DNA from: Minisyncoccota bacterium
GTDB lineage: Bacteria > Patescibacteriota > Minisyncoccia > UBA6257 > Colwellbacteraceae
Direction: 5' to 3'
DNA length: 33,701 nucleotides
Assembly: GCA_036517755.1 (NCBI GenBank)
Contig: DATDUH010000010.1
Location: 1 to 33,701 of the forward strand
Part shown: one piece after another, positions 1 to 33,701 of the stretch
Layout of the letters: every line of letters begins with the position of its first letter
Position numbering within the stretch: the first letter of the stretch is position 1
The notes under the pieces: generated by a model
The model's input: the letters and a program-made list of their open reading frames with translations, nothing else
Database searches by the model: none
What the model was told of the DNA's origin: nothing
Program-made: the position numbers and the translations under genes

Positions 1-1475
1 ATTTCTAGTAAATTTTTAACTTGAGGATCGGACCCGTAAAGCGTTCTTAGCTCGGGTGATTTTTCAAGATAAGCCGAAATCCCTTCGTTACCGAAATTAG
101 CCATAAAAGGAATCAGCTTAGCGACTCGGTCGCAGAAAGAATAAGGTAGTCCCATGGCTCGGCCGGCATCCCGGACCGCCGCCCGAGCGGCCATCGTGCC
201 GAAAGTAATAATTTGAGCCACATATCCCTCGCCGTATTTATCCCTTAAATAGCCGAGGACCTCGTCCCGGCGGTGATCGGCAAAATCAAGATCAATGTCC
301 GGCATCTGAATCCGCTCGGGATTCAAGAATCTTTCAAAAAGGAGTTCGTATTTTAAGGGGTCAACGTCGGTAATATTTAAAAGATAAGAAACAATACTGC
401 CGGCGGCCGAACCCCGGCCCGGGCCAACCGCAATGCCGTGATTTTTCGCCCAGTTAACAAAGTCTTGGACAATTAGGAAGTAGTCGGCAAAGCCGGTTTT
501 TTCAATCACGCCAAGTTCATATTCAAGCCGTTCGCGGGCCTTCTCTTCCGAAGCGAGTCCGCGTTTTGGCAGACCTTCTTCGGCGAGACGACGCAAAAAA
601 GAATTACTATTCTCCTCGCCTTCGGGCAAGGGGTAAACTGGTAAATGGATTTTGTCTAACTCAAATTCGAAATCACATTTTAGAGCCACCTTAACTGTAT
701 TTTCGATCGCTTCAGGCAAGTGTTTGAAAAGCTCAGCCATTTCTTCGGCTGAACGAAAAGAGGCGTCATGCTCTTTAAAAGTTAATCGATCTTCATCATC
801 AAGCCGGTTATTTGTTTGAATCGCTAGAAGAATTTCATGAATCGGTGCATCTTCACGATTTAAATAATGAGAATCTTGGGTAGCAACGAGCGGAATATTA
901 AATTTTTTGGAAAAAGAAACTAAATCTTCATGAAGATCCGGATTATGAGGTTGAATTTCAAGGTAGTAATCTTCGCCAAAAAGTCCGTGGTAATACTTAA
1001 TCGCTTCTTCAGCTCCTTCTTTGTCCCCGGCCCGCAAAAGTTTTCCCACCTCGCCCGAGAAACATCCCGAAAGACAGATTAAACCTTCGTGGTATTTTTC
1101 TAAAAGCTCTTTGTCTATCCTTGGTTTGTAGTAAAAACCTTCGAGGTGAGACTTGGTGATTAACTGGACTAAATTGCGATAACCCTCCTTGTCTTTAACA
1201 AGCAGGGTGAGGTGATATCTGAGGTTGTCTACCTTGGGGTCTTTTGATAAGCGAGAATGACGGGCGACATAGGTTTCGACACCAATGATTGGTTTAATGC
1301 CGGCGGCTTTGGCTTTTTTGTAAAACTCGACCGAACCGTAAAGATTGCCGTGATCAGTTAGGGCCAGGGCCTCCATTCCCAGTTCTTTGGCTCTATCTAC
1401 TAAAGGGCCGATTTTCGAAAGACCATCAAGGAGAGAGTAATGAGAGTGGGTATGCAGATGAACAAATTTCGCCAT
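1..1475 (-). CDS. dnaE: DNA polymerase III alpha subunit, N-terminal ~491 codons; the gene continues past the window start
   Basis: Absent from the ORF track because it is open at the window edge. Reverse-strand translation from ATG 1475-1473 reads MAKFVHLHTHSHYSLLDGLSKIGPLVDRAKELGMEALALTDHGNLYGSVEFYKKAKAAGIKPIIG..., a canonical PHP-domain DnaE N-terminus. The frame stays open to position 1 (...DPQVKNLLE). Confidence 0.9.
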   Translation of the reverse strand, partial: MAKFVHLHTHSHYSLLDGLSKIGPLVDRAKELGMEALALTDHGNLYGSVEFYKKAKAAGIKPIIGVETYVARHSRLSKDPKVDNLRYHLTLLVKDKEGYRNLVQLITKSHLEGFYYKPRIDKELLEKYHEGLICLSGCFSGEVGKLLRAGDKEGAEEAIKYYHGLFGEDYYLEIQPHNPDLHEDLVSFSKKFNIPLVATQDSHYLNREDAPIHEILLAIQTNNRLDDEDRLTFKEHDASFRSAEEMAELFKHLPEAIENTVKVALKCDFEFELDKIHLPVYPLPEGEENSNSFLRRLAEEGLPKRGLASEEKARERLEYELGVIEKTGFADYFLIVQDFVNWAKNHGIAVGPGRGSAAGSIVSYLLNITDVDPLKYELLFERFLNPERIQMPDIDLDFADHRRDEVLGYLRDKYGEGYVAQIITFGTMAARAAVRDAGRAMGLPYSFCDRVAKLIPFMANFGNEGISAYLEKSPELRTLYGSDPQVKNLLE

Positions 1476-1484
1476 TCCAGGCTC

Positions 1485-1513
1485 ATTATAAAGGGCGAAC
1501 CCCATCTCCTCAA
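1485..1513 (-). promoter_or_regulatory. Candidate sigma70-type promoter for dnaE: -35 TTGAGG (1513-1508), 17-nt spacer, -10 TATAAT (1490-1485)
   Basis: Motifs read on the minus strand. The -10 ends only 9 nt before the dnaE ATG. The -35 lies inside the left boundary repeat of the island. Confidence 0.35.
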
Positions 1514-1558
1514 GAACGCCCTCCGCTCGGATAAATAAAGCCTTGAGATGTTCTCTAC
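1507..1558. repeat. Left boundary repeat block of the rnc-dnaE island
   Basis: Three segments are reverse complements of the right block: 1507-1517 tcctcaagaac (3094-3104), 1521-1530 ctccgctcgg (3079-3088) and 1531-1537 ataaata (3071-3077). 1546-1558 agatgttctctac is the exact reverse complement of 2933-2945. Confidence 0.8.
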
Positions 1559-1571
1559 AGAGATAGGGTTT

Positions 1572-1602
1572 TTGACATCGACTTTACAAGAATGTCTATA
1601 TC
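1572..1602 (+). promoter_or_regulatory. Candidate promoter of the high-GC micro-operon: -35 TTGACA (1572-1577), weak -10 (TCTATA 1595-1600 or TATATC 1597-1602)
   Basis: Perfect -35 hexamer and an AT-rich -10 region at 17-19 nt spacing, about 70 nt upstream of the first SD/ATG. It diverges from the dnaE promoter. Confidence 0.35.
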
Positions 1603-1670
1603 TGGCTTAATAATATTATTGAGGCAAAGGATCTCAACAGTACCTTGATTCATTGAGGGGAGGTGAGAAC

Positions 1671-1841
1671 ATGAGAGTAAACTCAAGGCCTACCGTCGTG
1701 GATCTGGCCGACTACAGACACAAGAAGGCCGAAGAGATCCGCGCCGAGGTCCGGAGGGCTCATCGAGGACATCGCCCTTCGGACAACTGTGGCTGCGTTA
1801 AACGCTTACATGAACGCTTGCGGATACTCGAAAGCCGGTGA
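1671..1841 (+). CDS. Hypothetical small basic protein (56 aa), ORF A of the high-GC cassette
   Basis: SD GGAGGTG at 1659-1665 lies 5 nt before ATG 1671. Sequence: MRVNSRPTVVDLADYRHKKAEEIRAEVRRAHRGHRPSDNCGCVKRLHERLRILESR. I recognise no family. Confidence 0.5.
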   Translation: MRVNSRPTVVDLADYRHKKAEEIRAEVRRAHRGHRPSDNCGCVKRLHERLRILESR

Positions 1842-1890
1842 GCCACATAGCGATGCGGCGAGAGCGGCTTCATTATCTGAGGAGGTGAAC

Positions 1891-2106
1891 ATGGCAATCT
1901 ACACCAGAAGTGATGAACTGGATCAGGCGGTGATCGCGGCTGTGCGCGACGCGGGTCATCCACTCCATCCCCGCGAGATCGTCGCTCGGGTCGAGAAGCA
2001 ACTCGAGACCAGAGAGCAGGACATCAGGTTCTGCATCATGGACCTGGAGAATCGCGGCCTGCTCGAGATGACCGCAGACCTGACAACGGGTCTGCCGTCG
2101 AGATGA
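1891..2106 (+). CDS. Hypothetical 71-aa protein, possibly a winged-helix DNA-binding fold, ORF B of the cassette
   Basis: SD GGAGGTG at 1881-1887 lies 3 nt before ATG 1891. Third-position GC is high. Sequence: MAIYTRSDELDQAVIAAVRDAGHPLHPREIVARVEKQLETREQDIRFCIMDLENRGLLEMT... The helix/turn/wing pattern is my reading only. Confidence 0.55.
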   Translation: MAIYTRSDELDQAVIAAVRDAGHPLHPREIVARVEKQLETREQDIRFCIMDLENRGLLEMTADLTTGLPSR

Positions 2107-2115
2107 GGAGGTGTT

Positions 2116-2316
2116 ATGTGCCAGTCGTGGTACGCTGAGCAGGATTTCGTCATCTGGATGGAGGCTCGAGCCGCGGAGCAAGGGCATCGTCCAGGGTGCA
2201 TCGGTATCCGCGCCCTCTGCAGCTGTCCAGGCATGGACAGGGATGTTGCGCCTGACGAAGTTCGGGCGACAAGGGCGGAAGACGTCGAGAGCGCCTCTGT
2301 GCTACGCGGCATGTAG
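2116..2316 (+). CDS. Hypothetical Cys-rich 66-aa protein, ORF C of the cassette
   Basis: SD GGAGGTG at 2107-2113 lies 2 nt before ATG 2116. By eye this frame has higher GC3 than the overlapping 2111 frame. No recognisable family. Confidence 0.45.
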   Translation: MCQSWYAEQDFVIWMEARAAEQGHRPGCIGIRALCSCPGMDRDVAPDEVRATRAEDVESASVLRGM

Positions 2317-2335
2317 ATGCAAAGGAGGTGAACTG

Positions 2336-2665
2336 ATGTACACGGAGACCTGTCCTAACTGCGGACACGAACAGTTCTGCGTGCCTGGCCAGTCGGTCAA
2401 CTGCTCCAAGTGCGGCTCCACGATCGGCGGCTACAGGAAGGAGCCACAGGAAGGAGTGAGAACGGTGAGCTGGAGTGAGCTACTCGGCCCGGAGATCGCG
2501 GTCATCGAGATCGAGCGTCTTGAAGACCAGCGGCTTCCGCGCATCCGTCTGCGCAAGGGCAAGGACTGGGGGACGGGCCTGATGGGTCCAGTCCTGTTCG
2601 AGCTCAGACTCAGCCGGCGTTGGCCCTGGATAGGGTTCGCTCGACCGGCCAGACAGCCATCATAA
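2336..2665 (+). CDS. Hypothetical zinc-ribbon protein (109 aa), ORF D of the cassette
   Basis: SD GGAGGTG at 2324-2330 lies 5 nt before ATG 2336. The N-terminus MYTETCPNCGHEQFCVPGQSVNCSKCGS has a CPNC-x13-CSKC motif. It is the in-frame downstream part of track ORF 2111..2665. Confidence 0.6.
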   Translation: MYTETCPNCGHEQFCVPGQSVNCSKCGSTIGGYRKEPQEGVRTVSWSELLGPEIAVIEIERLEDQRLPRIRLRKGKDWGTGLMGPVLFELRLSRRWPWIGFARPARQPS

Positions 2666-2666
2666 C

Positions 2667-2725
2667 GGCCCGTACGTGGAAGTGTGGGAAACCCACACGC
2701 TCCACGTGCGGGCCTTCCCATTTTT
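2667..2725 (+). terminator. Long intrinsic terminator hairpin closing the cassette
   Basis: ggcccgtacgtggaagtgtggg (2667-2688), loop aaa, then cccacacgctccacgtgcgggcc (2692-2714). The ~22-bp stem has one wobble and one bulge. It is followed by ttcccattttt and begins 2 nt after the ORF D stop. Confidence 0.75.
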
Positions 2726-2743
2726 AAACACCTATAGTTGATT

Positions 2744-2765
2744 GGCTAATTCGTGCGAATTGGCC
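2744..2765. repeat. 22-bp near-palindrome ggctaattcg-tg-cgaattggcc (one mismatch)
   Basis: Read directly. A related word, ctggctaatt, recurs at 2824-2833. Confidence 0.7.
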
Positions 2766-2779
2766 CATGGATAAAAAAC

Positions 2780-2813
2780 AATATTCTAATATTCTGCAGA
2801 ATATTAGAATATT
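2780..2813. repeat. Perfect 34-bp palindrome AATATTCTAATATTCTGCAGAATATTAGAATATT
   Basis: Its reverse complement is identical. It is built from a tandem AATATTCT pair and its mirror image around CTGCAG. Confidence 0.95.
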
Positions 2814-2840
2814 ATATTCAAGACTGGCTAATTACATATC

Positions 2841-2866
2841 TAGGTACGTACCTATTTACGTAAATA
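2841..2866. repeat. Two abutting perfect 14-bp palindromes, TAGGTACGTACCTA (2841-2854) and TATTTACGTAAATA (2853-2866)
   Basis: Both are self-complementary, both centre on TACGTA, and they overlap by 2 nt. Confidence 0.95.
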
Positions 2867-2876
2867 AATTGTAGTA

Positions 2877-2902
2877 CTGCTCAGTAGCATGCTACTGAGC
2901 AG
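2877..2902. repeat. Perfect 26-bp palindrome CTGCTCAGTAGCATGCTACTGAGCAG
   Basis: Its reverse complement is identical. Centre is GCATGC. Confidence 0.95.
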
Positions 2903-2920
2903 CGAGAACGAACTGGGCGA

Positions 2921-3113
2921 GAACTTATTTCCGTAGAGAACATCTTGAAACGAGGCAAATAAATAGTGAGTGAGGGTACTAAGAAGTAGAGGCGCGAACA
3001 TTGTCTGAATCCCGAGCAGACCGAGGTTGAGTTTGAGAGCGGCTCCACCCTTCTTTAGCCGAACGAACGCTATTTATTCCGAGCGGAGAGCCTGTTCTTG
3101 AGGAAATAAGTTC
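2921..3113. repeat. Right boundary repeat block: an imperfect ~45-nt inverted pair (2921-2966 and 3070-3113) around a 103-nt spacer
   Basis: Exact inverted matches: gaacttatttcc 2921-2932 with ggaaataagttc 3102-3113, and aataaatag 2958-2966 with ctatttatt 3070-3078. The middle parts are diverged and share agaaca. Confidence 0.8.
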
Positions 3114-3119
3114 GAGCTC

Positions 3120-3809
3120 CTATATCCGCCGCATTTCCCTCAAGAGGTTTTGGGCCGCTTCAGTTTCAGCTTCTTGCTTGGATTTGCCCTCACCTTCGGA
3201 CTTCAGTTCTTCACCGAAATAGAGGCCAACCCTAAAAATCCTTTCATGGGCAGGACCAGACTCTGAAAGCACTCGATAAGTCGGCGTTACCCTGTGTTCA
3301 CTTTGAGCCGACTCCTGGATTAGGCTTTTCGGATCTTTACCGCCTTCCTCAATTAGGGCCTCGACTCGAGAGAAAATAAAATCATTAATGAATTGTTTGG
3401 CTCTGGAGTATCCCTGGTCGAGATAAATAGCTCCGATTAGGGCTTCGACCGCATCAGCCGAGATGGTCTCCCTGGCTCGACCCGAGAAATTTTTAGTTTC
3501 CCCGCGAGATAAAAGAATTTTTTGATCGAGTTCAATTTCGGTAGCTAAGAGAGCCAGGGTTTTGGTATTGACGAGACCCGCTCGGTAGAGAGTTAGTTCT
3601 CCCTCCTCCTTAGTGGGGAAGTGATTAAAGAGCGCTTCGGTGACAGCTAGTTCTAAGACAGCATCGCCCAGAAACTCCAGGCGTTCATTGTTGCCATATT
3701 GCCATTTCGGATTTTCATTCAAATAAGAGCGGTGAGTCAGGGCTTCTTTAAGAAGACGAAGATCCCTAAAACTTAATTTGATTTTTTCCTGAAGAATCTC
3801 AAGCTCCAT
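3120..3809 (-). CDS. rnc: Ribonuclease III
   Basis: 229-aa ORF with the RNase III signature NERLEFLGDAVLELAV and a C-terminal dsRBD-like region. Confidence 0.95.
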   Translation of the reverse strand: MELEILQEKIKLSFRDLRLLKEALTHRSYLNENPKWQYGNNERLEFLGDAVLELAVTEALFNHFPTKEEGELTLYRAGLVNTKTLALLATEIELDQKILLSRGETKNFSGRARETISADAVEALIGAIYLDQGYSRAKQFINDFIFSRVEALIEEGGKDPKSLIQESAQSEHRVTPTYRVLSESGPAHERIFRVGLYFGEELKSEGEGKSKQEAETEAAQNLLREMRRI

Positions 3810-3811
3810 TT

Positions 3812-4249
3812 CTATTCTTCTCTTTTGTCCGGCTCGCCCATTTCCCGATAGACTGTGCCGAGAACGCCGTTCACGAATTTACCCGAGTTTAAACCGCCAT
3901 AGGTTTTGGCCAGTTCAATTGCCTCATTAATAGCCACTCGGGGCGGCACCTCACCTCGATCGGCATAGATCAGTTCATAAAGTCCAAGGCGGAGGACATT
4001 GCGATCGATGGGCGATAATTTTTCAATCGGCCACTCTGGCGCCGAAGTGGCGATAATCTCGTCCAGTTTTTCTATTTTTGATTCCACTCCTCCGACTAAA
4101 CCAAAAACAAAATCCTGGTCAGTGTAGCCTGGAGCGAATTCATTAAGATTGCGTTCGGCAATGGTTTTAAGATCAGCAGCCTGATTAAAAAAATCCCATT
4201 CGTAAAGCGATTGAAGGGCTATCCCCCTACCGAGCTGTCTGGCCGCCAT
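3812..4249 (-). CDS. nusB: Transcription antitermination factor NusB
   Basis: 145-aa ORF with a NusB-like helical sequence ([13 protein letters not shown]..., [17 protein letters not shown]). The nusB-rnc arrangement fits. Confidence 0.85.
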
Positions 4250-4394
4250 AGTGTCCGCAGTTTTTACAAGCCCGATGAGAGAGAGTGGGGGCGCCGCACT
4301 TGGCGCAGGGGATTAGGGGAAGGGGACGCCTCGCCTGGTGCGAACGCCTTTTGCCCACTTTAGATTTAGTGTGGTGTTTTTTAGGTACGCCCAT
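4227..4394 (-). CDS. rpmF: 50S ribosomal protein L32 (55 aa; below the ORF-track size cutoff)
   Basis: Minus-strand ATG at 4394. Translation: [55 protein letters not shown], with the L32 N-terminal motif and CxxC...CxxC. The TAG stop is at 4229-4227, overlapping the nusB start by 23 nt. Confidence 0.85.
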
Positions 4395-4410
4395 AAATAA
4401 AGAACGATTA

Positions 4411-5028
4411 TTAATTGAGACTAACTAATCCCTTTAAATAAGTCAATCGATGGATTCGAGCCGGCCCCAGCCTTTTAATTCTTCTTTGATGGAGGGCCGT
4501 GCCATAGCCTTTGTGGAGGTTAAGGGCGTAGTTGGGATAACGTTGATGGAGCTTAAGCATATAGTTGTCTCTCGTGACTTTCGCCACAATCGAGGCAAGT
4601 TTAATAGCTACCAGTTTTTCGTCTCCGCGGATAACGGTTTTAATCCTAGGGCCGAGTTCATCTAGGAGTGGCTCGTCTAAAATACTTAAGCCTCCGTCGA
4701 GATAGACGAAGCAGTCATGAGGAGCGATGGCGGTAAACCGAAGAAGCCGCTGGAGAGACTGGGTCGAAGCCATATCGGCGGCCCGGCGGATATTTTTAGC
4801 TTCGATTTTTCTCTGATAGACTCTCGCCGTAGCATAGCTAATATCCGGGTGCTCTTTGATGTATTGGAACCAGACCGAGCGTTGCCGCGGACTTAATTTT
4901 TTTGAATCCCGCAATCGGGGAAGATAACTGGCTTTGGGGTAGAACCGCGGCGGGATGACAAGAGCCGCGACCACCACCGGTCCGGCCAAGGCGCCCCGGC
5001 CAGCTTCATCGATTCCGATAACAGGCAT
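4411..5028 (-). CDS. rnhB: Ribonuclease HII
   Basis: 205 aa. N-terminal GIDEAGRGALAGPVVVAAL catalytic motif. Confidence 0.9.
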   Translation of the reverse strand: MPVIGIDEAGRGALAGPVVVAALVIPPRFYPKASYLPRLRDSKKLSPRQRSVWFQYIKEHPDISYATARVYQRKIEAKNIRRAADMASTQSLQRLLRFTAIAPHDCFVYLDGGLSILDEPLLDELGPRIKTVIRGDEKLVAIKLASIVAKVTRDNYMLKLHQRYPNYALNLHKGYGTALHQRRIKRLGPARIHRLTYLKGLVSLN

Positions 5029-5031
5029 AGT

Positions 5032-5039
5032 TGTATAAT
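5032..5039 (+). promoter_or_regulatory. Extended -10 element TGTATAAT upstream of smc
   Basis: TGnTATAAT match 23 nt before ATG 5063. AGGA at 5054-5057 is a possible SD. Confidence 0.4.
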
Positions 5040-5062
5040 AAATCAGAAACTCCTAGGATAAA

Positions 5063-7186
5063 ATGTTTTTAAAGCGGCTCGAACTTCAAGGATTTAAATC
5101 TTTTGCCGATAAGGTCAGTCTCGATTTAACAAGCGGCGTGACGGCTATTGTCGGTCCTAATGGATCGGGTAAATCGAATATTATTGACGGTGTCAGATGG
5201 CTTTTGGGCGAAAGGGATGCGAGACAACTAAGGGGCGGCCGAAGTGAGGATTTAATTTTTGCCGGCACTGAAAAAAGGCCGCGCGTCGGCTTGGCCCAGG
5301 CGTCATTTGTCTTTGATAACGGTTCCGGAGTTTTCCCGCTTGATTTCAAGGAGGTGGTTATTTCGCGCCGCTTGGGCCGGGACGGCGATACCCACTTTTT
5401 CCTTAACAAAAGCGAGGTCAGGTTGAAGGACATTGCCGAGCTTCTGGCGAAAATCAAAGTTGGTCCTCGGGGTCTCGCTGTCGTCAATCAAGGGGAGAGC
5501 GATATTTTTGTGAAAGCCAGCCCACTAGAACGGCGGACGATGATCGAGGAAATCTTGGGATTGAAAGAGTATGAGATCAAAAAAGAAGAGGCTGGCCGCC
5601 GGCTTGAAAATGCCTTTGCTAATCTAGAGAAACTCAAACTTTCCCTTGAAGAGATAAAGCCCCACCTCCGCTTTTTAAAAAAACAGGTCTCGCGTTACGA
5701 GAGTCGGGAAAAATTCGCCGAAGAGTTGAGGCGGCTCGAGAATAATTTTTATGGCCGGCGGTTAGGGGCGATTAAAAAAGGTGAAAAAGAATTAGCGAGC
5801 CGAGAGGCCAAGCTAAAGGAGCAAATTACTCGCCAAGAAAAAGTTTTTACTGAAGCTGAAGTAGAAATGAAAAAAATTGGTGAGCCGGAAACAGAGACAA
5901 ACACCGTTCTAAAGGAGCTTCAGGCGGAAAGGAACTCGATTCTTAGCGAACGCGAGAAACTACAAAAAGAGCTGGGTCGCTTCGAAGTCAGGCTTGAGCT
6001 CGAAGCAAAATCCGGCGGGGGCGAGACTGATTTCCCAAGGATTATTAATGAGGTTAGGCGAGTTGCGAAAAATCTGCTTGAGGAAAATGATCCGGCTAAA
6101 CTAAAAAGCGGGTTGCAGGAGATTTTAAATCTGCTTGAAAACAAAGGGGATTTACCAGAGAAAGCCGATAAAGAGATTGTCGCAGAAATCGAATCAATCA
6201 CTAAAAATTTAAAGAATCTAGATCAGGCTCTTGAGGAGGTTATCCATGAAGAAGAAAAGGCAAGAGGAACAATTATCAGTTTTAACGAGCGTTTTAAATC
6301 AGCTTACGCCCTGGTTGAGTCAGAGCGGAAAAAACTTGAAGCCTTAAAAGAAGAAGAAAATCATTTGGTAATCGAGCGGGAGCGGTTGGTCTCAAGGCAA
6401 ACCGCACTTCACGAGGAATTAGCTCAGATCGGTCGGGATCTTCAATCCCTGCGAGTTGATAGATCCGAGGCCAGCGAACCTATGAACGAGGAGCAGGTTC
6501 TTAAATTGATGCTTAAGCTCCGAGGGGAGCTCGCAAGTATTGGCGAGGTTGACGAGGCCTTAATCGAAGAGGCCAAAGAAACTGAAGAAAGATATAATTT
6601 TCTTTCAGCTGAATCGGTTGATCTCGAGCGAGCAATGGCGGATCTTAAAAAACTAATTAGGGATCTTGAAGAAAAAATTAATAAGGAATTTAATTTGGCG
6701 ATTAAATTAATTAATCAGGAATTTAATAAGTTAGTGAGTTTAATGTTCGGCGGCGGAAAGGCAAGGCTTACTGTCGAGAGCCCTAAAGAGATTAAAGTGG
6801 AAGGCGAAGAGGGAACGGAAGAGCCAAAATCAGAGGAAGCAGTTTCCGTGATTCCTGGAGTGGAAATTGATCTTTCTCTGCCTCGAAAAAGAATTAAAGG
6901 ATTAGATATGCTCTCAGGCGGAGAACGGAGCTTGGTTTCAATCGCTGCGCTTTTCGCCTTAATTTCCGTAAGTTCGCCGCCGTTCTTGGTGCTTGATGAA
7001 ATTGATGTAGCGCTTGATGAGAAAAACGCCAAGCGGTTCGGCGAAATGCTAAAAGATTTATCAGGCAGAACTCAATTTATTGTAGTCACTCATAACCGGG
7101 CCACAATGGAAGTAGCTGATGTGCTCTATGGCGTTACCATGGCCCCGGACGGCACCTCAAAATTAGTTTCGTTAAAGTTAGCGTAG
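5063..7186 (+). CDS. smc: SMC-family chromosome segregation ATPase, unusually short (707 aa)
   Basis: The N-terminal head has MFLKRLELQGFKSFADK...GPNGSGKSNIIDGVRWLLGE. The C-terminal head has LSGGERSLVSIAALFALI...FLVLDEIDVALD...QFIVVTHNRATMEVADVLYGVTM. The middle is heptad-like and K/E-rich. Confidence 0.85.
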   Translation: MFLKRLELQGFKSFADKVSLDLTSGVTAIVGPNGSGKSNIIDGVRWLLGERDARQLRGGRSEDLIFAGTEKRPRVGLAQASFVFDNGSGVFPLDFKEVVISRRLGRDGDTHFFLNKSEVRLKDIAELLAKIKVGPRGLAVVNQGESDIFVKASPLERRTMIEEILGLKEYEIKKEEAGRRLENAFANLEKLKLSLEEIKPHLRFLKKQVSRYESREKFAEELRRLENNFYGRRLGAIKKGEKELASREAKLKEQITRQEKVFTEAEVEMKKIGEPETETNTVLKELQAERNSILSEREKLQKELGRFEVRLELEAKSGGGETDFPRIINEVRRVAKNLLEENDPAKLKSGLQEILNLLENKGDLPEKADKEIVAEIESITKNLKNLDQALEEVIHEEEKARGTIISFNERFKSAYALVESERKKLEALKEEENHLVIERERLVSRQTALHEELAQIGRDLQSLRVDRSEASEPMNEEQVLKLMLKLRGELASIGEVDEALIEEAKETEERYNFLSAESVDLERAMADLKKLIRDLEEKINKEFNLAIKLINQEFNKLVSLMFGGGKARLTVESPKEIKVEGEEGTEEPKSEEAVSVIPGVEIDLSLPRKRIKGLDMLSGGERSLVSIAALFALISVSSPPFLVLDEIDVALDEKNAKRFGEMLKDLSGRTQFIVVTHNRATMEVADVLYGVTMAPDGTSKLVSLKLA

Positions 7187-7192
7187 ATTTTA

Positions 7193-7220
7193 TTGACACT
7201 TGTCTTCGGTCTGGTATTAT
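7193..7220 (+). promoter_or_regulatory. Promoter for rpsP: -35 TTGACA (7193-7198), 16-nt spacer, -10 TATTAT (7215-7220)
   Basis: Near-consensus hexamers. The -10 ends 7 nt before the GTG start at 7228. Confidence 0.5.
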
Positions 7221-7227
7221 CTTATTC

Positions 7228-7476
7228 GTGCTTTCAATTAAACTAAAAATGGTTGGCCGGAAGAATCAACGTTCTTTTCGGGTGATTGTTCAAGAGGCGA
7301 AGAGCAAACTGCGGGGCAAGTTCGTGGAGGATTTGGGCTGGTATAACCCTCACTCCAATACGGTGGAAGTTAAACGTGAGCGCGTGTTATACTGGTTGGG
7401 AGTCGGGGCCCAACCGAGCGAAACGGTTAAGCAAATTTTGAAAAAGTTAAAGGTTGACTGGAAAGGTCGAAAGTAG
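7228..7476 (+). CDS. rpsP: 30S ribosomal protein S16
   Basis: GTG start. (M)LSIKLKMVGRKNQRSFRVIVQEAKSKLRGKFVEDLGWYNP matches the S16 N-terminal pattern. Confidence 0.9.
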   Translation: MLSIKLKMVGRKNQRSFRVIVQEAKSKLRGKFVEDLGWYNPHSNTVEVKRERVLYWLGVGAQPSETVKQILKKLKVDWKGRK

Positions 7477-7488
7477 AGACTCAAGGGA

Positions 7489-7824
7489 ATGAACGATCAG
7501 ACTGATAGGGAATTTCTCGAGTTCGTGGTGAAGTCGATAGTTGATCACCCCGAAGATGTTAAGGTTGATCGACGGATAGACGAGCTGGGTGTGCTTCTCG
7601 TCTTAAAGGTAAACCGGCAGGATATGGGTCAGGTAGTTGGCCGCGAGGGGAGTACGGCTAAAGCCATTCGTTCTCTGCTCCGAATTGTGGGGGTGAAGAA
7701 TAACGCCCGGGTTAATCTGAAGATTGAAGAGCCCGAGGGCGGTCGAAGAACTGGGGGGAGGCCCGAAATAGGAGAAGGTGAAAAACCGGTCGAGAAAGTC
7801 ATCGACGAGATTAAAGATCTCTAA
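7489..7824 (+). CDS. KH-domain RNA-binding protein (YlqC/UPF0109-like)
   Basis: Has a GxxG-type KH core (MGQVVGREGSTAKAIRSLL). The position between rpsP and trmD is conserved. Confidence 0.8.
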   Translation: MNDQTDREFLEFVVKSIVDHPEDVKVDRRIDELGVLLVLKVNRQDMGQVVGREGSTAKAIRSLLRIVGVKNNARVNLKIEEPEGGRRTGGRPEIGEGEKPVEKVIDEIKDL

Positions 7825-7844
7825 CTCGAAAACGCGGAAATCAG

Positions 7845-7870
7845 AAAGGGCCCTCGAGAGGGCTCTTTTT
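7845..7870 (+). terminator. Intrinsic terminator after the KH-protein gene
   Basis: aaagggccct / agggctcttt stem around a cgag loop, followed by a T run. Confidence 0.55.
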
Positions 7871-7878
7871 GTAGAGAA

Positions 7879-8535
7879 ATGACATTCCATATCATCACCC
7901 TTTTCCCCGAAACGATTAAGCCCTACCTCGACGAATCCGTGGTGGGGATCGCCCAGAAGCGGGGAGTGGTTAAGGTAAAATTTTATAGTCCCCGGGATTA
8001 TTCTCGGGACAAGCATAGAACCGTTGACGACCGGTCTTATGGCGGCGGGCCGGGGATGGTTATTCAGCTTGGGCCGGTAGTAAAAGCGGTTCAAGCCATA
8101 AAGTCGAAGATTAGAAACCAGAAATTGAAAATAATTCTTTTTACGCCGGCTGGGAAACAGTTCGATAACAAATATGCCGCCGCCTTAGCCAAAGACTATA
8201 AACACTTAATTCTTATCGCCGGCCGGTATGAAGGAGTTGATGCGAGATTGAAGAAGATATTTAAACCGGAAGAAATTTCCATCGGTCCCTATGTTTTAAC
8301 AGGCGGGGAACTGGCGGCAGCCGTTCTTGTTGACGCGATCTCTAGACAACTTCCGGGCGTGCTCGGTAAGGCAGAATCACTCGAAGAGAAACGTTTAGGC
8401 GTGGGCGTGCCGGTTTATACTCGGCCCGAGATTTTTGTTTATAAAGGCAAGAAGTACCGGGTGCCGAAAGTCCTCGTTTCAGGCAATCATGCCGAAATAG
8501 AGAAGTGGCGGCGCGACCATAGAAAAAGTCTTTGA
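7879..8535 (+). CDS. trmD: tRNA (guanine37-N1)-methyltransferase
   Basis: 218 aa. MTFHIITLFPE..., GRYEGVDARL, and a C-terminal HAEIEKWRR pattern typical of TrmD. Confidence 0.9.
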   Translation: MTFHIITLFPETIKPYLDESVVGIAQKRGVVKVKFYSPRDYSRDKHRTVDDRSYGGGPGMVIQLGPVVKAVQAIKSKIRNQKLKIILFTPAGKQFDNKYAAALAKDYKHLILIAGRYEGVDARLKKIFKPEEISIGPYVLTGGELAAAVLVDAISRQLPGVLGKAESLEEKRLGVGVPVYTRPEIFVYKGKKYRVPKVLVSGNHAEIEKWRRDHRKSL

Positions 8536-8561
8536 CTTTTCTCTTTTTGTAATGTAATTTT

Positions 8562-9329
8562 TTGACTGTGAAAGAGGCATCAGAAACATTAGAACTGGAG
8601 AATGATCAAGGGGAATCCTCGATTGATCCTAAAGATGCGGCTCTTTTTGAAGAGATGATGAGGGCCGGTGTTTTCTATGGCCGCTCTAAATCAAGGACCA
8701 ACCCCTTAATGAAGAATTACATCCAGACCACGAGGGCGGGTTTTGAGGTGATTGACCTCGGCGAAACTATCGCCGGGCTAAAAACCGCGGCCGCAGTCGT
8801 CAAGGGAATAATCCAAAACAAGGGGTTAATTCTTATGGTTGGCACGAGCCCGGCAGTTAGATCAGCCATTAAGGAGTTAGCCCTCAAGTTCAACTTGCCT
8901 CACGTCACCGAGCGTTGGCTTGGCGGCACTCTCACCAATTTCAAGGTGATTAGCGGGAGAATTAATTTCTTCAAGAAGCTAAAGGAGGCAGAAGTAAGCG
9001 GGGAGTGGGAGAAGTATTCTAAAAAAGAGAAAGTTAAGCTTTCGCGAGAGCTTGCCAAGCTCGAAAGACTTTTCGCTGGGATGTCGATCCTCGAACGGTT
9101 GCCCGCACTTGTTTTTATTGCTGATTTAACCGCAAACGGAATAGCCGCGAGAGAAGCGAAACGCAAGGGGATTCCGGTAGTGGCCTTCGTCAATACCGAC
9201 GCCGATCCCTCACTTGTTGATTATCCCATTCCGGCCAATGACCGTAATAGGAAGAGCGTTGAGCTCTTAATAAGAGGGCTTGATGAAGCCTTCACTATAG
9301 TTCCCCAAGAAGATGTTAAAGTCAGCTGA
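8562..9329 (+). CDS. rpsB: 30S ribosomal protein S2 (start codon uncertain; TTG 8562 per the track)
   Basis: Conserved core MMRAGVFYGRSKSRTNPLM..., ERWLGGTLTNF, IPVVAFVNTDADP. The N-terminal ~30 aa are not conserved, so the true start may be later. Confidence 0.85.
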   Translation: MTVKEASETLELENDQGESSIDPKDAALFEEMMRAGVFYGRSKSRTNPLMKNYIQTTRAGFEVIDLGETIAGLKTAAAVVKGIIQNKGLILMVGTSPAVRSAIKELALKFNLPHVTERWLGGTLTNFKVISGRINFFKKLKEAEVSGEWEKYSKKEKVKLSRELAKLERLFAGMSILERLPALVFIADLTANGIAAREAKRKGIPVVAFVNTDADPSLVDYPIPANDRNRKSVELLIRGLDEAFTIVPQEDVKVS

Positions 9330-9759
9330 CATTCAAGCGTTAAGAACCCAGACTGGAGCGGGGGTGGTGGATTGTAAGCATGCCTTGGAGGAAGCCGGGG
9401 GTAATGTCGATGAGGCGATTAAGATTTTGAAAGAGAGGGGGTTGGCTCGAGCCGCCTCGAGAGCCGAGCACGAGGCCGAAGCCGGTGTTATTGACGCCTA
9501 TATTCATCAGGATAAAATCGGTGTTTTGTTCGAGCTCAATTGCGAAACTGATTTTGTGGCCAGAACCAGTGAGTTTAAAGAATTAGCTCACAATCTTTCG
9601 ATGCAAATCGCGGCGATGAATCCCGAAAACGTTGAGGAATTTCTTGGGGGCAACTATATTAAAGATGAGACAAAAACCGTCGCCGATCTGATTAACGATG
9701 TTATTGCGAAAACCGGCGAGAATATTAAAATCGGAAGATTTATAAGATACGAGTTATGA
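9313..9759 (+). CDS. tsf: Elongation factor Ts, short form (148 aa)
   Basis: N-terminal UBA-like motif LRTQTGAGVVDCKHALEEAGGNVDEAIKILKERG, then ETDFVART. It overlaps the rpsB end by 17 nt. Confidence 0.85.
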   Translation: MLKSADIQALRTQTGAGVVDCKHALEEAGGNVDEAIKILKERGLARAASRAEHEAEAGVIDAYIHQDKIGVLFELNCETDFVARTSEFKELAHNLSMQIAAMNPENVEEFLGGNYIKDETKTVADLINDVIAKTGENIKIGRFIRYEL

Positions 9760-10010
9760 TTGATCTTTTTCTCGAACTGGCTTTAATGGTTTCCTTGGGC
9801 GTGATCGTCTATTTAATGGCGGTGGCTGTGCCTCGGGTAGGCGAAGAGGAGTCGGGCTCGACCAAAAGGAACGGTCGGACTAATAACTTGCCCCTTGAGG
9901 ATTTCGATGCTCTCCTGAAGAACCTAAGGGATAAGCTGTTGCGCCGGACCAAAATCGTGATAATGAAAATCGATAATTTCTTGAGCCGGAAGTTGAAGCG
10001 CGAAGAATAA
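9756..10010 (+). CDS. Hypothetical small membrane protein (84 aa)
   Basis: One N-terminal hydrophobic helix followed by a basic tail. 4-nt ATGA overlap with tsf. Confidence 0.5.
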   Translation: MIDLFLELALMVSLGVIVYLMAVAVPRVGEEESGSTKRNGRTNNLPLEDFDALLKNLRDKLLRRTKIVIMKIDNFLSRKLKREE

Positions 10011-10029
10011 TCGCTATAATAACGGAGGC

Positions 10030-10114
10030 GCGCAGGTGGTAGAGCGGTCAATTACACGAGACTGTAAATCTCGCGCCCTGACGGGCTACGGGGGTTCGAA
10101 TCCCTCCCTGCGCA
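10030..10114 (+). tRNA. tRNA-Tyr (anticodon GTA), type II with a long variable arm
   Basis: Hand-folded: acceptor gcgcagg/cctgcgc, anticodon stem cgaga/tctcg, loop ctGTAaa, variable stem gccc/gggc, T loop ttcgaat. Confidence 0.85.
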
Positions 10115-10121
10115 CCGGCTT

Positions 10122-10193
10122 GCCGTCCTAGCTCAACGGTAGAGCAACAGTTTTGTAAACTGTAGGTTCCGGGTTCAAGTCCCGGGGACGGCT
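10122..10193 (+). tRNA. tRNA-Thr (anticodon TGT)
   Basis: Acceptor gccgtcc/ggacggc, anticodon stem acagt/actgt, loop ttTGTaa, T arm ccggg-ttcaagt-cccgg. Confidence 0.85.
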
Positions 10194-10200
10194 CACTCGC

Positions 10201-10272
10201 GCCGGAGTAGTTCAGTGGCAGAACGCATTCTTGGTAAGAATGAGGCCGAGGGTCCGATTCCCTCCTCCGGCT
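10201..10272 (+). tRNA. tRNA-Thr (anticodon GGT)
   Basis: Acceptor gccggag/ctccggc, anticodon stem cattc/gaatg, loop ttGGTaa. The T loop reads tccgatt, which has C at the usually invariant U55 position. Confidence 0.8.
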
Positions 10273-10279
10273 CACAACG

Positions 10280-10456
10280 ATGGCTAAATCAATTTATTCG
10301 GAAAATTTAATCACTCTTCGATGTACCGTTTGCAAACGGAAGAATTACTATACCCGAAAAAATAAAAAGAAGGTGGAGAGGAAGTTAGAATACAAACGCT
10401 ACTGTAAGTGGTGCCGTAAGCATACCCCTCACAAAGAAGCCAAAACTAAGGGTTAA
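10280..10456 (+). CDS. rpmG: 50S ribosomal protein L33 (58 aa; below the ORF-track cutoff)
   Basis: MAKSIYSENLITLRCTVCKRKNYYTRKNKKKVERKLEYKRYCKWCRKHTPHKEAKTKG. L33 pattern with CxxC...CxxC and a K-rich core. Confidence 0.85.
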   Translation: MAKSIYSENLITLRCTVCKRKNYYTRKNKKKVERKLEYKRYCKWCRKHTPHKEAKTKG

Positions 10457-10460
10457 TTCC

Positions 10461-11093
10461 ATGCGCTTCCGGGATAGGACAGAGGCTGGTCGGCTCTTGG
10501 CCGAACTCCTCCGGCATTACGAAGGGAAAGAAGTAGTTGTTTATGCTCTGCCTCGCGGCGGTGTTGTCCTGGGATTTGAAATTGCCAAGCGCCTTCAGGC
10601 GCCGCTCGATCTTGTTATTACCCGGAAAATCGGCCACCCCTTCAATCCTGAATACGCTATTTGTGCCGTGGCTGAAGACGGTCACCTGGTTTGTAATGAA
10701 GCCGAGCGGGCCGGGGTTGATCCCGAATGGTTTAGAAAAGAAGTGGAGAAAGAAAAAGAAGAAGCCAAAAGGAGACGCGAGGCTTATCTAGGGAAAAGAG
10801 AAACGCCTGCGGCTCGAGGGAAAACAGCCATTATTGTTGATGATGGAATAGCCACTGGCCTTACTTTAAAATTAGCTATTCAAGAACTAAAACATAAAGA
10901 GCCGGTAAAAATCGTGGTGGCAGTGCCGGTAGCGCCTCGGGATGTAGCCGAAGAAATCCGAAAAGAGGTTGACGAGTTCGTGGCCCTTGATATCCCGACG
11001 GCCTATTTAGGCGCAGTTGGCGCTTATTACGATTATTTCCCCCAAGTAAGCGACGAAGAGGTGGTAGAAATGCTCGAGGAACCCGGGCATTGA
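10461..11093 (+). CDS. Phosphoribosyltransferase-family protein
   Basis: 210 aa. PRPP-binding motif TAIIVDDGIATGLT and an N-terminal FRDRTEAGRLLA pattern typical of COG1926-type putative PRTases. Confidence 0.65.
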   Translation: MRFRDRTEAGRLLAELLRHYEGKEVVVYALPRGGVVLGFEIAKRLQAPLDLVITRKIGHPFNPEYAICAVAEDGHLVCNEAERAGVDPEWFRKEVEKEKEEAKRRREAYLGKRETPAARGKTAIIVDDGIATGLTLKLAIQELKHKEPVKIVVAVPVAPRDVAEEIRKEVDEFVALDIPTAYLGAVGAYYDYFPQVSDEEVVEMLEEPGH

Positions 11094-11112
11094 CATATTG
11101 TTTCCACCCACC

Positions 11113-11141
11113 TTGACTCGGCGAGGCAGGTCCTTTATTAT
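11113..11141 (+). promoter_or_regulatory. Promoter for rplJ-rplL: -35 TTGACT (11113-11118), 17-nt spacer, -10 TATTAT (11136-11141)
   Basis: Motifs read directly. The -35 and spacer lie inside the 20-nt repeat that recurs, inverted, at 18222-18241. Confidence 0.5.
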
Positions 11142-11238
11142 TGATCAGTAATCCGCAGACCGCAGGTATCCTGAAAAGGAATAAACTCGCCTGCCGAGGA
11201 TGATAACTTTTAGCTGCGGACTGGACGCAGTTTTTTTT
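11142..11238 (+). promoter_or_regulatory. rplJ 5' leader with an attenuator-like hairpin and T8 run (possible L10 leader)
   Basis: ~97-nt untranslated leader. Hairpin ctgcg-gactgga-cgcag (11214-11230) is followed directly by tttttttt and then the ATG. L10 operons are commonly autoregulated through such leaders (established knowledge). The fold was not verified. Confidence 0.4.
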
Positions 11239-11751
11239 ATGCCTATCACTAGAGCGAAAAAAGAAGAAATTTTCAGCGAGGGGAGTGAAAAAATTAGTCA
11301 ATCCCGGTTTTTGATTTTTGCCGATTTCCAAGGAGTGGGGGTCAGCGAACTCCAGCAGTTAAGAAGGACCCTGGCTGAAGTCGGCGCTAACTTTAAAGTC
11401 ATCAAAAAACGGATTTTAAGGCTTGTTCTTCGTGAGAGGTGATTTGATTTTGATCCAGTCAAGTTTAAGGGACAGGTGGGCACTGTTTTTGGGACCGATG
11501 AATTAGAGAAGATTATTGCTCCGGTTTATCATTTTTTGGAGGATAACGAGAGGTTCAAAATCTTGGGTGGTCTAGATTTAACTAGCAAAGAGGAGCTGTC
11601 AGCTGAAAAAATTATCGCCATTGGCAAGTTGCCCTCAAGGGGAGTGTTATTGGCCCAGCTCATGGGCGTGATGATTGCCCCGGTTCAGAAGTTAATGTAT
11701 GTACTGGATATTTTGAGTAAAAGGTCGGAATCACCCGCCTCGCCTCGATAA
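11239..11751 (+). CDS. rplJ: 50S ribosomal protein L10, interrupted by one in-frame TGA at 11440-11442
   Basis: Track ORFs 11200..11442 and 11476..11751 are in the same frame (offset 276 nt). The joined product is MPITRAKKEEIF...FKVIKKRILRLVLRER*FDFDPVKFKGQVGTVFG...KLPSRGVLLAQLMGVMIAPVQKL. It aligns as one continuous ~170-aa L10. Confidence 0.75.
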
Positions 11752-11787
11752 GTTCTGCGAGTCGAAGCCGGGTAATTTGTTTAGATT

Positions 11788-12153
11788 ATGGAAAAAGAAA
11801 AATTTATTGAAGAAGTCGGGAAAATGTCGGCAGTCGAGCTCGCCGAATTAGTGAAAGCAATGGAGGAAAAATTCGGTGTTTCCGCCGCGATGCCGGTGGC
11901 TGGTGCGGCTGAGGGACAAGCGGCTGAGGTCGCTGAAGAAAAAACCTCTTTTACGGTTATGCTTACTTCAGCTGGTGAGCAAAAAATCAATGTCATTAAA
12001 GCGGTTCGGGAAATAACCGGCTTGGGCTTAAAAGAATCTAAAGACCTAGTTGAGGGAGCGCCTCAAAAAGTTAAAGAGGGATTAAAGAAAGAAGAGGCCG
12101 AAGAGGCCAAGAGCAAACTAGAGGAAGCTGGCGCTACGGTAGAACTTCAATAG
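11788..12153 (+). CDS. rplL: 50S ribosomal protein L7/L12
   Basis: 121 aa with an Ala-rich hinge and C-terminal [27 protein letters not shown]...[16 protein letters not shown]. Confidence 0.95.
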
Positions 12154-12158
12154 ACGAA

Positions 12159-12186
12159 AGAGTGCCTTTTTAGGGGCGCTCTTTTG
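12159..12186 (+). terminator. Intrinsic terminator after rplL
   Basis: agagtgcc / ggcgctct stem (one G-T pair) followed by ttttgattt. Confidence 0.55.
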
Positions 12187-12203
12187 ATTTATAGTAATGC
12201 CAC

Positions 12204-12278
12204 GGGCAATTAGCTCAGTGGTAGAGCGTTCGGTTCACATCCGAAAGGCCGCTGGTTCGATTCCAGCATTGCCCACCA
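12204..12278 (+). tRNA. tRNA-Val (anticodon CAC), CCA encoded
   Basis: Acceptor gggcaat/attgccc, anticodon stem ttcgg/ccgaa, loop ttCACat, T loop ttcgatt, 3' acca. Confidence 0.85.
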
Positions 12279-12318
12279 TAATCCATTAAAAGGTCGACGA
12301 AGTATAGGCCAATAAAGA

Positions 12319-12927
12319 ATGAGCAAAAAAGTTTTAGCTATTAGTCTCTCTGCCCTTTTAGTCATTTCGTCTTTGTTTTTGGGTGGTTTTATTTTGGCTT
12401 ATCAGGCCGATGCCGACACAGACAATGATGACGAAATGGCCGAGGAAGAAGAACTGAATGATGAGGAAGACGAGGAATTAGAAGACGAAGATGTGGAAGA
12501 CGAGGAAGACGAGGATGAGGACGAAGATGATGAGGTGGAGGACATCACCGAGGTTGAACTCGATGATATCCCCCTTCGTTTCGGCAAGTTTGAGTTGGGG
12601 GGTACGGTGACGGCAACCAACACTGCCAATTCTACGATTACCGTTAATGGCCTCTCGGTGAACGTGGCTGGAGCGAATATCCACCGGGGGAACGAAACAA
12701 GCCTTAGCTCGGTGCTCGTGGGAGACAGGGTTCGGATGAGCGGTCGAGTAGAAGACGGCGCGCTTAAAGCCGAGAGGGTGATCGCGTTAAAGTCTCCTCA
12801 CTCTGGTCCAGGCGGAGGCGGTCTGCTTGAAGCTCTAAGAGAGGAAATCCGGGAACAAATTCGGAACATTCTCGAACAGATCGAGGATTTGAGGGAGCGG
12901 CTTAAAGCGCAACAGGGCGAAAGTTAG
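12319..12927 (+). CDS. Hypothetical secreted protein with a signal peptide, a ~50-aa D/E tract and a beta-rich domain (possibly DUF5666-like)
   Basis: N-terminal MSKKVLAISLSALLVISSLFLGGFILA looks like a signal peptide or anchor. It is followed by DADTDNDDEMAEEEELNDEEDEELEDEDVEDEEDEDEDEDDEVED, then GTVTATNTANSTITVNGLSVNV...GDRVRMSGRVEDGALKAERV. The family call is tentative. Confidence 0.6.
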   Translation: MSKKVLAISLSALLVISSLFLGGFILAYQADADTDNDDEMAEEEELNDEEDEELEDEDVEDEEDEDEDEDDEVEDITEVELDDIPLRFGKFELGGTVTATNTANSTITVNGLSVNVAGANIHRGNETSLSSVLVGDRVRMSGRVEDGALKAERVIALKSPHSGPGGGGLLEALREEIREQIRNILEQIEDLRERLKAQQGES

Positions 12928-12971
12928 GAAGGTCTGACTTCCCAAGGTTTCTTAATTAGTAATATAGTTTA

Positions 12972-13003
12972 GAAAACGGGGCCTTAGCCCCGTTTTCTTT
13001 TTT
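12972..13003 (+). terminator. Intrinsic terminator
   Basis: gaaaacggggc-ctta-gccccgttttc perfect stem followed by tttttt. Confidence 0.8.
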
Positions 13004-13140
13004 AAAAGCAGGGAGTGGATAATGTGTTGATAAGTAAGGCGGATGAGTTTCTAATTTCGGCTCAAATAAATACTTTTCGTGTTTTTAATCGAAAAGAAAT
13101 TTCTTTGACTCAAGATCGGGTTGTGGCTTAAGATTACTTA

Positions 13141-13195
13141 AAAGTGGGGAAAAGTGGATAAGTATGTGGAAAACCCCACTTTTCTGTGGATAAGT
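13141..13195 (+). promoter_or_regulatory. Direct-repeat GTGG boxes upstream of mraZ (putative MraZ operator)
   Basis: AAAGTGGGGA, AAAGTGGATA, AGTATGTGGA, then TTTCTGTGGATAAG. GTGG occurs at 13144, 13154, 13166 and 13186. MraZ is known to bind direct repeats in its own promoter region. Confidence 0.45.
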
Positions 13196-13212
13196 CTCGA
13201 GATTATAAGATT

Positions 13213-13644
13213 ATGCTGATCGGGGAATTTCATCACAGTCTTGATCTTAAGGGGAGAATCGCCATCCCCTCAAAATTCAGAAGCAAAATTTCTGGCGGGG
13301 CTATCATTACCCGCGGCCTTGATCATTGCCTTTTCGTTTTTACTAAAAAGGATTGGCAAGTCTTAGCTCAAAAATTAATTAGTCTGCCGCTGGCCCAAGC
13401 TAATTCCCGGGCTTTTGTCAGGTTGATGCTGGCTGGCGCGGCTGATGCGGACCTTGACTCCCAGGGGAGAATTTTGGTTCCTGATTATTTAAGGAGTTAC
13501 GCCGGTCTCAAGAAATCCGCTAGTGTGATCGGCGTCTATAACCGATTGGAAATCTGGGATGACCGCACCTGGGAGCAGTATCGAAAGAAAACTGAAGGCT
13601 CCTCGGATGAGATTGCGGAGAAGATGGCTGATCTGGGGATTTAG
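13213..13644 (+). CDS. mraZ: Transcriptional regulator MraZ (ATG 13213 preferred; the track uses GTG 13186)
   Basis: MLIGEFHHSLDLKGRIAIPSKFR and a second DSQGRILVP repeat are the two MraZ/SpoVT-AbrB halves. Confidence 0.9.
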   Translation: MLIGEFHHSLDLKGRIAIPSKFRSKISGGAIITRGLDHCLFVFTKKDWQVLAQKLISLPLAQANSRAFVRLMLAGAADADLDSQGRILVPDYLRSYAGLKKSASVIGVYNRLEIWDDRTWEQYRKKTEGSSDEIAEKMADLGI

Positions 13645-14529
13645 ATGGCAGCGCCCGTTCTTTTAAATCAGGTTTTGGAAGCGCTTCGATTGAGCCCAAG
13701 TAAATTCATTATTGACGGGACGCTCGGTGCTGGCGGACACGCGAGGTCGATCATCGAACGATTAGCGTCAGGCGGAATTTTCTTGGGCCTAGATTGGGAC
13801 GAGACAGCCGTTAGGTCGTTCGAGGAATCGATGAAGGGACCGAGGGTTGGTTCGGCGAGGGTTATTTTGCGAAACAGGAATTACGTCGATTTACCCGAAG
13901 TTCTCGAAGAGGAAAAGTTGGGCAAGGCTGATGGGTTGCTTCTCGATCTCGGTTTCTCGGTCGAACAACTCGGAATTGGCCGAGGATTCAGTTTCAATCG
14001 CGATGAGCCCCTTATGATGACTTATAACGCTAAGAGGCCGCCGACCAGCGAGATCCTCAAGCGATTGAAACAAGACGAGCTCGAGAAAATTATCCGTCGT
14101 TTCAGCGATGAGCGTTACGCAGGAAGAATCGCCGCTCTTATTTACGAAAGAGAAAAACAGGAACCGATTATGACGAGCGGCGAGTTGGCTCGAGTGATCC
14201 GCCAAGCCGTGCCCCGAGGATACGAGAGGGGAAGAATCGATCCAGCCACGAGAACCTTTATGGCCCTAAGAATCTATGTGAACGACGAGATGGAGAATCT
14301 GGAGGGGTTGCTTAAAAATCTGACCCAGATTGTGAAATCCGGAGGCCGAGTAGCCGTCATTTCTTTTCACTCTCTCGAAGATCGTTTAGTGAAGAACCAC
14401 TTCCGGGAGGGGGCGAAAAGAGGCGAGCTCGTCCTCATTAATAAAAAGCCCATTAGGGCAACTGATGAAGAAATTAAAGAGAATCCGAGGAGTCGAAGCG
14501 CCAAACTAAGAGTCGCCGAAATAATTTAA
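13645..14529 (+). CDS. rsmH: 16S rRNA (cytosine1402-N4)-methyltransferase
   Basis: 294 aa. DGTLGAGGHA SAM motif, LLDLGFSVEQL and ISFHSLEDRLVK motifs. Position after mraZ. Confidence 0.9.
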   Translation: MAAPVLLNQVLEALRLSPSKFIIDGTLGAGGHARSIIERLASGGIFLGLDWDETAVRSFEESMKGPRVGSARVILRNRNYVDLPEVLEEEKLGKADGLLLDLGFSVEQLGIGRGFSFNRDEPLMMTYNAKRPPTSEILKRLKQDELEKIIRRFSDERYAGRIAALIYEREKQEPIMTSGELARVIRQAVPRGYERGRIDPATRTFMALRIYVNDEMENLEGLLKNLTQIVKSGGRVAVISFHSLEDRLVKNHFREGAKRGELVLINKKPIRATDEEIKENPRSRSAKLRVAEII

Positions 14530-14555
14530 TAGTTCGACAGGCTCACCATAAAAAA

Positions 14556-14849
14556 ATGACCATTGTTCAACCAAATAAATATCGAGATATCCGCCGGTTA
14601 ATCCTGGCTCTGGGTTCGATTCTTGTCGCCACATTTACTATTGTTGTTTTTGACTATATCGAGACGGTCAACTTAAGGCACGAACTTTCGAACCGGAATG
14701 AATCCCTCGAAGAGATGAAAGTTAAAAACGCCGAGCTGAAAAACCAGTTCTATAATCTGGTTGACGCTTCCAACTTAGAAAAACTGGCGGCTGAAAAAGG
14801 GTTCGTTCAAGATCGTAATCCGCAATGGGCGCTCGAATCACCCTTTTAA
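14556..14849 (+). CDS. ftsL: FtsL-like cell division protein (single TM helix plus coiled coil)
   Basis: 97 aa with a TM helix (LILALGSILVATFTIVVF) then a coiled coil. The position between rsmH and ftsI is conserved. The sequence alone is weakly diagnostic. Confidence 0.55.
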   Translation: MTIVQPNKYRDIRRLILALGSILVATFTIVVFDYIETVNLRHELSNRNESLEEMKVKNAELKNQFYNLVDASNLEKLAAEKGFVQDRNPQWALESPF

Positions 14850-16453
14850 TAATTGGTTTTAGTGTTTTTTACGCGTTCCTGATTTTTAATATTTACAATC
14901 TTCAGGTTACTAAAAATGATTACTATAGCGCCCAAGCTGCTTCAATCAATCGTTTAGCCGGCCTCTTATCTCCCCGGCGAGGGGAAATTTATTTTACCGA
15001 TAAAGACGGCAGTCGCATTCCGGTTGCCATTAATAAAGATTATCCGGCTATTTTTGCGGTGCCGAGCGAGATCGAAGACCCCCTCGAGGCAGCCGAGGTC
15101 TTGGCTAACATCAGCGGCCGCGATCGGACGGAATTAGTCGAAATTTTGAGCAAGAAAGATGACCCTTATGAACCGATTGTGGAACGGGCGACTTCGGCTC
15201 AAATCGAACTGCTTAATCAATATAAAATTCCCGGTGTTTATGCCGGAAGCGACCAGGCTCGTTTTTATCCCCTCGAGGCAGTGGCGGCCCATCTTATTGG
15301 TTTTACTTCAGTTGACGAAGAAAATCCCGGCGGCCGTTATGGCCTTGAAGCTTATTGGGAGAACGAACTTGGCGGAGAGGCGGGGCTAAGCGAAGGAGAT
15401 AAACTCGTCTCGCCGGAGCCAGGCCAGAATATCTATCTAACCATTGACCGAAACATCCAAGTTCAGGCTGAAAATATTCTTGAAAAGTTGATTAGCGATT
15501 ACCGGGCTCAAGGCGGAACGGTAATAGTGGCCGATCCCCGGACGGGCAAGATTTTAGCTCTGGGCAGCTATCCTGATTTCGACCCTAATAATTATGGTCA
15601 GTTTCCGGTGGCCGACTTCCTGAATCCGGCGGTTCAGGCGGTTTACGAACCAGGCTCGATTTTTAAAGTAATCACTATGGCCGCCGCCATGGATGCCGGT
15701 AAAATCACGCCAGAGACCACTTTTTATGATTCCGGTTCGCTGACCTTGAATGGCCGGACTATTAAAAACTGGGATCTTAAAGCGCACGGAACAGTAACAA
15801 TGATGAACGTAATCGAGAAATCGATTAACACCGGTGCCGCCTTTGCCGAACGCGCCCTGGGAAATCAAGCTTTTTATAATTATCTAGTTAAATTTGGTCT
15901 TAAAGATAAAACCGAAATTGATCTACCAAGCGAAGTTGTGGGCAGCCTTGAGCCGCTTGAGGTTGACCCCCGGGAAATTAATTTCGCCACTGCTAGTTTT
16001 GGCCAGGGAATTTCGATGACGCCGATTCAGCTTTTGACTGCCATTAGCGCCATTGCTAACCACGGCGTGATGACGAAACCCTATGTTGATGCTCGAGAAG
16101 AACCCGAGGTGGTGGGGAGGGTGGTTTCTGAAGAAGCGAGCCGGCAAGTGGTTGAAATGATGGTCTCGGCGGTAAACAAGGCCGAGATTGCGAGAATCCC
16201 TGGTTACAATGTGGCTGGTAAAACCGGCACGGCTCAAGTGCCGAATTTCGCTACGGGCGGCTACACCGACGAAGTTATTAATACCTATATTGGTTTTGCC
16301 CCGGCCTACGATCCGCAGTTCATTATTATGATTAAAATGAACAAACCTGCCGGTGCGCCTTTGGCGGGTCTCACTGTTGTGCCGGCCTTTCGGGAGTTGG
16401 CTCAATTCGTGATTAATTACTACAACATTCCGCCAGATAATATTGGCCAGTAA
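14825..16453 (+). CDS. ftsI: Penicillin-binding protein (class B transpeptidase, FtsI/PBP2-like)
   Basis: 542 aa with an N-terminal TM anchor, SxxK (GSIFKV), SxN (KSINTG) and KTG (GKTGTAQV) motifs. Confidence 0.9.
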   Translation: MGARITLLIIGFSVFYAFLIFNIYNLQVTKNDYYSAQAASINRLAGLLSPRRGEIYFTDKDGSRIPVAINKDYPAIFAVPSEIEDPLEAAEVLANISGRDRTELVEILSKKDDPYEPIVERATSAQIELLNQYKIPGVYAGSDQARFYPLEAVAAHLIGFTSVDEENPGGRYGLEAYWENELGGEAGLSEGDKLVSPEPGQNIYLTIDRNIQVQAENILEKLISDYRAQGGTVIVADPRTGKILALGSYPDFDPNNYGQFPVADFLNPAVQAVYEPGSIFKVITMAAAMDAGKITPETTFYDSGSLTLNGRTIKNWDLKAHGTVTMMNVIEKSINTGAAFAERALGNQAFYNYLVKFGLKDKTEIDLPSEVVGSLEPLEVDPREINFATASFGQGISMTPIQLLTAISAIANHGVMTKPYVDAREEPEVVGRVVSEEASRQVVEMMVSAVNKAEIARIPGYNVAGKTGTAQVPNFATGGYTDEVINTYIGFAPAYDPQFIIMIKMNKPAGAPLAGLTVVPAFRELAQFVINYYNIPPDNIGQ

Positions 16454-16479
16454 ACCAAACTTTGTTATGATGGCGATGA

Positions 16480-16554
16480 GCCGCTATCGTCTAGTCTGGC
16501 CTAGGACGCATGGTTCTCATCCATGTAACTCGGGTTCGAATCCCGATGGCGGCG
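16480..16554 (+). tRNA. tRNA-Glu (anticodon CTC)
   Basis: Acceptor gccgcta/tggcggc (one G-T pair), anticodon stem catgg/ccatg, loop ttCTCat, T arm tcggg-ttcgaat-cccga. Confidence 0.8.
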
Positions 16555-16585
16555 CAAAATCATAGATTTTGTTAAGCTTATTAAG

Positions 16586-17539
16586 ATGGCTTCTTTTGAA
16601 GAGGCGATAAAAAAGTATCCGGAGCAGTTTAGTTACGAACCGGAGGTTAAGAATCCCGCGTCGGCCAAATTTAGTAAGTTTGTGATTGCCGGTATGGGCG
16701 GCTCTGGTTTAGTGCCTGAACTTATTAAGGCGCTGAAACCAGAGTTTGATATTATCCCTCATCACGACTACAACTTACCCACTATTTCCGAAGAGGAGTT
16801 ACGTAACCGACTTTTAATCGCTGTTTCTTACTCTGGTAACACTAAGGAAACAATTAATTTCTTTAATCAGGCGCAGAGCCATGGTTTAAATGTTAGCGTC
16901 ATCACCACCGGCGGCGAACTTTTATCTTTGGCCAAAGAGAAGAATGTCCCCTATATTCAGATTCCTGAGATCGGCGTCCCGCCCCGAATGGCTGTTGGTT
17001 CAATGGTAAGAGCGTGCCTTAAATTAATGGGTGAGAAGGCGTTGCTTGAAGAATTAAAAGAGTTGAGCGCCTCACTCGAGCCAATGCGCTGGGAAAAACA
17101 GGGGGAAGAGCTGGCCGCTCGACTTTTCAATAAGGTCGCCATCATTTACACCTCGGTTCGCAATCAAGCCCTAGCTTATAACTGGAAAATAAGATTGAAC
17201 GAAACAGGGAAAACCCCAGCCTTTTTTAATGTCTTGCCCGAGCTTGCTCATAACGAAATAGCCGTTCCGGCGGATAAGCCCTATCCGTTTTTTATCCTTG
17301 TTAAGGACGATGAAGATAATTCTCGAATAAAAAAGGGAATGGATTTCTTGGAGCAGATTTATCTCACAGCCGGAAGATGGACGATTTCGTTACCTCTCGA
17401 GGGAGAATCAAGACCAGCGCGATTTTTCAACTCGATTCTTCTAGCTGATTGGACGAGTTTCTATCTTGCTCGAAAATTGGGGTTCGCATGGGATGAGGCA
17501 TCGATGATCGAGAGATTCAAGAAATATGGTCAAGGATAG
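16586..17539 (+). CDS. SIS-domain sugar isomerase, bifunctional phosphoglucose/phosphomannose isomerase-like
   Basis: 317 aa. GMGGSG and SYSGNTKET SIS motifs. Length and layout resemble PGI/PMI-family enzymes. Confidence 0.6.
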   Translation: MASFEEAIKKYPEQFSYEPEVKNPASAKFSKFVIAGMGGSGLVPELIKALKPEFDIIPHHDYNLPTISEEELRNRLLIAVSYSGNTKETINFFNQAQSHGLNVSVITTGGELLSLAKEKNVPYIQIPEIGVPPRMAVGSMVRACLKLMGEKALLEELKELSASLEPMRWEKQGEELAARLFNKVAIIYTSVRNQALAYNWKIRLNETGKTPAFFNVLPELAHNEIAVPADKPYPFFILVKDDEDNSRIKKGMDFLEQIYLTAGRWTISLPLEGESRPARFFNSILLADWTSFYLARKLGFAWDEASMIERFKKYGQG

Positions 17540-17861
17540 ACTGATTCTTTTCTTTTTTCTTTCCAGCTTCCTTTTTATTACGCTGGCGGGACTCGTTGGT
17601 TATGTCGGCCTGCCCCAGAATCCGGGCGGCCCGTTGATTATTAAGTTAAACCGATCGAGCGACCAGATTGATTTAGCCGGTGGGGTCGGCACTTTCTTCG
17701 GTGTTTTAGGAGTGGTTTTCACAATGTTTTTGATTAACTTATTTTTGGCTTGGCAGATTTACCAGAGGGATCGTTTCTTTTCCTATGTGATCGGGGCAGG
17801 GACGTTAGTTGTTTCACTCCTTTTTTTGATAGTGTCTGGGGTAATTGCGACCCTGAATTAG
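17526..17861 (+). CDS. Hypothetical membrane protein (three predicted TM helices)
   Basis: 111 aa, strongly hydrophobic segments, 14-nt overlap with the upstream gene. Confidence 0.5.
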   Translation: MVKDRLILFFFLSSFLFITLAGLVGYVGLPQNPGGPLIIKLNRSSDQIDLAGGVGTFFGVLGVVFTMFLINLFLAWQIYQRDRFFSYVIGAGTLVVSLLFLIVSGVIATLN

Positions 17862-17906
17862 GATTGACTTGACTCTTTGGGTCTGGCCAAGTTTAATAGA
17901 AAAGCT

Positions 17907-18221
17907 ATGTTTGCTGTAATCGAGACCGGCGGGAAGCAGTATAAGGTTTCTCCGGGAGATAAAATTAAAATCGAGAAAGTGGAGGCGCCGGAGGGCGGCG
18001 ACTTCGTTTTCGACAAGGTGCTCCTCTTAAACAACGAGAAAGAGGTAAAAGTCGGCGAACCGTATCTCGAGGCAGCCAAAGTTGAGGCTAAGGTTCTTCG
18101 GCAAGCCAGGGCTAAAAAAGTAATTGTTTTTCGTTATCATTCCAAGACCCGTTATCGTAAAAAGAAAGGCCATCGTCAACCATTCACCGAAGTAGAAATC
18201 ACTAAAATCAGCGGCTCCTAA
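17907..18221 (+). CDS. rplU: 50S ribosomal protein L21 (ATG 17907; the track ORF starts at 17877)
   Basis: MFAVIETGGKQYKVSPGDKIKIEKV... is the canonical L21 N-terminus. C-terminal KKGHRQPFTEVEI. Confidence 0.9.
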   Translation: MFAVIETGGKQYKVSPGDKIKIEKVEAPEGGDFVFDKVLLLNNEKEVKVGEPYLEAAKVEAKVLRQARAKKVIVFRYHSKTRYRKKKGHRQPFTEVEITKISGS

Positions 18222-18262
18222 CCTGCCTCGCCGAGTCAAGGCGGGGAGGCCGCTGATTTTGA

Positions 18263-18271
18263 TGATATAAT
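18263..18271 (+). promoter_or_regulatory. Extended -10 element TGATATAAT upstream of cysS
   Basis: TGnTATAAT match ending 9 nt before ATG 18281 and abutting the TTG at 18272. Confidence 0.45.
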
Positions 18272-19684
18272 TTGAGTACGATGGTCAGGTTTTATAACAC
18301 CCTCTCGCGGAAGAAGGAGACATTTAGACCAATCTTAAAGAAAACCGTTCGGCTCTATACTTGCGGCCCTACGGTTTATTATTTTGCCCATATCGGCAAC
18401 CTCCGCACCTATATTTTTGAAGATATTCTCCGGCGGACTTTGGAGTATAACGGCTATCGGGTCAAGCACGTGATGAATATCACTGATGTCGGCCACTTAA
18501 CCGGCGATCGAGATATGGGTGAGGATAAACTCGAGAAAGAAGCCAAAAAGGAGCGTAAATCAGCCTGGGATTTAGCTCGATTCTATACCAAGTCGTTTTT
18601 TAGCGACACCAAGAAGTTAAATATTTTACCGCCCCATCATTTAGCTCGGGCTACCGATTATATCAAGGAGCAGATTAAGCTGGTTCAGGTTTTAGAGAAA
18701 AAGGGTTATACCTATCGAACTTCAGACGGCATTTACTTCGATACTTCAAAACTGAAAGATTACGGCAAGTTAGCCAAACAGAACTTAAAAGAATTAAAAG
18801 AAGGAGCGCGGGTTGAGAAAAATCCGGAAAAAAGAAATCCAACGGATTTTGCGCTTTGGAAATTTGCGAAGCCTGGCGAGAAGCGGCAGATGGAATGGAA
18901 CTCGCCCTGGGGCAAACATTCTTTTCCCGGTTGGCACATTGAGTGTTCAGCCATTTCTACTCAAATTCTCGGCCAGCCGTTTGATATTCATACTGGCGGC
19001 GTTGATCATATTCCGATTCACCACACGAACGAAATCGCTCAAAGCGAGGCGGCTTACGGCAAACCCTTGGCCCACTTTTGGCTCCACGGCGAATTTCTAG
19101 TGCTCGACAAAACCCGGATGGGTAAATCAGAGGGCAATATCATCACGCTCCCAAAATTAATTGATAAAGAATACGACCCCTTGAGTTATCGTTATTTGGT
19201 TCTTAACGCCCATTACCGCTCAAAACTTAAATTCACTTGGAAGGCGCTTGAAGCTGCTGAAAATGGCCTAGCTAATCTTCATCGTGAAATCGCTCATCTT
19301 ATTTTCCTTCAAGACGAGAAAGCTCGGGGCGAAACCAACCTAAAAAAGAAATATGAAAAAGATTTTCTCGAGGCCATTAATAATGACTTGGATATGCCTC
19401 GGGCCTTGGTAGTTCTTCAGCGTCTGCTTCAGTCTCGCTTGAGCCCGAAGATTAAAATTGAGCTCGTTTTTAAATTCGATAAGGTTTTGGGTCTTGATTT
19501 GCTTCGAGCCCGCGATTTACTGAAATTGCCCCCTCAAGTCAAAAAGATTGTTAAGGAGAGAGAGAAAGAAAGGACCCATAAACAGTTTGTTCAGGCCGAC
19601 CGCTTGAGAAAAAGGGTAGAGGCGTTAGGATATACCATAGAAGATACGCCTCAAGGACCCTTCGTATGGCTGAAAAGAATTTAA
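18272..19684 (+). CDS. cysS: Cysteine--tRNA ligase (start TTG 18272 or, more likely, ATG 18281)
   Basis: 470 aa. [17 protein letters not shown] (HIGH-type) and RMGKSEGN (KMSKS-type) motifs. Confidence 0.93.
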
Positions 19685-21042
19685 GACTACCGCCTCAAGA
19701 CCTCGAAGCTGAACAGTCGGTTTTGGGTTCATTGATGCTGGATAAAGAAGCGATTACCGCTGTCGCTGATTTGCTCGCTCCCAACGATTTTTATAAAAAG
19801 GCCAACGAGATAATTTACCGGGCGGCTCTTGAACTTTGGGATGACCGGGAGCCGATTGATATTTTAAGTGTGAGCGCCGCTCTTAAAAAAAGCGGCGAAT
19901 TGAAAGAAATCAGCGGGGTTGGGTATCTGACCGAACTTGTGAATTCAGTGCCGAGTGCTTTTCACGTGAGTCATTATGCCAAAATCGTTAAGGAAAAAAG
20001 TGTTTTAAGGAGTTTGATCAACGCCTCGGCTCAAATAACCGAGGAAGCCCTAACCTCTAAAAACGATATTGAAAAATTACTGGACGACGTTGAGCAAAGA
20101 ATCTTTGCTATTTCTCAGCGCTCGATTGCCAAGAACTTTATTCATATTGGCGAGGGACTTAAAGAAGCCTATGAACGGATAGAGAGGCTACACCGGGGAG
20201 AAGGAGCGGGCTTGCGGGGCGTAGCCACTGGTTTTATCCAGCTTGATAATATTCTCTCCGGTCTTCAACCGTCTGATTTGATTGTGGTCGGCGCCAGGCC
20301 CTCTTTCGGTAAGACCGCTTTTGTTATGGATATTGCCCGCCATATCGCGGTTAATCTTAAAAAACCAGTCGGAGTTTTCTCTTTGGAAATGAGTCGGCCC
20401 CAGGTCGAGGATCGCCTGATCGCGGCTGAAGCTCAAGTTGATCTCTGGAAGCTAAGAACCGGTCGGCTGAAGGATGAAGTGGAATTTGAGATGCTGGCTG
20501 CCGCTGCCGATCGATTGCGTCCAGCGCCTTTATATATTGATGACAGCCCTTCGCCAAATATTGTCGAGATGCGCTCAATGGCGAGACGCCTTCAGGCCGA
20601 GCAGGGAGAGTTGAGTTTAATCGTGGTTGATTATCTTCAGTTAATCGAGCCCCGGAGAACCACTGACAGCATGGTCCAACAGGTGACCGAGATCTCCCGG
20701 GGCCTTAAAAGTTTAGCCAGGGAGCTTAATGTGCCGATCATCGCCGTTTCCCAGCTTTCCCGGGCGGTTGAACAGAGGGGGATTAAAAGGCCCCAGCTGG
20801 CAGATCTCCGCGAATCCGGCGCGATTGAGCAGGATGCGGATGTAGTTATTTTTCTTTATCCTCGAAGCCAAGATTCCATTGATGCGCCGCCGACTGATGA
20901 CAATACGGTTGAGTTGATTGTGGCTAAACACCGGAATGGGCCCCTCGGAACAGTGCGCTTATTCTTTGACAAACAGCGGGTGAGTTTCCAGAATCTCGAA
21001 CAAACCTATGCAGGTACCGAAGCCGATCAAGCGTTTCGCTGA
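19666..21042 (+). CDS. dnaB: Replicative DNA helicase
   Basis: 458 aa. [18 protein letters not shown]-terminus, Walker [31 protein letters not shown] motifs. Confidence 0.95.
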
Positions 21043-21610
21043 GATTTTTGCCGGTCTTCCGGGCATTGGTCCGAGGCAGGCGATTCGGCTGGCTTTTTAT
21101 TTTATCCAACAGGGAGTAGATTTCGAGCACTCTACCTCTCAAGTGATTGCTGACCTTAGAAAAATTAAACTTTGCCGGCAGTGTTTTTATATTCACGAGA
21201 ATACGAGTGGGCTTTGTGATATTTGCGAGGATAAGAAGAGAAACCAAGGCGTGATTGCGATTGTTGAGAAAGAAACCGATGTGATGTCGATTGAGAATAC
21301 GGGTAAGTTTAGCGGCCGTTATTTAATTATCGGGGATTTGCGAAAAACCGGCGTCTTGGAGGCGGAACAGCGCCTGCGACTTACGAGCTTAAAAGCCTGG
21401 ATTGAGAAAGAATTAGGCGGCAAAGCCAAAGAGATTATAATTGCCTTAAATCCAACGCCCCAAGGCGACTTGGCTGCTTCCATTATTAAAGAAGAGCTAA
21501 AAAATCTGGCGACGACGGTCACGCGGCTTGGGCGAGGTATCCCCGCCGGCGGCGAAATCGAGTTTGCTGACGAGGAAACCCTAGGAAGCGCCATCGAGAG
21601 GCGAGGGTAG
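21008..21610 (+). CDS. recR: Recombination protein RecR
   Basis: 200 aa. LPGIGPRQAIRLAFY helix-hairpin-helix, CRQC...CDIC zinc finger, Toprim region. Overlaps dnaB by 35 nt. Confidence 0.9.
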   Translation: MQVPKPIKRFAEIFAGLPGIGPRQAIRLAFYFIQQGVDFEHSTSQVIADLRKIKLCRQCFYIHENTSGLCDICEDKKRNQGVIAIVEKETDVMSIENTGKFSGRYLIIGDLRKTGVLEAEQRLRLTSLKAWIEKELGGKAKEIIIALNPTPQGDLAASIIKEELKNLATTVTRLGRGIPAGGEIEFADEETLGSAIERRG

Positions 21611-21613
21611 GGG

Positions 21614-21642
21614 TTGACAATAAGATAGCCGTTCGTTAAATT
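21614..21642 (+). promoter_or_regulatory. Promoter for grpE-dnaK: -35 TTGACA (21614-21619), 17-nt spacer, -10 TAAATT (21637-21642)
   Basis: Motifs read directly. No CIRCE element was seen. Confidence 0.45.
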
Positions 21643-21648
21643 TCGCAA

Positions 21649-22146
21649 TTGAGATTGTTACTAATGACTGAAAAAGAGAGAAAGGCGGAAAAAGATAAGA
21701 AAGAGCCGGAAACAGAGGTTCTGCGCCTGACTAAAGAGAGGGACGAGTACTTAGCTGGCTGGCAGCGGGCGAAGGCTGACCTTATAAACTATAGAAAGGA
21801 AGAATTAAAGCGACTTGAAGAAATAGCGCGATTCGGCAATGCGGATTTAGTTTTAGAATTGCTTTCGGTCCTTGATTCTTTCGATCTAGCCCTTGCCACC
21901 CTCGATAAAAGCGAGGCCGTAGAGAAGGGAATTTACCTTATCAAATCGCGCTTGGAGGATATTTTAAGGAAGAGAGGACTCAAAAGAATAGAAGTTAAAA
22001 AAGGCGAAATTTTTAATCCGGCCCTACATGAGGCGGTGACGATGGTAGAGGGAGGAGAAACAAATACTATCGCGGAGGAGCTGGAGGCCGGCTATCTCTT
22101 TTATGACAAGGTCTTGAGACCGGCCAGAGTAAAGGTCTACAAGTGA
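21649..22146 (+). CDS. grpE: Nucleotide exchange factor GrpE (TTG 21649 per the track; alternative ATG 21664)
   Basis: 165 aa. WQRAKADLINYRKE and the C-terminal beta domain ...GYLFYDKVLRPARVKV. Confidence 0.9.
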   Translation: MRLLLMTEKERKAEKDKKEPETEVLRLTKERDEYLAGWQRAKADLINYRKEELKRLEEIARFGNADLVLELLSVLDSFDLALATLDKSEAVEKGIYLIKSRLEDILRKRGLKRIEVKKGEIFNPALHEAVTMVEGGETNTIAEELEAGYLFYDKVLRPARVKVYK

Positions 22147-22214
22147 ATTTTGTATCGTGTATTATGTATGGCGTATGCGTAATACATAATTCGAAATACT
22201 AAATACAAAATACT

Positions 22215-24086
22215 ATGCCCAAGATACTAGGAATTGATTTAGGCACCACGAACTCGGCCATAGCCGTGGTCGAGGGCGGTGAGCCGCGGATTCTAGAGAA
22301 TGCCGAGGGCAATCGAACCACGCCTTCGGTTACAGCTATTTCCCGTTCCGGCGAAAGACTGGTTGGCCTTTTAGCTAAAAGGCAGTCTATTACGAACCCG
22401 GCAAACACGATTTTTTCAGTTAAGCGCTTGATCGGTCGGCGGTTTTCTGATCCAGCAGTCGAGCGCGATAAAAGCTGGCTTCCGTTTGAGTTGAGAGAGG
22501 CGGCTGATGGGGGGGTGGAAATTAAAATGTCAGATCGTTGGTACAAACCCGAAGAGATCTCGGCCATGATTCTTGCCAAATTAAAAGCTGACGCCGAAGC
22601 CAAGCTAGGGGAACCAATTGAGGAGGCGGTGATTACGGTGCCGGCTTATTTTGACGACTCCCAAAGGCAGGCCACTAAAAACGCGGGCGAAATTGCCGGA
22701 TTCCGCGTGCGTCGGATTATTAATGAGCCGACCGCGGCCGCTTTGGCCTACGGTCTTGATAAACAGAAAAACGAGCAAATCGTGGTTTATGATTTTGGCG
22801 GCGGCACTTTTGATATTTCAGTGCTCGAGGTGGGTGACAATGTGGTTGAGGTTAAAGCCACCGGCGGTGATACCCATCTCGGCGGTGATGACTTTGATAA
22901 AAAAATTATTGACGAACTAGTAGCTGAATATAAAAAACAGGAGGGGATTGATATTAGTAAAGATCCATTGGCCCTTCAGCGATTAAAAGAAGCGGTTGAG
23001 AGAGCTAAACACGAGCTTTCAACTTCGCTCGAAACCGAGATTAATCTGCCCTACATCAGTTCAGATGCTTCTGGGCCCAAACATTTCTTAATGAAACTAA
23101 CTCGGGCCAAACTTGAGGAATTAGTCAGGGAGTATATTGACCGCTCGATCAAGCTAGTGGAAGAAACGGTAACAGCCGCGCCGCCCAAAGGAGCAGGATT
23201 GAAACTTGAAGATATTGATGAACTAATTCTTGTTGGCGGTCAGACCCGAATGCCAGCCATGCGGGAAGCGGTTAAGAATCTTTTTAGCAAGGAACCTCAT
23301 CTCTCAATTAATCCTGATGAAGTGGTAGCCATCGGCGCCGCGGTCCAGGCCGGCATTTTCCAAGGCGATATTAAAGACGTGCTCTTACTTGATGTGACGC
23401 CGCTCTCCTTAGGACTTGAAACTTTGGGCGGGATCTTCACCCGATTAGTTGATAAAAATACCACTATCCCCACTGCCAAAACCCAGATTTTTTCAACCGC
23501 CGCTGATAACCAAACTTCGGTCGAGATTCACGTGCTTCAAGGGGAAAGGGGAATGGCGGTTGATAATAAAACCCTGGCCAAGTTTCATTTAGATGGTATC
23601 CCGCCGGCTGCTCGAGGTATGCCTCAGGTCGAGGTCACTTTTGATATTGATGCGAACGGCATTCTAAACGTTAAAGCGGCTGATAAAGCGACTGGTAAAA
23701 GCCAAGAGGTGAGGGTTGAAGCCTCAACTGCCTTAAGTAAAGAGGAGGTGGGACGATTGAAGACCGAGGCTGAAATTCATGCTGGCGAGGACAGAAAGAA
23801 AAGGGAATTGGCTGAAGTCAGAAATCAGGCCGAGGCACTTCTTTATACAGCTGAAAAAACTCTTAGAGAAAACGGGGAGAAGATTAAAGCCGAGCTTAAA
23901 GAGGAGGTGACGAAGAAAACCGAGGAGTTGAAGAAAGCGATCCCCGGCAATAATAAAGCCGAAATAGATTCGGCCGTAGCCAACCTTTCTTCTGCACTTC
24001 AAAAAATCGGCGAATCATTGTACAAAGAGAACAAGGAAGACGATGAGTCTTCCACTCCTGAAGGTGGAACTACCCAAGGCAGTTAG
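22215..24086 (+). CDS. dnaK: Molecular chaperone DnaK (Hsp70)
   Basis: 623 aa. [26 protein letters not shown] and other Hsp70 signatures. Confidence 0.97.
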
Positions 24087-25011
24087 CAAACCCAGCTCGT
24101 TAACTACCGTTAAAGTTTATTCGCTGATCGGCTTAGTGACGGCCGTCGCCCTGGTCGCGAGTTATTTTTTTAGTATTGACCGGGTTTCAATCGGCGTTTT
24201 TCTAACGGTTGTTTTTCTATCCCTTTTTATTATTGAGGTCATACTTTTAGACGAGCGGCGCTACTTGCCTGGGGCGATTTTTGCCAATATCTTGGGCCTT
24301 AGTTTATTTTTCTTCCTCGCCTTTTCCTGGTTTTTTGTCGGGGCTCTCCTGGCGCTGGCGGTCTTTTTGGCTTTGGCTGCTTATCGGGGTAAGCGGGAGA
24401 TGAAAAATATGATTAAGATCCACTTTTTTAAGGCGAGCCGGATTATTTTGGGTTCAGCTATCACTGCCCTCGTCATATTTTTTAGCCTGCTTTTGGTTTT
24501 GAATAATGGATTCGCGGTTAAAAGACAAAGCGTTGATCGATTCGTTGAGGTGGCAATGACGCCCGTGCTCAGGCGTTACGTGCCTAGTTTTACGCCCGAG
24601 ATGAAAACCGGTGATTTTTTCAAAAGCATGGCTGAATCAGAGGCCGCCGGCCAGTCGGATTTTGCTAAGTTGTCCCCGAAAACCCGGACCCAGCTTATCA
24701 ATCAAGCAGCGGCCGAGAGCGAAAAACAATTCGAGGAATATCTCGGAGCTGAACTTGATCCCGAAGGAACAGTCAGCGGAAATATGTATAACGTGATTTC
24801 CTTCAAGCTCAAAGGCCTAACCCCCGAAGCCCGGCTTTATCTGGGCCTAGCCTTTGTCGGCATTATCTGGCTTTCAATTAAAAGCCTGGAATTCATTATC
24901 TACTTACCCCTGGCCCTACTCGCTTTTATCATTTACGAGTTGCTCTTTGTTTCCAACTTCATCGTGATTCAGTTGGAGCCGGGTAGCCGCGAGGTTGTCG
25001 CCATTAAGTAG
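24043..25011 (+). CDS. Hypothetical multi-pass membrane protein between dnaK and dnaJ (start uncertain)
   Basis: 322-aa ORF with several long hydrophobic helices at both ends and a polar middle. The track start overlaps dnaK by 44 nt. No family recognised. Confidence 0.55.
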   Translation: MSLPLLKVELPKAVSKPSSLTTVKVYSLIGLVTAVALVASYFFSIDRVSIGVFLTVVFLSLFIIEVILLDERRYLPGAIFANILGLSLFFFLAFSWFFVGALLALAVFLALAAYRGKREMKNMIKIHFFKASRIILGSAITALVIFFSLLLVLNNGFAVKRQSVDRFVEVAMTPVLRRYVPSFTPEMKTGDFFKSMAESEAAGQSDFAKLSPKTRTQLINQAAAESEKQFEEYLGAELDPEGTVSGNMYNVISFKLKGLTPEARLYLGLAFVGIIWLSIKSLEFIIYLPLALLAFIIYELLFVSNFIVIQLEPGSREVVAIK

Positions 25012-25033
25012 CTAATTTATAATAACTCCCGCG

Positions 25034-26107
25034 ATGAGAGATTATTACGAAATTTTGGGTGTTTCGCGGAACGCCTCTAGAGAGGAAATTAAAAAGGCTT
25101 ATCGCCGCTTGGCTCACGAACACCACCCGGATAAGGGCGGCGGCGATGGCGAGAAATTTAAAGAGATTAACGAGGCTTATCAGGTGCTTTCGGATGAAGA
25201 GAAGCGGCGTCAGTATGACCAGTTTGGCCAGGTTTTTGGCCCGGGGTTTGCCGGTGCTGGGGGGGCTGGTGGTCCTTGGAGTTGGAATGTTGACTTCGGT
25301 GATATTAGCGATTTCGCTGATTTTGAAGAAGTTTTTGGTGCCTTTTTTGAGGGCCTAGGCTTAGGTAAAAAGCGTCGCACTTATCGGCGGGGTTCGGATT
25401 TAGAACTGGGGCTTGAGTTGACCCTGGAGGAGGTAAAAGTCGGAAAAGTGGCTGAGGTTGAGTTTCGAAGCCAAGTTGAGTGTGTCAAATGCGCCGGCTT
25501 GGGGTATAAAGCCGAGGCCGGGCTTAAAAAATGCGATTACTGTGATGGCCGGGGCGAGATTAAAGAAGCCAAAAACACTTTCTTCGGCAGTTTCGCTCAA
25601 GTGGTAACTTGTAAATTCTGTCGCGGTTTAGGCCAGATCCCGAACGAAGCGTGTGCCGATTGCCGGGGCGAGGGCCGGGTTAAAGGTAAGAAAAAGATAA
25701 AAGTAGAAGTGAGAGCCGGCGTGGCTGGGGGCCAGATAATTAGGGTCAAAGGAATGGGAGAGGCTGGCGAGCGCCAAGCTGGTACCGGCGATCTTTACGT
25801 CAGGGTTAAAGTAAAACCCCATCCGATTTTCGAACGACGGGGTAATGATCTTTATCACCGCCCGATTATGGTGAGTTTGGTTGATTTGCTTTTGGGCAAG
25901 AAGCTCAAAATTAAAAATCTTGAGGGAAAGGAGATCGAAGTGGCGGTGCCGCCTGGTTCTGATTTGAACGAGGAAATTAGGGTTCGGGGCCAGGGGATGA
26001 CGAAAGACGGCGATTTGGTAATTAAACTTCAAGCCAAAACCCCAAAACACTTAAGCGCCAAAGCTAAAAAATTACTTGAGGATTTAAGAAGGGAATTAGG
26101 GGATTAG
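25034..26107 (+). CDS. dnaJ: Co-chaperone DnaJ
   Basis: J domain with HPD, a G/F region, and four CxxCxGxG repeats ([32 protein letters not shown]). Confidence 0.95.
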
Positions 26108-26129
26108 GGGATTAGGATCTCGGTTTTTG

Positions 26130-26202
26130 TCCGCCCGGCAGGATTCGAACCTGCGACCATCTGCTTAAAAGGCAGCTGCTCTACCAGCTGAGCTACGGGC
26201 GG
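26130..26202 (-). tRNA. tRNA-Lys (anticodon TTT)
   Basis: Reverse complement folds: acceptor ccgcccg/cgggcgg (C1:G72), D arm gctc-agctggta-gagc, anticodon loop ctTTTaa, T arm gcagg-ttcgaat-cctgc. Confidence 0.8.
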
Positions 26203-26294
26203 CCCTTGGGACTACCGGTACATTAATTTACCCCATTTAGATTCACTTTTCAAACTTGAACTCTCCAAATATAATAAGGTCTGATCATAATTTT

Positions 26295-27548
26295 ATGAAA
26301 TCCCGTAAGGCTAGTTTGGTTATTCTCGTCATGGTTCTTCTGCTTTCGGTGCTGGCGGGATTTTTTGTTTATCCGCGATATTTAGGAAGTAAATATCTGC
26401 CGTGGCGCTTGGGACTTGATCTCGTTGGTGGGACGAGCCTCGTCTATCAGGTTGATTTAGCTGACATTCCGACAGACCGCCATGATGAGACTGTTGCTGG
26501 TTTGAAAGAAGTGGTTGAAAAACGAGTTAATATTTTTGGCGTTACCGAACCGAAAGTAACGGTTGCCCAAAAAGGGGATAATTACGAATTACTCGTAGAT
26601 TTAGCCGGAGTTAAGGATTTAAAGGAGGCGGTGCGGTTGATTGGCGAAACACCGGTCTTAGATTTTCGAGAAGTGGTTCAGGTTGATGACCAGATTGCCT
26701 ATATCCCGACTCAACTGACTGGCCGTTATATTAATTCGGCGAGTCTCTCCTTCGACCAGCTGAATAAACCAGTGGTGGCCCTTGAATTCAATGAGGAAGG
26801 AGCGAAAATCTTTGAAGAATTGACGGCTCGGAATGTGGGTATGCCGCTTGCCATTTTTCTTGATAACGAATTGAAGGACGCGCCGATTGTTCAGGAGAAA
26901 ATCTCGGGCGGTCGGGCTCAAATCAGCGGCGGCGGGGCTGGTTTTACTGCTGATGAAGCCCGGCAGTTGGTTGAACGATTTAACGCCGGAGCCTTGGCCG
27001 CTCCGATTAAACTTATTAACCAAAGGACAGTAAGCCCCTCGGCTGCCGAAAACGCCCTAAGGGACATCATAGTTGCGGGACTCATCGGCACAGCCGTAGT
27101 CATGCTTTTTATGGTTCTTTATTACCGACTTTTCGGTGTTTTTGCCGTGCTGGCCCTTTCAATTTACGCAGTCTTGGCCCTGGCCCTTTTTAAAGTGATT
27201 CCCAATTTCACGATGACTTTAGCTGGAATCGCCGGTTTTATCCTTTCGATCGGGATGGCCGTTGATGCCAATATCTTGATTTTTGAGCGGACTAAAGAAG
27301 AAAAAAAGAGAGGATTGGCTCGGAAGGAGGCGATTGAAGAGGGTTTCCGGCGAGCCTGGCCCTCGATCAGGGATTCGAATACGACCACCATTATTACCTC
27401 CATCATCCTTTATTATTTCACCACCAGCTTTGTTAGGGGGTTTGCCTTGACCCTGGGACTCGGTGTCCTTCTAAGTATGTTTTCGGCTATCTTTGTGACC
27501 CGAACAATGTTAAGAGTTTTTCTTGAAACCGGAGAAGTCCGAACCTAA
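26295..27548 (+). CDS. secD: Protein translocase subunit SecD (ATG 26295 preferred; the track starts at TTG 26256)
   Basis: MKSRKASLVILV... TM anchor, LGLDLVGGTSLVY motif, periplasmic domain, six-TM C-terminal region with GIAGFILSIGMAVDANILIFER. Confidence 0.9.
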   Translation: MKSRKASLVILVMVLLLSVLAGFFVYPRYLGSKYLPWRLGLDLVGGTSLVYQVDLADIPTDRHDETVAGLKEVVEKRVNIFGVTEPKVTVAQKGDNYELLVDLAGVKDLKEAVRLIGETPVLDFREVVQVDDQIAYIPTQLTGRYINSASLSFDQLNKPVVALEFNEEGAKIFEELTARNVGMPLAIFLDNELKDAPIVQEKISGGRAQISGGGAGFTADEARQLVERFNAGALAAPIKLINQRTVSPSAAENALRDIIVAGLIGTAVVMLFMVLYYRLFGVFAVLALSIYAVLALALFKVIPNFTMTLAGIAGFILSIGMAVDANILIFERTKEEKKRGLARKEAIEEGFRRAWPSIRDSNTTTIITSIILYYFTTSFVRGFALTLGLGVLLSMFSAIFVTRTMLRVFLETGEVRT

Positions 27549-27549
27549 A

Positions 27550-28449
27550 ATGGAACGAATACTAAAATATAAAACTTTCTTTCTTTACTTCTCTCTGGCG
27601 ATGATTTTAGCTGGCGCCGTAAGCGTTTTGGTTTTCGGGTTTGAATTGGGGATCGACTTTAAGAGCGGCTCGCTTTGGCAGCTCGGAATTCCGAATACAA
27701 ACCCGGAACAAGTTAAAGAATTTTTCGTTACCGAGCTTAACCTCGGCGAAGTCAATGTGGCTTATGATTCAGCGAATCAAATTTACTCCATGTCCTTTCG
27801 AGAAATATCCGAAGCTGATCGCCAAACTTACCTGGGGTCGCTTCAAGAGCGTTTCGGCAACGAAGTTCAAGACTTGGACTTCTTAACTATTAGTCCTTCA
27901 ATTTCGGCAGAATTGAGACAAAAAGCCTTTTGGGCCATCGGTCTTGTGATGGTCGCCATTTCGATCTATCTGACCTTTGCTTTTCGCAAAGTTTCGCGGC
28001 CAATCAGTTCCTGGAAGTACGGATTGATTACCCTTATAACTCTGATTCATGACGTGGTTATCCCAGCCGGACTTTTTGCCTTTCTAGGTTATCTTTGGGG
28101 TATCACCATTGACACCAATTTCGTGGTTGCCCTGCTCGTGGTGATGGGATTTTCGGTTCACGACACCATTGTTGTTTTCGACCGAGTCCGGGAGAACCTG
28201 CTTATCTATAGAGACAAACTGAAGCTCTCGGAGATTGTGGACAAAAGTATTCTCGCCACGATTCACCGTTCAATTAATACCTCCTTGACCCTGGTTTTAG
28301 TCCTCGTTGCCCTCTATTTTATGGGGCCGTCGAGCATCCGGCTCTTTACCCTTGCCATTCTCGTGGGCGTTATAAATGGCACCTATTCTTCGATTTTTTT
28401 CGCGAGCCCCTTACTCTTGGTGGCTGAGAAAATAGGCCACCGGCGTTAG
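27550..28449 (+). CDS. secF: Protein translocase subunit SecF (ATG 27550 preferred; the track starts at 27523)
   Basis: GIDFKSGS motif and C-terminal TM bundle with HDVVIPAGLFA...GFSVHDTIVVFDRVREN. Starts 2 nt after the secD stop. Confidence 0.9.
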   Translation: MERILKYKTFFLYFSLAMILAGAVSVLVFGFELGIDFKSGSLWQLGIPNTNPEQVKEFFVTELNLGEVNVAYDSANQIYSMSFREISEADRQTYLGSLQERFGNEVQDLDFLTISPSISAELRQKAFWAIGLVMVAISIYLTFAFRKVSRPISSWKYGLITLITLIHDVVIPAGLFAFLGYLWGITIDTNFVVALLVVMGFSVHDTIVVFDRVRENLLIYRDKLKLSEIVDKSILATIHRSINTSLTLVLVLVALYFMGPSSIRLFTLAILVGVINGTYSSIFFASPLLLVAEKIGHRR

Positions 28450-28485
28450 GGCTAGCCCGGGTGACACCGATCGCCCTAGGGTTTA

Positions 28486-28494
28486 CCCCCCCCC
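28486..28494. repeat. Homopolymeric C9 tract in the secF / HTH-gene intergenic region
   Basis: acccccccccttttc, read directly. Confidence 0.9.
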
Positions 28495-28558
28495 TTTTCA
28501 AATCGGCCGTTTTATTGTAATATTGGGTTATTAACCGACTAAGGAAGGTTTCAGGCAC

Positions 28559-28564
28559 TATAAT
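28559..28564 (+). promoter_or_regulatory. -10 box TATAAT only 6 nt upstream of ATG 28571 (leaderless-type arrangement)
   Basis: Perfect hexamer. The -35 is weak (CCGACT, 18-nt spacer). No SD sequence is possible in the 6-nt gap. Confidence 0.4.
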
Positions 28565-28570
28565 GAAACA

Positions 28571-29407
28571 ATGCTAAGCACAAAAGAGGGTTTTGATCTC
28601 GATGCCTTAATTAATGAGGCGTTAGATCAGGCCGATAAAAGAACCAGGCGGATTGTGAGCCATCGTTACGGGCTCGAGGCACCGGAGACAAAGACTCTGG
28701 CTAAGCTGGGGGATGAATATGGTTTGACGAGAGAGCGGGTCAGACAGATTGAAGCCGCTTTTCTTGATTCGATTAGGGCTAAAATTAAGGCTCACGAGGA
28801 AGCCGCCAAATTTCTTAAACTGGTGGAGCAGTATCTTGCCGATGTCGGGGGACTCCGGCGAAGTGATTTTTTGGCTCGTGACTTTTCCATTATTCTCGAC
28901 GATAAACGCGGCGAAGATTTGCTTTACAACCAACTTCATTTTCTGGCTAAAGTTTTGGAAGAGCCCCTAATTAATCGACCGAACGAAGACTGGCATCTTG
29001 TTTGGTACACCGAACCAAAAGTTTTGGAGAGAGCCGAAGAACTGGTTCGCCATCTTTTGAACCTGGATAAACACGATTTTAATCGATATCTTGCAATTGT
29101 CGTTCCTAAATTTAAATTACCCGAACCCTTGATCGTAAACTATTTGACTCTTTCGAAAAGATTTGCCACCGGCCCCTACGGCGATTTGGGGGCTGATCAC
29201 TGGGTCCACGTGGCGCCGAAAACAGTGCGCGATAAGGCCTACCTCGTGCTCGAGAAATCTTCGAACCCGCTTCACTTTACCGAAATTGCTCGTTTAGTTA
29301 ATAGTTTAGATGAGCGGAAAAGGGCTCCGGCGACGGTTCACAATGAGTTAATTCGTGATCCGCGGTTTGTTTTGGTAGGTCGGGGCACTTACGCCATCAA
29401 TGATTGA
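28571..29407 (+). CDS. DNA-binding protein with an N-terminal sigma-70 region-4-like HTH and a C-terminal HARE-HTH-like domain
   Basis: N-terminus RRIVSHRYGLEAPETKTLAKLGDEYGLTRERVRQIEAAFLDSIR matches the sigma region 4.2 pattern. C-terminus HFTEIARLVNSL...ATVHNELIRDPRFVLVGRGTYAI matches the HARE-HTH pattern seen in the RNAP delta subunit. Both calls rest on motif recall, not a search. Confidence 0.55.
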   Translation: MLSTKEGFDLDALINEALDQADKRTRRIVSHRYGLEAPETKTLAKLGDEYGLTRERVRQIEAAFLDSIRAKIKAHEEAAKFLKLVEQYLADVGGLRRSDFLARDFSIILDDKRGEDLLYNQLHFLAKVLEEPLINRPNEDWHLVWYTEPKVLERAEELVRHLLNLDKHDFNRYLAIVVPKFKLPEPLIVNYLTLSKRFATGPYGDLGADHWVHVAPKTVRDKAYLVLEKSSNPLHFTEIARLVNSLDERKRAPATVHNELIRDPRFVLVGRGTYAIND

Positions 29408-30677
29408 GGAACTTCTTGATTCAGCCTTCGGATCTGTCGCGTCGCTTTGGTGGTTTATTTTACCAGTGGCCGCGGCCGCGATTTTTCGCGAGTGGTGGCT
29501 CGTTGATATTACCCGGGAATACATTTCGCGGATCGAGTGGATTCTCTTAGAGATTAAAGTTCCGCGAGAGAACTTAAAATCAGCCAAGGCGATGGAGTAT
29601 GTTTTTGCCTCCATCTACGGCACTCACAGCGGCGGCATTAAGCGAAAAGATCGTTATTTTAAAGGCAAGGTCGAGGACTGGATGTCGTTTGAAATCGTGG
29701 GTGAAGCCTCGGGCGTTCATTTTTATGTTCGTCTTCCAGCCAGCTATCGGAAGCTCTTTGAAACGGCATTCTTTTCCCAGTATCCGGAGGCCGAGATTGA
29801 AGTAGTCCCTGATTATGTGAATAAACTTCCTCAGATTTTACCAAACGAGAAATACGATATCTTCGGCACTGATTTTGTCTTAGCCAAAGAGGATGCCTAC
29901 CCTATCAAGACTTATCCATCCTTCGAGGCTAATCTGGAAGAGGAGATGATCGATCCGATTGCGGCAATTGTTGAGTCGGTCGCAAACCTAAAAGCAGATG
30001 AGATGCTTCTCCTCCAACTTTTAGCCAGACCAGCCGGCGACGATTGGGTTAAAAAAGGGAAAGAAGAAGTCGATAAATTATCTGGTCGAAAAAAAGAAGA
30101 AAAGAAAAATCGAGTTGGCTCAATCAGCGAATTTCTGAAGAATTTTATAGCGGCGCCGGTTAAGGTGCCGGAATGGGGTGCTTCTAAAGAAGAAAAAACT
30201 GAGGCACCTCGGTTTACCCCTGGCCAGCAGGATGCCCTGAAGGCGGTTGAAAATAAATTATCTAAGCTTGGCTTCGAAGCCATCTTGAGAGTTATCTATA
30301 TTGACAACCGGGATGCTTTTACGAGCGATAATGTTTCAGCGGCCTTTGGCGCTATTCGGCAGTTTAGCACTCATAATCTGAATGCTTTAAAGCCCAATTT
30401 TAAAACAATGACCGCGGCCACGTTGGTGGGGATAATTTTCCGTAAAGAAAGGCTGGAGAAAAGAAAAAGGTTCCTCTATTGGCATTATCTTCATCGAGAT
30501 ATGCCCCAACCAGTGCCGATTCGATTCGGTTTGCAGCTAAAAACCGCGGTTTTGAGTGTTGAAGAACTGGCCACGGTTTACCACTTGCCGACCACTGCCG
30601 TGACGCCGGCGAGAGTAAGAGCGCTTGAGGCGAGAAAGGGTGAGGCGCCGATTAACCTTCCGGTCATAGAGGAGTAG
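29400..30677 (+). CDS. Hypothetical membrane-anchored protein (425 aa), probable partner of the downstream ATPase
   Basis: One N-terminal TM helix (SLWWFILPVAAAAIF), then a large soluble region with a K/E-rich linker. ATGATTGA overlap with the upstream gene and a 12-nt gap to the downstream ATPase. Confidence 0.6.
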   Translation: MIEELLDSAFGSVASLWWFILPVAAAAIFREWWLVDITREYISRIEWILLEIKVPRENLKSAKAMEYVFASIYGTHSGGIKRKDRYFKGKVEDWMSFEIVGEASGVHFYVRLPASYRKLFETAFFSQYPEAEIEVVPDYVNKLPQILPNEKYDIFGTDFVLAKEDAYPIKTYPSFEANLEEEMIDPIAAIVESVANLKADEMLLLQLLARPAGDDWVKKGKEEVDKLSGRKKEEKKNRVGSISEFLKNFIAAPVKVPEWGASKEEKTEAPRFTPGQQDALKAVENKLSKLGFEAILRVIYIDNRDAFTSDNVSAAFGAIRQFSTHNLNALKPNFKTMTAATLVGIIFRKERLEKRKRFLYWHYLHRDMPQPVPIRFGLQLKTAVLSVEELATVYHLPTTAVTPARVRALEARKGEAPINLPVIEE

Positions 30678-30689
30678 AATGGGGTGTAG

Positions 30690-33701: not shown

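What the first reader, a model, noticed from the sequence alone, without database searches (positions are those of the whole stretch)
1493..3115. Island is bracketed by nested repeat modules, with no recombinase gene inside
I verified four exact inverted matches by hand. (a) 1507-1517 tcctcaagaac pairs with 3094-3104. This match continues through ctccgctcgg (1521-1530 with 3079-3088) and ataaata (1531-1537 with 3071-3077), giving about 28 identical positions over ~35 with two small indels. (b) 1546-1558 agatgttctctac pairs with 2933-2945. (c) 2921-2932 gaacttatttcc pairs with 3102-3113. (d) 2958-2966 aataaatag pairs with 3070-3078. Read as modules, each end carries a convergent pair of a ~45-nt repeat: 1493-1540 plus 1538-1568 on the left, and 2921-2966 plus 3070-3113 on the right. 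Modules 1493-1540 and 2921-2966 are also in direct orientation around the cargo. This looks like either an insertion into a pre-existing hairpin (an rnc terminator or REP-like element) that duplicated an arm, or att/TIR-like ends of a non-autonomous element mobilised in trans.
Basis: seen in the sequence. Interest (0 to 1): 0.7.

Follow-up and report, generated by a model that had tools for sequence, protein, structure and literature searches.

The report
Inverted repeats framing a foreign islet
A 1.6-kb piece of foreign, GC-rich DNA sitting between two essential genes of an ultra-small (CPR) bacterium is framed by a real long inverted repeat and carries no enzyme to move itself, but nothing shows that the repeats are active transposon ends, so it is a modest curiosity.

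Summary
All four hand-found matches are exact. They form two collinear blocks of one long imperfect inverted repeat. Left end 1493-1572 is the reverse complement of right end 2915-3115, which holds about 125 extra bases. Both blocks beat every shuffle. The claimed direct repeat is not above chance.

The repeats sit at the edges of a 1.6-kb insertion between rnc and dnaE. The core has 60% GC against 47% for the host, and its four ORFs match no family or recombinase model. The closest relative (L001) has an empty 42-bp spacer, and four other Colwellbacteria sites lack the repeats. That argues against a host REP or terminator cluster. At least ten assemblies reproduce the junctions.

A second relative (L002) carries unrelated high-GC cargo at the same site. 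It shares only an 82-nt leader and the terminator, and has no repeats. No second copy, target-site duplication or transposase was found. One population variant has lost 46 nt of the right repeat.

Best reading (about 0.35): decaying inverted-repeat ends of a non-autonomous insertion vehicle. The left arm now overlaps the dnaE -35 box. A local inverted duplication is nearly as likely. Interest is modest.

The parts
1485..1513 (-). dnaE promoter-like site: TTGAGG (1512-1507), 17 nt, TATAAT (1490-1485). dnaE starts at 1475 on the minus strand. The -35 box lies inside the left repeat.
   Evidence: 10 of 12 consensus matches. The empty sites of L001 and L002 have TTGAGG/TTGAGC at the same spacing.
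1493..1540 (+). Its core 1504-1537 is the inverted copy of 3071-3107.
   Evidence: I7, I8; 33 identities over 37 columns, 0 of 1000 shuffles.
1546..1572 (-). Left inner repeat block (L2). 1546-1565 is the inverted copy of 2926-2945.
   Evidence: I2; 18/20, 0 of 2000 shuffles.
1583..1663 (+). Leader/regulatory region of the cargo operon. It is the only upstream sequence shared with the different island of L002 (82% over 82 nt). It also holds a minus-strand promoter-like site: TTGAGA (1637-1632), 16 nt, TATTAT (1615-1610).
1671..2665 (+). Cargo: four tightly packed ORFs, each preceded by GGAGG (GGAGGTG for three). They are 1671-1841 (56 aa), 1891-2106 (71 aa, weak winged-helix signal), 2116-2316 (66 aa) and 2336-2665 (109 aa, N-terminal zinc ribbon). 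GC is 0.57-0.63 and GC3 0.61-0.75, against host GC3 of 0.43-0.53.
2667..2725 (+). Cargo terminator: a 14-bp stem with a nested hairpin, followed by TTCCCATTTTT. It is shared with L002 (76% over 62 nt).
   Evidence: I9; z = -7.8.
2775..2902 (.). AT-rich run of palindromes: 2775-2818 (perfect 34-nt core 2780-2813), 2829-2866 and 2877-2902 (perfect 26 nt). On the minus strand the first is followed by T6 (2774-2769). That makes it a possible terminator for transcripts coming from rnc.
   Evidence: (I1, I4, I10), (z = -6.6).
2915..2966 (+). Right inner repeat block (R1). It is the partner of 1546-1565. It also pairs with R2 through 2921-2932 / 3102-3113 and 2958-2966 / 3070-3078.
   Evidence: (I2, I12).
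2967..3069 (.). Segment present only in the right arm. It forms the bulk of the roughly 125-nt difference between the two arms. Bases 3038-3083 are deleted in one population variant (L173).
   Evidence: (global alignment).
3070..3115 (-). Right outer repeat block (R2), partner of 1504-1537. It ends 4 nt before the rnc stop codon (3120-3122, minus strand). It carries a mirror-image TTGAGG (3098-3103), 17 nt, TATATC (3121-3126) that points into rnc antisense.
   Evidence: (I7, I8, I12), sequence.

Best explanation
The four matches are two collinear pieces of one long, imperfect terminal inverted repeat. Left arm 1493-1572 is the reverse complement of right arm 2915-3115. The right arm holds about 125 extra bases and folds back on itself.

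The arms lie at the two edges of about 1.6 kb of foreign DNA inserted between the rnc stop codon and the dnaE promoter. I read them as the decaying ends of a non-autonomous, foldback/MITE-like insertion vehicle. That vehicle either delivered or came to frame a promoter, four-ORF, terminator cassette.

The unit encodes no recombinase. Any past movement therefore needed a transposase supplied in trans. Alternatively the cassette spreads between relatives by homologous recombination through the conserved rnc and dnaE flanks after DNA uptake.

Today the left arm overlaps the -35 box of the essential dnaE gene. The right arm, with three further palindromes, forms a hairpin-rich spacer between the converging rnc and cargo transcripts.

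Shown here: the repeats and their significance, the foreign composition, the empty site in relatives, and the absence of recombinase signatures. Inferred: that the repeats were ever transposase substrates, the promoter role, and the insulating role.
For: - Both repeat blocks beat all shuffles and every same-geometry pair in the window.
- The blocks sit at the limits of the insertion. Homology with the closest relative L001 stops at window 3121 and resumes at 1513. L001 has only a 42-bp spacer.
- Four further empty or short spacers lack the repeats.
- The cargo differs from the host in composition: GC 0.57-0.63 and GC3 0.61-0.75 against 0.43-0.53. It is the only such region in 33.7 kb.
- The junctions recur at 99.8-100% identity in at least ten independent assemblies, so this is not a chimera.
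- The cargo ORFs match no recombinase or other family model. Protein searches with two of them, ORF4 and ORF2, found no credible homologue.
- The left arm holds TTGAGG 17 nt from the host TATAAT. Outward -35 boxes in IS terminal repeats that form fusion promoters with a host -10 are well documented (PMC9330008).
- Cargo framed by non-autonomous inverted-repeat elements is a known arrangement: TIME-COMPs (PMC4133298, PMC13367494) and a MITE-flanked integron (PMC3934969).
- The length difference between the arms and a clean 46-nt deletion inside R2 in one population (L173) fit relic ends under little constraint.
Against: - No target-site duplication abuts either plausible boundary (read).
- No second copy was found in the window, in 9 kb more of the same genome, in 1.3 Mb of relatives' loci, in IMG/VR, or in phage and plasmid collections.
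- No transposase or integrase lies among the genes of the window or of the further 9 kb of L184.
- The related island of L002 sits at the same site and shares leader and terminator, yet has none of these repeats.
- The shared leader (82%) and terminator (76%) diverge about as much as the host genes (78% genome-wide). This suggests the scaffold is old and vertically inherited, with the repeats added or lost later.
- The outer 20 nt of R2 (GTTCTTGAGGAAATAAGTTC) matches this genome's own dnaE promoter region at 17 of 21 positions. That is better than L001's promoter matches it, and it favours a local copy.
- The terminal 12 nt differ between the arms (8 of 13) while the interior is about 90% identical. 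This is the opposite of what transposase-bound ends usually show.
Confidence: 0.35

Rival explanations
1. Local inverted duplication. After the cassette was already in place, about 80 nt of the left junction was copied in inverted orientation to the right junction, or the reverse. The copied tract comprised 20 nt of dnaE promoter plus adjacent DNA. Template switching or fold-back repair could do this. The repeats never were mobile-element ends.
For: - The outer 20 nt of R2 matches the window's own promoter region 1497-1517 at 17 of 21 positions, including the -35 box. L001 and L002 have the same -35 (TTGAGG/TTGAGC) at the same spacing without any island.
- The repeats are single-copy.
- There is no target-site duplication.
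- L002 has the scaffold without the repeats.
- Leader and terminator divergence equals host divergence.
Against: - The homology of the window's -35/spacer with L001 is not significant on its own (12/15, p about 0.08), so the direction of copying is unknown.
- This model does not explain the extra 100-125 nt in the right arm or the 176-nt palindrome region.
- Inverted duplications of this kind are rare in bacteria (general knowledge).
Confidence: 0.25
2. Two separate copies of one MITE-like palindromic element, one of them internally deleted, inserted in opposite orientation on either side of an older promoter-cargo-terminator islet. Together they form a composite structure of the TIME-COMP type.
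For: - Each end has its own short terminal inverted repeat: right a perfect 12/12 (I12); left 10/11 (alignment).
- The right copy folds as a hairpin (z = -2.9).
- The core islet exists without them in L002.
- Composite structures bounded by MITEs are documented (PMC4133298, PMC3934969).
Against: - It needs two extra insertions within a 40-bp target.
- The terminal 12 nt of the two copies differ from each other.
- No target-site duplications and no other copies were found.
- The left hairpin is no better than chance.
- It does not account for the palindrome region 2727-2902.
Confidence: 0.15
3. The island inserted into the centre of a pre-existing long host palindrome, such as an rnc terminator or a REP-like element. 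The two halves of that palindrome now flank it.
For: - The nested geometry (A, B', cargo, B, A') is exactly what an insertion into the centre of a palindrome would give.
- The right arm lies 4 nt after the rnc stop codon.
Against: - Five orthologous spacers without cargo show no such palindrome.
- No other copy was found anywhere searched.
- L002 has the same scaffold at the same site without it.
Confidence: 0.1
4. The repeats are kept for a function rather than as mobility scars. Candidates are hairpins that insulate or terminate converging and diverging transcription around the cassette, or paired binding sites for the cassette's winged-helix protein.
For: - The 358 nt downstream of rnc fold into four successive hairpins (RNA z = -5.6).
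- The outer stems differ between the left and right ends yet stay complementary within each end.
- All four 21-mers have the form GTTC, 12-14 nt, GTT(C/T).
Against: - A 46-nt deletion inside R2 is tolerated in a natural population.
- The left hairpin is not stable.
- L002 does without the repeats.
- There are only four sites in one genome, so covariation is anecdotal.
Confidence: 0.1

Closest known systems
MITE-bounded or TIR-bounded non-autonomous cargo elements (TIME-COMPs, MITE-flanked integrons; PMC4133298, PMC13367494, PMC3934969)
   Same: Inverted repeats frame a few accessory genes. No transposase lies inside. The site is empty in a close relative.
   Different: No target-site duplication was found, and only one copy. 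The two arms differ in length (about 80 against 201 nt) and differ most at their very tips. No cognate transposase or parent element is known. The host is a CPR bacterium and the cargo is orphan.
IS-borne outward -35 boxes that form fusion promoters with a host -10 (PMC9330008)
   Same: The left arm carries TTGAGG exactly 17 nt from the TATAAT in front of dnaE. The right arm carries the mirror image.
   Different: The same -35 hexamer exists at the empty site of L001, so the box may be host DNA that was copied into the repeat rather than brought in by it. No transcription data are available.
Moron-like or variable-spot cassettes (promoter, gene, terminator) exchanged between related genomes by homologous recombination (my own knowledge of phage morons and genomic islets)
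   Same: The window and L002 share an 82-nt leader and a terminator at the same chromosomal site. Between them lie unrelated GC-rich genes. The genome encodes ComEC.
   Different: This lies on a chromosome between two housekeeping genes, not in a prophage. Only two filled examples are known. The exchange mechanism has not been shown.
IS200/IS605-derived palindrome-associated elements (PATEs)
   Same: Hairpin-forming ends and no transposase inside.
   Different: PATEs lack terminal inverted repeats, and their end hairpins lie on one strand. Here the ends are inverted copies of each other, and the left hairpin is not significant.

Membership tests
Non-autonomous TIR transposon / MITE-bounded composite | Terminal inverted repeats at both ends of the inserted DNA | tested here: met
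   Two collinear inverted blocks: 33 identities over 37 columns, and 18/20. They beat 0 of 1000 and 0 of 2000 shuffles.
Non-autonomous TIR transposon / MITE-bounded composite | Short direct target-site duplication abutting the repeats | tested here: not met
   The flanks read ...TTATAAAGGGC|GAAC and GTTC|GAGCTCCTATAT. No matching direct repeat abuts either plausible boundary.
Non-autonomous TIR transposon / MITE-bounded composite | Further copies at other sites in the genome or in other genomes | tested here: inconclusive
   None was found in the 33.7-kb window, 9 kb more of the same genome, 1.3 Mb of relatives, IMG/VR, phages or plasmids.
Non-autonomous TIR transposon / MITE-bounded composite | No transposase inside; a cognate transposase elsewhere | tested here: inconclusive
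   None inside. None in about 43 kb of the genome. The rest of the genome was not seen.
Non-autonomous TIR transposon / MITE-bounded composite | Empty site in a close relative | tested here: met
   L001 (87% DNA identity) has a 42-bp rnc-dnaE spacer.
Integrase-type island with attL/attR | Direct repeats at the two junctions | tested here: not met
   Direct alignment of the two ends scores 14 against 15.6 for shuffles.
Integrase-type island with attL/attR | Integrase gene in or beside the island; tRNA or tmRNA target | tested here: not met
   No integrase. The nearest tRNA is 7 kb away.
Host REP / terminator hairpin cluster | Present at the orthologous site of relatives without the cargo, or repeated around the genome | tested here: not met
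   Absent from L001, L003, L084, L178/L179 and L181, and from all other DNA fetched.
IS200/IS605-derived PATE | Sub-terminal hairpins on one strand, no terminal inverted repeats | tested here: not met
   The ends are inverted copies of each other. Left hairpin z = -0.87, right z = -2.9.
Integron gene cassette | Promoterless ORF followed by attC, next to intI/attI | tested here: not met
   The cassette has its own leader and an intrinsic terminator. No intI lies in the window.
Tn7-like element downstream of a conserved gene | TGT...ACA termini, arrays of about 22-bp TnsB sites in direct order, 5-bp duplication | tested here: not met
   The termini read GAAC...GTTC. The two 21-mers in each end are inverted relative to each other. 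There is no duplication.

The most novel reading that the evidence does not exclude
The rnc-dnaE spacer of this Colwellbacteria clade is a recombinase-free cassette-exchange site. A conserved leader and terminator act as homology arms. Between them, unrelated GC-rich orphan operons from an unknown donor pool are swapped. The foldback repeats of the window belong to a so far undescribed CPR non-autonomous element that targets the few bases between an essential gene's stop codon and the next promoter, and that replaces the -35 box it displaces.
Probability: 0.15. Interest if true: 0.6.

Novelty: new member of a known kind. Interest (0 to 1): 0.35.

Why it matters
Ultra-small CPR bacteria have streamlined genomes, yet they carry many horizontally acquired islands (PMC12455944). 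How small islets enter without their own recombinase is mostly unknown.

This locus gives a clean three-state comparison:
- an empty site (L001);
- a cassette framed by inverted repeats (the window);
- a different cassette on the same leader and terminator scaffold without repeats (L002).

If the repeats prove to be ends of a mobile element, this would be a rare example of a cargo-carrying non-autonomous element in CPR, one that rebuilds the promoter of an essential gene. If they are a local duplication, the locus is simply a variable spot and the finding is ordinary.

Tried and rejected
- **Assembly chimera.** Rejected. The same junctions occur in at least ten assemblies from several projects.
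- **Known RNA family or tRNA target.** Nothing in Rfam at gathering or E-value thresholds apart from distant tRNAs. A palindrome gave a spurious miRNA hit.
- **Function of the cargo.**
  - Pfam, PHROGs, PADLOC and NCBIfam give only sub-threshold zinc-ribbon and winged-helix hints.
  - ORF4 has one 98%-identical hit, which is the same island.
  - ORF2 has no real homologue among 1.8 billion representatives.
  - AlphaFold of ORF4 is confident only for a zinc ribbon at residues 1-30, so no fold search was run.
- **Source of the island.** No match in the phage or plasmid collections. Four IMG/VR pattern scans found nothing: leader, outer repeat and two palindromes.
- **Homologues of the L002 cargo protein.** They sit in other CPR genomes at other sites, for example between topA and dprA. 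They do not share the leader, the terminator or the repeats.
- **Population SNPs as a test of compensatory change.** The mismatch clusters lie at contig ends and look like artefacts, such as a poly-G run. Only the 46-nt deletion of L173 is clean.
- **Target-site duplication.** TATA-containing strings on both flanks are just the rnc stop region and the -10 box, which are also present in the empty site of L001.
- **Xer/dif, integron attC and Tn7-like ends.** All were considered and do not fit (see the membership table).
Full report
**Setting.** The window is a housekeeping stretch of a CPR/Patescibacteria genome. It holds ribosomal proteins, DnaK/DnaJ/GrpE, SecDF, DnaB, MraZ/MraW and EF-P. The closest named relatives are Candidatus Colwellbacteria MAGs. 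dnaE starts at 1475 and rnc ends at 3120, both on the minus strand. The 1,644 bp between them hold the finding.

**The observation.** All four inverted matches are exact at the stated coordinates (one search pairs I7, I8, I2, I12). Put together, they are two collinear blocks of a single inverted repeat.
- Block 1: 1504-1537 with 3071-3107, 33 identities over 37 columns with two small indels.
- Block 2: 1546-1565 with 2926-2945, 18 of 20.

A global alignment shows that left end 1493-1572 is the reverse complement of right end 2915-3115. The right end has about 125 extra bases. Block 1 scores 47 against 15.9 +/- 2.4 in shuffles (0 of 1000). Block 2 scores 30 against 13.9 +/- 2.2 (0 of 2000). The best of 192 same-geometry pairs elsewhere in the window scores 27.

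The idea that all four modules are copies of one roughly 45-nt unit is weaker.
- The two right-hand modules pair into a long hairpin, with a 12-bp perfect outer stem and an 11-bp inner stem. The DNA fold has z = -2.9, but the alignment test gives only p of about 0.06.
- The left-hand pair folds no better than shuffles (z = -0.87).
- The claimed direct-repeat relation of 1493-1540 and 2921-2966 is not above chance.

**Anatomy between the repeats.**
- A leader, 1583-1663.
- Four tightly spaced plus-strand ORFs, 1671-2665, each behind a GGAGG-type ribosome-binding site (GGAGGTG for three of them).
- A strong terminator hairpin, 2667-2725 (z = -7.8).
- An AT-rich run of palindromes, 2775-2902, including perfect 34-nt and 26-nt palindromes (z = -6.6).

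The ORFs have GC 0.57-0.63 and GC3 0.61-0.75. Neighbouring host genes have GC3 0.43-0.53. This is the only stretch above 0.56 GC in the window. None of the four proteins hits any family significantly in Pfam, PHROGs, PADLOC or NCBIfam. There are only sub-threshold zinc-ribbon and winged-helix hints. ORF4 and ORF2 have no real homologues in billions of proteins. 'No recombinase inside' therefore stands as far as sequence methods reach.

**Is it real?** The same 1.6 kb, with the same junctions, recurs at 99.8-100% identity in at least ten contigs from independent assemblies (ENA, JGI). One of them (L173) is otherwise identical but lacks 46 nt, window 3038-3083. The deletion lies between GAG(A)GCGG microhomologies and removes the inner part of the right outer module. 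Other apparent differences sit at contig ends and look like artefacts.

**Orthologous sites.** rnc followed by dnaE is conserved only in the closest clade.
- L001 is 86.8% identical in DNA to the window. Its spacer is 42 bp: TAA GGGTTGAGGTAAGGGGGTGGCCCGGC TTATAATGAGTCTGGA ATG. This is the empty site.
- L003, L084, L178/L179 and L181 (Rnc 68-70%) have spacers of 47-180 bp without the repeats.
- L085, L180 and L182/L183 carry a pilin-like gene of host-like GC on the opposite strand at this place.
- L002 (78% DNA identity) has a different GC-rich insertion of about 1.2 kb. It encodes a 56-aa Cys-rich protein and a 273-aa protein.

The L002 island shares only two pieces with the window's island: the leader (window 1583-1663, 82% over 82 nt) and the terminator (2665-2726, 76% over 62 nt). 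L002 has none of the four modules. In place of the left pair it has a perfect 14-bp-stem hairpin.

By whole-flank identity the tree is (window, L001), L002. The shared leader and terminator are about as diverged as the host genes. This suggests an old scaffold whose cargo was replaced. L001 then either lost the scaffold or never had it.

**Are the repeats found elsewhere?** No.
- Not in the rest of the window.
- Not in 9 kb more of the same genome (L184).
- Not in 1.3 Mb of fetched relatives' loci.
- Not in IMG/VR.
- Not in the phage or plasmid collections.

No transposase or integrase lies in about 43 kb of this genome. No direct duplication abuts the repeat ends.

**The promoter overlap.** The left outer module contains TTGAGG (1512-1507), 17 nt from TATAAT (1490-1485), in front of dnaE. 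L001 and L002 have TTGAGG and TTGAGC at the same spacing without the repeats. BLAST homology with L001 resumes at 1513, inside the repeat. On its own, however, the similarity upstream of the -10 box is only 12/15, with p of about 0.08.

The right outer module carries the mirror image: TTGAGG 3098-3103, then 17 nt, then TATATC in the last codons of rnc. Its outer 20 nt matches the window's promoter region at 17 of 21 positions. There are two ways to read this.
- The repeat end brought an outward -35 box that now serves dnaE, as IS ends often do (PMC9330008).
- A piece of host promoter was copied in inverted orientation to the other junction.

I cannot decide between these with the data at hand.

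**Interpretation.** I give about 0.35 to relic ends of a non-autonomous foldback/MITE-like vehicle, either mobilised in trans or now immobile. This is the one-event explanation for repeats that coincide with the limits of foreign DNA at a site that is empty in the sister genome. Cargo framed by such elements is a known arrangement (PMC4133298, PMC13367494, PMC3934969).

The other readings, with my estimates:
- A purely local inverted duplication, 0.25.
- Two MITE-like copies flanking an older islet, 0.15.
- Insertion into a pre-existing host palindrome, 0.10. The empty sites speak against it.
- Functional hairpins or binding sites, 0.10. This is not exclusive of the others. The 358 nt downstream of rnc fold into four hairpins with RNA z = -5.6, but a natural 46-nt deletion is tolerated.
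- An att-site reading is rejected, because the direct repeats are not significant and there is no integrase and no tRNA.

**Spread between relatives.** Recombinase-free spread could happen by DNA uptake and homologous recombination through rnc and dnaE, or through the shared leader and terminator. This is plausible because the genome encodes ComEC. It has not been shown.

**Verdict.** Mobility of the repeats is unproven. Genomic islands are common in Patescibacteria (PMC12455944). The more interesting point is the shared leader/terminator scaffold carrying unrelated GC-rich orphan cargo in two species. Interest is 0.35. If it is an element at all, it is a new member of a known kind.

Noticed in passing
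L002 6691-7906 (Candidatus Colwellbacteria JACOXB010000010.1): A different GC-rich islet (0.59 against 0.47) at the same rnc-dnaE site. It shares only the 82-nt leader and the terminator with the window's islet. Homology breaks right at the ribosome-binding site and at the foot of the terminator, as if the cargo had been swapped between fixed ends.
   Followed up: yes
L002 6751-7572 (protein P0002) and homologues P0003-P0073: The 273-aa cargo protein of L002 belongs to an unannotated family of at least 72 clusters; the members whose source records are named come from Patescibacteria. Invariant motifs are FGGTDE..PFLV, RQGDIF, FGTRH and APDH. The gene is often preceded by a small zinc-ribbon or Cys-rich ORF. 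The AlphaFold model is confident (pLDDT 84, pTM 0.82), yet no PDB fold matches at E <= 0.001.
   Followed up: partly
window 3038-3083 (variant in L173, ERZ28563641 scaffold_84449): A clean 46-nt deletion polymorphism inside the right repeat, between GAG(A)GCGG microhomologies, in an otherwise identical 3.7-kb contig. Two other contigs break at 3039 and 3081, as expected for an assembly-graph bubble there.
   Followed up: yes
window 2744-2902: Four different palindromes in 160 nt: 2744-2765 (seen by eye), 2775-2818 with a perfect 34-nt core, 2829-2866, and a perfect 26-mer at 2877-2902. The second is followed on the minus strand by T6. It may terminate rnc transcripts back to back with the cargo terminator. 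An origin-like or operator-like role was not excluded.
   Followed up: partly
L085 4661-5827; L180 2205-4434; L182/L183 from 4210: In the 68-70% Rnc clade the same spacer holds an opposite-strand gene for a 388-aa protein with a prepilin-type N-terminus (FTLIELIVY). Its GC is host-like. The rnc-dnaE gap is therefore a recurrent variable spot.
   Followed up: partly
window 3098-3126, plus strand: A mirror-image promoter-like site (TTGAGG, 17 nt, TATATC) in the right repeat, pointing antisense into the 3' end of rnc.
   Followed up: no
L002 7945-11041: dnaE of L002 is split into two overlapping ORFs, 7945-8499 and 8441-11041. This is a frameshift or an assembly error near 8440-8500.
   Followed up: no
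window 28571-32144: A sigma-70 region 4/HARE-HTH protein, a 425-aa protein (DUF8128 in the precomputed annotation) and a TrwB/VirD4-like coupling ATPase sit together among housekeeping genes.
   Followed up: no
L166/L167 3390-5045 (Candidatus Zambryskibacteria): A homologue of the L002 cargo pair (71-aa zinc-ribbon ORF plus 217-aa protein, then a terminator) lies between topA and dprA. Its local GC is 0.55 against 0.45. An IS200-type Y1 transposase gene lies 3 kb away.
   Followed up: partly

What the first reader, a model, noticed from the sequence alone, without database searches (positions are those of the whole stretch)
1560..2725. Self-contained high-GC four-ORF micro-operon of unknown function between rnc and dnaE
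G+C shifts sharply here. Hand counts of single 60-nt lines give 42/60 (2161-2220) and 39/60 (1741-1800) inside the block, against 29/60 in smc (5101-5160) and 15/60 just downstream (2761-2820). The block lies on the opposite strand to both neighbours. It has a perfect TTGACA -35 box (1572) and four small ORFs of 56, 71, 66 and 109 aa. Each ORF is preceded by the identical SD heptamer GGAGGTG (1659, 1881, 2107, 2324), ending 2-5 nt before its ATG. Inter-ORF gaps are 49, 9 and 19 nt, and a ~22-bp-stem terminator begins 2 nt after the last stop. ORF B looks like a small winged-helix DNA binder. ORF D opens with a CPNC-x13-CSKC zinc ribbon. ORF A is very basic and ORF C is Cys-rich. I recognise no integrase, transposase, RT, nuclease or known toxin/antitoxin family. 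It therefore looks like a horizontally acquired, autonomously expressed module (defence, addiction or regulatory cassette) that I cannot match to a described system.
Basis: partly seen in the sequence, partly recalled or inferred. Interest (0 to 1): 0.85.

Follow-up and report, generated by a model that had tools for sequence, protein, structure and literature searches.

The report
Foreign gene cassette between rnc and dnaE
A 1.1-kb block of four small, orphan, high-GC genes with its own promoter region and terminator hairpin has been inserted backwards between two core genes of a tiny groundwater bacterium, and a related genome has different genes between homologous control sequences at the same spot, so the site behaves like a swappable expression slot.

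Summary
The block at 1583-2725 is real, is assembled identically in at least 17 independent contigs, and is the only GC island in the window (up to 0.64 against 0.47 ± 0.03). It has four ORFs, each with the SD GGAGGTG, and a 21-bp hairpin 2 nt after the last stop. Host genes here have almost no SD.

It is an insertion. The sister genome L016 has 42 nt between rnc and dnaE, and the outgroup L018 is also empty. A third relative, L017 (Candidatus Colwellbacteria), has a different high-GC cargo at the same site in the same antisense orientation. The two inserts are homologous only from the -35 TTTACA to the SD (85%) and across the terminator (76%).

The two cargos share codon usage (r = 0.77), and neither matches its host (r about 0). 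The L017 cargo family sits next to thymidylate synthase in two phage-like contigs. The window's four proteins are orphans. Only the C-terminal domain of ORF D has one relative.

Best reading: a moron-like accessory cassette in a chromosomal hot spot, exchanged through conserved regulatory ends, as with PeSL cassettes of T4-like phages. The function of the cargo is unknown. Only two occupied sites are known, so the exchange mechanism is inferred.

The parts
1..1475 (-). 5' part of dnaE (DNA polymerase III alpha). The start codon ATG is at 1475..1473.
   Evidence: Translation MAKFVHLHTHSHYSLLDG.... Pfam PHP/DNA_pol3_alpha on the full gene in the population contigs.
1485..1513 (-). Native dnaE promoter, TTGAGG-17-TATAAT. 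The -10 is only 9 nt from the ATG.
   Evidence: Promoter scan scored 10/12. The same motif occupies the same place in L016 and L017.
1504..1565 (-). Segment L: a hairpin-forming inverted copy of the base of hairpin R. Its outer 10-14 nt overlap the native dnaE -35.
   Evidence: Inverted repeats I2, I8 and I9. Alignment score 47 against shuffles 16.3 ± 2.8, maximum 30. Folds at -29.7 kcal/mol, z = -3.9 on the - strand, against -17.6 on the + strand. Absent from L016, L017 and L018.
1583..1665 (+). Conserved promoter/leader block of the cassette. The -35 candidate is TTTACA at 1584-1589. The leader contains TTGAG/CTCAA stems. The first SD, GGAGGTG, is at 1659-1665.
   Evidence: 85% identical to L017 7853-7789 over 66 nt. 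Homology starts at TTTACA and ends at the SD. It also contains a - strand promoter-like site, TTGAGA-16-TATTAT, at 1637..1610.
1671..1841 (+). ORF A: 56 aa, pI 10.8, with a CxC motif. Orphan.
   Evidence: No family or PDB match. Its coding signal is the weakest of the four (GC3 0.61).
1891..2106 (+). ORF B: 71 aa, acidic and helical. Possibly a winged-helix or other DNA-binding protein. Orphan.
   Evidence: GC3 0.72. Sub-threshold hits to wHTH families: Pfam E about 0.1 and the PADLOC CARF wHTH region at E = 0.002. The AF2 single-sequence model has pLDDT 75 and two helices.
2116..2316 (+). ORF C: 66 aa, acidic, four Cys. Orphan.
   Evidence: GC3 0.70. No matches.
2336..2665 (+). ORF D: 109 aa. 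An N-terminal C4 zinc ribbon (CPNC-x13-CSKC) is followed by a C-terminal domain (residues 48-105) that has one standalone relative.
   Evidence: Sub-threshold zinc-ribbon hits to S27e, Rpb12 and L37ae. Full HMMER search of 1.84 billion representatives found P0016, 68 aa, 50% identical, E = 1.6e-7. The AF2 model has pLDDT 57.5, with the ribbon at 70-80. No fold match.
2667..2725 (+). Conserved terminator: a 21-bp two-tier hairpin (2667-2714) plus the tail TTCCCATTTTT.
   Evidence: -43.1 kcal/mol, z = -9.3. The L017 counterpart folds at -33 kcal/mol, z = -3.8. 76% identity with the same architecture and an identical tail.
2775..2902 (.). AT-rich cluster of four perfect palindromes, specific to the window lineage. 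The first, read on the - strand, is followed by TTTTTT and may terminate rnc transcripts.
   Evidence: I1, I4, I11. These are the only such palindromes in the 33.7-kb window. No copy in any fetched relative.
2921..3113 (+). Hairpin R: a long imperfect hairpin abutting the rnc stop codon. Its 3' arm carries an inverted copy of the dnaE -35 region.
   Evidence: -72.2 kcal/mol, z = -4.2 on the + strand, against -54.7 kcal/mol, z = -1.5 on the - strand. Polymorphic in the population: a 43-nt deletion in L005 and 3 SNPs in L007. No Rfam match.
3120..3809 (-). rnc (RNase III), the native right-hand neighbour.
   Evidence: Pfam Ribonuclease_3 and dsrm. 91% identical to L016 and 86% identical to L017.

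Best explanation
The block is a foreign accessory-gene cassette of the kind phage biologists call a 'moron'. It sits antisense in a recombination hot spot between the rnc stop codon and the dnaE promoter of a Colwellbacteria-like (Patescibacteria/CPR) chromosome.

It appears to be its own transcription unit. A promoter region with -35 TTTACA precedes a roughly 70-nt leader. Then come four tightly packed ORFs, each with a full-strength SD, and a very stable hairpin terminator.

The regulatory ends act as conserved linkers. In a related genome the same ends enclose unrelated cargo. So cargo is most likely gained and replaced by homologous recombination within these ends (or within the flanking rnc and dnaE genes). 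The donor pool is high-GC, uses strong SDs and is at least partly phage-derived. No dedicated integrase is involved.

The four products are small orphan proteins. Three look like nucleic-acid or metal binders: basic ORF A, helical ORF B and the zinc ribbon of ORF D. My best guess is that they act as a small regulatory or phage-conflict module that benefits the host or the donor element.

Shown: foreign origin, the insertion site, the conserved ends and the swapped cargo. Inferred: the promoter assignment, the recombination mechanism, the phage origin of this particular cargo, and any function.
For: - Insertion: the sister genome L016 (86% nt identity) has 42 nt between rnc and dnaE, and the outgroup L018 is also empty.
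- Same site, different cargo: L017 has a 1254-nt insert at GC 0.59. It starts right after the rnc stop and ends about 10 nt before the dnaE -35. Its ORFs are antisense, as in the window.
- Homology only at the ends: leader 85% over 66 nt, terminator 76% over 62 nt, and nothing in the cargo by blastn or tblastx. The homology blocks begin at the -35 and end at the SD, and they run from the stem base to the end of the T-run.
- Foreignness: the block is the only GC island in 33.7 kb. GC3 is 0.70-0.75 against 0.43-0.53 in host genes. RSCU correlates between the two cargos (r = 0.77) but not between cargo and host (r = -0.10 to 0.13). Tetranucleotide r is 0.65 between the inserts and about 0 against the hosts.
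- SD: a 7-nt SD precedes all four ORFs. The best core for 27 host ORFs is at most 5 nt.
- Phage link for the locus: homologs of the L017 277-aa cargo sit beside ThyX in a phage-like 72-kb contig and in an IMG/VR viral contig with a phage DNA polymerase.
- Not a chimera: at least 17 contigs from independent assemblies share the junctions.
- The definitions of moron and PeSL are taken from PMC2839356.
Against: - Only two occupied sites are known. The leader was found nowhere else: 0 hits in viral contigs, and only this organism in metagenome contigs. So a pool of cassettes with these ends is inferred, not observed.
- Leader and terminator divergence (85% and 76%) is about the same as backbone divergence (79%). 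This equally fits a single old insertion inherited vertically, lost in L016 and later given new cargo.
- No + strand promoter passes a sigma-70 consensus scan.
- The terminator's T-run is displaced from the stem.
- The window's own cargo has no viral relative.
- The four population SNPs in ORF D are all non-synonymous singletons. That gives no sign of purifying selection, although the numbers are too small to test.
- The L/R inverted hairpins and the palindrome cluster are not explained by this model.
Confidence: 0.55

Rival explanations
1. There was one old insertion and no ongoing mobility. A single cassette entered the rnc-dnaE gap in the common ancestor of the window, L016 and L017. It was cleanly deleted, or replaced by an empty allele, in L016. 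Its coding part was overwritten once in one lineage. The conserved ends are then ordinary vertically inherited regulatory DNA under constraint.
For: Divergence of the ends (85% and 76%) is close to backbone divergence (79%). The ends occur nowhere else in the scanned collections. The leader is AT-rich like host spacers.
Against: It needs three events (gain, precise loss, cargo replacement) on a four-taxon tree. The replacement still requires a donor with matching ends or an illegitimate event landing exactly at the SD and the terminator stem. Both cargos keep a strongly foreign, mutually similar codon usage with no visible amelioration.
Confidence: 0.25
2. It is a non-autonomous mobile element bounded by terminal inverted hairpins (L at 1504-1565, R at 2921-3113). 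An unknown enzyme encoded elsewhere moved it in trans. The four ORFs are passengers.
For: The L/R inverted similarity is far above chance (score 47 against a shuffle maximum of 30). Each end folds best on its outward-reading strand. No recombinase is encoded inside.
Against: The outermost part of the repeat is native dnaE promoter sequence that is also present at the empty site. There is no target-site duplication or flanking direct repeat. There is no second copy of L or R in the window or in any fetched locus. L017 has the cassette without L or R. R is polymorphic in the population.
Confidence: 0.08
3. It is a toxin-antitoxin or addiction module, or a small anti-phage defence system. The four ORFs form alternating basic/acidic pairs (A pI 10.8 with B pI 5.0, and C pI 4.7 with D pI 9.0), and the module stabilises itself or protects the host.
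For: The size, the tight operon, the charge pairing, the foreign origin, and the location in a variable hot spot.
Against: There is no significant hit to any PADLOC, Pfam, NCBIfam or PHROG family. No toxin fold was recognised. The gene set is not conserved as a set anywhere: only one domain of ORF D has a single relative.
Confidence: 0.1
4. It is an assembly artefact or contaminant DNA joined to a CPR contig.
For: The abrupt GC change and the foreign codon usage.
Against: Both junctions are identical in at least 17 contigs from different samples, assemblers and archives. An independent MAG (L017) has an analogous insert at the same site.
Confidence: 0.01

Closest known systems
Phage 'morons' (Hendrix and colleagues 2000, as summarised in PMC2839356)
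   Same: Extra genes sit between two genes that are adjacent in relatives. They bring their own promoter and terminator. They are usually oriented against the surrounding transcription. They are orphans and differ in nucleotide composition from their neighbours.
   Different: Morons are defined in phage and prophage genomes. This cassette sits between core genes of a cellular CPR chromosome, with no prophage around it. Morons are usually single genes, and here there are four. [quoted passage not shown]
PeSL mobile regulatory cassettes of T4-like phages RB49 and phi1 (Arbiol et al. 2010, PMC2839356)
   Same: Conserved promoter-plus-stem-loop units flank variable orphan ORFs in hyperplastic regions. 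Cargo is inserted, deleted or replaced by recombination between these regulatory linkers without a dedicated integrase. The cassettes are transcriptionally insulated.
   Different: A PeSL is one composite motif (stem-loop plus early promoter) repeated about 50 times per phage genome. Here the promoter/leader and the terminator are two separate blocks seen once per genome, in two genomes. There is no sequence similarity to PeSLs. No mini-circle or other intermediate has been observed. The host is a bacterium, not a phage.
Integron gene cassettes
   Same: Small, often orphan ORFs are captured at a fixed chromosomal site and expressed from a resident promoter. The cargo varies between relatives.
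   Different: There is no intI nearby and no attC between ORFs. The 193-nt hairpin R lacks the RYYYAAC/GTTRRRY cores. The whole multi-ORF unit is swapped rather than single promoterless cassettes.
Chromosomal hot spots or variable islets between conserved core genes (for example defence-island hot spots)
   Same: The same intergenic site between conserved genes holds different foreign cargo in related genomes and is empty in others.
   Different: Typical hot-spot cargo is larger, carries recognisable defence or mobility genes, and shares no regulatory ends between alternatives.

Membership tests
Moron (phage accessory transcription unit) | Present between two genes that are adjacent in close relatives | tested here: met
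   rnc and dnaE are 42 nt apart in L016 and about 66-92 nt apart in L018.
Moron (phage accessory transcription unit) | Own promoter upstream and own factor-independent terminator downstream | tested here: inconclusive
   A strong conserved hairpin with a T-run is present, but the T-run is displaced 6 nt from the stem. A conserved TTTACA -35 candidate is present, but no + strand site passes the consensus scan. There are no transcript data.
Moron (phage accessory transcription unit) | Nucleotide composition differs from the neighbours | tested here: met
   GC 0.60-0.64 against 0.47, GC3 0.70-0.75 against about 0.45, and RSCU r about 0 against the host.
Moron (phage accessory transcription unit) | Resides in a phage or prophage genome | tested here: not met
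   The flanks are dnaE, thrS, miaA, gatB, rnc, nusB, rnhB, smc and ribosomal protein genes, with no phage genes. So it works like a moron but is not one in the strict sense.
PeSL-type mobile regulatory cassette | Conserved promoter/stem-loop sequences flank different cargo in related genomes | tested here: met
   Leader 85% and terminator 76% identical, cargo unrelated. This rests on two genomes only.
PeSL-type mobile regulatory cassette | The motif is repeated many times within a genome, giving sites for recombination | tested here: not met
   There is no second copy of the leader or terminator in the 33.7-kb window or in the fetched parts of the relatives. No other copy was found in the viral or metagenome scans. 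The complete genomes were not available.
PeSL-type mobile regulatory cassette | Excised circular intermediates (mini-circles) | not testable with these tools
   This needs reads or PCR across a leader-terminator junction.
Integron / attC cassette array | An attC recombination site follows each cassette, with intI nearby | tested here: not met
   The inter-ORF gaps are 9-49 nt with no hairpins. No integrase was found in the window. R lacks the attC core motifs, judged by reading.
Type II toxin-antitoxin or known defence system | At least one component matches a known toxin, antitoxin or defence family | tested here: not met
   No significant hit in Pfam, NCBIfam, PADLOC or PHROGs.
IS/MITE-type transposable element | Terminal inverted repeats with a target-site duplication and multiple genomic copies | tested here: not met
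   An inverted L/R repeat is present, but there is no TSD, part of the repeat is native promoter sequence, and no other copies were found.

The most novel reading that the evidence does not exclude
CPR bacteria of this lineage keep a chromosomal 'expression dock' between rnc and dnaE. It consists of a fixed promoter/leader and terminator. Unrelated foreign coding blocks, phage-derived and high in GC, are exchanged into it by recombination in the regulatory ends, without an integrase. This would be a cellular counterpart of phage PeSL/moron shuffling. The authors of the PeSL paper said there was as yet no evidence for this kind of plasticity in cellular organisms.
Probability: 0.25. Interest if true: 0.7.

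Novelty: new variant of a known kind. Interest (0 to 1): 0.5.

Why it matters
CPR/Patescibacteria have tiny, streamlined genomes, and little is known about how they acquire and express foreign genes. This case shows a foreign, orphan operon wedged between two core genes. At the same site, a second lineage holds different cargo between homologous control sequences.

If that pattern holds in more genomes, it would show that regulatory-linker-mediated cassette exchange also operates in a bacterial chromosome. So far it has been described only for T4-like phages. It would also point to a defined locus for finding new phage-conflict genes in CPR bacteria.

The cassette further contrasts a host that barely uses Shine-Dalgarno sequences with cargo that uses perfect ones. 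This is a natural test case for translation initiation in these organisms.

If the pattern does not hold, this is an ordinary small genomic islet of orphan genes.

Tried and rejected
- **Rfam.** A gathering-threshold search of the whole window and a permissive search of 1400-3200 found only tRNAs and chance miRNA-like hits on the palindromes. Hairpin R is therefore not a known RNA such as 6S.
- **Protein families.** Pfam, PHROGs, PADLOC and NCBIfam gave nothing significant for the four ORFs or the two L017 cargo proteins.
- **Word-indexed protein search.** ORF D found only itself. ORFs A, B and C concatenated found nothing. The self proteins were not retrieved in that search either, so it may be insensitive to such short proteins.
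- **Full HMMER search of ORF D.** It found one true relative, P0016, plus zinc-ribbon repeats in long unrelated proteins.
- **tblastn against annotated phages and plasmids.** Nothing.
- **Viral contig scan with the ORF D alignment.** Nothing.
- **Terminator 16-mer in viral contigs.** Nine hits, all chance matches in unrelated contexts.
- **Leader pattern in metagenome contigs.** Only the window's own organism, plus four chance hits inside coding sequence.
- **Structure prediction.** ORF B gave pLDDT 75 with two helices only. ORF D gave pLDDT 57.5. Foldseek against the PDB gave no match with E below 1. PDB sequence searches gave nothing below E = 0.1.
- **Population dN/dS.** Too few SNPs.
- **More occupancy states through 90% clusters of Rnc and NusB.** Only the same population and L016 turned up.
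- **Other ORFs of contig L115.** They do not resemble ORFs A-C.
- **Considered and rejected.** Integron/attC: no intI, no attC cores, and the unit has its own promoter. A Xer/dif-type integrative element: no flanking direct repeats of a dif-like site. A prophage remnant or integrated plasmid: no replication, integration or structural gene.
Full report
**1. The observation**

There are four + strand ORFs: A at 1671-1841, B at 1891-2106, C at 2116-2316 and D at 2336-2665. They lie between dnaE (- strand, start codon at 1475) and rnc (- strand, 3120-3809).

GGAGGTG occurs at 1659, 1881, 2107 and 2324, which is 2-5 nt before each ATG. A 21-pair hairpin spans 2667-2714 (-43.1 kcal/mol, z = -9.3).

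GC in 200-300-nt windows reaches 0.60-0.64 inside the block. The rest of the 33.7-kb window averages 0.470 ± 0.034 and never exceeds 0.56.

ORFs B, C and D show the codon-position signature of real genes in their annotated frames, with GC3 of 0.70-0.75 and GC2 lowest. Host genes have GC3 of 0.43-0.53. ORF A is less clear.

The same 1.8 kb, junctions included, is found at 99.7-100% identity in at least 17 contigs from ENA, JGI and Logan assemblies of different samples.

**2. Corrections to the observation**

- The 'perfect' TTGACA at 1572 has no usable -10 and is not conserved in the related insert. Homology with that insert begins at TTTACA (1584-1589).
- The T-run lies 6 nt beyond the stem, so the simple terminator scan does not call it. 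The tail CCTTCCCATTTTTA is nevertheless identical in the related insert.
- The winged-helix call for ORF B rests on sub-threshold hits only, and a single-sequence model gave just two helices.

**3. It is an insertion into a hot spot**

A scan of one genome per species with the RNase III protein found three relatives in which rnc is followed by dnaE. Flanking-gene identities give the tree ((window, L016), L017), L018. Nucleotide identity to the window is 86%, 79% and 67% respectively.

L016 has only 42 nt between the rnc stop and the dnaE ATG, and these hold the dnaE promoter TTGAGG-18-TATAAT. L018 is also empty.

L017, a Candidatus Colwellbacteria MAG, carries a 1254-nt insert at GC 0.59 at the same position. 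It starts directly after the rnc stop and ends about 10 nt before the dnaE -35. It holds two ORFs, of 56 and 277 aa, antisense to rnc and dnaE exactly as in the window.

**4. The two inserts share only their regulatory ends**

blastn and tblastx between the inserts detect two homologous pieces:
- window 1598-1663 with L017 7853-7789, 85% over 66 nt;
- window 2665-2726 with L017 6743-6688, 76% over 62 nt.

The alignments show that the first block runs from TTTACA to the first SD. The second runs from the base of the terminator stem to the end of the T-run. Everything between these blocks, that is the coding sequence, is unrelated.

The two cargos nevertheless resemble each other in codon usage (RSCU r = 0.77) and tetranucleotide frequencies (r = 0.65). 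Neither correlates with its host (r between -0.13 and 0.13), while the two hosts correlate with each other at 0.75 and 0.95. Some of the cargo-cargo similarity simply reflects equal GC content.

The translation signals are foreign too. The best SD core is at most 5 nt for 27 host ORFs of at least 120 aa, even when each is given the best of all candidate starts in its first 50 codons. All four cassette ORFs, and the second L017 ORF, have GGAGGTG.

**5. Where the cargo comes from**

The window's proteins are orphans. No curated family matches. Nothing was found in annotated phages or plasmids or in PDB sequences.

A full HMMER search of ORF D against 1.84 billion representatives found one true relative. 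This is P0016, a 68-aa protein 50% identical to residues 48-105 (E = 1.6e-7). It is the last gene of an array of small ORFs on a 1.7-kb contig at about 55% GC. None of the other ORFs there resembles A-C. The N-terminus of ORF D is a C4 zinc ribbon by motif and by sub-threshold matches. The models were too weak for fold assignment.

The L017 277-aa cargo is more informative. It belongs to an uncharacterised family with invariant GGTDERPF, KRQGDIF, TRHLL and APDH motifs. Members lie next to thymidylate synthase in a phage-like 72-kb contig that also encodes dCMP deaminase, dUTPase, PNKP, UDG and a helicase. Another member lies in an IMG/VR viral contig with a phage DNA polymerase. At least one cargo of this site is therefore a phage-type gene.

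**6. How it most likely works**

The anatomy has three features:
- a self-contained unit with its own promoter region, strong SDs and terminator;
- an antisense position between two genes that are adjacent in relatives;
- a composition unlike the neighbours.

This is the description of a phage moron. The conservation of the regulatory ends around swapped orphan cargo parallels the PeSL 'mobile regulatory cassettes' of T4-like phages. There, recombination between promoter/stem-loop linkers inserts, deletes and replaces ORFans without an integrase (PMC2839356).

I therefore propose that the rnc-dnaE gap of this lineage is a cassette slot. Cargo is exchanged by homologous recombination in the conserved ends or in the flanking core genes, and is drawn from a high-GC, SD-using, partly phage-derived pool.

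The foreign origin, the site, the conserved ends and the cargo difference are shown. The promoter assignment, the recombination route and the origin of this particular cargo are inferred.

For function I can only offer a best guess from composition: a small regulatory or phage-conflict module built from nucleic-acid or metal-binding proteins (basic A, helical B, Cys-rich C, zinc-ribbon D).

**7. Limits and rivals**

Only two occupied sites exist in the data. The leader pattern occurs nowhere else in the viral or metagenome collections. The divergence of the ends is about that of the backbone.

A single old insertion that was lost in L016 and had its cargo overwritten once therefore remains a serious alternative (probability 0.25). 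It needs more events, and it still needs a donor or a very precise replacement.

A hairpin-ended non-autonomous transposon (0.08), a toxin-antitoxin or defence module (0.10) and an assembly artefact (0.01) are less likely, for the reasons given under rival explanations.

**8. Features not explained**

The window lineage has about 390 extra non-coding bases between the cassette terminator and rnc. They hold four perfect palindromes (2775-2902) and a 193-nt hairpin R (2921-3113). R folds at -72 kcal/mol, z = -4.2 on the + strand.

A 62-nt segment L (1504-1565) upstream of the cassette promoter is an inverted, internally deleted copy of the base of R (score 47 against a shuffle maximum of 30). 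The outer 10-14 nt of this repeat are native dnaE -35 sequence, so R places an inverted copy of promoter sequence next to the rnc stop. There is no target-site duplication, and no other copy was found.

R is the most polymorphic part of the locus. These hairpins may insulate the convergent rnc and cassette transcripts. The first palindrome is followed by TTTTTT when read on the - strand. Alternatively they may be scars of the insertion event. I cannot decide between these.

The conserved leader also contains a - strand promoter-like site, TTGAGA-16-TATTAT, which is kept in L017 as TTGAGA-16-TAACAT. Part of its conservation could therefore serve dnaE expression.

**9. Verdict**

The finding is real and the 'foreign autonomous module' reading is right, but the block is not unmatched. 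It is a moron-like cassette in a chromosomal hot spot, with PeSL-like conserved regulatory ends, in a CPR bacterium. That makes it a new variant of a known kind, carrying orphan cargo of unknown function. Interest is moderate at 0.5. It would rise if more cargos are found between the same ends.

Noticed in passing
whole window; 27 ORFs of at least 120 aa: Host genes have almost no Shine-Dalgarno motif. The best core is 5 nt or less, even when each gene is given the best of all candidate starts in its first 50 codons. The cassette ORFs all carry the 7-nt GGAGGTG.
   Followed up: partly
window 1475-1513 (- strand); L016 6691-6735; L017 7917-7947: The dnaE -10 box TATAAT lies only 9 nt from the ATG in all three genomes, so dnaE mRNA is probably leaderless or nearly so.
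   Followed up: no
window 1610-1637 (- strand): There is a promoter-like site, TTGAGA-16-TATTAT (10/12), inside the conserved cassette leader but pointing toward dnaE. It is kept in L017 as TTGAGA-16-TAACAT. It may be a second dnaE promoter brought in by the cassette.
   Followed up: partly
window 2775-2902: Four perfect palindromes lie within 130 nt, two of them centred on CTGCAG and GCATGC. They are the only such palindromes in the 33.7-kb window and are absent from relatives.
   Followed up: partly
window 3038-3080 (L005) and 3040, 3043, 3052 (L007): Hairpin R is the most polymorphic part of the locus in the population. One contig has a 43-nt deletion between GAGCGG repeats, and another has three clustered SNPs.
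   Followed up: partly
L017 6751-7584 (- strand); L113 6001-6669; L116 4828-5484: An uncharacterised protein family of about 220-277 aa has invariant GGTDERPF, KRQGDIF, TRHLL and APDH motifs and no Pfam or PDB match. It lies beside thymidylate synthase in two phage-like contigs. Each member is about 7 GC points richer than its neighbours.
   Followed up: partly
L017 7945-8499 and 8441-11041: dnaE of the Colwellbacteria MAG is split into two overlapping ORFs. This is either a frameshift or an assembly error.
   Followed up: no
window 9-36: Ten differences from the other contigs of the same population are clustered in the first 36 bases of the window, inside dnaE. This is probably a strain variant or an end-of-contig artefact.
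   Followed up: no
L115 1-1690: The only relative of the ORF D C-terminal domain ends an array of small ORFs: two membrane-like proteins and an HTH-like 74-aa protein. The contig is short (1.7 kb, about 55% GC) and is probably a fragment of a mobile element or phage.
   Followed up: partly

What the first reader, a model, noticed from the sequence alone, without database searches (positions are those of the whole stretch)
2744..2902. Dense array of five different dyad symmetries, four of them perfect (34, 14, 14, 26 bp), in an AT-rich 160-bp tract
The tract lies directly downstream of the cassette terminator. It contains a 22-bp near-palindrome (2744-2765), a perfect 34-bp palindrome made of tandem AATATTCT units (2780-2813), two abutting perfect 14-bp palindromes both centred on TACGTA (2841-2854 and 2853-2866), and a perfect 26-bp palindrome (2877-2902). 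A perfect 34-mer alone is far beyond chance in 34 kb. No ORF, tRNA or terminator explains them, since they are AT-rich and lack T tails. They could be operator sites for dimeric DNA binders, possibly the cassette's own winged-helix or zinc-ribbon proteins. Other options are a replication or transfer origin-like region (single-strand origins and nick sites are hairpin-rich), or cruciform recombination sites. The several distinct half-site sequences suggest more than one binding partner.
Basis: seen in the sequence. Interest (0 to 1): 0.7.

Follow-up and report, generated by a model that had tools for sequence, protein, structure and literature searches.

The report
Perfect hairpin cluster beside foreign cassette
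A real and statistically extreme cluster of perfect DNA palindromes lies at the edge of a small foreign gene cassette wedged between two housekeeping genes of an uncultured groundwater bacterium. It most likely acts as a hairpin barrier or terminator between converging genes, not as a new kind of system, and its function is not shown.

Summary
The palindromes exist exactly as described: 34, 14, 14 and 26 bp perfect, plus one near-palindrome. They are far beyond chance and identical in 16 or more independent assemblies, so they are not an artefact.

The host is a Colwellbacteria-like (CPR) genome. Relatives have rnc followed directly by dnaE, 47-90 nt apart. Here a 1.6-kb insert sits between them. 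It holds a 60 % GC, four-ORF orphan cassette on the opposite strand, with its own promoter/leader and a strong terminator. After that come the 36 % GC palindrome tract and a 190-nt inverted copy of the dnaE-promoter region.

One other species (L019) has the same promoter and terminator "frame" in the same slot, but with different cargo and no AT-rich tract.

On the minus strand it is a 17-bp hairpin (-17 kcal/mol) followed at once by GUUUUUU. That is an intrinsic-terminator-like signal for nusB-rnc, back-to-back with the cassette terminator.

The other palindromes have no recurring half-sites, no promoter, no partner gene (Rep, relaxase, recombinase, Tas) and no homologues. Best reading: a young, lineage-specific hairpin spacer or insulator, probably built by fold-back duplication. 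Operators or an ssDNA/recombination site are not excluded.

The parts
1493..1570 (.). Left inverted-repeat arm. It overlaps the -35 (TTGAGG, 1508-1513) and the spacer of the dnaE promoter. On its own it folds into a 73-nt hairpin closed by AACCCCATCTC / GAGATAGGGTT.
   Evidence: The outer part is homologous to the native rnc-dnaE spacer of L018 and L019.
1576..1665 (+). Conserved 5' module of the cassette (promoter/leader plus Shine-Dalgarno). It is shared with the L019 cassette. It contains the 12-bp palindrome AATAATATTATT (1609-1620).
   Evidence: alignment; 81.7 % over 82 nt.
1671..2665 (+). Four tightly packed orphan ORFs, 60 % GC, each preceded by GGAGG-type Shine-Dalgarno sequences: A 1671-1841 (56 aa), B 1891-2106 (71 aa, weak wHTH hints), C 2116-2316 (66 aa), D 2336-2665 (109 aa, N-terminal zinc ribbon).
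2667..2725 (+). Cassette intrinsic terminator: a 21-bp GC-rich compound hairpin (-43 kcal/mol) followed by TTCCCATTTTT. It is conserved in L019.
2741..2768 (.). Near-palindrome ATTGGCTAATTCG-tg-CGAATTGGCCCAT. The motif GAYTGGCTAATT recurs in direct orientation at 2822-2833.
   Evidence: I6, D2.
2773..2818 (-). The 34-bp perfect palindrome (2780-2813; 22-nt arms at 91 % when extended) plus the T6 tail on the minus strand (2773-2778). This is an intrinsic-terminator-like hairpin facing the nusB-rnc transcription unit.
   Evidence: 17-bp stem, -17.3 kcal/mol, then GUUUUUU.
2841..2866 (.). Two overlapping perfect 14-bp palindromes centred on TACGTA. They are embedded in a 38-bp imperfect dyad (2829-2866).
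2877..2902 (.). 26-bp perfect palindrome. Its hairpin is -20.2 kcal/mol and has no U tract on either strand.
2921..3117 (.). Right inverted-repeat arm: an inverted copy of 1493-1570, interrupted by about 120 nt (2948-3068). It is closed by GAACTTATTTCC / GGAAATAAGTTC and abuts the rnc stop codon (3120-3122). One strain variant lacks 3038-3080.

Best explanation
The tract is the non-coding 3' junction of a lineage-specific, horizontally acquired, moron-like insert (promoter - four small ORFs - terminator). The insert was placed antisense into the ancestral rnc-dnaE spacer of a Colwellbacteria-like CPR bacterium.

It works through structure, not through sequence-specific partners. It is a stack of stable hairpins between two converging transcription units.

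The 34-bp palindrome with its U6 tail on the minus strand is the intrinsic terminator of the nusB-rnc transcript. It sits back-to-back with the cassette's own plus-strand terminator 47 nt away. Together they keep rnc read-through from running antisense into the cassette, and the reverse.

The remaining perfect palindromes (2 x 14 bp and 26 bp), the near-palindrome, and the larger inverted copy of the dnaE-promoter region are most likely young fold-back or template-switch duplications at this rearrangement-prone junction. At most they add RNA 3'-end or insulator hairpins.

Shown: the anatomy, the statistics, the reproducibility, the derived (inserted) state, and the hairpin-plus-U-tract geometry. 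Inferred: that termination actually occurs, the mutational origin, and the absence of protein partners.
For: (1) The insert is derived. Five relatives (L018, L020, L142, L143, L144) have rnc followed by dnaE after only 47-90 nt. The window has 1.6 kb there.

(2) The setting is convergent. The cassette is on the plus strand and ends in a -43 kcal/mol hairpin plus T-run at 2667-2725. The nusB-rnc unit is on the minus strand and ends at 3120.

(3) On the minus strand the 34-mer forms a 17-bp stem with a 4-nt loop, -17.3 kcal/mol, followed immediately by G-UUUUUU. Two native terminators in the same window are -20.5 and -21.8 kcal/mol.

(4) The half-sites are all different and recur nowhere else in 33.7 kb. 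The consensus scan finds no promoter-like site in the tract. That fits structure-level rather than sequence-level recognition.

(5) In bacteria, perfect inverted repeats are about 13-fold enriched just downstream of stop codons, which is attributed to rho-independent termination (PMC13155455, read).

(6) Dyad symmetry occurs at several scales at this one junction: 14-34-bp perfect palindromes, 73-nt and 193-nt hairpin units, and about 80-nt inverted repeats bracketing the 1.6 kb, including an inverted copy of native promoter DNA. Template switching can create perfect hairpins in a single event (10.1101/2023.04.19.537475).

(7) There are zero asymmetric substitutions over 86 palindromic positions, while the nearest species differ by 16-20 %. 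So the palindromes are either young or actively maintained.

(8) The related cassette in L019 has no AT-rich tract. A strain variant tolerates a 43-bp deletion in the right arm. The flanking material is therefore dispensable.
Against: - Only one of the four perfect palindromes has a U tract.
- The 34-mer stem is AU-rich, and the simple terminator scan (which needs at least 3 G-C pairs) did not call it.
- It lies about 310 nt from the rnc stop, further than typical terminators.
- Four or five independent fold-back events within 160 bp is a lot to ask of chance mutation.
- Perfect symmetry is more than termination needs.
- Two adjacent 14-mers with the same TACGTA core look like a tandem operator pair.
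- No transcript data and no diverged orthologue of the tract are available, so neither termination nor conservation was tested.
Confidence: 0.4

Rival explanations
1. Operator or centromere-like array. The dyads are binding sites for dimeric DNA-binding proteins encoded by the cassette: ORF B (a possible wHTH), ORF D (zinc ribbon), and perhaps A and C. One version has looping between the 34-mer (four AATATT units) and the AATAATATTATT palindrome at the cassette promoter.
For: Perfect 14-bp dyads sharing a TACGTA core sit side by side, with centres 12 bp apart. The 34-mer holds four AATATT units, and a fifth lies in a 12-bp palindrome in the cassette promoter module (1609-1620). L019 has different cargo and lacks both. 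ORF B gives weak wHTH-type hits: Pfam E = 0.1, and the C-terminal part of PADLOC CARF3 at E = 0.002.
Against: The consensus scan finds no promoter-like site in the tract, and the tract lies beyond the cassette terminator. Four or five unrelated half-sites would need as many proteins. The half-sites recur nowhere else in the window. None of the ORF A-D proteins passes a family threshold. The ORF B model has no structural match, and only the zinc ribbon of ORF D is predicted with confidence. Operators are rarely perfect 26-34-mers.
Confidence: 0.2
2. Pure mutational by-product. The tract is junk junction DNA made by serial fold-back or template-switch duplications during insertion and rearrangement, with no function at all. 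The U6 after the 34-mer would be coincidental.
For: The tract is lineage-specific and absent from L018, L019, L020, L142 and L144. The symmetry is nested, and even native promoter DNA has been copied in inverted orientation. Perfection implies youth. A 43-bp microhomology-flanked deletion is polymorphic right next to the tract. Template switching makes perfect hairpins in one step.
Against: Four perfect palindromes in 125 bp need several independent events. The hairpin plus U6 lies exactly on the strand where the converging rnc transcript needs a stop. The tract is fixed in all sampled strains, although diversity is only about 0.1 %.
Confidence: 0.2
3. Cis-acting site of a mobile or replicating element, with the enzymes supplied in trans. 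Candidates are a single-strand origin, packaging signal or oriT-like hairpin array, or hairpin recombination sites used to swap cargo in the rnc|dnaE slot.
For: Two species carry the same promoter and terminator frame with unrelated cargo at the same chromosomal slot. Another relative, closer to the window than that second species, has a clean empty site. The insert is bracketed by roughly 80-nt inverted repeats. Distant homologues of the L019 cargo occur in a phage-like contig. The layout 'terminator then hairpin array' resembles the intergenic region of filamentous phages (from my own knowledge). A TraG/VirD4-like coupling ATPase is encoded 28 kb away.
Against: No Rep, relaxase, integrase or transposase was detected in the window. 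There are no direct target duplications. No other copy of the arms or palindromes occurs in the window or in any fetched locus. There were no hits in phage, plasmid or viral collections. L019 lacks the tract. All assemblies show a single orientation and a single junction.
Confidence: 0.1
4. RNase III substrates. The perfect double-stranded RNA hairpins in the long 3' UTR of rnc are cleaved by the RNase III that the transcript encodes, giving 3'-UTR autoregulation or processing of convergent antisense RNA.
For: The tract begins about 220 nt downstream of the rnc stop on the rnc strand. Its stems are 11-17 bp of perfect duplex.
Against: The feature is absent from all relatives, including the closest one. 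There is no cleavage-site evidence. Hairpins of this size are ordinary terminator or stabiliser stems.
Confidence: 0.05

Closest known systems
Rho-independent (intrinsic) terminators arranged back-to-back between convergent genes
   Same: A stable hairpin is followed at once by a U tract (34-mer, minus strand). It sits opposite a canonical terminator for the other strand. Its free energy is in the range of the genome's own terminators.
   Different: The stem is AU-rich and an exact 34-bp palindrome. It lies about 310 nt from the stop codon. Three further perfect palindromes nearby have no U tract.
REP/BIME clusters (repetitive extragenic palindromes) in 3' intergenic regions
   Same: Several hairpin-forming palindromes are packed between convergent genes. 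The plausible roles are the same: mRNA 3'-end protection and insulation.
   Different: REPs are families repeated across a genome, each with a shared sequence and a cognate RAYT transposase. Here every palindrome is unique, and none recurs in 33.7 kb.
Phage 'morons' (promoter-gene-terminator units inserted between conserved genes)
   Same: The insert is a self-contained unit with its own promoter/leader and strong terminator. Its GC content is foreign, its cargo is orphan or phage-like, and it sits between two conserved genes. The cargo differs between species within the same frame.
   Different: The host locus is a bacterial housekeeping operon, not a prophage. The insert carries an extra palindrome tract and bracketing inverted repeats.
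Template-switch / quasipalindrome-correction mutations that create perfect hairpins
   Same: They explain perfect base pairing arising in a single event, and inverted copies of adjacent DNA (10.1101/2023.04.19.537475).
   Different: No ancestral sequence is available to polarise any event here, so the mechanism is inferred and not demonstrated.
Phage operator arrays (lambda/434-type) and resolvase res sites
   Same: Several dyad-symmetric sites of 14-34 bp lie within about 150 bp of AT-rich DNA. Two adjacent 14-mers share a core.
   Different: Known arrays repeat one half-site consensus and overlap promoters or accompany a recombinase gene. Here the half-sites are unrelated, the consensus scan finds no promoter-like site, and no recombinase was detected.

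Membership tests
Intrinsic (rho-independent) terminator | Stable stem-loop followed within 0-2 nt by a U-rich tract, on the transcribed strand | tested here: met
   Met for the 34-mer on the minus strand: 17-bp stem, -17.3 kcal/mol, then G-UUUUUU. Not met for the 26-mer, the 14-mers or the near-palindrome, which have no U tract on either strand.
Intrinsic (rho-independent) terminator | Position at the 3' end of a transcription unit, with transcript 3' ends mapping there | not testable with these tools
   The position is downstream of rnc (stop at 3120) on the same strand, but about 310 nt away. No RNA data are available.
REP/BIME repeats | The same palindrome sequence repeated at many intergenic sites of the genome | tested here: not met
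   No further copies of any half-site beyond chance in 33.7 kb, nor in the fetched relatives. The rest of the genome could not be searched.
TIGR-Tas stem-loop arrays | An adjacent Tas gene with a Nop domain, and hairpin units whose stems flank two unpaired spacers with box C/D motifs | tested here: not met
   No Nop-domain hit in any of the ORFs scanned with Pfam. The palindromes pair right through to a 4-nt centre and leave no spacer loops. The definition is taken from 10.64898/2026.09.09.750476.
Chromosomal origin (oriC) | A cluster of DnaA boxes next to an AT-rich unwinding element | tested here: not met
   No TTATCCACA-like box (up to 1 mismatch) lies in or near the tract. The only cluster, at 13014-13193, is upstream of mraZ. 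The tract is also absent from sister species.
parS / ParB centromere | 16-bp TGTTTCACGTGAAACA-type palindrome | tested here: not met
   No match with up to 3 mismatches anywhere in the window.
Rolling-circle plasmid/phage origin or oriT | Linked Rep or relaxase (HUH) gene and a nick-site hairpin | tested here: not met
   No Rep or relaxase domain in the ORFs scanned. The cassette ORFs are 56-109 aa with no such hits. Nick-site consensus sequences were not tested.
IS/MITE with terminal inverted repeats | Terminal inverted repeats flanked by a direct target-site duplication, multiple copies, and a transposase in the element or elsewhere | tested here: not met
   Inverted repeats are present, but their outer part is native promoter DNA. 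No direct duplication was seen, the arms have no other copies, and no transposase was detected in the window.
Operator array of a phage-type repressor | Several similar dyads overlapping a promoter, and a cognate HTH repressor | tested here: inconclusive
   Two 14-mers share a core, and ORF B has only sub-threshold wHTH hits. The consensus scan finds no promoter-like site in the tract. Binding cannot be tested here.
Integron attC / gene cassette | A tyrosine integrase (IntI) with attI nearby, and promoterless cassettes each ending in an imperfect attC hairpin | tested here: not met
   No integrase was detected in the window. The cassette carries its own conserved promoter/leader module. The attC core motifs were not searched.

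The most novel reading that the evidence does not exclude
The rnc|dnaE spacer of this Colwellbacteria clade may be a dedicated slot for a previously undescribed kind of tiny cargo-swapping cassette. The cassette would have a fixed promoter/leader and terminator 'frame' and exchangeable orphan cargo. The palindrome tract and the bracketing inverted repeats would be its hairpin-based cis site, for recombination or for single-stranded DNA replication or packaging, used by enzymes supplied in trans, for example by a CPR phage.
Probability: 0.08. Interest if true: 0.65.

Novelty: new member of a known kind. Interest (0 to 1): 0.3.

Why it matters
If the best reading holds, this is an ordinary function (termination or insulation between converging genes) carried out by an unusually clean set of perfect hairpins. 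Its main value would be as a natural example of how new terminator or hairpin elements can arise in one step by fold-back duplication when foreign DNA lands inside an operon.

The more interesting by-product is the slot itself. Two CPR species keep the same promoter/terminator frame between rnc and dnaE but carry unrelated orphan cargo, and a third has a clean empty site. That hints at cassette turnover in very small, mobile-element-poor genomes, and it could be followed up with more genomes from this clade.

Tried and rejected
- Assembly or cloning artefact: rejected. At least 16 independent assemblies are identical.
- Known RNA families: only spurious miRNA-hairpin hits far below threshold.
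- Similarity of the 1.65-kb insert to phages or plasmids: none.
- Exact or degenerate palindrome patterns, and the leader and terminator patterns, in viral contigs: nothing, or simple AT repeats in giant-virus bins.
- Leader pattern in metagenome contigs: only the same species, plus two chance hits inside der genes.
- ORF D homologues: orphan in the word-indexed search. The full HMMER search gave only a 68-aa match to its C-terminal half, on a 1.7-kb contig of small ORFs.
- ORFs A-D against Pfam, PHROGs, PADLOC and NCBIfam: nothing above threshold.
- AF2 single-sequence models: ORF B is a two-helix model with no PDB match, and only the zinc ribbon of ORF D is confident.
- oriC, parS and TIGR arrays: tested and not met.
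- Strain-level conservation test: no power, since there is only about 0.1 % diversity and 0 changes in the tract.
- Search for intermediate relatives through rnc homologues: only L018 (91 %) and L019 (86 %) are close, and the next are about 70 %.
- A sequence link between the L019 30-bp palindrome and the window terminator/junction (shared CCCACAC and ACACCTATA): judged too short to build on.

Full report
**1. Observation**

The sequence at 2744-2902 is as described. A scan of the whole window for perfect palindromes lists:
- 2780-2813 (34 bp)
- 2841-2854 and 2853-2866 (14 bp each, both centred on TACGTA)
- 2877-2902 (26 bp)

In 200 first-order Markov simulations the longest palindrome was 12-22 bp. 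Four of the window's 15 perfect palindromes of 12 bp or more lie within 125 bp. Segment 2720-2925 folds 6-8 standard deviations better than dinucleotide shuffles on either strand.

The same 1.65 kb is present at 99.7-100 % identity in at least 16 assemblies from ENA, JGI and Logan, with no difference in 2726-2920. The feature is therefore real and not an assembly artefact. Population diversity is only about 0.1 %, so this identity says nothing about selection.

**2. Context**

The window is a housekeeping region of a Paceibacteria/Colwellbacteria-like CPR genome.
- On the minus strand lie rnhB, nusB, rnc (3120-3809) and dnaE (start at 1475).
- From 5063 onward everything is on the plus strand.

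Between dnaE and rnc lie, in order:
- the dnaE promoter (TTGAGG-17-TATAAT);
- a conserved leader module (about 1576-1665);
- four tightly packed ORFs with strong Shine-Dalgarno sites, 60 % GC (1671-2665);
- a -43 kcal/mol hairpin plus T-run (2667-2725);
- the 36 % GC palindrome tract;
- a further 200 nt up to the rnc stop.

The four ORFs are orphans.
- ORF D has only near-identical copies in 5.8 billion proteins. A full HMMER search adds one 68-aa match to its C-terminal half.
- No Pfam, PHROGs, PADLOC or NCBIfam model is passed.
- The 'winged helix' of ORF B rests on E = 0.1 and E = 0.002 hits only. Its single-sequence model has no PDB match.

**3. The insert is derived, and the slot is reused**

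- In L018 (rnc 92 % identical), L020, L142/L143 and L144, rnc is followed by dnaE after only 47-90 nt.
- L019 (Ca. Colwellbacteria, rnc 86 %) has a 1.2-kb, GC-rich insert in the same place and orientation.
- L019 shares the roughly 90-nt leader module (81.7 % identity, the same as the flanking genes) and the terminator (…GCGGGCCTTCCCATTTTTA).
- Its cargo is unrelated: a 277-aa protein with distant homologues in a phage-like contig, plus a 56-aa Cys-rich protein.
- Flank identities give the tree ((window, L018), L019). So either the frame is old and L018 lost it cleanly, or it was inserted twice at the same site.
- L019 has no AT-rich palindrome tract. Its terminator abuts the rnc stop. It does carry a different, GC-rich 30-bp near-perfect palindrome just upstream of the leader module.

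**4. Symmetry at larger scales**

The 1.6 kb is bracketed by inverted repeats: 1504-1531 with 3078-3107, and 1546-1565 with 2926-2945 (chance expectation 0). Aligned by hand, 1493-1570 matches the reverse complement of 2921-2947 plus 3069-3117, with about 120 nt inserted in the right copy.

The outer part of the left arm is the native dnaE promoter. Its -35 and spacer are homologous to those of L018 and L019. The right arm is therefore an inverted copy of host DNA. It is not a transposon end.

Each arm also closes on itself, with four compensatory differences between the copies:
- left: AACCCCATCTC / GAGATAGGGTT
- right: GAACTTATTTCC / GGAAATAAGTTC

Overall folding of the arms is only marginally better than shuffles (z = -2.1 and -1.3). 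One strain variant lacks 3038-3080, a deletion between microhomologies. This flank is therefore dispensable. No direct target duplication and no second copy of the arms were found.

**5. What the palindromes can and cannot be**

That does not hold for the 34-mer.
- A6 at 2773-2778 on the plus strand means that, on the minus strand, the 17-bp hairpin (-17.3 kcal/mol) is followed directly by G-UUUUUU.
- The genome's own terminators at 12971-12998 and 12155-12186 are -20.5 and -21.8 kcal/mol.
- The cassette's terminator has a T-run on the plus strand only.
- The two signals therefore sit back-to-back, 47 nt apart, between converging units.
- Perfect inverted repeats in bacteria are about 13-fold enriched just after stop codons for this reason (PMC13155455).

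The 26-mer (-20.2 kcal/mol), the two 14-mers and the near-palindrome have no U tract.

Findings against sequence-specific roles:
- The half-sites are mutually unrelated and occur nowhere else in the window beyond chance.
- The consensus scan finds no promoter-like site in the tract.
- There are no DnaA boxes there. The only cluster, at 13014-13193, sits upstream of mraZ.
- There is no parS.
- No Rep, relaxase, integrase, transposase or Nop/Tas domain was detected in the scanned ORFs. This also rules out a TIGR stem-loop array, whose units carry unpaired spacers.
- There are no matches in phage, plasmid or viral collections.

**6. Best explanation (confidence about 0.4)**

The tract is a lineage-specific hairpin spacer at the 3' junction of a moron-like foreign insert.
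- The 34-mer is the rnc-side intrinsic terminator.
- The other perfect dyads, like the inverted copy of the promoter region, are young products of fold-back or template-switch duplication. That mechanism creates perfect hairpins in single events (10.1101/2023.04.19.537475).
- These dyads act at most as additional RNA hairpins.
- Across 86 palindromic positions there is no asymmetric substitution, while the nearest species differ by 16-20 %. The dyads are therefore either much younger than the species split or actively maintained.

Rivals, with rough confidence:
- Operators for cassette proteins (0.2). The AATATT unit also occurs in a 12-bp palindrome in the cassette promoter module, and L019 lacks both.
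- Functionless mutational debris (0.2).
- A cis site of a trans-mobilised or ssDNA element (0.1).
- RNase III substrates in the rnc 3' UTR (0.05).

**7. Limits**

No diverged orthologue of the tract exists in the searched collections. The rnc homologue search jumps from 86 % to about 70 % identity.

**8. Verdict**

The interpretation remains open but leans toward an ordinary role, carried out by unusually perfect hairpins. Novelty is modest. The reused rnc|dnaE cassette slot is the more interesting lead.

Noticed in passing
window 1476-3119, compared with L019 6691-7944: The rnc|dnaE spacer is a reused insertion slot. L019 (Ca. Colwellbacteria, JACOXB010000010.1) carries the same ~90-nt leader module and the same terminator, but unrelated cargo (277-aa and 56-aa ORFs). 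L018, L020, L142, L143 and L144 have empty spacers of 47-90 nt.
   Followed up: yes
window 1493-1570 and 2921-3117: Inverted repeats of about 80 nt bracket the whole insert. The right arm is an inverted copy of the native dnaE promoter region, interrupted by ~120 nt. Each arm closes on itself, with four compensatory differences between the copies.
   Followed up: partly
window 3038-3080 (missing in L005/L013, ERZ28563641 scaffold_84449): One assembly has a 43-bp deletion in the right arm, flanked by GAG/CGG microhomology. It is either a strain polymorphism or an assembly variant. The palindromes are unchanged in that contig.
   Followed up: partly
window 13014-13193: Five TTATCCACA-like 9-mers (up to 1 mismatch), all on the minus strand, which read as (A/T)GTGGATAA direct repeats on the plus strand. 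They lie immediately upstream of mraZ (13186-13644). They look like DnaA boxes but may be the MraZ-box repeat array of the mra/dcw promoter.
   Followed up: partly
window 2852-3001 (minus strand): A 49-aa ATG ORF, MFAPLLLSTLTHYLFASFQDVLYGNKFSPSSFSLLSSMLLSSTTIYLRK. It is hydrophobic, and it reads straight through the 26-bp palindrome (LLSSMLLSS). It has a weak Shine-Dalgarno sequence and no PADLOC hit, so it is probably spurious. A type-I-toxin-like peptide was not excluded.
   Followed up: partly
window 1609-1620 and 1610-1637: The 12-bp perfect palindrome AATAATATTATT lies inside the conserved leader module and shares the AATATT unit of the 34-mer. The same module also scores as a minus-strand promoter (TTGAGA-16-TATTAT) pointing toward dnaE.
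   Followed up: partly
window 2740-2751 and 2822-2833: The direct repeat GA(T/C)TGGCTAATT brackets the 34-bp palindrome, with copies 82 bp apart. A third, imperfect copy in inverted orientation forms the near-palindrome at 2741-2768.
   Followed up: no
window 30690-32144: A 484-aa TraG/TrwB/VirD4-like type IV coupling-protein ATPase sits next to a 425-aa ORF with no Pfam hit (29400-30677), in an otherwise housekeeping region. No relaxase was seen in the window.
   Followed up: no
L019 7945-11041: dnaE of L019 is split into two overlapping ORFs (184 aa and 866 aa). This could be a frameshift, a sequencing error or a pseudogene in that MAG.
   Followed up: no
L019 7868-7897: A 30-bp near-perfect GC-rich palindrome, ACCCCCACACCTAT-ac-ATAGGTGTGGGGGT, abuts a conserved TTTACA hexamer (a possible -35, my reading) at the upstream end of the L019 cassette's leader module. 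It occupies the position that the left-arm hairpin holds in the window.
   Followed up: partly
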